A DNA stretch of 64,000 nucleotides from Octopus vulgaris. Lineage: Eukaryota. Made by a program: the position numbers and the translations under genes. Position 1 is the first letter of the stretch, and every line of letters begins with the position of its first letter. Under the pieces are notes generated by a model. It was not told the origin of the DNA. It did no database searches and was given only the letters and a program-made list of their open reading frames with translations. The DNA lies in the NCBI GenBank assembly GCA_951406725.2, contig OX597816.1, positions 123,132,001 through 123,196,000 of the forward strand. Reading direction: 5' to 3'. Below, in pieces: positions 1-64,000 of this stretch.

Positions 1-134
1 ATCTGTCAAGAGTAAACACAATAGACCAGATACTGTAGCTTGGCACTGACAAGGAAAACTATGTTCCATTATAGAGGTCAGCTGTCCTGCTGTAGAGAAC
101 ATCTATTTTTTCATATTTAAAAGAAATTTTTTTT

Positions 135-500
135 TTTTATTTCATCTAGTTTCAGCTCACGGGCTGTGGCCATGCTGGGGCATCACCATTTGGTCTTGCT
201 ACATAATTTTACTTCACAAATGCTTTTTAGCAATTGATATTTGGTGCCTGAGAGAGTTTGATGCAGCTGCCCTCATCTGCACCTACTGCCGCGAAGTTGG
301 TTCATCTGGGATACCTGACAGGAAAAGGTGCAGCTTTATTTTGAAGACACCTACATCCACCCCATGCAGGTCTCTCAGGTCCTTCAGGAGGATATTGAAG
401 AGCTGTGGACCTCTGAAGCCCAGGCTATTGCAGTATCTTGTCCTACATCTTGATGGTAAATTTGGAGTCCTTGGCACTATGTAGGGGTGCCCAGTTCTAG
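135..500 (-). mobile_element. 3' end fragment of a CR1/L2-type non-LTR retrotransposon
   Basis: ORF 283-477 (NSLGFRGPQLFNILLKDLRD...FKIKLHLFLSGIPDEP) resembles the C-terminus of CR1/L2-clade ORF2. It is followed by a 3' UTR ending GGTGATGCCCCAGCATGGCCACAG...CTGAAACTAG and an A-rich tail. Confidence 0.65.
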
Positions 501-1092
501 GTTTCTATTTGAAAATCAAAGTGACAGAAGATAACTATGAACAACTGCTTCAAAACCTCTAGCTATTATAGCTAGATTTTAAATTCACATTTATACCAAT
601 AATAATCAAGGTACTTGGTTTTGACAGTAAATTATTAAGTGACAGTCTGGATAAGCTAGGGTTTTCAGAAAAAGAAATCAACCAATTTGCATATTCCAAA
701 TACAATTTGTAAGTGGAACAGTAAATGCATGTAAGACATTTCTCAAGTTTAAAATATGACATTGTTTTTATTTTTGTCTATATTCAAACAATGGATCATT
801 GTGTCTTTGTTAGAAACCAGCTCCTTCCTGAGAGGAATAATTTAAATTATGAAATCTTTATGTGTGTGAATTTATACTTTTCGAGACTACATGTGTTTAT
901 GTGCTTCTAGTCAGCTACAAAAGCATGTCTGGGCTGTTTGAAGTTTGATCGGCTAGGAGAGTATTACCTCGTTTGGAAAACATGGTGGTTGGTAACAGGA
1001 AGGACATCCAGTCTTAGACAACATACTTTTGTCAAACCCATGCAAGATGATAATGAAGAAATATGCATGTGTGTGTCTATATGTGTATCTAA

Positions 1093-1213
1093 ATACATAC
1101 ATACATACATACATACATACATACACACATCCATACATACACACATATATATACATTCATACACACATATACATGCATACACACATACACACATACATAT
1201 ATACATACATATA
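1093..1213. repeat. (TACA)n/(CA)n/(TA)n compound microsatellite
   Basis: Directly visible tandem repeats. Confidence 0.95.
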
Positions 1214-1889
1214 TGAATCAACTGAATCAAACAGATTTGTGGTATGTCTTTAATGACAGTTTCATTGAAGGTATTCATTTTCTACCTTTCCAATTCATTA
1301 TGTTTGATATGGAAATGTCTGCATCATATGGCAGCTCATTCTCAATGGACACTTTCAAATGATTTGCCATGAAATTCACAAGTAATATTAGCCTTAAAGG
1401 AATCATTTTACTTTCAAATGACTGAGTATTCCTTTTTAAATTCTCAAATTCACAATAACAAGCAATTTCATTCATTCATTCCTAATGTATTGGTACTTGT
1501 TAGAAAATTTATACCTTAGCAACAGTGAAGCATTTGGGCTTTTATATTATTCATCACAACTTTTATCCAACAGAAAATTTCAGCCTTTTTAATTAAGATG
1601 TAGTGTAAATTATATACTTTCAGATGACCTGTATGTATCCACCACATTTACACAGGCTCTCACCACTCACTGTATTCGCCACCTCTGCTTCCTACTCATG
1701 CATTTCTCAGCAATACCTTGCCACTTATATTGTGACCTCCATACCTTGAAGGTACACCCTGGAAATTGCCACCATATATCTCTCTTCCTTGCTCTACCAT
1801 CCCATCTATGCTCTGATCCATGTTCCTTATGAGTATACCCTGACACTTCTCCACCATCTCTTCTGCTCTCTCTTGCACTCTTGCTGTCT

Positions 1890-1893
<4 letters not shown>

Positions 1894-1932
<39 letters not shown>

Positions 1933-2116
1933 CTTTGCTCTTCCCTATGGCTGGGTAATCATGTCTCTCCTTTACAGCAGCACACTTGTTTCTGCCCTCA
2001 TTCTCGATCACTCTCTTTTGCTCTCCTTCTCTTGCTCTTACCTCTGGCTAGGTAGCCATGTATCTTCTTTACACCAGCACACCTGTTTCTGTCCTTACTC
2101 TTGTTAACTTTCTCTC

Positions 2117-2189
<73 letters not shown>
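1894..2189. repeat. Two (CT)n tracts in a pyrimidine-rich unclassified repeat with a short internal duplication
   Basis: (CT)n at ~1894-1928 and ~2122-2189. Each is followed by a similar GCTGGGTAAYCA..TCTCCT.TACA.CA segment. Confidence 0.8.
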
Positions 2190-2192
<3 letters not shown>

Positions 2193-2329
2193 CTGGGTAA
2201 CCAAGTACCTCCTCTACAACAAGATACCTGTTTCAGTCTTTGTCTCTCTGACATAACATCACCTGACTCAAGCTCATCTCCTCTGATGCCTCCTCCCTTC
2301 TCAATGATTCTTTGCCCTCAAATTACTTA

Positions 2330-2652
2330 GTGACTTTGCCAGTGCTGGTGCCACGTTAAAAGCATCCAGTCCACACAGTAAAGTGATTGGCATTTGGAAG
2401 GGTATCCAGCGGTAAAAACCATGCCATAACTTACCTTACCTATGCTGATGCCATGTAAAAGGCACTCAGTCCACACTGCAGTTGTTAGGAAGAGTATCCA
2501 GCCATAAACCCATGCCAAAACAGACACAGAAGTTTGGTGCAGTGATCTGCCTGGCCAGCTCTTGTCCAACAGTCCAACCCATGCCAGCATGGAAGGCAGA
2601 TGTAAAACAATGATAATAATGATGATGACAACGATGATGATGATGGTGATGA
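2330..2652 (+). mobile_element. RTE-tail repeat family copy ending in (ATG)n
   Basis: GGTGCCACGTTAAAAGCA...CCAACCCATGCCAGCATGGAA...GATGATGATG, shared with about 10 other copies in the window. Confidence 0.75.
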
Positions 2653-3062
2653 TCTGCCCTATATCAGTCTCTGGCATCAATGTTACTGAGATAATTTTCA
2701 CATACCTCATTGTTTTTTAGCTTCTTGGCTTGGCATGAGCAGCCAGACATCTAAACATTACTTCAACGAAATCTTCCTCATGGTGAAGGAGTAATAATCC
2801 TCTTCTTGGTGCTATTGTTACAGTTGAGAAATAACAGCAGGTAACATAAATAGTTTATGATGCTGAGGAACCATTAAGTATTTTTTTGAAGTTATAGAAG
2901 GCTAGTATTGGCATTTACAACAGGAAATCATATATAGCTATACATGTCAATACAGCTATATGTATTAATCATTATCAATGATTTTCATACAAGCATATGG
3001 AAAAGAACGAAAGAAACAAATGAAGCTGAAATCATTAATATATATCCTTGAGTATATTGCTA

Positions 3063-3285
3063 GCACAGGCAATGAGCTTGCAGAATCATTAGCATGCTGG
3101 ACAAAATGCTTCCTGGCATTCTATCCGTCTTTACATTCTAGTTCAAATTCTGTCAAAGCTAGCTTTGTCTTTCATTTTTTTCATTAAATGAATTAAATAA
3201 CCAGTTAAGCTACCGGGGTTGGTGCAATTAACTAATCCACTTCCCTCCAATTTTCAGGCATTGTGCCTGTGGTAGAAAGGATAGA
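3063..3285 (+). mobile_element. SINE family B copy (degenerate)
   Basis: GAGCTTGCAGAATCATTAGCA...GTTCAAATTC...GGGGTTGGTGCAATTAACT...TTGTGCCT, homologous to 49280-49505 and 15452-15640. Confidence 0.65.
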
Positions 3286-3569
3286 ACTAGCACATACGAT
3301 GAAAAATAAAAATGACATCAGAAGCAGTTTAAACCAAGGAAAATGAAACTAAATGTCATAATATATTTAGTCCATTGTTCTAATATTTATGTTATCTTAC
3401 CATTAAATATTCATAAAATGATTCAGCAGTAGAGTTTTTCCAAAAGGCATTGATTTATATATTACCCTGATTTGACATCAATAATAACAACAATAATAGT
3501 ACGGAGACCCCATTTGGTCACCAATGACCATGGGATTGTACTTAGAAAGTTACCTTCCGAGGCACAAGT

Positions 3570-3980
3570 CCATGCTGACTTGGGTTGAATGGTTTGACTA
3601 GAGCTGGCAAGCTGGGGAGCTGCACTAGATTCCGTCTGATTTGGCATGGTTCCTACAGTTGGATACCCTTCCTAACACGAAGCACTTTACAGAATGTGTT
3701 GGTTGGTTTTATGTGGTGCTGCACAGGTGCTTTTACATGGTGCTGCATGGGTGCTTTAATGTGGCACCACATGGGTGCTTTTACATGGCACTGCACAATT
3801 GCTTTAACATAGCACCATATGGTGCTTTTACATGGTACCACATGGGAACTTTTATGTGGAATCGCCATGAGGGCTTTATACAATCAGAAGGATCAGCCTT
3901 AACACTTCTGCTGCAGAGTACAGGTTTTCTTGAATATGGCAAGGCACATGGCATCTCAGTCCTTTGTCATTTCGCCTGAA
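3570..3980 (-). mobile_element. RTE-tail repeat copy with an internal ~20-bp minisatellite
   Basis: TTGGCATGGTTCCTACAGTTGGATACCCTTCCTAAC family motif; GGTGCTTTTACATGGCACCA-like units repeated about 8 times at ~3700-3870. Confidence 0.75.
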
Positions 3981-4456
3981 AGGTATAATTTCTGTTCTTG
4001 TTTTAGTTTTCTCCTCAAAGAAGCATGCCACTTCAGCCTCTCTTCTATGTTTATTGAATTACTTGAAAGACAGAAATCATGTTATTTAGTTTTGTTTGCA
4101 CTTTCTAATTGTATGTATTTGCTTTCTAATATGAATTACTAGATATTTTTATAGTTCTACATTGAATATTTTGTAATGGCTTTCTAGTTGCATAAAGTAT
4201 CAACCTTCCTCCAGAAATCTAAAATGAAAATTGGTCATTGAATACCATGCTAAAGCAATAGTAAAGAAATCCCTTACATGGCTAATACCTGAAAAAAATA
4301 AATAAATTAGATCAAAATTTAAAGAAATAGGAATATCACAACACTTGCCAAGAAACACATAACACAAAGTTATAACTGAAGTTCTTGATCAAAACTCAGC
4401 ATAGGATAAAAGCCTTTGTCATCTGAAACCCCACAAAAGTATGTTTCAAGTTGCTT

Positions 4457-5290
4457 ATCTATTATATAAAATCTGTTCTGTCTGTCTGTGTGCATGTCTT
4501 CTAGGATCTCGAGCATCCTCCATTCGATTGCACTCAAATTTAATATGTAGACACCAACGGTATCAGGATGTTTAAGTCTTGAAAAAATTACAAAAATCGA
4601 TTCCAGGTGAGAATGTGATCGATAAAGCCGAAGGAACGTGCATTTGTAAAATCGTTTTTCTTGGAATAGAAAAAAAGTTTATCTTTATTTCTTCTTTTGC
4701 TGGTGTCTAAAATTTAGCTTAAATCAGTGTTTCTCAAAAGGGAGGCCTATGGGACGGTCGGACAAGTTGTTTTGAGAAAATTTGGTTTAACTGTTTGACA
4801 ACTCAGCACCATCTATTGGACAGGGGGCGTTTTGCTTATAAAGTATAATTTTATAAATATTACTTATGAAGATGTATTCTCACAGCAGGCACCAGATCAA
4901 GTCTTTGAGAATGACAAAATAACCATACTTTAGTAAAAGTCAATCCACAGAGGCAAAGTGATCAAGACTAATCAAATGGATGCTGTTGTCAAATGAAATG
5001 TTTCCTAATCATACAATCTGTATTACTTGATGATAATGTGTCTCGAAAATATGCATAGGAATTAACCAAATATAGATATCTAGAAATGGATATAAGCTGA
5101 AAGCACAACTTGAAAACAGAAACAACACCTACAATAATAAGAAACTTGGAAATGATTAAAAACACATGCCGACATAATGGAAACACAAGGATTTATAAAT
5201 ATGTTGAACATCCAAAAATGAGAGCTACACAGCACATATAATGCATAGAGTAGTTGGAATATAAGACACATTGCAAAACTAAAACAAAAC
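4457..5290 (+). mobile_element. Possible Helitron-like 5' remnant
   Basis: Begins A|TCTATTATATAAAA followed by (CTGT)n, a pattern typical of non-autonomous Helitron 5' ends. No 3' hairpin/CTRR end was identified. Confidence 0.35.
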
Positions 5291-5419
5291 ACTGCACATA
5301 ACTATGATGTATAGAGCTGCATTTGTCAGTTCAGGGAAAGCTTGCTATAAAAATAAGACATTAAAGCAATTAATGATAATAACAATGGAGACTAGTGAAA
5401 TGTGGATAATGGAAATATC

Positions 5420-5572
5420 TTTTAAAAGTATGGAGTGTATTCCAAATTCCATTCACAAAACATTGGCCAACCCACTGCTATTGTAGAAGATACTTGATCA
5501 AAATGCTTCAGTGTAGGGTGGAACCCAAATTGATGCAGCTGCAAAGTGAACTTCTTAACCAGAGAGCCATGC
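5420..5572 (-). mobile_element. SINE family A head (degenerate)
   Basis: The reverse complement reads GCATGGCTCTCTGGTTAAGAAG...GGGTTCCACCCTACACTG...CAAGTATCTTCTACAATAGC, matching the head of 20465-20885. Confidence 0.6.
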
Positions 5573-5580
5573 TTGTGATT

Positions 5581-5609
5581 ACACACACACACACACATAC
5601 ACGTGCACG

Positions 5610-5669
<60 letters not shown>

Positions 5670-5689
5670 TGCACACATACATACATACA

Positions 5690-5722
<33 letters not shown>
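5581..5722. repeat. (CA)n/(TACA)n microsatellite
   Basis: Directly visible. Confidence 0.95.
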
Positions 5723-5723
<1 letters not shown>

Positions 5724-8662
5724 ATCCAGCTACAAAAATGCCTCATGATAATAGCAAAGGAGAATGGGCACCAGCCAGCCAGCCCAAAGGTTGGGCTGCA
5801 CCTGCCTACCTGTAAAAGGAAGGTGCAAGCACTTGTACTGGGTTGCGCAAGCATGACTTGCCTTATGATGGCTGATGGCCTAAGGAGAATCTTGGGGTAA
5901 GGTTGTGAAGTTGGAATGTGTGCAGTCTGTGTGGAAGGAGGACTGAGGTGTGTGAGGAATTGAGGAAGAGGAGGGTGGATGTGTGCTGTGTGCAAGAGGT
6001 TAGGTGGAGGGGCCAGGGTGTAAGATTTGTGGGAGTCAAGGGAAAAAGGTACAAGTTGTGGTGGTTGGAAAATAGCAAGGGGACTGGAGGTGTGGGAATT
6101 TTGGTGAAGGAAGAAATCTGTGAGAAGGTGGTAGAGGTCAGGAGAAAGAGAGACGGAGTGATGATAGTAGTATTAGCATTTGAGGAAGAGGGGGTGCGGG
6201 TATTTTGTGGGTATGGTCCACAAAGTGGAAGAGGGATCACTCCAAAAGGGCAGTTCTTTGTTGAAATGGCGAATGAGTGGGACTTACAAAAGGTAGATGA
6301 ATTGGTTTGGGGCATGGGTGATTTTGATGGACATGTTGGGAAATGGATCCATGGCATTGAGGGCATGCATGGGGGAAATGGAATTGGGGTGAAAGATTTG
6401 GAAGGAAGGATGCTGTTAGAGTTTTGTGATGAGAAAGCGTTGTGTGTGGTGAATACATGGTTTAGAAAAACAGAGAAAAGGAAGGTGACTTTTAGTGCAG
6501 GAGGGAATGAGACAGAGATTGATTTCATGTTGGTTGGCAGGAGGCAAAATAGAAATATCTGAGAGATGTAAAGACAATACCAGGGGAGTTGCAGCACAGG
6601 TTGGTGATTACTGACTTGGATAAGAGGGAAGTTACAAAGTGTGTGAGAAAGGGAATGGTTGAGAGGAGAAAGGTCCAGAAACTGAAAGAAGAAACAAAGC
6701 AAGGTTTGAGGAGAGAGTTGGGGAGTTAGTAAGCATTGATGCACCAGAAGTGAGTGGAAGGACGAAGGGTAGGAGAGATCGAGGAAATATGTGATGGTGG
6801 AAGGAGGAGGTGAGGAATGCTACAGTGAGGAAGAAGGAGGCACACAAAGCTTTATGTAATAATAGGAATGAGCAAATGAAAGTCAGGTATAATAACATGA
6901 AGAATCGTGCAAAAAGGGGGTGGTTGTGAGATCTATGTAGAAGGAGGCTGAGGAGAGGTTGAGCAGGCTGGAGGAGAACCCAGATAGAGCGTTTAGGTTT
7001 ATTAAATCAATGAAAAATGATGGAAGAGATGTTGAGGGAGAAAGATGCATGAGGGGGAGTGATGGAAGGTTGAATTTTAGTAAGGACAGGGGGAAGAGTT
7101 TAGAAGGAGCATATGGAGGGAATTATGAATGAGGAGAATGAATGGGATCAGAGGGTGGAAATTGCCGTAGTGAAGGTGCCAGTGGAGAGGGTTAGTCAGG
7201 AAGAAGTAGTGGAGACAATGAAGGAAATGAAAGCAGGGAAGACAGCTGGTCTGTCAGAAATAAGTGTGGAAATGATAACTGCAAGTGGAAAGATAGGGAT
7301 TGTTGTGACGATGGAACTCTGCCAGGAAATGCTGGATGGAAGAGGAATGCCAGATGATTGGGTACTAAGTGTGGTGGTACCAATTACAAAGGGGAAGTGA
7401 GATGTGATGAGTTGTGGGGAGTATAGAGGAGTGAAGTTATTGGAGCATGCAATGAAGATAATGGAAAGGGTGTTGGAGAGGAGAATTTGGAAAGGGGTAG
7501 ATGTGGATGAGATGCAATTTGGTTTTATGCCAGGAAGGAGGACAATAGATGCAGTGTTCCTTGTAAGGAGATTGCAGGAGGAATACTGAGATAAAGGGAA
7601 GGAGTTGTACATATGCTTCGTTGATCAGGAGAAGGCATTTGATAGGGTTCCAAGGAAGGTGATTGAATGGGCATTGAGGAAGAGAGGTGTACTAGAGGTA
7701 ATAGTGAGAACAGTGATGAGTTTGTATGTGTGAGCATTGAATCAGAGCTGTCAGAGGAGTTTGTAGTGGAAGTTGGTGTGCATCAGGGATCTGTGTTGTC
7801 ACTATTGTTGTTTGCAATAGTGGTTGATGTGGTAATGGAGAGTGCAAGAGAGGGACTGCTAATGGAGATACTGTATACAGATTACATTGTTCTGATGAGT
7901 GAGACGATGGAGGGATTGAGGGAGAGTTTTGGAAATGGAAGGAGGCATTTGAGAGCAAGGTACAAATCAGGAAGATAAAGGTGATAGTGAGTGGGGTGGA
8001 AGGAGAAGTATTAGTAAGGTGGATCTATGTGGTGTATGTGGAAGGAGGGCAATGACAAATACAGTGTTGTGTACAAAATGTGAGAAATGGATTCATGGTA
8101 GATGTATGAAAATGAAGAAGGTGATCCCAAGACTGGCAAGAAAGTTTGTTTGTGGAAGATGAGAGAAAGGAGCTGGAGGGCTGGCAAGGTCAGTGGAAAC
8201 ACTTTGTGATGGGAGGAGACAGTGAGAGGGTTTTGTTAATTGGGAGATAAGGTGGATGTTAGTGGTGGATGTGATTTGACAGCAAGAGCAAGACTTGGCT
8301 GGGTGAAGTTCAGGGAATGTGGAGCAATATTATATGGAAAAAGGTTGAAAGGAAAGGTGTGAGAGCTGCAATGCTCCAAGGGTGAATGGAGTGCAGTGAT
8401 ATGAGCATGTGTTGAGGAGGGATGAGGAGCATGTTCTGAAGAGGGTGCTAGAGTTTGAGGTAAACGGACAGCAAAAGCGAGTTAGACTGAGGAAAATGAG
8501 GACAGGATAGGTGGATGAGGAGATTGGGAGGGTTGGCTTAAGAAGGGAGAATGTCCAAAACTGGAAAAGATGGTGAGATGGTTGCTATGGCATTGAGATA
8601 GATCCAGCCACCCCCATTAATGGGGACAAAACCCGGATTCAACATGATGGATGATGATGATG
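5723..8662 (+). mobile_element. Degenerate, nearly full-length RTE-clade LINE (AP endonuclease + reverse transcriptase pseudogene)
   Basis: APE motifs (RRVDVCCVQEVRWRG, GVGIL, MGDFDGHVG, TEIDFML) in ORF 5918-6562. RT motifs YRGVKLLEHAMKIMER, QFGFMPGRRTIDA, GVHQGSVLS and LYTDY (decayed YADD) at 7113-7978. Many stops and frameshifts; ends in GATGATGATG. Confidence 0.93.
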
Positions 8663-8687
8663 ATATATATAAAAAGGATATATATAT

Positions 8688-8984
8688 TTGCATTGGGAAC
8701 CACTTCACATTGACAACCGGTGATTTCACATGCTGATGATGGGTCAAAAATCCAGAAACCCGGGTCTGTGTGTATCACATCAGGTTGGAGATGGGAAGGA
8801 TGGCTTCCCTTTGCAAATACTGATAGGGTACAGAAAGTGTGTCAGTAGCCAGCTGGAAGAGGTGTCTTCCTAGTGCTACAAGCTACAGTAGCATCCACCC
8901 TTAAGGGCTAGCCACATTTCAGTGGCAAATATATTTCATGATGTCATGCAGCTACTGTTTATACCTCACTCAGAGATTTATTAC

Positions 8985-8987
<3 letters not shown>
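8688..8987 (+). mobile_element. Hammerhead-bearing ~300-bp element (retrozyme/Penelope-pLTR-like unit, family H1)
   Basis: Colinear homology with 63561-63858 along its length; contains the hammerhead at 8720-8778; 3' end runs into (TA)n. Confidence 0.75.
8720..8778 (+). ncRNA. Type I minimal hammerhead ribozyme
   Basis: Stem I CACATG/TGTGTG, extended by GTGAT/ATCAC across an internal loop. Core CTGATGA (8733-8739); stem II TGGGT-CAAAA-ATCCA; GAAA (8755-8758); stem III C-CCGG-G with palindromic loop; cleavage triplet GTC (predicted cut after 8766). Confidence 0.8.
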
Positions 8988-9026
<39 letters not shown>

Positions 9027-9042
9027 CACACACACACATATG

Positions 9043-9078
<36 letters not shown>

Positions 9079-9135
9079 TGTATGTATGTATGTATCTATG
9101 TATGTATGTATGTATGTATACAGGTATGCATGTAT
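8988..9135. repeat. (TA)n/(TATG)n microsatellite
   Basis: Directly visible. Confidence 0.95.
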
Positions 9136-9846
9136 AACTTTTAATTTAAAAATGAAGACCTTAATTTCTAAATTAAAAATTCTAAGGAAGTATATTTATC
9201 CAAAGTAAGCAAGATATATTGACATTCAGGCAAAGAGTCTTCATTCTACTTTACATTTTCCCCTCTAAATCTTTATGGCTCTACAACATTAAGATATATA
9301 AAGAAATTACTTATAATATTCAATGAAAATATATTGTCAAAGCTTCTTTGCATAAATGAACATTTGTCTTCATTTATCAAAAATATCTCTTCTGGCAACA
9401 GCTTTTGTTAATCCATTGAATAATGAACTGCAGTTACGTTAGTCGAGGATAAGATGAGAGGTTTTGTTTTAAAACTGAAATTGCTTTAATTCTCATTATT
9501 CATTCTTGTTTAAAATTGGTGGTTAAATTATTTAGTGAGAGCAGTATATTAAAGTTTACTGTATTTATTGATTAAATTACAGATTTCTTACTTTATTTCT
9601 TCACTTTTGAGAGAAAACTACTCCAGAATTTAGACATTTTTTTTACTATATTAATAAAGATGGAGGACTGCACCTTAAAGGGAGACTGACAGTGTATTTT
9701 GTATTACAGAATATGATTGCAAATATGAAAGGGAAAAATCACTGTCTCTGAAATGCACATACTCATGCACAGACATGCCCATGTTTTATTTCATTCTAAT
9801 TCAACTTCATCTTTCTTGGAAGATAATCAGAATTCACTAGTTTTCC

Positions 9847-10068
9847 TTAAGCCATTTGATATTAATCCACCTGAGACCATCTTAGTTCTAGGATACAAAC
9901 TTTCTGTTTGAATGTGGTCTAAATTAAAACTTCCCATCAAAATTTTGTGTTAATTTATGTTTCAAAAACCAGCTTGATAATTACAAAGTGATTTTAGAAA
10001 ATTTTTCAGTATTTAAAAGAATATAATGGTAGTGTATTTCAGTTGAAATATGGTAACAAAAAGGTTAA
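9847..10068. mobile_element. TTAA-flanked piggyBac-like MITE (diverged copy)
   Basis: TTAA at both ends with degenerate terminal repeats; body homologous to 13150-13357. Confidence 0.6.
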
Positions 10069-10265
10069 ATCATCATCATCATCATCATCGTTTAACGTCC
10101 GCTTTCCATGCTAGCATGGGTTGGACGGTTCAACTGGGGTCTGGCAAGCCCGAAGGCTACACCAGGCCAGTCAGATCTGGCAGTGTTTCTACAGCTGGAT
10201 GCCCTTCCTAACGCCAACCACTCCGAGAGTGTAGTGGGTGATTTTATGTGCCACCGACACAGGCA
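10069..10265 (-). mobile_element. RTE-tail repeat copy (young)
   Basis: (CAT)n followed by CGTTTAACGTCCGCTTTCCATGCTAGCATGGGTTGGACGG; very similar to the start of 54557-55045. Confidence 0.8.
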
Positions 10266-11679
10266 CAAATATAAGTATTTTTTGTTTGGTATTATTTCTT
10301 CTGGTTAAAACATACAATACATGTTGTAATCTAATGTTGGACTGTTATAACGTCCACTCCAGTATAGCAGTATATTTAGTCAGGTAAGACACGACTATCT
10401 ATGACCGACTCCCCCAAATTCTCCTATGTCAAAGTATTTGTAATGATTATTACATACCACTCATTGCATGGGGGGAGTATTCCATTATTATTATCATTTC
10501 CATAATGATCTATGATTAATATTTTCTCTCAGGTCTTTTATATAAACAAATGCAGATGCACACACACACACACACACAACACTATTTTATATAATGTTGT
10601 TATTGCTGTTATTATTGTTTATCTCCATGTCTTGGTGATCCTGCCATTTTGTTAAACATAGTGTCCCTCGGACTGCATTATTTAAAGTGTCATTCCTTTC
10701 TTTAAGACAGCAAGATATGATTTGAGGTGGATTTAACAACTATTTCTAACAGTCAAATAACATAAAATCTACACCTTTGGTTTCTTTTGCATAATGCTTT
10801 GAATACTATCAAGAGTTGTTCAGCTTTGAAACTCAAAATATTTATCTTAAAATGTCAGAGGTGTTCAAGTGTTTTGATATTTCATGGGAATCCTTGAAAC
10901 AGGAAATTTCTGTATCTCTATTTGTCTGTAAAATGTCCTTGCACTTCAAAACTGTTCAGGTTCTTATAAGTGGTAAATGCAATTTCTTTTGCTCTTTTTT
11001 GCCATTGCTAACACCAACACTAAAATTGTAAAGCAGGAATTTATGCAATTATCATGTTGTTGAATCTGAGAAAGCTTTCTAGATAAATACGCAATCCCTT
11101 GTCACCAATAAATCTCAAGAACAGCTTTAATTCCTGAACAGGATTTCTTTAAAACAGATCTCTTTGGCTGGGGATAAGCAAACAGTGCAAGAGATATGTT
11201 TATATTTGTTTTTAAACAACAATGTTTCTGCAAACATCAGCAATAACATTAGTCTCTGTCTGTGAGTCTGAGTACTACACAACAACTGAAATGCAAATAA
11301 TGATTGCAGAATTTTTTTTTTATATTACATCATTTACTTTTATTATAGTTCTGTGTTGTCTAACACTCTGGAATCAACTCAAATATCAGTGATTGATCTT
11401 GTTCAATAGATTATAAAACACTGTGGAGTGTAATCCAAGCAGGAGAAAATATTTTGTTCCTTTGCAACAATATATTTAGTCAAACATTCTTTTGTTTCTA
11501 TTTAACTTTATTCTATACACCACTTTGTCAAAGATAGCATTCAATCAATTAAATTAAACATATGGAAGGGAAAAAATATCCTAAACTATCATTATCAGAC
11601 CTATTATTTAGCATTTCAGCTCAGCTAATTGCTCTCTCCACCCACCCCTCTTCCTCCTCTCTCTTCTTTTTAGAAAAAC

Positions 11680-11935
11680 ATACCGTAAAAGCACCCATGC
11701 AGTGATGCATAAAAGTGTCAGTGCAGTGCCACATAAAGTTGCCTGAGCAGCACCACATAAAAGGACCCACATGGTGCCACATAAAAGCACCCAGTACACT
11801 CTGTAAAGTGTTTGGCATTAAGAAAGGCATCCAGCTGTAGAAACCATGTCAAATCTGACTTGAGTCTAGTGCAGCTCCCCAGCTTGCTAGCATGGACAAT
11901 GGATGTTAAATGATGATGATGATGATGATGATGAT
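11680..11935 (+). mobile_element. RTE-tail repeat copy with ~20-bp minisatellite units and an (ATG)n tail
   Basis: GGTGCCACATAAAAGCACCCAG...AAGGCATCCAGCTGTAGAAACC...GATGTTAAATGATGATG. Confidence 0.75.
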
Positions 11936-12483
11936 CTACTAAGTTTCTCATTTAGCTCAACTTTTCTTTTTCTTTTTTTTTTCAATTCTTGATTTGTGAA
12001 ACCAAAATTAAACATTTTTTGCACTAACTTCATCAATTAGCTTTGATTCCAAGTTTGACAGATGGTAAGAACGTTATGAGCACTTACTTTTTTCTTCTTG
12101 TTTTTTGGTATGAAAACAATATCAAAGACACACTAATGATGAGGTCTCTATGCAGCATAAGTCTGAGAATTTAGAAACAACAATAAAAGATCATTTCCAA
12201 ATCCTAACTCTGCCATTTTCCATAACTGAATATGACTCAATAGCAGCATACACCATGACTTCAATCTGTTTTAGATACTCAGACACTGACATCCTTTTAT
12301 TGTTTGCACATTAGGTCCAGGGAATTCTTAAAATGTGACAGCTGGAGGAGGAGACTGTTGTATCCCACTACATTGATTAATACTTTTTTATATTACTTCT
12401 TTAAAAATGAAAGGCAAAGCTGACCTCACAGAATTTAAAATGTGAATGTTAAGAAGTAGAACAAAGACAGCAAAGCATTTTAT

Positions 12484-12712
12484 TTAACCCTTTTGTTACT
12501 GTATTTATTTTGAAATGCTCTGTGTTTCTTTCAATTAATTTTAAGTATAACAAAGAATTTAGTAAAATAACATAGTTATCAGTAAGCTAGTGTTAGGAAC
12601 ATAAATTGTGACTAAGTTTTGGTGGAAGATTTTAATTCAAAACTTATGAAAACAAAACATTTGTACTCAGAGCCAGAGTTGGTTTCAGCCGGGTTGGCAA
12701 TGAAAGGGTTAA
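12484..12712. mobile_element. TTAA-flanked piggyBac-like MITE inserted in a family B SINE remnant
   Basis: TTAA|CCCTTTTGTTAC ... GCAATGAAAGGG|TTAA; CCC/GGG termini with a TTAA target duplication. Confidence 0.8.
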
Positions 12713-12949
12713 TGCTCTAGCAAATATACTAATCCATTACCTGGTTTTATACTTTACATTATCAGTCCTGAGAGGGTGAAAAGCAAAGTTGACTTTGGTG
12801 GGTTTAAATTCCAAACAGTAACCAGCAACAATTTTGTCCACTGCTCTAACAATTCTGCCACTCTACAACTTAGCAGCAATTCTTCCAGTTAACTGTCCAA
12901 ATTCTACCCTATTATCTTAAATTTTAAAAATGATTCATTGGAGAAATAT

Positions 12950-13140
12950 CAATTTCAAATTTTGGTACAAGGCTAGTAATTGAGGTGGGGAAAGTAGTCA
13001 GCTGGTATTTATTCTATCAACCCTCAAAAGAATGGAAGGCAAAGTTGACATTGGCAGAATTTGAACTCAGAACATAAAGACAGACAAAATGCCAGAAAGC
13101 ATTGTGCTTGACATGCTAATGATTCTGCCAGCTCACCTTC
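12950..13140 (-). mobile_element. SINE family B copy
   Basis: The reverse complement begins AAGGTGAGCTGGCAGAATCATTAGCATG...GAGTTCAAATTCTGCC...GCCTTCCATTC. Confidence 0.75.
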
Positions 13141-13149
13141 TTACACTCA

Positions 13150-13357
13150 TTAACCCATTCGTTACCAACCTAGCTGAAACTGTCTCTGGCTCTGTAATAC
13201 AAATGTCTTGTTTTCATAAGTTTTGAATTAAAATCCTCCACCAATCTGAGTCACAATTTATATTCCTAACACTAGCTGAGTTATTTTACTAAATTCTTTG
13301 TTTTATTTTAAAGAAACACAGAGCATCTTAACAGAAATACAGTAACGAAAGGGTTAA
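13150..13357. mobile_element. TTAA-flanked piggyBac-like MITE, opposite orientation to 12484-12712
   Basis: TTAA|CCCATTCGTTAC ... GTAACGAAAGGG|TTAA; the body is a reverse-complement homolog of the 12484 copy. Confidence 0.82.
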
Positions 13358-14049
13358 ATAAATATCAACAAAGATATAGACTGACAAGATGGGCCAGGAT
13401 GGAATGAGTACCTTTGATTTGAAGTTTGCTTGATAAAAACTTATCTAAGCTCAAACAACAACAATGTTCATGATGTCTGTAAGAATAACAGAGTTTTTAA
13501 TTTTTAATCTTTGCCTCAATATGGATGTTTAAAGCTATATGTGTAGAAATAATCAATGGTGTGATGATCATTTGAATTGACGAAGCCTCTTGCCCTACAA
13601 ATTTTAAAGTTTGAGCAATTGACTGGCAGAATTATTTGAGTATCTACCAAAATATTTTACAGTAATTGTTCTGGCTCATTACCTTCTAATTTCAAATTCC
13701 AACAAAGGAGCCTTGTCTTTCTTTCCTCTGAAGTTGATTAAAATATCAGTCCATCACTGGGGTCAATATAATCAACTAACTTCTCCCTGCAAATTTCAGG
13801 TACTGTATATTTGTTGGAAGTAATTATTCAACAAATCATCACCTCCACTACTGCTGCTGCTGCCCTCCTTCTCCTCCTCCTGCTGCTACCACCACCACCA
13901 CCGCCACCACCACTGCTGCTGCTGCTCCCCCTTCCTCCTCCTGCTTGTTTAATGTTCAGTATGCTTAATTTTATAGTGTGGTTTCACTGCACTACATAGC
14001 AGTGTTTGGTTTTAGTTATATTCATTGTATTAAAGGTGTTTCATATAAC

Positions 14050-14760
14050 GAGCTTGTAATATCTAACATGACCATTTTCTGCATGTTATGCATATTTGTA
14101 AGTCCTGTGGTTTTGGTTATTCATCTGCATGGCTTTTTATCATCTTAAAAGCCTCCACTATTATAGGATTGTTTCTGATTGAAGTCAGATATGTTTTGAA
14201 TGCACCACATATGGTCGTTATACCATTCCTGAAGCATTCCTGAATGCACCATATATGGTTGTTACACCATTCCTGTTATACCATTTCTTGTGTATGCTTA
14301 TGCTGTCCATTTTCCATTTGGCATTTCTTTGTGCTGGCACAACTTCCGCAACTTCCACTCTATAATGTCTGTGGACATTCTTTCTTAGCTAAGACTGGAA
14401 AGTCAGACACAATATGATTAATTGTGTCTTCTCCGTCTTCATATATTCTGCAGTTGCTTAGTGTGTATTCTATTTCATTACATTGATTTTGGTGGTTTCT
14501 AGTGGGGTGACTTTTGGTACACAATCAATAACTCTTTATTCTCTACTTTATATCCCTCACTTATCAGCCAGTATCAGGATTTTCTTCATTGACTTCCACT
14601 TTATTCAGCTTTTTCTATGACTGACTGTGAGATTTTCTCCTTTCATTACTTTATCATGACATTCTGCAACTTCCATTTTAGCTAAGATTTTTTTTGTCAA
14701 TTTCTGATATTTCTCTTTTTTTTTCCTCCTAACTATCTATCATTGAAGCCTCTGACGGCT
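14050..14760 (-). mobile_element. Degenerate R4/Dong-type LINE fragment (zinc-knuckle region)
   Basis: Minus strand gives decayed WLISEG..., SNCRIYEDGEDTINHIVS, VLAKKE...HRH, homologous to ORF 44218-44481. Confidence 0.6.
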
Positions 14761-14842
14761 TCTTTGAAGACAAAGCAGTTTTTGATTTTATTTATGATTT
14801 GTAGCGATTTGTATAAATTTATCATGATTCTGCACAAGATAT

Positions 14843-14849
14843 ATTATTA

Positions 14850-14892
<43 letters not shown>

Positions 14893-14893
14893 C
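14843..14893. repeat. (TAT)n/(TAA)n microsatellite
   Basis: Directly visible; abuts the 3' end of the Dong-like fragment. Confidence 0.95.
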
Positions 14894-15450
14894 ATCTTCT
14901 TTCAATTCTGTTTCTGTTTCTTGCCAAGTGTCTTCCTGACACCTAGGGCAGAGAAACATACTGTATACATTTTAATGGTAGGCCATTAAAATAAACACAC
15001 CAGATTGTTCATTTACAATGTCATGTGATAGAGAAAAATGGGAAGATAGAGAGAAAAAGGAAAAAATAAAAAATAATTGGAAAAACAAAATTAAAAAGTA
15101 AACAAATAGAAGTGGGGAAAAGGAAGGAAAATTCACAGTGACAATGTTCTTCTCAATATGTATGATGTACCAGTTAAGACAATCTTTTGCACTTCCTGAA
15201 GGATGGTAAACCAGGGATCATTCTTAAATAATTTTCAGTTCCTTTTTTGATCATTCCAAGTGCTCCTGCAATCACTGGTATTGTAACTGTCTTGTGATGC
15301 CACATCTTTTTGATTTCAATTAGCAAATCTTTGTATTTTCTGACCTTACCAAATTCTTTTGCCGAGATGTTCTTGTCACAGGGTATGCTCATGTCAGACT
15401 TTACTGTTTTGGTCTTTCACAACAATATGTGGTTTATTTGCTTTGATGGT
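14893..15450 (-). mobile_element. R4/Dong-type LINE 3' fragment (restriction-like endonuclease C-terminus + 3' UTR)
   Basis: ORF 15174-15392 (SIPCDKNI...KYKDLLIEIKKMW...TIPVIAGALGMI) has typical RLE-domain C-terminal motifs; ends in (TAA)n. Confidence 0.8.
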
Positions 15451-15451
15451 T

Positions 15452-15640
15452 TATTTGCTTAGCAGTATTTCGCCCATTTTCTATGTTTTGAGTTCAAATT
15501 CCACTGAGATTAACTTGCCTTTCATCCGTTTGGGGTTGATAAATTAAGTACCAGTGAAACAGTGTGGTCGATGTAATCAACTAGACCCCTTCCCCCAAAT
15601 TTCAGGCCTTGTGCCAATAGTAGAAAGGATTATTATTATT
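15452..15640 (+). mobile_element. SINE family B copy
   Basis: GAGTTCAAATTCC...GCCTTTCATCCGTTTGGGGTTGATAAATTAAGTACCAG...CAGGCCTTGTGCC...GGATTATTATT. Confidence 0.75.
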
Positions 15641-18216
15641 GCCGTCATCATCATTATTATTTTAATTGTTGTTATTGTTATTCTTCTTGTTATTATTATC
15701 AACTAACAACTAAGTCTTTACATATGACTGGCAATGGTATCTGTTATCTTCTATAAATACTTGGTTTTCCTTTGTGCATTTCAGATAAGGTGACCTATGA
15801 CCAGTGCCAATGGCCTATTCAGGTCTTGTCAGTCTGCTGATGTTGATGTAGTTGCTCCTCAGATTCAATTTTTACAATTTATAGTGAAAGGAAATTCTAA
15901 AAATTGCAGTTTTAATTGGAAAGGTTTAGGGCACAAAAATTAGTGTGAAGTTTAGGAATATGTTACAGCAAGAAATAGTAAAAAGTAAATTTGACAAATA
16001 AACTGAAAGGTAAATTCGAGGAGCACAGTGAAGGGTAAATTAAATGAACTTGTTCTGCTAATTCAGAAAAGCAAAATCTGTTGTAATAACAGTAGGGAAT
16101 TCAAAATGAGGATTGAATGTTTCTAATTACAAGGATTATAGTGCATATGTAAGAAATGATTGGTCAGATGACTTTTATTTTTGAGTGGATATCTAAAATG
16201 CTTGTACATGTGTAGTAGCTGCCGTGTTCTATGTATGTGAACAATGTTCTAATATACACATCCAGCTGCTGAAATAGTTTCTGATTTTGAAGAGAAATTC
16301 TTTGAAATGCAGGTTTGGTTGTGAGCTTTAAAAAAATGAAGAATATATTAAATAGCATAGCCTTGATACATTTTATCTGAATCAAAGCTGGAATGGTCAC
16401 CACTACTAGAACACTATTAAGAATAGGTCTACTTAATCACAGCAACAACACATTAATACTATTGATTGTTAGTTTTTAAAAAGAATCTTGCACAAAGTAA
16501 ACTATTTCAACACAATGACATACAAATTCATTCTTAATATGTCCCAACAGATTTGGACATGACTATGCTAATTGTTGTTATTTAGCATATTCCCATTCAA
16601 ATCTGCCTGAATGTATTAAAACTGAATCTGTACATCAGTGTTTTGATTCTCTCTGGTCTCTTAGCACATGATAATTTATTATTGGCTTGGCAGACATCAG
16701 CACACATCAGCAAATAATTTGTTTTGTTGAATTCTATAAACAAGAGCTCTAATTCTTATTTAGATTCATCAATTCAGGCATAGCCTTGAGTGAAGTGACA
16801 TAACAGTGTTGAAACACTGTGGTGTCTCAAAGATCCTATACATCAAGGAATCAAGTGTGTAATAAAAACACACTATCTGAAAAATTAGGGTGTTCTCTGG
16901 AGATGTAATACATTAACAATTAGCATATTCATGTTTGAATCTACTGGAATGTATTCATGTTCAAATCTGCCAGAATATTTACATCATTTACTTCATTCTC
17001 ACAGTTGTTTGTGCACATAATTTATAATCTCAAAAAACCCATCATTTTCACATAAAACTATTTATTGACAACAATAAGCTATAGTAACTCTGCTATAGAA
17101 TATTTACTACTGCTATCATGTTCACCCTAATCATTCTAATTGCGATCATTATAATCTTGTTCCTTATTTATTTACTTTCGTGATAATTTCGTGTCATTGA
17201 TGATATGTTAGTGTGAGGCATTGCCAAAGTAGTATCTGATTTTACTTGTATTGAATGTTACTTTCATCAGCTAAAAGAAAATCTAAATGCCTCTCATATT
17301 CATCAAAACTTCTCTCAGACTATATTTTCTCCCACAGTTGTCTCACAGACTTCAGGTGAGAATAGTTCTCAGATCTCTATGACCCAACAATGCACCAGGT
17401 GTGCACAGTTACTTTCCATAACCCTCAAACAGTATTCCCCAGATCTAGTTCCTTGTTCAAAATCTCTTCGATATTTCCCATGACGACAAAGATATATTTC
17501 AAGCAACAGGAATACATTAGGATGGCTCCAGTCAAAATGGCAACCTATCTATCTTTAACATTAACTGATGTATTCTCCTCATTACTAAGTTCTCCATGAT
17601 GAGAGATAGTCAAAAACAATCATCTTCACTCCTTTCAGCCTATTTTCATCTTTAGTGTCTACCATCCAAGCTAAGTGTCATACCTTTGATCTCCATCTTT
17701 CTATTGTTTCTTACATTGGAAAGTTCTGGTCATACCACTTAATTTTAGGGATCTTTCTGATCTATACAATATCAATGTTAGTGTTATCCTAAGGTTGGGT
17801 TTTGTCACTAACAGTCTTCTTATTGCACATTAATGACATATTACTATCACTGTTAATACAGTAAATACACTTCCATTCCTTATCCTTCTGTATACAGATA
17901 TTATCAACAGGCCACCTAAGCAGTTCAGGGATGAATTGCACTACTTCTTTGAACAAAGACCTCAAAACACATCTCATAGAACCATGACAATTCAGTATCC
18001 ACAATAAAAACACCAAATTTCAACCACAAAGTTTTCAAAGAAGCACTAGCAAAGTTACTACAAATGTCAAACTTTACAATCTTTTACTTCTCATATTCAG
18101 TTATGTTACATTGACAAATATGAGTCTTTCAAACTATATTTCTCATTGAGGTAAGAATAGTCTTCAACTCTGATCAGTTGCTAACTTTCTGTATAACTCG
18201 GGTGAAACTTATATCA

Positions 18217-19517
18217 TTGGGTCATCCCATAAATAATGCGGTTGTTTTCAATTGCATGAAAGAAAAGTCAGACAGGGGACAGCATAAACTACTTGCATCA
18301 ACTTGCTATAAAAGCAGGTAGTAATTTTACCTTGTACTTATTCTCAGTGCAAGATTTGAAGAGTGCAGTTCGATTTTATTAGTTAATTTTTCAAAGCTAT
18401 AAGGGAAGTGACAAAGAAGCATATTTGGCATATTTTGCTTTATGAGTTCAATAAAGGCAACAACGCAATGGAAGGTGTGAGGATTATTAATGCAGTATAT
18501 TGGGATCGGACAATGACTATAAGCCAGTGTCAACAGTGGTTCCAGAAATTCTGAGCTGGAAACTACAGCCTAGAAGATGAGCCTCATCCTGGAAGATCTG
18601 TAGAGCTCAACGAGGGTATCCTACAAACTCTGGTGGAACAAAATCCCATCGTAACTGTTGAGGAACTAGCAGATAAGCTTGGATTTGGTCATTCAACCAT
18701 TCATCAACACCTACAAGCCATTGGAAAATTCAGTGGATCAGTGGGTTTCTCACAAACTTTCCAAGTCTGATCATGCACAGAGAGTGAATGTGTGTTCTTC
18801 TTTGCTGTTATGTCTTATGAATGAACCTTTTTGAGACCAAATAGTGACTGGTGGTGAGAAATGGATTCTCTATAAAAATGTCAAGCACTGAAGACAGTGG
18901 GTAGGGAAAGGAGAAACACTGGCACCTCAAGCTAAAGGTCTTCACCTACGTAAGGTGTTATCTGTTTGGTTGGATATGAAAGGTTTAGTCCACTTTGAAC
19001 TTTTAAACTGAAACCAAATGATAACAAAGGAGATCTACTATGAGTAGCGTGAGCAGCTTATGTCAGCATTAGAGGAGAAACGATCGTCTTTGGTTTCAAG
19101 ATGAAAGGTATTCTTCCATCAGGATAATGCTCGGCCATATAAAGGGAGGATAACATTCCAAAGGCTGGAGCAGTTTCAATGGGAAACGATGCCCCAAACG
19201 CTATATTCGCTGGACATTGCACCATCTGATTATCATTTATTCTGCAGCCTTCAAAATCATTTGGATGGGGAAAATATGAATTCTGTAGATGAGGTCAGAA
19301 CAATACTGGAGGAGTATTTTTCATCATGGACAAGTGAAATTTGGAAGGAGGGTGGGGCCTTGCAAGTCTACCAGATAGATGGAAGAGCATTGTAGAAAAT
19401 GCAAGAGAGTATATTTTAGATTAAAAAAGAATTTTATCTTAATTTTGAAAAATAATAGAAGTATAATAGAAGTATAATAGAAGTATAAAAAATTGCATTA
19501 TTTATGGGATGACCTTA
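18217..19517 (+). mobile_element. Full-length decayed mariner (Tc1/mariner) DNA transposon
   Basis: Terminal inverted repeats TTGGGTCATCCCATAAATAATGC / GCATTATTTATGGGATGACCTTA. Transposase remnants (~18400-19420): HILLYEFNKG, WVSHKL, IVTGGEKW, HQDNARP, YSLDIAPSDYHLF. Contains stops and frameshifts. Confidence 0.92.
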
Positions 19518-20464
19518 TACAATATTGATCATATATTTGGGTTAAAACTGGTGTTTCACACACAGATATCTTAGATAATGTCCAAAAGAAAATATGACAT
19601 AAGGCTGAATGGTAACTATTTCTTCACTAACATGCTACAGCTGTTCTTACTTTACCATTCCCATACTACAGTCATCTTGAGAAATATCCAAGTATATATC
19701 CTTACTGCTGAGTCCTATGTGACACACATCTCCCTTTTTCTCATCTCTTGTATTTTGGCTCCCACCCAGAATCATTACTAAGTACTCTACTCAGTCAATT
19801 GTTTCTATGAACTATTTTCTCTGAAATACTCTCCTTTCTCAGATTTTGCCTGCAGATATTGACATACAAAGACTTTTACTGCTACATTTCAACTAGTTGC
19901 TAACATTTGTAAAAGTCAATGACCCTACCTCTGTTATTTTGAATAACTGATAAAGGAAACAAAAAACAAAAAGTGAATTTACATTGCTCAGAAGCTATAA
20001 GAGTTATTGATAGATTTTTAATTTCATCATTCTTCTCAAAATTTGTAATGTAAAGTTTAAAATGTTTTTATTAAATGTCATCAATTGATACTAAATACAG
20101 CCTGAAGATGGAATGCCAACAGAATGTTTAAGTTTGATTGTTTGATGAGTAACTGAAAGAAAGCTAAACATTCAGGAATTTTCATTTGTGGCAATACTGT
20201 GAGTGTCTTGGGTTACTTCTGTTGATAGAAGAAAAGAAACAATTTCTTATCGGTGTATTTTGATTTACATGTAGGTGGATATGTTTGTGGACATGTGCAC
20301 GTGTGTGACCATGTGTGGGCGTATGTGTGTGTATATGTGTGTGCGTGTGTGCAATGTAGTATTATAAATAACTACTGTGATTCAATGAGAAATCAATTCT
20401 CCTTTAGATGTACATTACACACAAGAGAAAGGAAACAAATATAAATGATATATCTTTTTTTTCA

Positions 20465-20885
20465 TAGGCGTAGGAGTGGCTGTGTGATAAGTAGTTTGCT
20501 TACCAACCACATGGTTCTGGGTTCAGTCCCACTGCGTGGCACCTTGGGCAAGTGTCTTCTACTATAGCCTTGGGCCGACCAAAGCCTTGTGAGTGGATTT
20601 GGTAGACGGAAAATGAAAGAAGCCCGTCGTATATATGTATATATGTATGTATGTGTGTGTATGTGTTTGTGTGTTTGTGTTTGTTCCCCCAACATCGCTT
20701 GATAACCGATGATGGTGTGTTTATGTCCCCGTAACATAGTGGTTTGGCAAAAGAGACTGATAGAATAAGTACTAGGCTTACAAAGAATAAGTCCTGGGGT
20801 CGACTTGCTCGACTAAAGGTGGTGCTCCAGCATGGCCACAGTCAAAGGACTGAAACAAGTGAAAGAGTAAAAGAGTAAAGAGAGA
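20465..20885 (+). mobile_element. tRNA-derived SINE family A, full length, with an internal (TA)/(TG) microsatellite
   Basis: A-box-like TGGCTGTGTGATAA and B-box-like GGTTCAGTCCC; body GGGCAAGTGTCTTCTACTATAGCC; tail GGTGCTCCAGCATGGCCACAGTC...GTAAAAGAG repeats. Several copies in the window. Confidence 0.85.
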
Positions 20886-21943
20886 GAGAGACTGAAATGT
20901 TATTATATTCCTAGAGTAATTTCTGATGACTGAAATATTGAAATTTTGCTTTAAATCTAAGATCATATTTTACTAAAAATGTTAAGGTATTTTATTAAAA
21001 CAACCTTCCTGGGAATGGCTTGTAGTGTCTCAAAGCTCCAAAATTCTTTGTTTGCCATATTTTAAAACTGCAATAGTGTACATAATTTTATAAAAGTTTG
21101 TTTAATTCAAAATATTTATTGTCTATGATTAAAGTTTTGTCTCTATCACTCAGTGAGTCAGTGTATTAATTATTTGATATTAATGAGAATTTTGGACAGT
21201 TATTATTGATTGGATTTTCTTGTTCATAAGTTGAATTAAATTACTGAAGTTCTTAAATTACTCTCTTTGAATATACTGGTCACTGTGTCATTTCATTCAC
21301 AAAACCCATTATTCAACACCTACGTATAAGATTCCTCTTTGACCAATGCTTTCCATATGAAATATATCATTTGTTTAAACTTAATACAAATTTTTATAAA
21401 CTGATATAGAAACTTAGTGCATAGACAATATCATATAGATAAATGCTTTTGTCTGTTTTAGTTTGTTTGATCTCACTTAGAATAATCTTATCTTGTCATT
21501 GAGTGATTGTTAAAAGAAATAATAACCAGTCACAGTTATAACTTCATTGTGATTTGCATTTCAAGATATAATTTTAAGTTTTGATGATTATAACACTTTT
21601 ATATTTGTCAGTTCTTGAGTTTATTTCATGTAAAGTTTTCTTAACATAAGTATTACATATGTCTTATTTCATTATCTACTTCTGTCTCATCTATTAATTC
21701 TTGAATGTTAGTCTTTTGCAGCCAAGTTTCCAATACTTTTCAAAAGAACTTTACATCTTATTTACTTCTCACACTTTCCATTTGACTTATCGCTACAGCT
21801 TGCATTACACACTGTGAGCCTTTATTAAGTAATTTATCTTTCAAGGTGTTACAAGAGTTTATGTGATAAAGTAGAGAACTAAGTATTCAATCTCTCTCAT
21901 GTGCATGCACACGTGTGCACTGTCCTCTCAATATCCTTTTCTA

Positions 21944-21946
<3 letters not shown>

Positions 21947-21990
<44 letters not shown>
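21947..21990. repeat. (CT)n microsatellite
   Basis: Directly visible. Confidence 0.9.
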
Positions 21991-24900
21991 GTCATAAATA
22001 ACATTCTACTATCTTAAAAACAAAAAGGACACTGAATAATGTGGTTCTAAATATAGTATCTGAATAAAAGATTGGATGCCACAGCTGGAACAGTGTTGAT
22101 CACAAATATTGGTAAAGAATATCTTGGCTCAAAAATTCAATAGCTGTTACGTTTATATTCTGATCTTTTCAGGCAACCGTAGCTTTTGTCATACTTAACA
22201 TAAAAGGAAATGATATTGGTAAATGACCAACATCAATATTTTTTTGTTTTATAGTTATGTTTTTAATACTTACCTCATTGAATATGTAATACTAAGTCGA
22301 CTATTGTTTCCTTTTTCTATAGGGACAGTATCTCTAAATTATTGTCTATGTCACTAAATGTTTTGGCTATGTAATTCATTCATCTATTTTTCAACAAGTG
22401 CTGTGAAAGATATATTTTGCGCAGGAAGTCAGAATAGAACTGAAATATGTTCAAATTTGTCTCCCACATTTGCCAGTAAAAGAAAATGATATTATTCATG
22501 ACTTGGCTTTTTTTTTATTTCATCACATATTTATTTCTAGTTTCCTTTTATTGTTTCATGCATTAAATATGTTAATACTAACCTGTTGACCTAGCTTCAT
22601 AATAATTTACTGTAGAAGTTATATGCTGGGTAGAATGCTGATTATTTAGCAACTTTCTTGTCTTACAATTCAAAACCTCTATAAATGAATGATCTTTTAT
22701 CAATCTAGTATCAGAAAATTATGTTAGTATTTTCTTTCAAAACAAATTTTGCAATAAGATTTGCATTCATGCAGCACTCGGGTATTACCTGAAATATAGA
22801 TGTACACGTTTTATTTCAAAGTATGAATGAATTTTTTTCTTTTTATCAGTAGCTAACTATGATTATTGGTTAACAAATTCTTCAAGCAAAATATTCTACT
22901 TAGTTTTGTTAAGTCAGTGGAAAACAAGTACTTACTCTACTCACTTGATAATAAATTTGATAGCATCAAGCAAATGTATTTTTCTGGTAAGTCCCTATTC
23001 CAAATATCCAAGTAGAGAAAATGTTATCAGTCATTGATCAATATTTTCTGTTTTTCATTGCATATGTTTTACAGCACATTAGATATGTTTGCACTAACTT
23101 TACTATAATTTTTTATAGAGATTGTGTCCCTAATTCCGTTATCTTCTGAACAGTTTTATTTTCTGTACCACTAAGCATACAATCTTGTATATTTACTTGA
23201 TAAGTCATTCATATCTACCACAATGAGTCAAAGATCTTGTTTTATAAAATTATTGTCTTTGTTCATTCATCTCATTTGTTCTAATTCAGCTTTAATCATC
23301 TGACTTTTTGTGTTACATTAATTTATTTCCTCTAGAAATTTAGTCCTGATTTGAGCTCATTCTTTATCATCATTTTGCAAAATTTATCATATCATTATTT
23401 ATTTGGAGGAGGAGGGGAAGTGCTAATGACATTTGAAGACACTTGTAAACAATTTAGTTAGTACAGCTGATGTTCAGTTTAAACTTTTCCAACTTGTTTT
23501 CTGAAGAAAAAAACATCAGCAGAAGGAGAGTTGAATATTTTTATAGTCTTAAAGAAAACTGATAATGAGAACGTTTTAAGTAGTGTCAGCAACCAGATAC
23601 ATCAATTTAATTGAAATAATCAGAAAGATATAATCAGGGATCCAGTTGTTTAGCTCCAGATCCCTTTAGTAAAGCACTGTAATTTAGTGATCTAAAGAAC
23701 TAAAAAATGTTTGTTAAAAATAATTTATGAACTAGAGCCATCTCATTTATTCAATGAGGTTGTAGATTACGTTTTGAGTAGAAACTGATCAGACCAAACA
23801 CATTTACACCAATACAGTGCTATCTCTAACATAATGTGTCCCCAACGTTTTACCCCTAAGATTATTAACAAATTTTATCTTCTTTCTAACACTTGAATAT
23901 AATGGTACTCCATAACATTTACTTTTGTTGTTTTGCATTAAATTACTTGCCTTAAAAACAGGGAAATACTGTGTGACAACAACTAGTCAATCTATAACCA
24001 TCATATCATTTCCAGGAATAACATATCCAAGTCTGTATTATCCAATGTAAGATGATAGAATATGTCAAGCAAGTCAAGCAACTACAAGGAGGTCCCAGTT
24101 TTAAAGATAATAACAGTATTAAACTTATTAGTAATTCATGTGGCTCAATACAATCTGTAAATGATTATTATGTTTAAAACATATTTAGTTTTGGAAAATC
24201 ATCATTTATTGAGAGATGTCATGAGGGACACAGCTTTAAAAATTTTATGTTTAAGAGTATCATTACAAATGAATGTTTAGCTATTACTTACAAATAATTA
24301 GTTGTTTCAATAATTAAAGCTATTACATCACGAAATATAAATATTTTTCAGTTGCTGAAGACATTCAGATTAGTTTGTGAGAAATAGTGTCTCCTCTATT
24401 GTCAACTAGGATATATAATTAATGAGAAACATAGATAATCATTATAAAGTAGCATTAATTTCTTCACTTAATTATTTTCTTATTTATCTTTTGCTTAGCT
24501 TCATAGGACGATGTTAAAAGTGGCCTGAAAGCTTCAGTGTTTAAGATTTTGATGATAAATTTATCAATTCTAAAAATCTCTTTTGTATTTTATATTCATA
24601 ATTAAAGAAAATAGCCATTGCACATTAAGACACATACAGGCACATCTTTCAACTTAGGCATTATTGGATTTACAAACCTATGAGACACTTTCGTAGATGA
24701 CAAACAGACATAACAGTCTTGGTGCTCAACATATTCATTCTCATCTGGTTGGCTAGAAGTTTTGCATGGAGAAGATATAATCAATATATTATTGACATTT
24801 TCTTTTTATCAATTCTGCAGCATCTACCAAAGCATTTAAAATATATATGATCCTTCTACATGCAAAGTCTCTATTAAATCTCATATATTTTCAAGTGAAG

Positions 24901-25507
24901 CTGGCTTGTAGACTTGAAATAGATCTTTGGCAGTATACAAAGATGTATATATCATCATCATCATCATCATCATCATTATTTAGCATCTATTCTCCATGTT
25001 TTGACTGCAGCTGGAGAGCTGCTCAAGCTCCATTTTTCTGTTTTCGTATGGTCTCTATGAATGGATACCCTTCCTAACACCAAGCACTTTACAGAGTGTA
25101 TTTGGTGCTTTTAACATATCACAGGCATGGATAACTTAGATATGCCACTTCATTTTATATTTCTTCAGTTTATTCAGCTGAAAAATGTGTACCAGGTCTC
25201 AACAGGAGGAGGTTGAGAGGATGACAATTTCTGCTCATGGCTACCTAGTTACCAAGCATAGTACCATATCATACTTGCTTGTGTGTAGTAGCTGTATCTA
25301 TAGTAATAAATTAATAAAATTAAGTAAACTGAGCCATACTAGACTGCAAGAATGTCCACAACTGAATTTCTTTCTTTTTTCTTTTGTGAGTCAACTTGTT
25401 ATTCAAAACCTTTGACTCGAAATTTAACATTTTAGGGATATGACATTTAGCTGACTTATTAACAGATCGGTGATTGTTTCAGATGCATGATTGTGATTTA
25501 AAGTAAT

Positions 25508-26724
25508 ATTCAAGGGGATACCCAAAAGTAACTAAAAACGTTCTCCGTGGGACAAGCCCGTTGAAGTTCGGGATTCTGCCCCTAGAATGATGTGACCCTC
25601 AGGCATCATTCTGCCAAGCAGCGTCGTTGAGTCAAGTTGTACTGCCATGTGTCTTTGTCTTGCAGTGCTTCTCTGTTCATCGATTTTTGTGATGGCTAAA
25701 ATGAAGAGAAAGCATGCATCTGTGAAACTCTGTTTTCTACTGAGGAAAACGGCGGCAAAAACAGTTCTCATGTTTCAAATAACTTAGAAGAGCAATCTCA
25801 TGAGCAAAACACAAGTTTATGAGTGGTTTTCACACTTTGGGAATGGTTACTTGTTGCTTGTTCAGGGTGACCATTGAGCAAATGAAAATTCATGAACTGA
25901 TCTTGGTGGACCATAGCTGAACAATTGATGAACTTGTTGACATGATTGGTATGTTCTAGAGCTCTTACCAACGAATGGGGAATTTCGAATAAAAAGAGTT
26001 GCATCAAAATTTGTGCCGAGCTTGCTCTTGGAAGATCAAAAGCAGCCACGACTGAATGCATGTCATGAACTGTAAGAACAGTTGGAAGTTGATCTGGACC
26101 TTTTTTCAAAGGTGACAAAGGCTGGTGCTGTTGCTACGACCTGGAAACGAAGCAGCAATCAAGTCAATGGAAGTATTTAATGTCCCCAAAGAGTACAAGA
26201 GAAGTCCAATATCAAAACAAAGTTGATTTGTTTCATCGATGTGAAAGAAATTGTCCACACAATATTTGTTCCACCTGGTCACACTCTTAACCAGACATTT
26301 TCCTTGCCAGTTCTGAAGTGTTTGTGCGACATGGTGAGATGGAAATGCCCCAACCAGTGGAAAAGTGGGGAGTGGTGGTTTCATCATGACAATGCATCTT
26401 CACACATTGTCTTGATTGTGAGACAGTTTTTGACAAAAAATGGCATGACCTTGTTTACCCCCTCCCTATTAACCTGGTCTTGCTCCCTGCAACTTTTTCT
26501 TGTTCCCCCATTTGAAAAAAGTCCTTAAAGGAAAATGTTTTGCAGATGTGGAAAAGGTGAAGAAAAATACAACTGAGGTGTTAAAAAGCATCACTTTGAA
26601 CAATGGAATATGCTTCTGAACCGATGTATTGCTTCAAATGGAAAATTTTTAGAAGGCATTAAAAGTGTAAACATGTAATGTTAAATAAATAAAATAAGTT
26701 TGGAAAATTCCGGTTTCTTTTGGG
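25508..26724 (+). mobile_element. Second decayed mariner element (different family)
   Basis: Transposase remnants VKLCFLLRKTAA, FIDVKEIVHTIFVPPGHTLN, WWFHHDNASSH, DLAPC.FFLFP-like; degenerate ends GGGATACCCAAAAGTAAC / ATTCCGGTTTCTTTTGGG. Confidence 0.82.
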
Positions 26725-28054
26725 CTTTAGTTGAGAAGTTGTTCAGTGATATTCAAAACCTGTTAATACAGCAGAAGGTAAAATGAATTGTCTTTCAGAA
26801 AGTAATGAAATGTTAACTGAGTACCCTTAGATTTCTAGTTTTTTGTTATAAGAATTATATAAGCTGATGAGTAGGTATTTGGATGACTGATACAATCAGG
26901 AATATTATATCATTTTTTTTTATTCAACTAACAATTATTGTGTTTTATTTCAGGCAAACTTGTAATCACTTTATATATACAAAGCAAAAGTACTTGGCCA
27001 TTGTTACTGCAGTACGACTTAAGCTTTATAACTAAATCTATACTCCATGTCACTTCATGTATAGTTGCATAACAAATATGAAACTACTTATTCAAAGCTT
27101 TAGGCAAATGAAAATACTTTGTGAAATCCATGAAATGCACAAGTTATTTAAACTTTAGTTATTTGCCACTGCTTTTCACTTGCCTTCTTTCTATTTAACT
27201 AGGAAAGGTTATATTCAAAGATCAACAGCAGAAATGAGATAAAAGCTCTCATCGTATGATCTTTGACTATGTAACATTAATAAGGAAGGTGTTTTATGAA
27301 ACAAAATTCAAGTTTATTATTGTAAGATTTAATTTTATAGTACTTCATTGAAGTAGGTTCAATCCTCAGACTTGATAGCTCTTATGATTCCAAAGAATAC
27401 TTCTAAACACAACTTAGTTTTGTAATCGTGCTACATTAGCTAATTAATTATGAATATTTGGAGTTCATTAATTTTATAACTGTCATTTTAAAAAATGTAT
27501 TACTAAAAATCAAATACCAACAAATTCTTCTCCCTGTACTTGAAATGTCACATCATTTTTTGACATTTCTCTTTACTAATTCAGAAATAATGACAGATGT
27601 TAATATTATTGGTATTTAAATAATACAATTAAGTTCTATTATAATGCTGTCAGAATATCTGAATGCAGTAATTAAGAAAGCATTTCGTTTTAAGTAAATG
27701 ATTGCATTAAATAGTTGGTAATAAATTAGATAACTATTTGAAAATTTTATTTGATATTTAAGATTATAAAATGCGGTTTAATAAAGATTTGGCTGTTATT
27801 TCTTTCATACAAAGTGATCAAACACAGGTTCTCTCATTTAAACATAATATTTTGCTTCTTTTATGCATGCATTCATGATTTTATAGGAATTTTGGCATGA
27901 TAAATAAATAATTATTGATTATATCTATGCACATTTTATTCGTCTATAGGAGTAGCATGCCTAGAAAGACTAAACCTCTTTCAAATGGCATGTTAATAAG
28001 TACTACGAGGCCTTTAGCATTCAGAAACTGCATCATAACAGAGTAAATAATTCT

Positions 28055-28362
28055 TTTGGTCATGAATGACCATGGAATTGCTTTTAGAATGTTCCCCTCT
28101 GAGGCACAAGTCCAGGCATGGTTGTTTATGAAAGACCAGCAGTCACCCATGCATACCAGCCTTCTCACTGCATGCCAGCTATATTGTCCAAAGACCTATA
28201 CAGCTCGGTACCAGTGATGCTACAACTCATTTCTATAGCTGAGTGAACTGGAGCAATGTAAAATAAAATGTCTTGCTCAAGAACACATCACACAGCCTGG
28301 TTCAGGCATGAACTCACTACCTCATAACCCAACGCTTTAACTACTGAGCCATGTGCCTTCCC
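28055..28362 (-). mobile_element. SINE family C copy
   Basis: The reverse complement starts AAGGCACATGGCTCAGTAGTTAAAGCG (tRNA-like head). It shares CTGAGTGAACTGGAGCAATGTAAAATAAAATGTCTTGCTCAAGAACAC with ~61215-61460 and shares its tail with 3498-3572. Confidence 0.65.
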
Positions 28363-29229
28363 AACATAACAAAACTACTGTTATAAAGAGAGTCTACAGT
28401 AGAAGTAGAAACTATTATATATATACAGGTAACATACTAATAAAATTCAGTAATACTACCTGTGTTATCAACAGTACTTTAACTGGACGACATTACACAT
28501 AAAGAATGAAGTGCTTTGAATTTACTAATTTAAAATTGATGTTAATCAATTTCAAAAATCTCTTTTACTATACTTCTCTTGCAATTCAAAGAAATAGCAA
28601 TTGTAAATAATTATATATAGCTCATCTTTCAAGAAAACTCAGGAAAACTACTATGGGCAAGTTAAATGAAACTGCAAAGCAAGAAACTGAAGCCACATTG
28701 CAAACATAAGTTTTTGTGTATTTTTCATGAACTTATTTTCATTGTTCGGTATAAATGCAGATGAATTTGTTGAAAGAAGAACAATAGAGAATACAGGAAT
28801 CTCATTCAGCAAAGGCCTCAAGTGCCTTGGTTTTATAGAACTGGCAAAGAAAAGGGTAGTTAAGGTTATTGAATAAACCACATAGTGACTTTGGATTAAA
28901 AGAATTGATCCACATACTTTGGCTGCTTTGGCTGCTGAGATGCAACTTAAGGTCTGATAAATCTTGGCTGGGTTACCTGGGTAAAGGGGAGTGATATTGA
29001 AAAAGTTCAAACACAAGATGATGTTGAATCACATCACTAATGTATTGATTCATGTCATCCAAATGTATCTGGTGCATTATTATTTTGCAAATAGCTAACA
29101 CAGTAGGACAAAATAATTCAAAGGAAACTTGTGCTCAACTAAAATATGTCTATGGAATCAATAGTAATGAGATTATTTGAATCGACATTCCACCTCAGTA
29201 AAATTGAATTCTGACAGAAATCATAATTG

Positions 29230-29597
29230 TAGCCATTGATGGTGTCATGTAAATGGCAACTGTGAAATCATGGCCACTGTTGGTAGCATGATCTTTGACT
29301 ATTGAGCCTATTGGAGGCGATGGCAAGTGACCAGGAACTTGGTGATATACTGTGCTTGAGAAAACTTGTCAAGCCAAGTGAAATCATAGTCATGACCATT
29401 GCTGGTGTTATGTAAATAACACCCATGCTGGTGGCATATAATAAGCAACCATTACACTCTCGGAATGATTGACATAAAGAAGGGTGTCCTGCTGTGGAAA
29501 CCATGCTGAATCAGACTGGAACCTTCGGCTTACCAGGTCCAGTCAAGCCATCTAACTCATACCAGCATAGAAAGCAGGTGTTAAATGATGATGATGA
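29230..29597 (+). mobile_element. RTE-tail repeat copy, longer variant
   Basis: Family motifs and an (ATG)n tail; homologous to 32488-32830 in reverse. Confidence 0.7.
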
Positions 29598-30530
29598 TAA
29601 ACACACAGATACACACACACACACACACACATATGTATGTAAGTATGTGTGTGTGCAAAACTAGGCCCTTTGACCGATTTCTTTCCTGCTCTAAACACTT
29701 CATTATTCATTACCCTATGCTCCCCAAACTACAGCACTTCTCTGATAACACCAACTTTTCTTATTATCCAGAACCATTTCAAATGCTATCCATCCTTCAT
29801 CCATTAATATTGTTCTCTCCTCTGATACTTGCTCTAACCACAACCACAACCTCTGAGTTACCACATTATCTCTCCTCCTCCACCATTATACATCATTAAC
29901 CCTCTTCAGACACCATTCCTGCCTATCTCTTCCCCACTCACTCCTGCAACTTACTTAACATATTATCATTCTTGTCCTCATTTCTACACTGTCTGCCATA
30001 TCTTACTTTCCCTTATCCCCACTTGCACTGTTGATGGTTTCCAACTTCTCCTTCCCTCATTCATTTTCCATTTCTCCCCCCTATACTCTTTTGCAGCCTC
30101 CACCCACTCACCAACACACTTGGTCTCTTAATACTATCATTTTCATCATTTTCCAGCTCCACCAAATGCACAATTGTCTAGATGCTCACTAACTGGAACA
30201 CTCCCAAGAGATGATTATCTGATTCTTTGTTTATGTATCCTATATGGGAAAATATAAAGGGAAAATACGTGTGTGTGTATATATGTGTGTATGCATATAT
30301 AAGTGTATGTATCTAAATAAAGAGGCAATTGTGCAGATAAACAAATTAGATATATTAAATATAACAGTTTGGGTATGAAATACAAACATGCATAAAGAGA
30401 AAAAGTAGAAAGTGAAAACTTTCAGACAATGAATATTTAGGTATGAATATATATTTATTTTAATAAATCCAACTTACACAGAGTACAAACAAACAGAGAA
30501 AAGTAAAGGGGAGGAAGAAAGGTACTATAA

Positions 30531-30655
30531 ATCCAACAGCTGTTTCTGGGGACTCAGCAATCCATAATAATGCTTGTAGATGTAGTTCATCACAATATGC
30601 AGTCAAAATGGAAGCAATCAACAATGGATAAACTGAGCCTCCATCATCAGAGTAG
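30531..30655 (-). ncRNA. Hammerhead-like motif with a long stem II insertion
   Basis: Minus strand: CTGATGA, stem II TGGAGGCTCAG...CTGAGTCCCCA closing ~80 nt, then GAAA CAGCTG TT. Stem I is weak. Confidence 0.45.
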
Positions 30656-31015
30656 AGATCTTACATTTCAGATCATTATGCAGAGAAGTTGAAAGTGGAA
30701 TGATTAAATGTGGAGACCTAGCTGTATTAGAGCATATATGTGTGTGCATATGTCTTTTAGTTGTTTCAATCATTTAATAGCAGCCATGCTGGGGCATCTC
30801 ATTGAAGGGTTTTAATCAAATGGATTGACCCCAGAGCAGTAATTCCACCAAGATAGCCCCTTTCCTGAACAGGAAATTTGAACACACATAGCACTGATTG
30901 GCGTGAAAACTTGTTGAGATACTAGGTTATTTTCCTACTTTTCTTCACATGAAACCAATGATAGCTTGTATTCACAAATAAAGAAAAAAAAATGCTATAT
31001 ATCTCTTTCTCTCTC

Positions 31016-31054
<39 letters not shown>

Positions 31055-31077
31055 CACACACACACATATATATATGC

Positions 31078-31112
<35 letters not shown>

Positions 31113-31253
31113 GATAGATAGATAGATAGATAACAATCGATAACAATCGACCTTTCTCCATGTGATTGGCGTGAAAACTTGTTGAGAACTAGCATCATGC
31201 TTGAAACTCAAGAGTACCAATGAATTTGAATCAAACTGTTTTGATCCATTTAT

Positions 31254-31286
<33 letters not shown>

Positions 31287-31599
31287 CATACATATATATG
31301 CATGTATATTGTGCTCTTGAGCCCACTCACGTGAAGATGTAAAAGTACACAGCTATTGTTGAATCATATTAATGCTAGAATGTGTGTAATATGTGAAGCA
31401 TTCAGCAATTACCAGCTGATACTAATACACAGAAACAATTGCGGTGATTTTGGTTTAAAGTTTACTCATTCTATCTTCCTTGAATTATAATTTCTATACA
31501 TACATACATACATACATATATATATATGTGTACGTGTGTGTATACATAGATACATATATATATATACACACACATATATTTAAGTATATACACATATAC

Positions 31600-34230
31600 A
31601 GACACATAGTTAATGACACAAAGCATCTACGTCTCTAGCTCTTTCAGTTCATTCATCTCCAATGAATACCTATACCAAATTAAAATGTATTATCTTTTAA
31701 TGGACAGTCAAAAAATTGCTTTTCATCACTCTTTTGTTAGAGAACAACCACTTTATTATCCAGGCAAAAATGCTATATTTGCAATTTTACATTCTTGTTA
31801 CAACACAATATGTATACAAACCTACATACATACATATGCAGTCAAATGCAGCTAAATGAAGATCTTTTCATTTAAACCGACAGATACAAGGAAAGATTGA
31901 TTGGAATTTCTCTAAAAAAAACAGTATTAAATTACTTCATCTCAAATATTTTTGTTGTAAATTATATATTTCCGATATATTGATTTTATTGCAAGCTATT
32001 ACATTTTGCATGTAAGCATGTATATATCCTATTATCTATCCATACATATATATATATGAATGTATGTATGTATATATACACACACATGCATATGTATGTA
32101 TATGTATACCTGGCCAATTTAGAAATGTAACCCCACATGGACAGTTGGAGATATTTTTCCTCCTTCTTTCTTCTTTCCCTTTGGGCTTCCCTGTTTTTTC
32201 CTGTTTCCAAAGGAGAACTATACTTGAAACATAAAACAACCACTCTCTTTCTTCTCTGAGCGTCTTATTAATACATTGTTTCTGCTACGTCCTCATGTTT
32301 GTTTGTTTCTATTTTCTACTCTGTGACATCCCCATAACTTAACAGTTCAGCAAAAGAGAACGATAGAATATGTACTAGGCTTACAAACATAAGTCCTAGG
32401 GTTGATTTGCTTGACCAAAAGTGGTGCACCAGCATGGCTGCAGTCAAATGACTGAAACTAGAATAAAAGAATATATATATATATATATCATCCTCATCAT
32501 TTAACGTCCAATTTCCAAGCTGGCATGGGTTGGATGGTTTGCCTGAAAACTGGTTAGCCGTAGAGTTGTACCAGGTTCCAATCTAATTTGGCATGCTTTC
32601 TATGACTGGATGCTCTTCCTTATACCAACCACTCCAGGAGTGTAGTGGGTGCCTTTTACATGCCACCATCATGGGTGCCATTGACGTGTCACCAGCATTG
32701 GCCATAACTAGAATCTCACTTGGCTTGACAGGTCTTCACAAGCACAGCATATCGTGAAAGGTCTCAATCACTTGTCACTGGTTCTGTGAGGCCCAACATT
32801 TGGCAGGTGCTTTTTATATGTCACCAGCATGGGTGAAGGAAAAAGGGCATTAATAGATTTAAGCGAATACCTAAGCAAGTAATTTTAGCAAATATTTAAG
32901 TGAATAAACTCTCTGTAGTTATGAAACACAGCTAACTAAATTGTCCATCAAATGCCACAGTAATCCCCATAGATTGTAAATTCATTTTCAGCTACCAGTA
33001 CAATTTGCGACTCTAAAGTTCAAACACTCAGTGCATTCAATTTGAATTCAATGTATAAATGTTGAGTATAATAGAAAAGACGCACACATATGAATGGAGA
33101 TTTATAAATGAATTATCGGCTGTATCACCAGTGGTGATATAACTTTGATAAGAATAGGATGGTGCTGAATTCCTCTGTCATATTTTAATTAAGCACATAT
33201 AGAGTCAATTAAATGTGCTTAAATTTTGCATTGCAGAATTTTGAAATATGCTGTTCTATTTGAAATGTATGCTGCTAATAACTGATGAATAAACCCCTAT
33301 TCGTTTGTGTTATGTATGTAAGTATATATGTATGTATATGTTATATATGAGTGTGTGTGTGCACACGTGTGTGAGTGTATTAGAACTGAAGTTGAGAAAT
33401 TGTGCTGCAATTTTTATTCCAGTGCAGTCACCAAAGTCACAGCTTCAGTTTTAGTAAAAAATTACTTTCTCTGTAACATGTATTGATCACTCCTTTCTCA
33501 TTCATCCAACATTGAGCAATGTGCATTTACACACACACACACACACGCAAACAGAGTCAAAAATCAAACATTGAAAACTGATGCAGCGGTAACAGAAAAT
33601 TTATAGAATCCTTTTCTGCTGTTGGTCCCATTTGACTCATTCAAATAGAACAGATTTTTCTAAACTATATCTACAATATCTGAGTTAAATCATTGTTCAT
33701 ACATCTGCAAAATACTTCCTCAAAGATCTCATGCAAAATCATTGAATTTGCAAAACCACGCAATATATGATATCTTGAAATAAAATCCATATATAGGAAA
33801 TATATTATTACTACAATTACAACAAATAGATTTGAAATGATATAATGTAATGTGTTTTTCAGAAATTTCAATCAATCTTTCCTTGTATTTACTTGTCTAA
33901 GTGAAATGATCTTCATTTAGCTATATTTGACTGCAGTTGTTTATATACATATATATATATATATATATATACATACATACACACATATATATATATATAT
34001 ACATACACATACATGTGGGTGTGTTTGTGTGTGTGTGTGTTAATACATATTTTGTTGTTACTAGAATACAAAATTGCAAATATAGCTTTCTTGGCAGGAT
34101 TAAAAAACTGTTTGTTCTCTAACAAAGTGTAGTGAAAAGCAATTTTTTTACTGTCCATTAAAATCATTTATTTTAATTTGATATATGTCTGCATTAGAGA
34201 AAGATGAATTAAAAGAGCCAGAAAGATAAA
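31600..34230. repeat. Diverged inverted duplication: ~31600-31930 vs ~33840-34230
   Basis: For example, TTTTAATGGACAGTCAAAAAATTGCTTTTCA and CAAGGAAAGATTGATTG are found as reverse complements. Confidence 0.85.
32488..32830 (-). mobile_element. RTE-tail repeat copy
   Basis: CATCATTTAACGTCC...GGCATGGGTTGGATGG family motifs. A family A SINE tail precedes it at 32320-32470. Confidence 0.75.
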
Positions 34231-34505
34231 TGTGTTGTGACTAGTATGCTAATTTTGAGGGTGTGCATGTGTGTGTGTGTCTCCAGAATGAAGACGAACA
34301 CCATTCCTCCATGTGATAGACTTGAAAAATTGTTAGGATATTCAGATATTTTCCTATTCTTTTTAACATGAAACCAATGGTAGCCTTAATTCACAAATAA
34401 AGAAATTCTATCCACCAACGCAGTGTTGAGCACCCATTTTCATTGTTTGACATTTATGTATGTGTATATGTGTGTGCATATATACATCATACATATCTAT
34501 CTATC

Positions 34506-34584
<79 letters not shown>

Positions 34585-35150
34585 ATCTATATATATATAT
34601 TTGTTGTAAATGTAGTAATAATATATTTCCTATATATGGATTTTATTTTAAGATATCATATATTGCATGGTTTTGCAATTTCAATGATTTTGCATGAGAT
34701 CTTTGAGGAAGTATTTTGCAGATTTATGAACAATGATTTAACTCTGATATTGTAGATATAGTTTTTAAAAAATCTCTATCTTATATGAAAGAATCAAATA
34801 GGATCAATAGCAGAAAAGGATTCAATAACTTTTCTGTTACCTTTGCATCAGTTTCAATGATATTTAGGCTTCATAAATTTGTGTTTGATTTTTCTTCATT
34901 GCATGAGTGCAGCATGTCTGCGTGTATCTGTGTATCTGTGTATGTGTGTGTAAACACACTTTGCTCAATGTAGAACGAATGAGAAAGGAGTGATCAATAC
35001 GTGTTGTAGAATAAGTAGTTTTTTTTACTAAAACTGAAGCTGTGACTTCATCTGATGACTGCACTGGAATGAAAATTGTGTCACAAATTCACCCCTTCAG
35101 TTCTAATACACTCACACACATACACACACACACACACGTGCACACACATA
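33345..35150. repeat. Long inverted repeat, arms ~33345-33830 and ~34600-35150, spacer ~770 bp
   Basis: The arms are reverse complements; ORFs 33671-33871(-) and 34423-34755(+) share IIYFLYMDFI.RYHIL.GFA.SMILHEIFEEVFCR.MNNDLT.IL. Confidence 0.9.
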
Positions 35151-35281
35151 TAACATATATATATATATATATATATTGGTAAAAACGGTAAGATAACAAA
35201 AGAAAGAAAGAGACCTCAATATTATGTAAGTAGAGGAAATTTATCTATAAAATAATATATGTTACAATTACTCAATAGTCA

Positions 35282-35344
35282 AGATAAAACTCTGAGTTTC
35301 AGATGCCGAAGTGGAAATCCACAACACCATCTCTTCGGTTATCT
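35282..35344 (-). ncRNA. Hammerhead-like fold, left arm (non-canonical core)
   Basis: Exact reverse complement of 35583-35645. Confidence 0.5.
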
Positions 35345-35582
35345 GGCCATCTGAAAAAACACTATGAAAAAATACTGTTATATAAAGGGAAATTACTGTG
35401 TTATAATTCTGCTACTTATATAAATTAAGATTAAAAGTTCATAGTAAACACGTAAACATGACTAGCCATGTTTACGTGTTTACTATGAACTTTTAATCTT
35501 AATTTATATAAGTAGCAGAATTATAACACAGTAATTTCCCTTTATATAACGGTATTTTTTCATAGCTTTTTTTCAGATGGCC

Positions 35583-35645
35583 AGATAACCGAAGAGATGG
35601 TGTTGTGGATTTCCACTTCGGCATCTGAAACTCAGAGTTTTATCT
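35583..35645 (+). ncRNA. Hammerhead-like fold, right arm (non-canonical core)
   Basis: Stem I AGATAA/TTATCT; core CCGAAGA (C in place of U4); stem II GATG...CATC with inner GTGGA/TCCAC; an extra T before GAAA; stem III CTC-A-GAG; triplet GTT. Confidence 0.5.
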
Positions 35646-35670
35646 TGACTATTGAGTAATTGTAACATAT

Positions 35671-35717
<47 letters not shown>

Positions 35718-35722
<5 letters not shown>

Positions 35723-36187
35723 GAATAGGAAATGGAGATGTATATCAATTGGCAATGCAAAAATTAAAACTTGATATTTATTAGCATAATAGTATATTAT
35801 ATTCTTATAATAATACAATATAGTACAATATAATAAGTAATAATATTAAATATAAATCACATACAAATGTTTCAATTCTTGGCCATAATTAAATTAGAAA
35901 AATTCATTGTTTTGGGGCCAAGAATCTCCCCGATGTAATTTCTTATGTATATTAGGATTCACATTTCCAGTAAGTCTGAATTTAAATCTATCTAATTAAA
36001 AGTTTGAGTGTTATTAATTAAAAAAAGAAAAACAAGAATTGAAATATTTGTATTTGATTTATATTTAATATTTATTACTTATTAGTTTGTATAATACTGT
36101 ATTATTATAAGAATATAATATAATATACTTTTATGCTAATATATTTTAATTGCCAATTGTTATACATCTCCATTTCCTATTCATTTT
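35718..36187. repeat. AT-rich foldback/MITE-like element, arms ~35718-35881 and ~36032-36187
   Basis: AAATGAATAGGAAATGGAGATGTATA / TATACATCTCCATTTCCTATTCATTT termini; CAATTCTTG/CAAGAATTG inner ends. Confidence 0.85.
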
Positions 36188-36316
36188 TATAATTTAATAT
36201 ATACCCAGGTAATCTGTGAAGTTTTTTTCTCTGCAAAATTGGGTTTTTGACTGTGAAGCCAGTGACATATTGTATATTTTTCATTTCCATTTTCCTTGGA
36301 TTATTCAATAGATGTA

Positions 36317-36374
<58 letters not shown>

Positions 36375-36429
36375 CGTATATATACACACTCACACACACA
36401 CACACATATATGTGACTGTGTGTGTATCG

Positions 36430-36590
36430 TTGATGATTTTCATTCTCAGTCTTCCCTTCTTTGGACTTTTTCTATATTTCTGATGAAGAGCTCCACTTGA
36501 AACGTGAAATCCCCTTTCTTTTCTTTCCTTTCCTGAGCGTCCAATAACACTGTTCTTATTCCACATCCTCGTGTTGTTGCTTTTTGTTAC
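36430..36590 (+). mobile_element. Short repeat with a degenerate minimal hammerhead motif (family H3)
   Basis: ATTT CTGATGA AGAGCTCCACTT GAAA CG TG AAAT at 36476-36510; a more decayed homolog lies at ~32150-32310. Confidence 0.45.
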
Positions 36591-36599
36591 ACACGTATA

Positions 36600-37262
36600 T
36601 AATGTTTTCTCCTGCTTTTAATTATTTGAACCCTTCTTGTCAGTAAGGAGTTGGTTTCTGACATAGACACAAATCTCCATCGTTGGAATGAAGATAACTA
36701 AAACAATCTTACATCCTGAAAACTCTTGCACATTTTTACAGTTCTGCTTCCAGTCTGTTTATATAATATGCAAGTTAACTGGTTGATTTATTTTTCTGAG
36801 CACCCTAGCTTTTCTTGACTACCTTTTAGCTACTTATCAACAAAATCAAGTGAACCAATTATTATTGAAATAAATATAAATTTATAATCTTGATATAACA
36901 GCTGAAAGTTTCGAAGCAGTTGTTCATAGTTATCCTCTTTCTCTCTGATTTTTAACCCTTTCAATGCAAATGGTTCTGTTGTACAAATGTCTTGTTTTCG
37001 AAAGTTCTGAATTAAAATCTTCCACCAAACCTTAGTCACAATTCATATTCCTAATACTAACTTAATGATAACTAAGTTAGTTTACTAAATTCTTTGTTAC
37101 ATTTGAAATTAATTGAAAGAAACTTAGAGCATCTCAATAGATATATAGTAACATAAGGGTTAATGAGATATTCACATCAGCAGGGTAATTGATCTCTTTA
37201 GCAGTACACAATTTTCTTGTCTGTCCCAGAGAACTTTATCCAGCTTATGTTTGTACTTTATT
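36600..37262 (-). mobile_element. RLE-type (R4/Dong-like) LINE C-terminal fragment interrupted by a MITE
   Basis: Removing 36952-37163 joins INYPADVNISL|KIREKEDNYEQLLRNFQLLYQDYKFIFISIIIGSL in frame. Confidence 0.65.
36952..37163. mobile_element. TTAA-flanked piggyBac-like MITE
   Basis: TTAA|CCCTTTC...GTAACATAAGGG|TTAA; same family as 13150-13357. Confidence 0.82.
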
Positions 37263-37545
37263 TTTTATTTCTCACTTGTTTTAGTCATCATACTGTGGCC
37301 ATGCTGGGGCACCAGCTCAAAGAATTTTTAATCAAATGTATCAACCCCAGTACATGAGTCAATATGAATGGGATAAAAATGCAAGTTGAGCAAGTAAAAT
37401 TCAGACTATATATGTTTCCTAGCTAGCAGATCTCTGACTTAATAGTTACTCAACGAAGGGTACTTTTCTAGCTACTCATCTGGTTGAAGTTACCTTAACT
37501 ATATCATCTTTAAGGCATCTCAAATTAACTCACCAAAGATATAAA

Positions 37546-38405
<860 letters not shown>

Positions 38406-41400
38406 GAATATTTAACACATACATATGTGGCGTTTGGTAACAGAGTGTCATAAGAGCCAACATTTTCAAGGTTATTGTATCATTTTCTTTGTCTCAACGT
38501 CTGGAATCTGAAGAAGTTGGGAGGGAAAACCAGTGAGGCTTGCAATAAGGTCGAAAATCCGGCTGAAAAAATTGTACCTTGATGTTGTTGACATGACACT
38601 CACTCACCCAAACACGGACCAGAGAGTTTAGTAATACACCATCGTAAGCACATACACTCAATCAATAACTTTGGTGTGGTTCCTGTATTGTTGTTTACAG
38701 TGCTATGGCTCATTTTCCAATATTCCTCATTACCATCGTAATGATAATGGGCTAATATCTTACTATCTTGTCTTACTTACCTCTTAAAGATACCTTAGTA
38801 TATTAAAACACAAACAATACCTTTGGGGTTGTTTCTGCATGTTTCTTTTAGGTATTATGACTAAAATATGCAATAAAATATATCATTTCATAGTACCGGT
38901 ATATTCTACAAAATGAGAAAGACGCAGTCATTGTTTCGTCTTTCACATGCATGCATAAATAAATAATTTCACGTATAGGGAATGATTAGAGGAGATCTTC
39001 ACAGTCATTCTAAGACCAAAACCAGCTTCCTAACTTCATTCCTTGCTGAGACATTGCATTCTGAAAGTCGTGAAACTTCGACTGTATTTTTCTTGGATTT
39101 TAAGTGGTGGTGCTTATGATGGTCTGTTACTAAATGCCTCATATGTATTATATATTCATGTTTTGAATATTTTTCCTGTTTGCACTGTCAAACCTATATT
39201 ATGTGTGTGTGTATAGTTAAGTATGTGTGTGTGCATGTGTATACTCATAGAATATGCAATTGCAAGGGAGAAAGATTAACTCTTACATATGCTTGTACTT
39301 AACTAGTACTTTATTCTGTTCACGATCAAGAGATGAAAGGCAAACTTGACCTTAGCAGTGTTTGGACACTCAACATAAAGATCAAGAACAAATGCTTCAA
39401 CACATTTTGATTCTGTCAATCCATCCTGCTCAAAATAGGCACATGGGTAGAAAGTGGATGAGTAGGGGAGTGGAGAGTTGATTATATCAACCTCAATAAT
39501 TTTACTCATACTTTGTTTTTTATAGACTCCTGGTGGGTATGTAAGTCAAAGCTAACCTTGGGAGGATTTGCACACAGCAAGCTGCAGAAGCAAATAACTC
39601 TAGGCATCTGTCTGACACTCAATTTTTCCAACCCACCACCCTTTAATAACAACAATAATAATAATGAGGAGGAAGTAGATATCAATGACAATGACGACGA
39701 CGACGACGATGATGATGATAATGAGGAGGAGGCTTAAGATGACTACAACACTATTCTCATTAATATCACTAAACATGATTACAACTGACTTCCTTATGCA
39801 TACACAAATTGCAACTTTAATAAAACAAGTTAACACAAATATAGACTAACCGTATTAAAAAAAAAACAAAAAAAACAAATGCATTTTCCTACAATAAGAA
39901 ATTAACAGGAATTAATTATAGAATTAATCAATTACTTATGAAACTACATTAAACTTAACAACATCATTTAACAGTTTTTATTAATGATTTCATTGATTGT
40001 CATTCAGATTTTTCAGATGTTAAAATTTAATAGCGGCAAACCTGGTTTTCGATTTGTTATTGAATCAAACTTTAGATAGAATTAAGCAAAGCACTGAGCA
40101 TTAAAAAGGTAACTAGAGACTTTCTGGTGACAGGAAATCTGTATTAGTAACTGAGTAATGATATTCTAATAGTTTAAGTATGGAAGACAATTCCAATTAT
40201 GCTTCAGTTTTAGTGCATCTTCAACAAATTATTTACTTTACTATGCTTTACCAAATCAATGATGAGAGAATCCTTATGTAGAGGAACAATATTTTATACT
40301 ATTGGGACCCATGAATATTTCATGGGACTAATGGTAAACATATTGAATTGTTTCTGAAAACTTTATCCAAAAAACTTGAAAGCGTAGCCTGTGTTTTGTC
40401 TGTATCAAAAAATAGTTGCTTATCTGCTAATCATTGAAAAGTGAAGAAAATTGGAATACAATAATTACTTAATGCACTTTATATACTTTATGCACAAATT
40501 TATAGACTTAATACACAACACTCTCCCTCTTTTTCTCTCTCCTTTTTCTTTTGCTCTTTGTCTTTCTTTCAACTAATTATGTGAAAGCATTATAGACAGG
40601 TTAAGTAACAGAGAAAAAGCATAGTCCAAAAAAGAAAACATTACACATTTCACTTACCACCACCTCTCCCTCCCCCCCATATAAACCCCTCCCCCTGTCT
40701 CCTCCCACTAACGTATCCCTCTCCCACTTCTCCCAGTCTCCCTCCTCCTTAACTAATCATGTAGAAGTGTTACAGACGGGCTAAGTAACGGAGTGATAAG
40801 CAGAATTATTATTAGATTTTTTGCTGCGTCAATTAGCATAATTTTATCCATGCTTTGCAGTTGATGTTTAATAAGACATTCACTTCAAAATACTTGTTTC
40901 TTCACGTTTAAAAGCATTATCCATTCCTCAGTTTAATGGTTAATATTTTATCATCTCTAAGAATGGGTGCAGCAGAAATGATAGATAGAAATTTGATATT
41001 AAATTGTACCCATTTATTTTGGGATCAACTTTGCATTTCATTTTTCTGGGGTCAACAAAATGAGCACCTTTCATTATAGTGTAGCCTTATTTTAATTCTA
41101 TATTTAATTCGTGATTAAAATTAATGCAATGAGATATATATAGATGTACAGTGTCTTACAGTGATTGTAAATCTTTGTTTAAATTTTGAATTTACAATAA
41201 GAAATTAGACTTTATCAAAAATGTTTATTTACAAATACACAAAGCAATTTATAGTTTTGTGTTTACAATCTTTAGATAAAAAAAACATCAAGTTTTAAAA
41301 TTCAGAACATATATTCCCAAGTTCAGCATCTTTTCAAAATAGGATATAAATATAAAGAAAAGGACATATCAAAAATCTGATTGTTATGTCTTAGAATACT

Positions 41401-41744
41401 AATAGCTAAAGTCTTAGAATGCTGAGAAAAATCAAGTAATAAATTAATTAGGATTTACATTGAATATTATACTCACAATGTCTAGCTCTCTATATGTCTA
41501 GTATAAAAATAATTAAGTGTTAATATATTTACTACACTGAGCATCATAAATCTCATTAGAAATAATTGTGCAATGAAAAGAGAATTTTTATCTATGAGTA
41601 GTATTATTAGAATTTTCCTGGTCAGAACAAGATATAACTTCAGACATTTTTGTACTCTTAAATCTCCTCAACAAAACTGTTGGTTTTGTTGTATAATATG
41701 TTGATTTTTATATCTACTTGTATACAGTTATAGTACATCTATTA

Positions 41745-42885
41745 CACAGGCCAAAACAACAACAAAAAAAACAATATTTCTCTGTTATCAAAAGATCTGA
41801 ACCTGAACTAGGAGATTTTTGATACACAGAATCCAAAAATGACATCCATTTATTAACATCACATCAATATTTTATGATACTAAATCCTTGGAATGTCATT
41901 ACATTTTTTTCGATAAAACAGCTTATGAAGAACAAGGCATAACCTGCAAACATACATAGAAATTATTTTTTCTTCAAAACCAGAATGCTTTCTTAGAATT
42001 CTAATAAAAAACTAATAAAAATTTCAAAATTTATACATTGTTTATGCCTAATTTCTCATGAATTTATATTTGGATAATTTTCTTGAATATTGAACATCAG
42101 GAAGAACATCAGCCAAGGTTCAATAATAGTCTGCCCTCATACGCTAGTCTCTTCTGCCTTGATACTTTTGTTACATTGATTTTTATGTCCTGATGGAAAT
42201 GTTTTCCCTGCTTGTTATGTGTGTCTATGATTTCTAGAGAATTCATCAAGGTGACTGGAGAGATACTGGAGCTTCATGCTCATATTTGTTCCCAATGCTT
42301 GAAAGTTCTCCAGCTAGTTGTTGACTATTTTGGTATCACTGGCTACTTTCTTTTCTCTTGCCTAGAAGGTAATTTACAACTATTACAAACGAATTCCATG
42401 CTGCTGCTTCAATGCAATTCCCTGAATTTACAAAGTTCCTATCCTTCATCAAATTTCTGATTTAAGACCCATCAAATAACCCAGCTTTTATCTTTTTTCT
42501 GCCCAGACTAGGAAATGTACTGCAGATTTGTGAAAGCGTTGTTCATCTTTATCCCAAGGTTTAACAAACTGATATGGTTTTAGTTTGATATGGAACAGCG
42601 ATAGGATGATTTTTCCCAGATGAACTAGATGCTCTTCAACCATGCTAAAAGACTCTGGAACTTAAGTTTGCTGCAGCCATTTTTTGATCACTCAATGTTT
42701 TTTTTCCCTAACTCTTCTCAAAATAATATATAAATAATAATAAACACTCGTATTAAATTTCACAAGTAAACAATGTATTTTTCTGAAGGATGATGGAATT
42801 TGAGAAAATTGGGTTAGTCAGATATCTTGAAATCTAGACACGATGGTAAAAACTGGATTTCAGTTTTAGATTCAGCATATTGTGA
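41745..42885 (-). mobile_element. Internally deleted Chapaev3-like (CMC superfamily) DNA transposon remnant
   Basis: Minus strand decayed motifs KIKAGLFDG, EAAAWNSF, NMSMKLQYLSSHLD, FHQDIK, KYQGR, ADYY. Subterminal inverted motifs CAGAATCCAAAAATGACATCC (~41827) / GGATTTCAGTTTTAGATTCAGCAT (~42855). The superfamily label is from memory of these motifs. Confidence 0.6.
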
Positions 42886-43910
42886 CAACAAAATGTTTTA
42901 TTGATTCTTCACAAAGTTTTAGAATTTTCTATGTTGTTTATACTTTGCTTCAAAATGCAAATATTTAAATTTTATTCAAATAAATTTTATCAACTGTATT
43001 TTAAATCAAACTTTTATCCATGTGTAAAGTTTCCAAAGTCAAAAGTAATTTAATGAAAATAAAACAGATTTTTGCAGTTAGAAGATGACTAATAATGGTA
43101 TAAATAATGTTGGAAATTTTAAGCCAAAATTGCTTAAATAAAATTATTTCTGAGATGCCTATAACTTTCGTTATGGTGAGAATATTTGAATATAACTTTG
43201 CATACAACATAAATAACTACACATGCACTTGCATACACCATTTTAAGCTAGAAAATTCTATGAGATACATTACTTTGTTTATTTTTTATTCAAAAGTTTT
43301 GAGAAGGAAATATATTTTCATTGTATGCATGTACATAACCATTTTCCTGCATATGTGTGTGTGTATGTATGTATGTATATATATAATTTAATTCCAAATA
43401 GATGTTTATATATTTTAAAAAGAAATAATTTTGTAGTTATTTTATTAAAAACATATCATAGATATAGACATTTATACATTCAAATTTGGGGGTACATTAT
43501 TCATTTTGAATTAAAATAAAATTCAATAAAATTTTATTGCTTACACTTTTTGAAGGGGAATGGCTTCAGAAATATATTTATGTTTTGAATGCGAAAAATA
43601 AGTGTCATTTCAATTGAAATGGTAGTGGTTCTGTTGTTGTTGCTGTAGAAGAAGAAGAAGATGATGATGATCTGCTCAGTCATGCATGCTACGAAATTAC
43701 CATAGGAAGGCAGACCAAAAATAAGAGAAGCAAGTCATTATTTTACCTTTAGAAAAACGTTTCATCCTGTGAAAGTAAATAATTTTAAATATATTATTGA
43801 AGTTTGATAATAACTAAGACATGATGATAGCTTTCACTGAATTTGATGTTAAAAACTAAACCTGAGGAGACAAAGGAGGTGGAGGTGGTGGTGGGGAAGG
43901 AGGAAGGGGA

Positions 43911-43983
<73 letters not shown>
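43911..43983. repeat. (AAT)n microsatellite
   Basis: Directly visible; 5' flank of the Dong-like LINE. Confidence 0.95.
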
Positions 43984-43986
<3 letters not shown>

Positions 43987-45083
43987 CAGTAACAAAACAG
44001 GCAAAGGAATATCTAAGTGAATTACGAATACAACAAATTTCGGAATTAGACATACAAGAAATAAGCACAGAAAAAAGCTAAGCACATGAAAACCTATGCT
44101 TAAACTGCTGCCTTAGATATTCTTATTGATAAATGGCAAGAAAAACCTGTCAATGGCAAATACCCAAAGAGAGCAAATAATGCCGATGTTGACAAAGCCC
44201 TAACCCATCAATGGCTAATGGCCTCTGGCTTAAAATCAGAAACAGAAGGGTTTATCATAGCAGCTCAAGATCAATGCCTACCTACAAGGAACTACCTGGC
44301 CAACATATTAAAGAACGGCAGTAGCCCAACATGTCGTGTATGTCAACAAAATGAAACCATTGATCATGTTGTCTCCAAGTGCAGTCTTCTTGCACCGACA
44401 GAGTATCTCAACAGGCATGATAGAGCTGCACAATATATTCACTGGGTAATTTGCAAAAGCCTGGACTTAGTCCGTGAATAATACTGGTGGGAATACATAC
44501 CATCTCCAGTGCTTGAAAATGATCACATCTCACTCCTCTGGAACTTCACCATTCAAACTGACAGAAAGATAGATACGAATAGGCCAGACATCATATTGAA
44601 AGACTTCAGACAAAACCATGCCTCCTCATTGATAAGACTGTCCCAATCGATATAAATGTATCTGTCAAGACCTACCAAAATCTGAGCAAGTATAAAGATC
44701 TTGAAATAGAAATAAGAAAAATGTGGAACCTGAAGACTAAAACAATACCTGTTGTCATAGGTGCCCTGGGAATGATAGCAAAAGGGGATGATTGTTACCT
44801 AACTCAGATACCAGGAAACCCAAAAATGGCAGAAATTAAAAAGATAGTGCTCATATCCTACGCAAAATACATTCTATGTAATCTCAAGTTTTAAAACAAA
44901 CATAATTTTCTTATGGTTTCTTAGACATTCACTAGTACAACACTAAGTACAAAACCAAATATATGGCACCCTAGGCATAACACCAACTTGAACTTCCAAC
45001 TTGTTGTCTCTTGAGGTCTCTGAGTGAGATTTGGAGTGAACTTGTACAAATGTAAAGCAAAAGTCAAACATAGAATAATAATA
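43984..45083 (+). mobile_element. 5'-truncated R4/Dong-clade LINE inserted in (AAT)n
   Basis: ETEGFIIAAQDQ, CCHC knuckle CRVC...ETIDHVVSKC, RHD, NRPDI, KYKDLEIE, IPVVIGALG. Flanked by AAT repeats on both sides. Confidence 0.88.
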
Positions 45084-47548
45084 AGAAGAAGAAGAAGAAA
45101 TGGTGATGCTGACCTACCAAATGTATTTCAGCTAACCTGCATAAGACATGCTTGTATTCTTAACTTTAAGGATTGGGCTGCATAGAAATTTGCCTTCACA
45201 GAAATCCAAATACCTAAAATCAACATGATAAACAACTGTAAATCTGTGGAGAAAGTTGATTACTACACATTTTAGAAAACAATTCAGTATCTATCATCAT
45301 TATTGACCACCTCTATAGTCAAATCTAGAACTTTAATTAAGTTTAGATTAACGATTATTTAAGAAATGAATGCTTATTATGTTATATAAACGATAATTTA
45401 AGTAGAAGTTTGAGAATCAATAGTATAACAGAGGCTTTAATCTTAATTAGACCTAGTTAAGTTATTTATGTAGGATTTTTATGTAGAGATTTTAAGCAAG
45501 TTTTATTCAATAAGTTTTGAACAACAAATTCATAATTCATTATGCTGATTATGTTGGAGTTAGAAAAGAGGATTTCAATAGTTGCCACTGAGCACCAGTT
45601 ACATCTACTATCACCCCCTCTGTAAGGAGGAGGATTACCTACAAAAGAATGCCAAAATGGAATATCATATATGCATCCACACTTTGAGGTCCCAGATGAA
45701 CTTAGCCAATGAAGTGTAGTTCTCTTTTCTTTTGTATTTATAAGAATCAATATGGTTATGTCCTTGATCTTGGATTTTGAAGTTATAGCCTTATGTAGTA
45801 ATGGACATTGTCAAGTGTTTTAACAGAGATCTTATATATTAAATTATTTCTCAAGCATTGGTTATCTAAATAGCATTTATCACAGTTTCTCCAGTTGCTC
45901 ATTCTATTAGGTATGTAGCTATAATAAGCTCTATTCTATAAATGCTAATATTGTTAATAAGAAGAGGTACCATATCATTATCATCACTGTTTTTTGCATC
46001 ACTGAGATATTTGCTTGAATTTCTTCAATCACCCCTTCCTTCCTTCCTTCCTTCCTTCCTACCTAGCTACCTATCTACTTACCTGCCTACCTGCCTATCG
46101 ATCTGTCAGTGTGTGTGTACACAATGGGTTTCTTTCTGTTTCCATCAACCAAGTCCATTAAAATGGCTTTAGTCAGCCCAAAGCTATAGAAGAAACTTGC
46201 TCATGGTGCTATGGAGTCATGTAGTTGGGAATCAAGCATCTTAACAATACCTGTACTTACAAAGACAGCCATAAATTTTGATGGGGTTGTTCCAATGCAA
46301 CTGACCCCAGTATTTGAATAGCATTTCTTTTATCATCTTTGGACGATAATAGTAAACATGCACAGGCAGTTATGAAAATAGAGGGGATATTCAAAATCCC
46401 TTCTATTTCCATAATATTAAAGCTTGAACTTATTTCATTAATATCATCAGCCTCTTTGTGGTGGGAAGTGGAACTTTTTGGATCTGATTAACTGTGATAA
46501 GCCTTCAGTGTCGTACAGTAACTGATCACTTAGAGCAACATCTCTGATGCAGCAATATGCACTAGAAACAGGTTAAAAGTAAGAAGAGAAAAGAAAGTTT
46601 TCACAAATCTACATCAGGATATTTTTTTAAGATATAGACTTTTTTAATGTACATTAATGATGTCTAAGCAATAGCTAAAGCAAAACAATCTTGATGTGCT
46701 TGCAGTTTACTACTTCTTAAAATATATTGATAAAAGTAGTTGTTAATCAAAGATACCTCCTACAACTTCAATGCTTTCCAATTTTTTTTATCCTTTGACT
46801 TTTAACATTGTTTCAATGCTATTCAGTAGTTTATGGATTATATATTTTATACAATTCTGATTTTCATAGTTATATTCTTCTGAAACACGGTGTTTTCAAT
46901 TTTATTTTATAATTTTGAATTCATTAGTGGTATATTTGAACAAATAGATCATTTTCTCAGAAAAATATTTTGAGATGGCTGTGTGGTGAGCACTACAGAC
47001 CAGCAAAGTAAGCTTCTAGCAAACTGACACTGCAACTTGATTTTAATTCTCAGCTGATGCTGCTCAGTATCCTAAAGAATATCACAGAAAAAACATGTCA
47101 TTAATAATATTGTAGAGACTTGTCTCAAAAATAAAATTATTTGAAAAATGATTGTGTCAAAGTTTAGGAGAATCTAATTTCCATTTGTAATATTTCTGCT
47201 GTCACACTCCAGAAGTCAAAGAGTGAGACCCTACTTGGTTGATGGACCTACTAGATATTGCAAGCAAATTCCTTCAAATCATGTTCTACTATTTTGAAAA
47301 AACAAAAAGGGGACACTTATTTATATATATTTTAAAATATATGCAAAAATAAAGAGAAACAGATAAATTGGTCAGGCTTGGAACGTCTTTGGTCTTGAGG
47401 CAGACTCTATAAGAGCTAGCATGCAGTTAAATAACAACAATCAAAAGAAACTTCCAGAAAATATTGCTAATTTTAATCAACTAGTGTAATGTAAATAATA
47501 AAGGAAGAGTAAAATAAATTGGAAAATCTTGGTAAAGAAGTAAAAAGT

Positions 47549-47970
47549 GGAGCAGGAGTGGCTGTATGGTAAGGAGATTGCTTCCCAACCACATGGTTCC
47601 GGGTTCAGTCCTTCTGCATGGCACCTTGGGCAAGTGCCTTCTACTGTAGCCTCGGGCCAACCAAAGCCTTGTGAGTGGATTTGGTCGATGGAAACTGAAA
47701 GAAGCCCATCGTATGTATATATATATATGTATATATATTTATATCTATGTGTGTGTCTTTGTGTCTGTGTTTGTCTCCCCATCACCACTTGACAGCCGGT
47801 GTTGGTGGGTTTACATCCCTGTAACTTTGTAGTTTGGCAGAAGAGACATATAGAATAAGTACTAGCCTTAAAAAATGAGTACTGGGGTTGATTCATTCAG
47901 CTAAAAATTCAAAGCAGTGCCTCAGCATGGCCACAGTATAATGACTGAAACAAGTAAAAGATAAAAGATA
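47549..47970 (+). mobile_element. SINE family A copy
   Basis: Colinear with 20465-20885. Confidence 0.85.
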
Positions 47971-49279
47971 TATCTGTTGAATTCAATGGGATAAAATATT
48001 GACACATTCCATAGTTCAGTAAATTTAAGGGTTCATTAGACAATGAAATATGGCAGTCTGACCCATTGAGAGAAATGGACATTGCTAAACAAATAAAAAT
48101 ACTCCTTTTACTTAGTCTATCAGATTTCCATAGCACATAGAAAATTTACACTGAAATATTTATACAACTGCCTGCTGTGATTTGAATGCCCTTGTAGGAA
48201 CAATATAATGAATATGATGTAATATGCTGTTTGGAAGGAGCTCATGTTTGCGAAGCTTGTTAATTTTGCAATTATTGGAAATGTGCTGCCAAATATTTCC
48301 TGGTGTGATTCTGATTATTGTAGAGTTTCATCAAATACTGTAATTTTATATTTTGTTTTATTGTTATAGTTTTATTGAGTTCAAATTACAATTACTTTGC
48401 TTTTATTTTTGTATTTAGATTTTATCATTTCTTTTTAATGTTTTGTAATTTTTATAAATTTGAAATTTGTACAGAACAAATTTGCTCCAGGAAAAATGTG
48501 AACCAAATACTTACACATAAGCAGGCTCTCAGAAATGTACACCAATACATACATACACACAGGATAATCGACCTATATAGAGCCTTGTGAAATAAAAATG
48601 CCTTCAGGAATGACAACTGGATATTAAGTGGCAGTGCTTAGACTAGGTTTAGGTTTCATGTCAAGTAAATAAAAAGTAAATCTGCCTTGATTAGTGGTTC
48701 CATGTCAGATATTATTGTTAAAATTTATGCGCAATAAAATGGTTATAGTTCTACAATACACAAAATATTTTAATAATTTTTTGTTAAATACAGTTCCTAA
48801 TTATATTCAATTATGAAAATATAGTAGGACTTTTAAAACACTGAATGACTATGGACATAGGTAAAAAATGGTTAAGAAAGACTGATCCAGATGGATTATA
48901 AACCTACAACGGGTAACATTCCAAAACTTGTTCACATAATTTAAGGTAACTGCGGTACTGAAGTCTCAACTTTAATTCCTAGGATAGACACAAGACCAAT
49001 AATTCAGCTGGAAATAAGCAAAGCAGCTTATTAGATCATCCTCAGTAGTTGACTACTCTGGAAGGAGTAAAGGCTAAGCTGATCTTGGCAGGATTTGAAC
49101 TAAGAATGTAAAAGGTTAGTCAAATAGAGCAATACACACTCACACACAAACACACATACAAGGTTCTGAGTGGGTAGAACAATACGATATTTCCAATGCA
49201 ATATTCAACCCTTATCATTATCTTCTATATTGTTGTTATTATCATTGTAATTTTTTAACATTAATATTTTTATCTTTAT

Positions 49280-49507
49280 TAAGGTGGTGAGCTGGCAGAA
49301 TCATTAACATGTAGGGCAAAATACTTAGTGGCATTTTGTCCACCATTAAGCACTGTGTTCAAGTTCAGTCGAAGTTAATGTTGCCTTTCATCCCTTTAGG
49401 GATCTATAAAATATGTACCAGTTTAGCACTGGGGTCAATGTAATTGACTTACCCTCTACCCCGAACTTGCTGGCTTTGGGCCAATATTTGAAATCAATAT
49501 TATTATG
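49280..49507 (+). mobile_element. SINE family B copy
   Basis: AAGGTGGTGAGCTGGCAGAATC head, GCCTTTCATCCC core, TTATTA tail. Confidence 0.75.
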
Positions 49508-50225
49508 TTTATTACTATCATTAATAGAAGTAATACTGTTATCATTTTCTTCTCATTATTAGTATTGGTGCAGTCGTTGTCATTGTTACTATCAAACTTC
49601 CTTTCCACTTTGTTAGTTTCTTTATTTTATCACAAGAGATTAGGATGCTACATCAAAATAACTTTTCACTTGTCCATCATAATTTGATTCTGGTGATTAT
49701 GGGATGACTTGTTATTATCCATATCACTCACCTCTTATTCCTGCCAAATATTTATCTGTCTTCTTCTTTTTGTACTTCTTATCTCCCCCCTCCTCCTTCT
49801 TATTCTTCATCTTTTTTCTTCTTCTTCTCATCTTCTTTCTTTTCTACTGCTTCTTCTTCATCCCCTAACCATACTTTTATCTACTCCAGTATTTACACTT
49901 TATTTGCCCTGTCCATCTTTTCACAGTCTGTTTACAATTTCATCATTATTTACCTTTTCGTTCTTCCTGATATAAGCAGAATACAAAGTCTGGCAGACAC
50001 ACAATGTAAGAGTGCATCCTTTGTATAGATCTGGGTTAGTACCACTCTAGTGTTTAAAATCACAAATATTACATAAATCTTCACTTTGAACTTTTTTGTA
50101 AACTGGTGATGAAAGCAGAGTTGATACAGAAACGATTGTAACTGATTAATTAATTAAAGATGTGTTAAACTCTTTCTTTGTCCTCTTATTTCAATTTCCC
50201 ACATGCACACAAATACACGCACTTA

Positions 50226-50319
50226 CAGTAATCCCTCGCCAAGTTACAGTTCACCTATTGCAGTTCACATATCGCAGGGGTTTGGGAACATAACACCCAT
50301 GATAGCCAAGGGATTTCTG
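50226..50319. mobile_element. pogo/Tigger-like mini-MITE (94 bp)
   Basis: TA|CAGTAATCCCTCG ... CAAGGGATTTCTG|TA: imperfect TIRs and a TA target duplication. Confidence 0.7.
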
Positions 50320-50354
50320 TATGTGTATATATACATACATACACCCACACACAC

Positions 50355-50422
<68 letters not shown>

Positions 50423-52069
50423 TATATTTATATTGTGAAATTTGATTTAATACTAAATTGAATTTTTCCCTGTAAGTTTGGAGTTATACTCCCTAATATT
50501 ATTATTATTATATGTGTGTGTGTGTGTAGATATGGTTATATCTGTGTATGTGTGTGTGAATATTTTTGGATTTTACTTATCTGCAAGTGTTTTGCTCACT
50601 GGTAAATAATAGCTTTGCTAACAGTGTCATTTTCTTGCAGTCCTCTACTGAAGCATGTCTGGATTTCTCGATGTGCTTTCATAAGTTGCACAATCTTTGG
50701 AAGCAAAAGCCACATTTCTGTGTCATTTATTATCAGTCTTCCACATAAGCATATCAGAACTGTTTGTTGTTTGCTAGGTTGAGGAGATTATTACCTCCTT
50801 TCAAAAGAAGTTGTGTTAAATAACCATAGGAAAACACCATAGAAAACACTTAACTTACTCTTGTCTGACCTGTGCAAAGACAAGAAAGTGGATGTTAAAA
50901 TAATGGTGATAATGATGATGATGTAGTCTTCATCCCTGTAGTCTTCATCATAGAGGTGCCTAAAAGAGTCAGTACCAAGAAAGGCATCTCAAGATGGAGC
51001 ACTGCTTCAAACATCCCATTTCACTCACCATGTTAGATGTAAAAAATGATAACGACACTGATTATGATGATGAAGGTGGTGGTAGTGATGGTGGCAGAGG
51101 CGGCGGCGGTTTCAGCAGTGTCAGTGGTGGTAATGGGGAAGGCAGAAGCGATGCCAGTGGTAGCAGTAATAATGATTACTTTGATATGTGGTAAAACAGA
51201 AAAAGGAAAAATTTTATATTACTATTATGAGATATGAAATCATAGAAACATTTCAGTCTTCAGAAAATTACATTTTTCTCTGAAATTTTTTTAGCAAAAG
51301 CATATTATAATTTATTTTCAGTTTTGGTTATAAATGTTTCTTTTTTTTTTTTTTTCAAAAATAACTGATAGAGGGTAGGAAGAGAAAAATTGACAGCATA
51401 TCAAATTGCAAGATATTGCTAAATTTTTATGAAAAACAAATTAAACCAAAAGAATATGTTGTTTTGAAATATATGACATTATTCTTCAAAAAGAAAATCG
51501 TTTCAAAATAAACAATTCTAATAATTGTATGGTTCTGTTATGAAAAGAAAACAAAAGTGTCTTTGGTTTTCAAACAATTATGAGAGCAACTTTAACAAAA
51601 GTTTTCAAGTTATGAGTTAGAAATCAAATTTATCTATAAAAGCCCACACTACTTCATACTAATCTATAGTCTAGCTCTCAATGCCATTACTACAACTTCA
51701 CTATAAATATGTGCAATTTAAAATCATATTTAGTGTCAGATTTCATCCACTTTTTGCAAAAGTACATTTGACAGAATTTTAAGCTTCAATTTTTAACTAC
51801 AGACAGCTAAAACAACTTTTGAATGAATGACTTAGAAAATTAATCCTGTTCGTTATCAAAGAAATAGCAACCTATGATTTTGATCCTGTCTTCTTCCACC
51901 ATCTTTCTGCTATGACAGGACAGCTAATCTGTCATGTTTGTCCATAAACGTTTTTCATTCTTCAGCATAGTATCCATCAATAGCAGATAGAAGTAAAGAG
52001 AAAATCCTAAAATAACAGAAGTAATAATAATAGCTGTAGGGTATTTGGATTAAATTAAGTGATTTCTAC

Positions 52070-52517
52070 ATTTAATGTTGACCTGAAGGATGAAAATCTT
52101 CTGCAATAGCGTGCTAAGGTTTTCAAAATCACGTGCATAGGAGGATGGAAGTTGTGAGACCCAGGAAGATATGGGGTGAAGTATTGCCAATTTCAAGACA
52201 CTAAGCCTTACGAAGGAAATGAAAAACGACTGAGATATCTGGTGCGTTGTTGTTCTCAAGAAGACTCCATCCACCACAGCAGAATTGATACCAGTGCAGG
52301 TGCCACACGAAAAGCACTCATGCTGGTGACATGTTAAAAGTACTGTTGCTGGTGCAGCCTAAAATGCACCTAGTAACACTCTGTGAAGGGGTTGGTGTCA
52401 GGAAAGGCATGCCAGAACAGACAATGGAGCCTGGTGCAGCCTCTGACTTTACTAGCTCCAGTCAAACTGTCCAACCCATGCCAAAATGAGAGACAGACTA
52501 AATGATGATGATGATGT
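52070..52517 (+). mobile_element. Decayed RTE LINE 3' end continuing into the RTE-tail repeat
   Basis: RPRKIWGEV-like remnant (RTE GRPRKTW motif) directly upstream of the GGTGCCAC...AAAAGCAC / CCAACCCATGCC / (ATG)n family sequence. Confidence 0.6.
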
Positions 52518-54556
52518 TCATTCTCTAAGTTTTGAAATCTTCTAAGTTGAATTTTGGCTATTGTTTCCTACTATTGCCTCAGACTGACTAAAGCCTTGGG
52601 AATGAATTTCATTGATGGAAACTGAAAGAAACCAATTGAACATATACATACATCCTTTGTACATGCATGTTTTCAAGTTTCCTTGTTTTGACACCATGCC
52701 CAGTTGTGCTCAAGTGTCACTGTCATGAAAGTGGTGTCATATGTTTGTGATTTCCATGACATCATGTCTAGCCATTATGCTATTTAAGATAGAAAGAATG
52801 GAGGGAACTATTACCTTACTTAATAACAGGTGAGGATTGGTGATAGAAAGGACATCCAGACATAGAACATCATCTGAAATATGTAAGCATAGAAACCTGA
52901 GCATTAAAATGATGATCATCATCATGATGATGTCCAGTTCTTTAAATTGCTTGACTCTATTATGTGTCCAATTCAATAGTTCAAGTATCTATATCTAAAT
53001 ATTTAGTAACTCTCTAGTAGAGTCACTTGTACTCTTCTTGATGTTTGTGCATCTCTCTAAAATAATCTCATTAGTCTCTTTTAAATGTTTGCTTTATACA
53101 GTGAATATAGTGAAATATTGTTTCCATAACAATCCTTTCCATTTTATTTTATTTTCAACTATAATAAAAATCTTTCAAAGATATTTGATCATTTCATCTC
53201 AACTTTTATTTTTTGTTTACAGTTCTTCTTCCATCACAGTATTTTGTGACGTTTAGTGGGCAGTATCAGATAAATCATTAGTTAAATAAAAGTGCTGGTA
53301 CACTTAAGAAAGTATGTCTTAAAAAGCTAACGAGAAATAACTATGCAGTGAATAGAGAAAATATCAGTCAGTGACCAATTTTATAGCAGTTATTTTGGCA
53401 AGTGCAAGCAATGACTCTGGACTTGTGGTCTTATGATCTCTTCAATGAAAGATGCGTATCACCAAAATACTTTCTACATTAAATATGTTAGTTTAAATTG
53501 ACTATTACTTTCCATGTGGATGGCCCCGCTTCATCATCTATATCAATAAAGTATCTACACTGGTATAGTAATTTCTTCCTTCATTGATATCTTGATATAT
53601 TGCAAATTCCTTCACATTTTTTTGCTCAGATTTGTGTAAATCTTCTAATGGATTAACCCTCTTTATGCAAAATCTGATTAAACTCCAGGACTATAATTTA
53701 TACAACAAATTTCCTGAGTCCAATTAGTCAATATTTCACTTTTTTTGGTAACTCAACAAAAACTCAATTGAGTGTGATATTTCAAGTAGTATTATAAAGT
53801 TCTATCTCTATAATATTACCTGAATTTGGTTATTTATTTCATTTCTTGCTTTCAAGTCTGCTGCACATGCTATAGTACATAATTTCTACATTCATTAAAG
53901 GACAATAGTAGATTAATTTTTTTACCATAAAAATTTAGAATATAAAATATATGGGCCATGCAATGGTAATTACTTGTTGATAGAATTCAGATCTGTTTTT
54001 GCTAAAGCAATTATATTTTCCAGACAATTAAACACTTCTACCGTATTTCTGTACAGACAATTATTTAGACCAGATTATTCTTTAATCATCTCTATTGTCC
54101 TTATATATGCATCTATATAGAAATAGGAAATCCAAAGACAGTCAGTCTAAATAGCTAGCAAATCAAATATACAGTTTATATTCCATCAAAAGTATTGAAT
54201 TATGTCCCCCATCAGAGCAACAGAACCCACATAAATTTACTTAGCTCAAAAATAAGCACAAGCTAATTTGGAACTCTACAATAGCAATAATTGAATGGAT
54301 TGGAGTTATATTTTATTTATACATGGATCTATACATTGATATGTTTATTGTCTGAATATAAAAAGAAAGAAAGAAAACACGAATATACACACACATGTAT
54401 CCACACACAAATATGGCTGTATAAAAGGAGAGAAAATGCCCTCAAGATATGTTACAGCCTTTAAAAACTCATCTGAAGCTGATGGTTCCCTGTCACCCTA
54501 GTTACTAGCACTCATGCATTTGTTCCATTTGTTCAAATGAATATATATATATGTAT

Positions 54557-55045
54557 GTCATCATCATCATCATCGTCGTTTAATGTCCGCTTTCCATGCT
54601 AGCATGGGTTGGACGGTTTGACTGTGGGCTGGCGAACCAGATGGCTGCACCAAGCTCCAGTCTTGATCTGGCAGAGTTTCTACAGCTGGATGCCCTTCCT
54701 AACGCTAACCACTCCGAGAGTGTAGTGGGTGCTTTTATGTGTCACCGGCACGGGGGCCAGTCAGGTGGTACTGGCAACGACCTTGCTCAAATTTTTACAC
54801 ATTGGTCAGTCAGGTGGTACTGGCGACGACCTCACTCAAATTTTTTACACATGCACAGGTGACAGTAAGACGATGCTGGTAACGATACCACTCGAATGGT
54901 GCCTCCTACATGCCACCGGCACGGAAGCCAGTTAGCCGCTCTGGCAACAATCATGATCAGATGGTGCTCTTAGCACCCTACTAGCATGGGGCACAAGTGC
55001 CAGTAATGCGAGGCTGACAATGATCCCGCTCATATGGTGCTTGTG
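54557..55045 (-). mobile_element. RTE-tail repeat, long young copy with internal ~50-bp tandem units
   Basis: (CAT)n + family motif; CAGTCAGGTGGTACTGGC..CGACCT..CTCAAATTTTT repeated at ~54757-54850. Confidence 0.8.
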
Positions 55046-55296
55046 TATATATATATATATATATATTGAGGTTATGAGAGGTAATGGTGTCAATAAGACC
55101 CAAAAGTGTCAGGTAATGCTAAGTAAGTGCTATGGACAGACTATAGATAAGCTCCAGGTTCAGTGGTTATGCGAATGAAGAGGAACTCCAGATACTATAT
55201 CCTTATGTATCTCACATCTGTTTTACATTCCTCCACTTCACTCTGTATTTCATATCTTCTCTATAATAACTATTGCTTAACCATTTTCTCACACTA

Positions 55297-55342
55297 TCTC
55301 TGATGAAGGGATATATAAAATATACTGGAAACAGCTGTAAGA
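55297..55342 (+). ncRNA. Type I minimal hammerhead motif in a (TA)n-flanked ~350-bp element (55067-55410)
   Basis: TCT CTGATGA AGGGATATATAAAATATACTG GAAA CAGCTG TA AGA. Intact core, palindromic stem III, GTA triplet; stem I only 3 bp and stem II imperfect. Confidence 0.55.
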
Positions 55343-55421
55343 CCTTCTTTTTATAAATGTTCTGAAATCTTTCACAGCTTTGGATTTTTTATCTCATTCT
55401 GTTAATTTCACACACACATCT

Positions 55422-55476
<55 letters not shown>

Positions 55477-55626
55477 TTTTAAAGATCAGTATGGAAGACA
55501 GTGTAACTATAAACATTTATTTGTGCAACAATCGTTTTGGTTTAACACTTACTGGAATTTATCCTGAAATGAAGTTTGGATACTACATTTAATGACTAAA
55601 TCTTAATTCCTTAATTTTAAATTTGA

Positions 55627-55669
<43 letters not shown>

Positions 55670-55769
55670 TTGTATGTATGTATATATATGTTTGCATGAA
55701 TGTATGTGTATATATGTATATATATGTATGTGTGTGCGTATAAATATATATGCATATATATACATGTAC

Positions 55770-55828
<59 letters not shown>

Positions 55829-55907
55829 AAGAGAGGAGAAGAGAAGGGAGAGGGGCATAGGGAGGGAGAGACATGCACACATGTAAATATACACAGAAAT
55901 GAATAAG

Positions 55908-56312
55908 TAGGCACTGGAGTGGCTGCGTGGTAAGAAGCTTGCTTCACAACCACATAGTTCCAAGTTCAATCCCACTGCATGGCACCTTGGGCAAGTGTCC
56001 TCTGCTATAGTCCTGGGCTGACCAAAGCCTTTTGAGTGGATTTGGAAGATGGAAACTGAAAGAAGTCTGTCATATATACATATATATATATATGTATGTG
56101 TGTGTTTGTGTGTCTGTGTTTGTCCCCCCACCCATCGCTTGACAACAGGTGTTGGTGTGTTTATGTCCCTGTAACTCTTAGTGGTTTGGCAAAAGACACC
56201 GATAGAATATTTACTAGGCTTACAAAAGAATAAGGCCTAGGATCGATTTGTTCAGTTAAAGGTGGTGCTCAAACATGGCTGCAGTCAAATGATTGAAACA
56301 AATAAAAGAATA
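55908..56312 (+). mobile_element. SINE family A copy
   Basis: Colinear with 20465-20885. Confidence 0.85.
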
Positions 56313-57857
56313 ATGAAGGTAATATTGAGAAAAATTTCCTTTTCAATGAAGGCCCTTTAGCATCAGATATAAAATAGGTCTACAGAAGTGCTGATATTAT
56401 TTGCAAGAGCATTAGCTTTGTAATTATAATAATTTAATTTGGAAATCTGCATGGGGTCATGCACTTATATTTGCCACTTTTTGATTCATTTTTGTTAATG
56501 GTAAGTGTAAATATGATTAATGTGTCACTGAGTGTATTTCTTCAATTCAAGTGGATTTATCCAGAAACAGATATCTTGCATAAAGCATTTCATTAGCCTA
56601 AAGTGAATTAAGTATTTCAATAACAAATTTTTTAGGAAAATTGCAGAATGTGCTTGACTGGTTAGTATTTGCAATAAATTATATACAGATATCAGCTATA
56701 AAAATTTGATCTTCTGTTATCTAAATATTAATATATATGTATGTATGTATATGTGCATACACACACATATACATATATATATATACACACACACATAGAA
56801 ACACACAGACACACACACGTATGTATGTATACAATCCCTCGCTTTCTCCTTTACTTTCTCTGCTGATTTCCCTCATATTTCACTAGTGCTCCTGGTTTGT
56901 TTAGAAGAAATATTTATTGTTATGTCTGTGTTAAAATGATAAATGATAGGGAAAATAGGTTTTAAATCAAACACCATATGAATTTTGATAAACAAGCAAA
57001 CCATATAAATGATAATATTTGAATTTATTCCTGTGAAGCAATTTCATGAGATAAAATGAGAAAGGAAGAAGTGTGGTTTAAAAAATAAATAAATAAAAAA
57101 TTTGATTTGCTAAAATTCAAATGTTTTTAATATATATATATTTTTTTATATTCAGTGAAAATTGAATCTGGAAAAATTCAAGCCAGAATTTAGATGAAAT
57201 ATTCGTATAATATTCTATACATAGTCATATGATCTATAAACAGTGATTGTCAGATGGACAGTATTGTAGGACTAATTAATGTTGTTGAGTAGCTCTATTT
57301 TTTTTTAATATATATGTTATATATGGTGTAAGAATTGTTAATCAAAAAATATGCATGGAACATCTATGACAGCCATAATTTATGAAAGAATCATTTGATT
57401 GGCTACCTATCCATACTAATTCTGCCTTTGTTACGTTTCCTTAAGATTGAGATATAAACATGTAATACTTCTTTTAAAGATGAAAAAGATTTTGCCATTA
57501 TGCTCAGCTAAGGATTTTACTTGGAGAATGCTATTTTAGCAGAGTTTGCATAGAAACTCTTTCTTTAACTTATCATTCTTTGATAACTATTCTCAAAGTG
57601 CTATTTCTTACATCTATATGTTACTTTATCAGGGACTGCACAGTTAATTCAAAATGGCTCCCCCATGGCTAAAACTGTCATATTTATTTATATTCAGCCA
57701 AACCTGAAAATTTCTAAAGCTGTTTACAGTTCTTAATGTCTCTCTATAATGACTGTTACATTATCACAAGTCCCTTAACAAGTATAAACTGAACAGATGA
57801 CTTCAGCTGGTGGGTACTACAACAATTGTAAAATGTACATACAGACATGGCTAAAAG

Positions 57858-58082
57858 TTACTCTTTTACTCATTTATTTGTTGCAGTCATTTGACTGTGG
57901 CCATGCTGGAGCACCATCTTTAGTCGAGCAAATTGACCCCAGGACTTATTCTTTGTAAGCCTAGTACTTGTTCTATCAGTGTCTTTTGCTGAACTGCTAA
58001 GTTACGGGGATGTAAACACACCAGCATCGGTTGTCAAGCAATGTTGGGGGACAAACACAGACACACAAAAATATACACACAC

Positions 58083-58132
<50 letters not shown>

Positions 58133-58254
58133 GACAGGCTTCTTTCAGTTTCTGGTCGGCCCGAGGTTATAATGGAAGACACTTGCCCATGATGCCACAC
58201 AGTGGGACTGAACCTGGAACCATGTAGTTTGTAAGCAAGCTACTTACCACACAG
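57858..58254 (-). mobile_element. SINE family A copy (small internal deletion)
   Basis: Reverse complement of the family A sequence. Confidence 0.85.
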
Positions 58255-61089
58255 TTCAGAACTTTTTTTTTTAGATTAAAATTGTTATGCCCAAGTACAA
58301 TTCAATTCAATATATATGTGGAGATATACTTACCTGATAATTTTCAGATCTATGTTTCAAATTTTTGGCATTGGCCAAAAGAACTGGTGATTAAATATAG
58401 AAATTCTAATTTTCAGACCTATGTTCCAAACTTTTTGTCATGACTATAATACCCTAAGTAAGTTTTGAAGGTTTATAAAAAGCAACACAACTGAATTGTG
58501 ATGCATGGCTAACAATTGACATATTTGTAATATTTGAAAACTCTTTTCTTACAATTCAAACAATATTAGTTATAATTTATTCATAATTATGTCTAGTCTA
58601 TATCATGGCATAGAATTATGTAGGGTTTGTTTATGGATGCTACAATGGTTTGCATAGTTGTTCATTGCAGTGTAAAATTAGGAGACAACAAACTTTTTAC
58701 GGTCTGATCAGCATGAAATTATGAATGTTGTGGATTTATCTTTTGTTTGGTCTGCAAGACAGGAAAGACGTTTTTGCTCATAGATGAGTTTGATTGGAAA
58801 GCAAGACTGGTCAACTTAACACTGGAATAAATTTCAAGACATAGCTCTTTCATTAAGAAATTTGCTTCCTGAATATGTAGTTTTGGGCTCAATCTCTATG
58901 CATCTTAGGCAACTTTCTTTTGCAAATAGCCCCGGGATTATCAAAGTCTTATGAGTGGATTTGGTAGACAGAAACTGAAAAAGTCTCTCTCATAGTGTGT
59001 GTGTTTGGGATGACGGATTGGGATAAGAAGTATTTCAATCTATAGCCTGAGTATAAAAATTTGTAAAAGATGAGCGTAACTATCTGAAAAAATATAGCCA
59101 TCGCTACATAATTTGTTTGTTGTAAAAAGCTACTCCATCTAATTAAATGTTGATGAAAATAATATTGATTTTTACCATTTATGCAGTTATTTGATTAAAA
59201 TTTGTAATCTGTCTACCAGTTAAAATATGTGCTACTGTTCCTCAAGTATTATTATGATACCTTTAACAAGCAAAATATTTTCTTAGGTAGATTGTGTTTA
59301 TTGGTGTTTTCATATTTCTTGTGGTATAACCTTATTATCTTCTATTAATTGGTGTCACACATTCTTATGTGAAGGGCTCTAAAGAAGGAAATATTGCACA
59401 AGAGGTGTATAGGGAACATGGCAGTGGACTGAAAATAGTTTGAGAATTTTTTATTTCTAAGCAACACAATGAAACATCAGACCATGAAATATTGAGAAGT
59501 TTGTGTTGTTTTTAATCAATGTCGTCCATGATCAATTAAAACTGTAAAAAGGCATTTTAATCATGAGTATCTTTATCAATTTTTTCTGGACAATTATCTA
59601 AGTTTGAATTCTCCCATGTGTTCTATTTTACTTTAAAAAACTGTATGGAGTATGTTGTAGGAAATTTAACGACTATTGCTAGCAGGTTGAGTGATAAATG
59701 TAGAGGCTCTATTGTAGAGTGGTAATGAAGTAGGAATCGTTATCAAAATAGTTAGAGCATCAGAAAAATACTTGACTGCATGTGTTTCAGCTCTTTATGT
59801 TCTAAGTTAAAATCTTGCCAGGGTCACCTCAGCCTTTCCTCATTCCTAGCTTAACATCATAAAGTAACCAAACAAATACAAAGGTTGAAGTAGGGACTAA
59901 CTTTCTCACCTTGATATTGCTGTCCTTCTGCCTAAATTAGATACAATTATTAAATAACTAACAACCATGGTCTGTTGCCATATAAGCTGTTCTAATCCTT
60001 TTATTTTCAGATAAGGAAAATTATTTATGATGATAGTACAATCCTATTTATGAGAAGTGTAGAAAAACAATAGAATATGAAGAAACTAGAGGTGTTCTAT
60101 GCTTACAAATAGTAATAAAATGTGTTCAAATGGCGTGGAATAAATTTTCTACCATGATTTCAATGACTAAAATACTTGACTTCACATATTCTTCATAGAG
60201 TAATATTAATTCCACAGTTTCTATTCTTTGTATTAATTAAGATAACGAACTTCATTAGCAACATCGTAACCAGTGACAGTATGAAACATTTTTCTCTCTA
60301 TTACTCCTAAGCCACATAATTTTTGAGTGAATGAACAATTTTGTGTTTGTTGGACAAGAAATATTTCATCCAGCTGTCACAATAATTTAATTTCTTTTAG
60401 ACATTTCAGTATTCTTTACCAATTACACTGTCTTCTATAATTGACACTATTCTTATTTGAAACCTATTCAATGACTAGATGGCAGTGAATAAACAGAATC
60501 ATTAGAACTTCAGACAAAACTCTATGAAGTAATTGTTCCAGTTTTTCGTGTTTAAGTTCAAATTATGTCATAGTCAACTTTTTCTTTTATCTTTTCTGGA
60601 ATTGTTAAAATAAAGTGCAAGTCCAAGGGTGATAGATTGAAGGAATTGTCAGATCACAGGATATTAAAATTTTGTGGTGTTTGTTCAGGCTCTTTGTGTT
60701 CTGAATACTCAGGCAGGTATAACGATATTTGTGTGTATCTAGCCAACAAGGTGGTGACTTGGCTAAAATACCAAAAGGAAGGCAATAGGGTATCACTTTT
60801 GTATTCTCACATAAAATTCCATGATAAGCACATAGCACTTTTCAAGGAAGTCACCTTTACACTGATGGAGCAGAAAGAAAAGAAGAATTGAACAAAGGCT
60901 TTGCCCTGTCTTCTAAACTCAAAGTTTATCAATAGTTTAATTCAGATAACATTAGTATTAATTATTCTTTGTATCATCATAAAGTTAAGGAAAAGAAGTT
61001 GTAACATTTGTTCCTATCTAAGAGTCATTAGCGATAGAAGCTAAATAGTTTCAGATTTTATCTTGCTAGGCAAAGGCATGATTAGATGA

Positions 61090-61752
61090 AAGCATGACTT
61101 TGTAACTGAAATCCCTTTGCAGCTACACAGTATGAGGTTCAGTCCTACAGTGCAGCACCTTGGCTAGTATTTTCTACTATAGCCTCAGGCCAGCCAATGC
61201 CTTGTAAGTAAAGATACATTCTTGAGCCGTGCCGAGTCATAAGGGTTGGTTACCTGGTTTCCATGGCATGTAAATTACCCACCTGGACAGGGTGCCTGAC
61301 CATCACAGGATTACTCATTTTTGCCAGTTGAGTGGGATGGAGTAATGTGAAATAAAGTGTTTTGTTCAAGAACACAACACATCACCCAGTCCAGCAATCA
61401 ATGCTACAATCTTACAATCACAAGTCCAACACCCTAACCACTAAGCCACGCATCTTCATATGCCTAGCAAATGAATTTGGTAGACAAAAACTGAATAGAA
61501 GCTTGTCATATGATGTATGTATGTGCTTGTATTTGCTGACCCCGCCACCTCTACCAACAGCAACACTGTCACTACTTCACAGCCAGTATTGGTTTGTTTA
61601 CATCTTCATAAATTAACAGTTCAGTAAAAGAGACCAATAGAATAAGTACCAGATTTGACAAATGATTATTGGTGTTAATCTGTTTGACTAATTTTTTCAA
61701 GACAGCACCTTAGCATGCTACAATCCAATGGTTCAAACAAATAAAAGTAAGA
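61090..61752 (+). mobile_element. Family A SINE split by a family C-like SINE (~61212-61465, opposite strand)
   Basis: The family A head stops at GCCTTGTAAGT and resumes at GAATTTGGTAGAC; the insert shares a domain with 28055-28362. Confidence 0.7.
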
Positions 61753-63376
61753 ATATATATCTATTGTGCTTGAATAGCTGAAAATATTTTTATTGGAGCT
61801 ATCATTTTTGTAGCTGGCTAGCTTTCCTCTAGTTAATCATACTATCGTGAAGTCCCAACATCATTTCTTATTTCCTTTTAGCCAGACAAATTGAAATAAT
61901 AAGAGATACATAACAGACTTAGTGATATAATTGACTTGTGTGTTTTAAACTAATGACCATTTATTCACATGTTCATTAGTTTAGCCCTTTAACCTCACAG
62001 CCACTATATCTCATGAATCGATGATGGCTTGCTTGCTTCACTGGTTCAGAAATTCCTAGCTCTCGTCTGGTAATTTATTTGCTGCTGTCACAATTAATGT
62101 CAGTTATCTCATTAGATTCTCTATTTCATTTGATATTAGAAATAAAATTAAAAAATTACTGCTTTTGTAAATTAATTCTTTCTTTTAAAGTGTGACACTT
62201 ATTGAGAATGAAAATTAAAGAAAAGAATCAATATTGAGAAAAGTTGTCTTAATTCGTTTTTCTAAAAGAAGTTTATTTCATATTTTTTTAGATTTAAAAA
62301 AAAAAATCTAAAATAGTTATTTGGTATGTTTCTCAAAATACACAATCAGCCAAGCTATATATTCTTACTAAAAATATAATATGGGATAATTGAGCACTGA
62401 ATTCTTTTAAAATGATTTTATAAATAGAATTAATTCTTTACTATGGATAATCAATACTACTTATATCATATCAAAGTAATTGTATTTTAAACTTAAAATT
62501 ATTTTTTATAAACAACTGCATATTTCTCATTCCTTCCTTTTTTTGTTTACTTTTTGTTCTAACTATGATTCCTTTTCTTATACTCTTTGTATTCACTATA
62601 TCTTTCAACCCTTTTTGCCATCACTTATATCCTCCCTTAAGTGACACATACGCCCACAACATCTTATATGAATCCCTTTCTGAAGTAACTCATTTCTCTT
62701 TCCACATCCAACCCATGCTCATTTCCATTTTAGATGAGAATTTATGAAGATACACAAGGCTGTACAGGATTTGGGGATAAATATATAGATCGAGGGAAGT
62801 AACTTATAAAGAAATCTTAATTGTTACCTTAAATCTTATCATCCTCCCATTCGCCCTGGGATCTTTGCAAGGAGCTGCATTCACCATGGATTGATTAATT
62901 CCCTGATTATTTTATGTGAGAATGCTTGTGCATGTCTAGGCTTATAAATACACATGTATGTACACATGCATCTCCATACAAAATATGCTCACACTCACAG
63001 ATGCACACACATAGACAAACAAACATGCACACACAGACAAACATACACACACATACACGTGCACACATACACATACGTTCACACACACATATACACATGC
63101 ATGTGTGTGTATGTTGTGTATCTATCAGAATGCCATGATAGATCGTTAGCTCCAACACGCATTTTTTTTCTCTCCTTGTTTACTTTTGTAAATTTTCCCT
63201 TTGTATATATATATATAACGTAAAGTATACTAGCTATCAATATGGCTAACCACTAAGGGTGGGTGTTACCGTAGCTTTTAGCCCCCGGAGATCATCGTCT
63301 CCAGCTGGCTTTAGGCACACTGTCTGTGCCCTTATGGTATTTGCAAAGGGAGGTCATCCCTCTCTCGTGAGCCTAA

Positions 63377-63435
63377 GCAATACATACGGACTGCAGTTTT
63401 GAGGTGTTTGCCTCTTGTCAACGCACGGTAATCAC
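63377..63435 (-). pseudogene. Inactivated hammerhead ribozyme, left arm
   Basis: CGTGCG TTGACAA GAGG-CAAACA-CCTC AAAA C-TGCA-G TC CGTATG: stems intact, core positions C3, G8 and G12 substituted. Confidence 0.7.
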
Positions 63436-63594
63436 CGGTTTACGATGAAAAGGAAGACTTGTTTGCAAATACTTATGGGTTTTTCTAGTAACTACTGTCA
63501 CTGATTTCGAAAAACTGTCTGCAAGCAATAATAAATTTCTGAACGAGATGTAAACAGTAATTGCAAACAGGTCTTCCCTTTTCATCATAAGCCG

Positions 63595-63653
63595 GTGATT
63601 ACCGTGCATTGACACAAGGCAAACACCTCAAAACTGCAGTCCGTACGTATCGC
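63595..63653 (+). pseudogene. Inactivated hammerhead ribozyme, right arm
   Basis: CGTGCA TTGACAC AAGG-CAAACA-CCTC AAAA C-TGCA-G TC CGTACG; positionally homologous to 8720-8778. Confidence 0.65.
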
Positions 63654-63855
63654 TTAGGCTTACGAGAGAGGGATGGCCTCCCTTTGCAAATACCATAAGG
63701 GCACAGATAGTGTGCCTAAAGCCAGCTGGAGATGATGATCTCCTGGGGCTAAAAGCTACAGTAACACTCACCCTTAGTGGTTAGCCATATTGATGGCTAG
63801 TATACTTTACGTTGTCGAGCGGTTACTGTTTACATCTCGTTCAGAGATTTATTAT

Positions 63856-63858
<3 letters not shown>

Positions 63859-63942
<84 letters not shown>
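63859..63942. repeat. (TA)n + (GA)n microsatellite
   Basis: Directly visible. Confidence 0.95.
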
Positions 63943-63944
<2 letters not shown>

Positions 63945-64000
63945 TGCACATGTATATATATATATCAAAGTAAAAGGGAGAGGCAAACAAATTGGCAAAA

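Follow-up and report, generated by a model that had tools for sequence, protein, structure and literature searches.

A 358-nt hammerhead retrozyme family of Octopus vulgaris, probably copied into (AT)n repeats by Penelope-like enzymes, and its truncated, decayed copy on contig OX597816.1

Features of the locus

The window analysed here is a stretch of 64,000 nucleotides from Octopus vulgaris (GenBank assembly GCA_951406725.2, contig OX597816.1, positions 123,132,001 to 123,196,000, forward strand). It contains a hammerhead motif within one insertion of a short repeat, and the associated features are as follows.

5750–8664, plus strand: dead LINE with an APE domain (PF03372) at 5909–6559, a broken reverse transcriptase and a (GAT)n tail; 5' edge approximate
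8665–8670, no strand: short (AT) remnant at the 5' junction of the insertion
8671–8987, plus strand: single family-1 insertion that begins at unit position 340, crosses the border of the 358-nt unit and stops at 298, with 93% identity to the consensus
8709–8731, plus strand: empty target site for L1/Tx1-like elements, the counterpart of the stretch that is duplicated, with the insertion point, in other copies
8720–8778, plus strand: type I hammerhead motif (stem I of 6+5 bp, stem II, stem III of 2 bp plus loop)
8758–8765, plus strand: 8-nt palindrome forming stem III, through which two hammerheads would share an 8-bp helix
8827–8843, plus strand: conserved hairpin 1, 3' of the ribozyme, found in all three aligned families; changes in its helix 4 are one-sided only
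8847–8877, plus strand: conserved hairpin 2, 3' of the ribozyme; two-sided changes in 5 of 10 pairs of helices 5–6
8934–8987, plus strand: site A (about 8934–8944) and the "tail" to site B (about 8981–8989), two putative reverse-transcription start sites
8988–9136, no strand: (AT)n/(TATG)n microsatellite that borders the insertion on its 3' side, the kind of target preferred by the family
63217–63859, no strand: second, unrelated insertion, of family 4; a head-to-head inverted pair with arms at site A and site B

The LINE is near full length and retains APE and reverse transcriptase remnants among many stops; we take it to be an RTE element on the basis of its motifs. The hammerhead starts about 55 nt past the LINE tail on the same strand, and the retrozyme copy sits in an (AT) tract that follows the (GAT)n. 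Elsewhere in the window, at 37539–38402, an unusually long (AT)n tract of 860 bp was observed.

The hammerhead motif

The hammerhead motif at 8720–8778 is real. Its core consists of CUGAUGA (8733–8739), GAAA (8755–8758) and GUC (8764–8766), and the position of the latter predicts cleavage after 8766. Stem I is formed by 8727–8732/8767–8772 plus 8720–8724/8774–8778, and stem II by 8740–8744/8750–8754 (pairs U-A, G-C, G-C, G-U and U-A), while stem III has 2 bp and the loop CCGG, all inside the palindrome. These elements and their coordinates, first described in a sequence-only reading of the window, were all found as described. In the fold model, the palindrome forms an intermolecular duplex of -16.3 kcal/mol and no stable hairpin alone.

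That reading had proposed checks by structural descriptor and by Rfam. The descriptor, applied to both strands, gave this motif as its single match in the 64-kb window; among dinucleotide shuffles, the loose version matched in 3 of 200 and the strict version in 0 of 200. The Rfam result fell short: a scan of the whole window gave no hammerhead or other match at the gathering score, the matches otherwise being to miRNA models only, driven by microsatellites. The isolated region 8716–8788 matched Hammerhead_HH9 only weakly (17.2 bits, E 0.046; gathering score 52), and six other loci gave no match to the Rfam hammerhead models at E 0.001. The isolated 81-nt fold containing the ribozyme was unremarkable (z -0.63).

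By the definitions of PMC4209133, the motif falls among the canonical type I hammerheads of metazoans, in which helix III is short and palindromic, and is not a min-HHR. It has the conserved core (C3–A9, G12–A14, A15.1–U16.1 and H17) with three helices and ends in helix I. The min-HHR of that paper lacks helix III and has a helix II of 7–8 bp and a helix I of 4–5 bp, against a helix III of 2 bp, a helix II of 4–5 bp and a helix I of 6+5 bp in the window. The label "minimal" in the sequence-only reading is therefore to be dropped, since the canonical class is the one with a helix I of 6 bp, a helix II of 4 bp and a helix III that is short and palindromic. The G10.1-C11.1 pair of the definition is replaced by U-A in the window and by C-A in the family-1 consensus, and was found in family 4 only. 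The sequence-only reading had set this U-A pair against the usual G-C; a loss of G-C is not supported, since the family has C-A and the sister families have C-A, A-U or G-C at this position.

A 358-nt unit with two fixed 3' ends

The genome of the species (2.8 Gb) was searched with window positions 8690–8860, which gave 1978 first-look candidates, 40 of them scored and 88–91% identical; queries from two further parts yielded 2896 and 1280, and all three figures are candidates rather than copy counts. The shared sequence corresponds to 8671–8987 and wraps onto itself as a unit of 358 nt, with a GC content of 46% and a longest ATG-initiated ORF of 46 aa. It has the properties of a non-LTR retrozyme, namely a non-coding unit of 150–450 bp with a type I hammerhead and a GC content below 50%. 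The sequence-only assignment to the type I hammerheads of Penelope-like elements (PLEs) and non-LTR retrozymes is borne out by this family. The reading had also staked itself on conservation of the core in a genome-wide family consensus, and the core is conserved there.

For the insertion anatomy, 120 loci were fetched and overlaps merged, leaving 109 loci with one remaining segmental duplicate pair. Among these loci, which were picked by similarity and with one query that forces an arm to site B, the 3' ends fell at two fixed places: 50 arms ended at site A (unit positions 240–258) and 71 at site B (288–306), about 47 nt apart. The 5' ends are scattered round the unit circle, and the insertions are thus circularly permuted. 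Insertions longer than one unit were observed at 45 of the 109 loci. Two hammerheads in one run occur at 3 of them; tandem copies are present at the level of the family, the window copy being a monomer. A head-to-head inverted arm is present at 41 of the 109 loci (15 pairs A+B, 2 A+A, 1 B+B and 23 with an arm ending elsewhere), and no tail-to-tail arrangement was found. Of the 121 ends at A or B, 75 have a (TA)3 or longer run no more than 20 nt away, compared with 257 of 3628 control positions (7%). Among arms not chosen by the ribozyme, 35 of 57 read through the cleavage site, 3 stop at most 4 nt from it and 19 are shorter; this read-through agrees with a template that is uncleaved or has been ligated again. 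Repeats within single insertions have 114 shared and 354 differing non-consensus bases, figures that do not separate a circular from a linear template.

Circular folds of the unit are strong (z -5.5 and -7.3), and good folds are obtained for the antisense strand too (z -5.6 and -6.0). In three RNA-seq runs of another organism, of unknown library type, 226–429 reads per run mapped to the full unit, about equally in both directions, and their ends showed no pile-up at the cleavage site. Among the records holding the unit sequence, none is listed as RNA.

Sister families

Three sister families are 57–73% identical to family 1. Family 2 has a unit of 362 nt (204 of 358 bases identical to family 1), a U3-A8 core and copies mostly 97–99% identical to their own consensus. 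The same two-end anatomy was observed, with 9 A+B pairs among 14 inverted pairs and no A+A or B+B, and two or more hammerheads are present at 4 of 30 loci; here too, the similarity search used to pick the loci forces one arm to site B. Family 3 is about 60% identical to family 1 and shares its C-A at 10.1-11.1. Family 4 (262 of 358 identical) combines a U3-A8 core with G10.1-C11.1, and its exact pattern gave 165 matches against 0 in controls. A stem II pattern search gave 1727 places against 4 in controls.

Family 4 includes an array (L327, C4:13619500-13626000) of 10.2 head-to-tail units that are 98.6–100% identical; it runs from mid-unit to site A, lies between AT runs and interrupts another repeat. 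From its sequence, we regard this array as the best candidate for an active master locus. The family-4 insertion at 63217–63859 of the window is 92% identical to the L327 unit and has the U3-A8 core; G12 reads A in both of its arms, probably through CpG decay.

Covariation and palindromic stem III

Covariation was assessed on 22 hand-picked copies of families 1–3. Two-sided changes are present in 12 of the 25 predicted pairs, and pairing is kept in 96% of cells, compared with 28–56% in slid controls; with related rows and a structure drawn from the same alignment, we treat this result as supportive rather than as a probability. The helices are kept by covariation across the relatives: in stem I, all seven counted pairs show two-sided changes, and stem II changes are one-sided only. 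The core covaries as well, with C3-G8 in some families and U3-A8 in families 2 and 4.

Stem III was compared in 126 sequences. Strict palindromes of seven kinds account for 72 of them, 34 pair with G-U and 20 are broken, so that 106 of 126 are self-complementary. The fold model predicts that these palindromes are stable between two molecules and not as hairpins, which makes dimer cleavage the likely selected mode; the ribozyme of this lineage likely works as a dimer. Dimer cleavage through a palindromic stem III has been proposed in PMC4209133 and PMC7229834. The sequence-only reading had raised the same idea, which is strengthened by the seven different self-complementary sequences; these constitute natural evidence for selection on dimer pairing. 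One stem III variant that seemed private to the cassette-bearing copies described below also occurs in the cassette-free family 4. A further palindrome lies in the internal loop of hairpin 2 (8853–8858) and has an equivalent, of other sequence, in family 2; it could form a second dimer contact.

Mobilisation by Penelope-like elements

The family displays a one-end tail, an inverted 5' arm, partial tandems and AT-rich targets. According to PMC8557442, PLEs show partial tandems, an inverted 5'-truncated copy, a one-end tail of 30–40 bp and a (TA)n bias. PMC11167929 explains the tail as the gap between two internal reverse-transcription start sites and calls it unique to PLEs. We therefore consider it probable that the 358-nt unit is a non-LTR retrozyme likely copied into (AT)n tracts by a PLE enzyme, the window copy being truncated, decayed and probably idle.

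In the life cycle that we infer from this anatomy, tandem loci would give rise to head-to-tail RNA, likely cut by hammerheads paired through the palindromic stem III, and the cut monomers would possibly be ligated into circles. A PLE protein with reverse transcriptase and GIY-YIG domains would nick an (AT)n tract, and reverse transcription would start inside the RNA, either about 175 nt or about 220 nt downstream of the cleavage site. The reverse transcriptase may then travel round the unit and past the cleavage site over a distance that varies, and would often leave a second arm in inverted orientation, begun from the other start site. Two published results count against this reading: PMC11167929 reports that ribozyme cleavage is not needed for PLE insertion in vitro, and of 9 retrozyme dimers tested in a preprint (10.64898/2026.07.22.740005), 1 cleaved and 8 failed to do so.

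The link to PLEs is one of anatomy, not of homology. The unit has no ORF with the PLE reverse transcriptase and GIY-YIG domains, and is not an autonomous PLE. The genome itself contains many open 781-aa frames with a GIY-YIG match, and the one scanned also has a reverse transcriptase domain. Thirty of 6136 GIY-YIG candidate loci were fetched; between the unit and a PLE terminal repeat, no homology was found in these 30 by blastn and an nhmmer profile, the only match being to a sister-family insertion. Other than the cassette, no shared coding 5' flank was found among 100 flanks. Several candidate partners were rejected. The sampled GIY-YIG loci, presumably Neptune-like from their motifs, carry their own U3-A8 hammerheads and have no homology to the unit. 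The PLE fragments that lie beside L045, L141, L232 and L233 entered the same (AT)n tracts independently. The coding flank of L219/L238, which had resembled the ORF of a partner PLE, belongs to an ORF1-like cassette and does not match PLE reverse transcriptase.

The sampled loci (L067, L072 and others) also reveal an abundant PLE family with many of the 781-aa open frames, a U3-A8 hammerhead variant about 80 nt from the 3' end and an internal tandem repeat in the 3' UTR. In L072, at about 2970–3020 and on the strand opposite to the PLE ORF, a hammerhead-like motif with a long stem II belongs to a separate inverted-repeat element.

The copies could alternatively be truncated pLTRs of an unsampled autonomous PLE rather than an independent non-autonomous unit. 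Such an origin would fit the PLE-like anatomy and the sampling of 30 of 6136 candidates, and the same preprint derives vertebrate retrozymes from PLE pLTRs on the basis of co-occurrence and pLTR similarity. We nevertheless consider it unlikely, because copies longer than one unit wrap into the 3' end of the unit itself (45 of 109, and up to 10 units in a sister family) and at no family locus does a PLE ORF occupy the pLTR position. The few adjacent PLE fragments have a different hammerhead of their own, with (AT)n in between, and a PLE-coding 5' flank common to the copies was not found among the 100 flanks compared.

For the enzyme that mobilises animal retrozymes, PMC7229834 names PLEs only as a strong candidate. 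The PLE-specific footprint in four related families bears on this enzyme and on its template, and the family anatomy yields exact predictions of where reverse transcription starts, together with a 360-nt substrate on which PLE proteins can be tested.

State of the window copy

The window copy is a 5'-truncated monomer whose 3' end lies at the fixed site B. The sequence-only reading had called its ribozyme intact, which holds for the 12 core bases; elsewhere, the 59-nt motif differs from the family consensus at 8 positions; these are CpG changes, changes in loop II, the loss of 1 nt and a single subfamily variant. The core-proximal pairs of stem I are G-U/U-G in the window and G-C/C-G in the consensus. 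Both wobbles, together with the U-A at 10.1-11.1, can be traced to CpG changes, the U of the U-A pair being most simply a change from the C-A of the family. In the nearest-neighbour model, the joint probability of all hammerhead pairs is about 75-fold lower in the window than in the consensus (7e-7 compared with 5e-5, values to be read as a ratio only).

A working ribozyme retained for the host, for instance to cut read-through RNA at 8766, would fit with the 12 intact core bases, with a palindrome that is the strongest variant and with the standard pair that closes stem II. We regard this as improbable, and slightly more so than a pLTR origin of the family. The copy is 7% divergent overall, with the 8 differences falling in the motif, and at this divergence an intact core is expected by chance. 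Intact cores were indeed found in 36 of 53 family copies not chosen by the core, so the window copy is not special. The two wobbles flank the core, loop II is altered and no partner hammerhead lies nearby, a second intact hammerhead having been sought throughout the 64-kb window.

Solitary, 5'-truncated and CpG-decayed, the window copy is probably idle. The chances that it retains cleavage in vitro are about evenly balanced, and a biological role is improbable. As a single copy it is ordinary; the family-level anatomy and the targeting by LINEs beside the core are the parts worth following.

Spread as DNA and the neighbouring LINE

Spread of the family as DNA, by unequal crossover of a satellite or minisatellite with excision and no RNA step, is very unlikely. 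The variant pattern of the L327 array does include a block duplication, so this array has partly grown at the DNA level. Against such a mode for the family stand the fixed 3' ends, the random 5' truncation, the inverted 5' arms and the strand-specific covariation of the ribozyme, all hallmarks of reverse transcription.

The hammerhead had also been placed "just downstream" of the RTE LINE, which is correct as to position, the LINE tail ending at about 8664, and does not extend to any link between the two. The 3' end of the LINE is 81–86% identical to its relatives, which makes the LINE older than the retrozyme insertion. The unit is absent from the 1.5 kb around each of 29 other copies of this 3' end, and a match to the LINE was found at 0 of 108 other family-1 loci. 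Judged by these sequence comparisons, the retrozyme is not part of the LINE and the adjacency is incidental. That the ribozyme is the 3' part of an RTE LINE, or was mobilised by one, has for it the spacing and the shared strand and is already largely refuted, and so the least credible reading of all, by these two counts, by the (AT) remnant between LINE and unit and by unit 3' ends without the (GAT)n tail of the LINE.

LINE passengers beside the core

Some copies of the unit carry an insert that splits the 5' strand of stem I a few bases upstream of the core. One such insert is a cassette of 1.68 kb with an ORF1-like frame, a G-run and an AATAAA end; its zinc-knuckle match is weak (E 0.0016, below the cut-off). 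The search gave 208 candidates, and in 27 of 30 loci read by eye the cassette lies at the fixed site, with a duplication of 10–20 bp that rebuilds stem I. Cassettes are 83–95% alike, while their hosts in families 1 and 3 are 60% alike, so the fixed site was invaded repeatedly; the tree is poorly resolved. Related ORF1 cassettes are also stacked in tandem at this site. Passenger loci (L243:6129-8690, L248, L258, L277, L274, L278 and L279) include at least three related ORF1-only types and an RT-bearing LINE. The 5' junction flank of the L268 cassette looks like the 5' end of a U1 snRNA, a resemblance that Rfam did not confirm.

The RT-bearing element at the same site (L277) matches PF00078 at 1.6e-27, with human L1 ORF2 as the best solved-structure match, and is flanked by a 17-bp duplication. 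Six of its 30 copies, query included, abut the unit at the fixed site and 24 lie elsewhere, which points to a preference and not to strict site specificity. It thus has both the L1-like reverse transcriptase and the target preference with duplication expected of Tx1 elements, and we take it to be Tx1-like from its motifs.

The point of entry of L1/Tx1-like LINEs and their ORF1-only derivatives is fixed and lies immediately upstream of the core. Since the 10–20 bp duplication restores stem I, the composite likely retains a ribozyme and can be mobilised as a whole. At L248, truncation has occurred within the cassette in both inverted arms, which have their ends at sites A and B; the composite itself seems to have been reverse-transcribed in the manner of PLEs, this locus being otherwise hard to explain. 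As a tentative proposal, for which we claim somewhat less than even confidence, the system may be a three-tier parasite. PLE enzymes would roll round 360-nt hammerhead circles from two internal starts, and L1/Tx1-like LINEs would have evolved to target the DNA of these circles 5' of the core. Restoration of stem I by the duplication would then yield an ORF1-carrying vehicle of about 2 kb that is spread by PLEs. No report of LINEs targeting hammerhead retrozymes was found in the open literature searched.

Comparison with known systems

The comparisons below refer to the accessible text of each source. Canonical metazoan type I hammerheads (PMC4209133) resemble the ribozymes described here in a helix I of 6 bp, a helix II of 4 bp and a helix III of 1–3 bp with a palindromic loop, and in the U3-A8 core variant, present here in sister families. 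Families 1 and 3 differ from the canonical form in having C-A, not G-C, at 10.1-11.1. Unlike the min-HHR of the same paper, the window motif has neither a helix II of 7–8 bp nor an absent helix III.

Tx1 elements target other transposons, for example Tx1 in Tx1D and Tx1-Mar in Mariner-N4 (PMC4494074). The passengers share with Tx1-clade LINEs an L1-like reverse transcriptase, a zinc-knuckle ORF1, a duplication of about 10–20 bp, a fixed site in another repeat and tandem insertions sandwiching the duplication, a likeness drawn from motifs. In contrast to the Tx1 cases in that paper, the target here is a hammerhead retrozyme beside its catalytic core, most passengers are ORF1-only and the composites appear to be re-mobilised with PLE anatomy.

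PLEs of the EN+ clades (PMC8557442; PAc in PMC11167929) show the same partial tandems, inverted 5'-truncated arm, one-end tail and AT-rich or microsatellite targets, along with two fixed 3' ends, a hammerhead upstream of them and read-through of the cleavage site. The unit differs from them in having no ORF, a tail of about 47–60 nt compared with 30–40, and no homology to the sampled PLE terminal repeats.

The closest relatives are the metazoan non-LTR retrozymes (PMC7229834; about 350–390 bp in the mussel family), which share with the present family a non-coding unit of 150–450 bp, a type I hammerhead, a GC content below 50%, tandem copies, a strongly self-paired predicted circle and PLEs in the same genome. 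The family described here is known from DNA, its circle being predicted. It stands apart in that most copies are dispersed and circularly permuted, measure from one to 1.5 units and bear inverted arms and tails of the PLE type, an anatomy not described in the accessible part of that paper.

Follow-up and report, generated by a model that had tools for sequence, protein, structure and literature searches.

A segment close to the end of the 64,000-nucleotide stretch of Octopus vulgaris DNA analyzed here (the window), positions 63217–63858, is very probably a single insertion of Penelope-like (PLE) type that was copied from a template longer than one unit. The 353-nt unit is non-coding and non-autonomous and resembles a retrozyme, and the anatomy of the insertion points to a PLE endonuclease/reverse transcriptase acting in trans. 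As to the template itself, we lean toward a linear, uncut RNA, transcribed from a tandem source copy in which the ribozyme had been damaged beforehand. A circular or multimeric RNA template had been proposed in a preceding sequence-only reading; of that proposal, the need for more than one unit stands, but the permuted order of the left arm gives no support for a circle, since it is the ordinary PLE layout, its 9 'missing' nucleotides are the start of a tail, and the loss of hammerhead position G12 is shared by both arms. The parts of the insertion are as follows.

63204–63216, no strand: (TA)n target, left side, from the sequence
63217–63560, minus strand: left arm, 344 nt, a partial tandem (34–37 nt from the end of the upstream unit, then linker and core) with the short 3′ end
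63527–63560, minus strand: beginning of the left arm, a copy of the unit's 3′ end and pLTR-like remnant of the upstream unit, 33/34 identical to 63823–63856
63469–63526, minus strand: 58-nt linker from unit end to unit start, also present in other family copies (contig pieces)
63556–63560, no strand: head-to-head junction (63560/63561), with 4-nt microhomology at 63556–63559 and then one mismatch
63561–63858, plus strand: right arm, 298 nt, an inverted, 5′-truncated copy with the long 3′ end
63814–63858, plus strand: 45-nt 3′ extension ('tail'), right arm only, its first 9 nt being 63814–63822
63859–63908, no strand: (TA)25 target, right side, then (AG)16

Read on the minus strand from 63560 to 63217, the left arm passes from the unit's 3′ end through the linker into the unit's start and core. 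Its opening stretch (63560–63527), previously described as equal to 63823–63856, is nearly so: 33 of 34 positions match, the exception being a single transition at 63537/63846, and the match can be extended to 35/37 (BLAST within the window, E = 7e-11). The coordinates bear out the earlier arithmetic of a 58-nt linker and of 344 nt that the 9-nt spacer (63814–63822) completes to 353 nt, and in the tandem layout the left arm amounts to 1.0 unit only. The unit has a GC content of 43.9% and stops in all three sense frames. An inverted repeat with 63577–63813 extends over 237 nt at 94%, far above chance expectation, and alignment of the two arms over 286 positions gave 17 substitutions (15 transitions and 2 transversions) and one 1-nt gap. 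This divergence of 6% means that the arms may derive from two related RNAs. The hammerhead in each arm places the sense strand on minus in the left arm and on plus in the right, so that the arms stand head-to-head; the 'GUC site' of the earlier reading proves to be the triplet at which a type I hammerhead fold would be cleaved, and the sense strand is thereby fixed as had been assumed. Because the linker was found in the left arm only, and the contiguity of 9-nt spacer and tail in the right arm only, neither arm can have arisen by fold-back copying of the other. The chance that random ends would share a 4-nt match such as that at the junction is 0.0045. All three 3′ ends of family copies in the window (3/3) adjoin (AT)n, a setting in which a target duplication is not readable.

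Both arms, and a second copy of the family elsewhere in the window, carry a hammerhead fold at homologous positions.

63376–63436, minus strand: type I hammerhead fold of the left arm, cut predicted after 63389
63594–63654, plus strand: hammerhead fold of the right arm, more decayed, cut predicted after 63641
8687–8987, plus strand: second, diverged family copy, 5′ end uncertain (8670–8690)
8719–8779, plus strand: intact type I hammerhead of the second copy, with C3–G8 core, GAAA and palindromic helix III, cut predicted after 8766

Judged against the hammerhead core consensus (PMC7151607), the left-arm fold combines helix I (6/6), an extension (6/6), helix II (4/4), a palindromic helix III, a U3–A8 core and a GUC triplet. 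In both arms G12 is replaced by A, a change that lies in a CpG, and in the right arm A9 and G10.1 are changed as well. Replacement of G12 by A cripples hammerhead cleavage. The second copy is 75.7% identical over 206 nt (E = 3e-35) and ends at the same long 3′ end, before (AT)n; the long 3′ end agrees within 1 nt in both tail-ended copies of the window (2/2) despite a divergence of about 25%. A type I hammerhead descriptor gave a single strict match in the 64-kb window, at 8733–8766, and among 100 dinucleotide-shuffled windows none (0/100) contained a match with equally long helices, against 7/100 at loose thresholds. Of 17 hammerhead pairs, 16 are kept in the comparison of left arm and second copy, four of them through changes on both sides, when counted with a hand-set register, since the alignment offsets the two cores by one column. 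The core pair is itself one of these double changes (C3–G8 in the second copy, U3–A8 in both arms). U3–A8 is a natural hammerhead variant described in Schistosoma PLEs (PMC4209133). Within a hammerhead of canonical helix lengths, such a core would be missed by standard descriptors. Rfam returned 0 matches over the window at gathering score; at E values up to 10 it returned 7 and 29 matches in the two loci, none of them a hammerhead and the best driven by (TA)n, and it likewise missed the hammerhead of the second copy, a copy immediately preceded by the end of a LINE remnant and by a (GAT)n stretch. A CTGA motif in the tail was considered as a ribozyme and rejected, as it has no fold support and the true motif lies mid-unit.

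In both subfamilies a long stem (63469–63340 on the minus strand and 8687–8820 on the plus strand), which a repeated TTTGCAAA motif closes, carries the ribozyme at its tip. The base of the TTTGCAAA-closed stem is where the right arm begins, as perhaps does the second copy; reverse transcription may stop at this base, or an RNA may have its 5′ end there.

We compared positions 63120–63590 with Logan contigs of four runs, labeled organism A and B, at 85% likeness. Two of the runs were presumed to be RNA. This material consists of assembled contigs, in which strand, RNA ends, transcription and circles are not visible and from which rare variants are dropped. The family is very abundant and diverse: 1,707, 3,206, 526 and 106 contigs were placed per run, most of them less than 95% alike. 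The linker and the unit start are bridged, with at least 31 letters on each side, by five of the 32 pieces listed (there are 5,566 further ones), from three runs, and these five pieces carry 6–26 other letters and are diverged copies. In one listed piece (X13 record 1) core end, spacer, tail and linker are contiguous. Head-to-tail order in diverged copies makes the end–linker–start arrangement a trait of the family and no local accident, and the earlier concern that this junction might be unique to the locus falls away. None of the listed pieces spans two units, and none spans the inversion junction. Depth was 0 in the bins of 63568–63590 in X3, X5 and X13 and 14.7 in one X16 bin, in contigs that drop rare variants, so that this gap was given no weight either way. 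Joints from 63560/63564 to 63217 with the spacer (X3, X5, X16 and X13) repeat the continuity of the right arm only and are no evidence of a circle; on the question of a recurrent short 3′ end in other copies, two X5 joints among the 24 of 472 loose ends listed lead from 63217/63218 to microsatellite letters, in an unstated direction. Searches of metagenome contigs with two family motifs gave 0 matches, and one family motif gave 0 matches in viral contigs and 0 in genome contigs.

The contigs also place the locus within its family. At 63400 (G12, in GAAA), G makes up 99% of the depth in X3 and X5, while both arms have A. Among 15 places at which the family varies, the arms share a minority letter at 5 (63371, 63378, 63385, 63400 and 63406), where 76–99% of the depth differs; of the rest, the locus letter is shared at 2 evenly split places and the arms differ at 8. 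By its letters this pattern is that of one source lineage, apparently followed by decay. The places of the core pair are absent among the 40 of 84 variant positions listed, all of which reach at least about 19% in some run, and we infer that U3–A8 is probably the majority core of the subfamily to which the locus belongs, beside a C3–G8 sister subfamily. Summed depth drops 10- to 50-fold 5′ of 63360, for which 5′ truncation and subfamily divergence are both possible; as the left arm differs from the family at 8 places within 63363–63385, the drop was left out of the argument. Behind a loose end at 63374 in X16, two contigs lead into a ribozyme variant that retains GAAA and differs in its cleavage triplet and its palindromic helix III, which points to three or more putative subfamilies.

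Feature by feature, the locus has the anatomy of a PLE insertion. Insertions of EN+ PLEs, as described in PMC8557442, comprise a pLTR partial tandem, an inverted 5′-truncated copy at the 5′ end, a tail of 30–40 nt at one end and (TA)n targets, and inverted PLE copies are usually head-to-head (PMC3846280). Partial tandem, inverted 5′-truncated partner, one-sided tail and (TA)n target are all present here, with a tail that at 45 nt is slightly above the quoted 30–40. In vitro, a purified lizard PLE (PMC11167929) nicked each strand of AT-rich DNA and extended it; synthesis began at two sites inside the RNA, the distance between which equals the tail, and ribozyme cleavage was not needed, with unprocessed RNA as the main substrate. 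We propose that both strands of the (TA)n tract would have been nicked and each would have primed one cDNA, the unit's short 3′ start site serving for one and its long site for the other. Each cDNA would have run through the uncut ribozyme site, and the left one would have continued from one unit into the end of the upstream unit, producing the apparent 'permutation'; the cDNA ends (344 and about 300 nt) would then have been joined at the 4-nt microhomology. The 9 'missing' bases would then belong to the beginning of the tail, which the cDNA primed at the short site left out. They lie between the short and the long 3′ start point, so that separate priming of two cDNAs is the best reading of the arms, and because the 5′ end of the left arm lies in the end of the previous unit, the template must have been longer than one linear unit, whether tandem or circular. 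The loss of G12 in both arms, against 99% of the family, suggests a source unable to cut itself. By inspection, none of the 13 open reading frames of at least 60 amino acids within 58000–64000 encodes a reverse transcriptase or GIY-YIG endonuclease.

Comparison with known systems places the unit between PLEs and retrozymes. With EN+ PLE insertions (PMC8557442; PMC3846280; PMC11167929) it shares the partial tandem, the head-to-head truncated inverted copy, the extension of one arm, a (TA)n target as in the Neptune, Hydra and Naiad clades, and a hammerhead inside the repeat that was read through uncut. It differs from them in being a 353-nt unit without a reverse transcriptase/endonuclease frame, in its 45-nt tail and in a junction with 4-nt microhomology only and no long palindrome; moreover, its hammerhead has canonical helix lengths, whereas that of most metazoan PLEs has the minimal form. 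Metazoan non-LTR retrozymes (PMC7229834; bioRxiv 10.64898/2026.07.22.740005) are likewise non-coding, 150–450 nt long (350–390 in mussel) and below 50% GC, with a canonical type I hammerhead with palindromic helix III, great abundance, head-to-tail order and a well-paired sense fold. In contrast to these, neither the listed contig pieces nor the locus contains an array in which two complete units each have an intact ribozyme, and the ribozymes of the locus are damaged and have a U3–A8 core; the PLE-type inverted insertion is a layout not described for retrozymes in the available parts of those two sources. Chlamys PLEs such as MRC1 (PMC8557442) are also non-coding PLE derivatives with pLTRs and head-to-tail insertions, but belong to a green alga and mostly lack a canonical hammerhead. 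Cercyon PLEs of Schistosoma (PMC4209133) have the same compensated U3–A8 core pair in a PLE-linked hammerhead, theirs being minimal, whereas the one here has canonical helices and a C3–G8 sister subfamily in the same window. With its size, GC content and predicted ribozyme features in agreement with the class, we regard the unit as retrozyme-like rather than as a proven retrozyme. The retrozyme likeness noted in the sequence-only reading holds in unit size and in the canonical shape of the hammerhead, and the Penelope pLTR partial tandem that it named proves the better frame; the two are no alternatives, as they probably reflect the same machinery.

The principal competing account keeps the PLE-type insertion and changes only the template. 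A 353-nt circular RNA, formed by hammerhead cleavage of tandem transcripts and ligation, would have been copied for almost one lap by the left cDNA, which stopped at its own start; we consider this possible but distinctly less probable than a linear source. The left arm does end 9 nt short of a full lap, which a null of uniform stops over 100–700 nt would yield in a few percent of cases, a rough, post hoc estimate from a single locus (n = 1), although the position of the junction is also explained by the microhomology. All three cDNA-like pieces in the window comprise 0.84–0.97 of a unit, none exceeds one lap and each reads across the cut site, among them the copy whose ribozyme is intact, and a circle is the simpler explanation for this pattern; against a circle, the PLE studied in vitro uses uncut RNA (PMC11167929). 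The canonical-shape hammerhead, palindromic helix III, 353-nt length and 44% GC match retrozymes that form circles in mussel, coral and axolotl (PMC7229834), and X13 record 1 unites core end, spacer, tail and linker in a single contig. Partial tandems also occur in Naiad and Chlamys PLEs without canonical hammerheads (PMC8557442), which speaks against the circle. Joined into a circle, the sense unit folds better than shuffled sequences (z = −2.8, versus −1.7 for the antisense; 60 shuffles each), but as a line it folds equally well or better (z = −3.6; 60 shuffles). G12 is absent from both arms and kept by the family, which weighs against self-cleavage of the source, but as a CpG change it could have occurred twice, and in a dimeric hammerhead an intact neighbor could still cut a damaged monomer, which would then be a stable circle. 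Two cDNAs on one circle would, in addition, overlap over most of their length. Dispersed permutation points, which had been suggested as a sign of circular templates, do not discriminate between the two, because with either template the 3′ ends of PLE copies are fixed and their 5′ ends vary. The locus is an old, damaged copy and alone decides nothing between chain and circle.

An origin at the DNA level after insertion, in which trimming and partial inversion reshaped a tandem array or a longer insertion (the left tail deleted into the TA tract, with an inversion during repair), appears improbable. The microsatellite setting speaks for it, the 6% divergence of the arms suggests an old locus, and the shared rare letters are also compatible with a local duplication. 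Nevertheless, the right arm ends exactly like the independent copy at 8987, the whole layout is the common PLE one and requires no further steps, and the parts unique to one arm (linker, spacer) need a pre-existing dimer, which leads back to a more-than-unit template. An assembly artifact, either a fold-back chimera or two joined loci, is highly improbable even though the contigs gave no independent record of the inversion junction, as a fold-back predicts identical arms and these differ at 17 of 286 positions, each with private sequence, while nonetheless sharing five minority letters and meeting at a microhomology. A MITE or other DNA transposon was rejected in view of the unequal arm ends, the partial tandem and the ribozymes.

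The window as a whole is AT-rich, animal-type DNA, rich in microsatellites and LINE remnants. A tRNA search of the window found none, and among 63 rows from TRF none had a period near 353. On the left flank of the insertion, 63132–63181 is a 50-nt piece of another very abundant repeat, at which summed depth equals the peak of the element; its loose ends lead to microsatellites and, in X16, to letters that look like the beginning of a further hammerhead core. The piece may therefore represent the terminus of a second PLE-type family within this TA tract. Further along the window lie a decayed LINE (5909–6562, plus strand, continuing to about 8660) with a frame matching Exo_endo_phos (PF03372, E = 5e-9), a retroelement fragment with zf-RVT (44104–44481, plus strand; PF13966, E = 4e-5, below the curated cut-off), an 864-nt imperfect (AT)440 tract (37539–38402) of possibly low assembly accuracy, and several copies of one short interspersed repeat with similar translations beside CA/TA microsatellites (47477–47896, 55628–56236 and 57937–58239).

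Several of the components of this account have precedents. Circles that template more-than-unit PLE copies were proposed in 2014 (PMC4209133), PLE enzymes have been proposed as helpers and circles as templates of animal retrozymes (PMC7229834; PMC4209133), and a derivation of animal retrozymes from PLE pLTRs was argued in 2026 (bioRxiv 10.64898/2026.07.22.740005), in a text according to which the mechanism of retrozyme mobilization 'remains to be elucidated' and which, as far as examined here, never uses 'tail' and has 'inverted' in a reference only. A search of the literature on cephalopod retrozymes or hammerheads and on inverted target-primed retrozyme insertions, confined to openly accessible papers, found none that describes the 353-nt family or reports this layout for a retrozyme. 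A retrozyme-sized unit in a complete PLE-type insertion provides anatomical support for a PLE helper. A bolder proposal, which we consider rather unlikely, is that a 353-nt circular RNA of the abundant U3–A8 retrozyme family is the direct template of PLE target-primed reverse transcription, copied from one of two fixed starts for at most about one lap, with two cDNAs joined head-to-head. If true, copy lengths across the genome would bear a one-lap signature, the first genomic evidence for a circle-templated route, and retrozyme mobility would be tied to PLE enzymes through insertion anatomy. With a very abundant family and fixed 3′ starts, the question of chain or circle becomes countable from the genome assembly alone.
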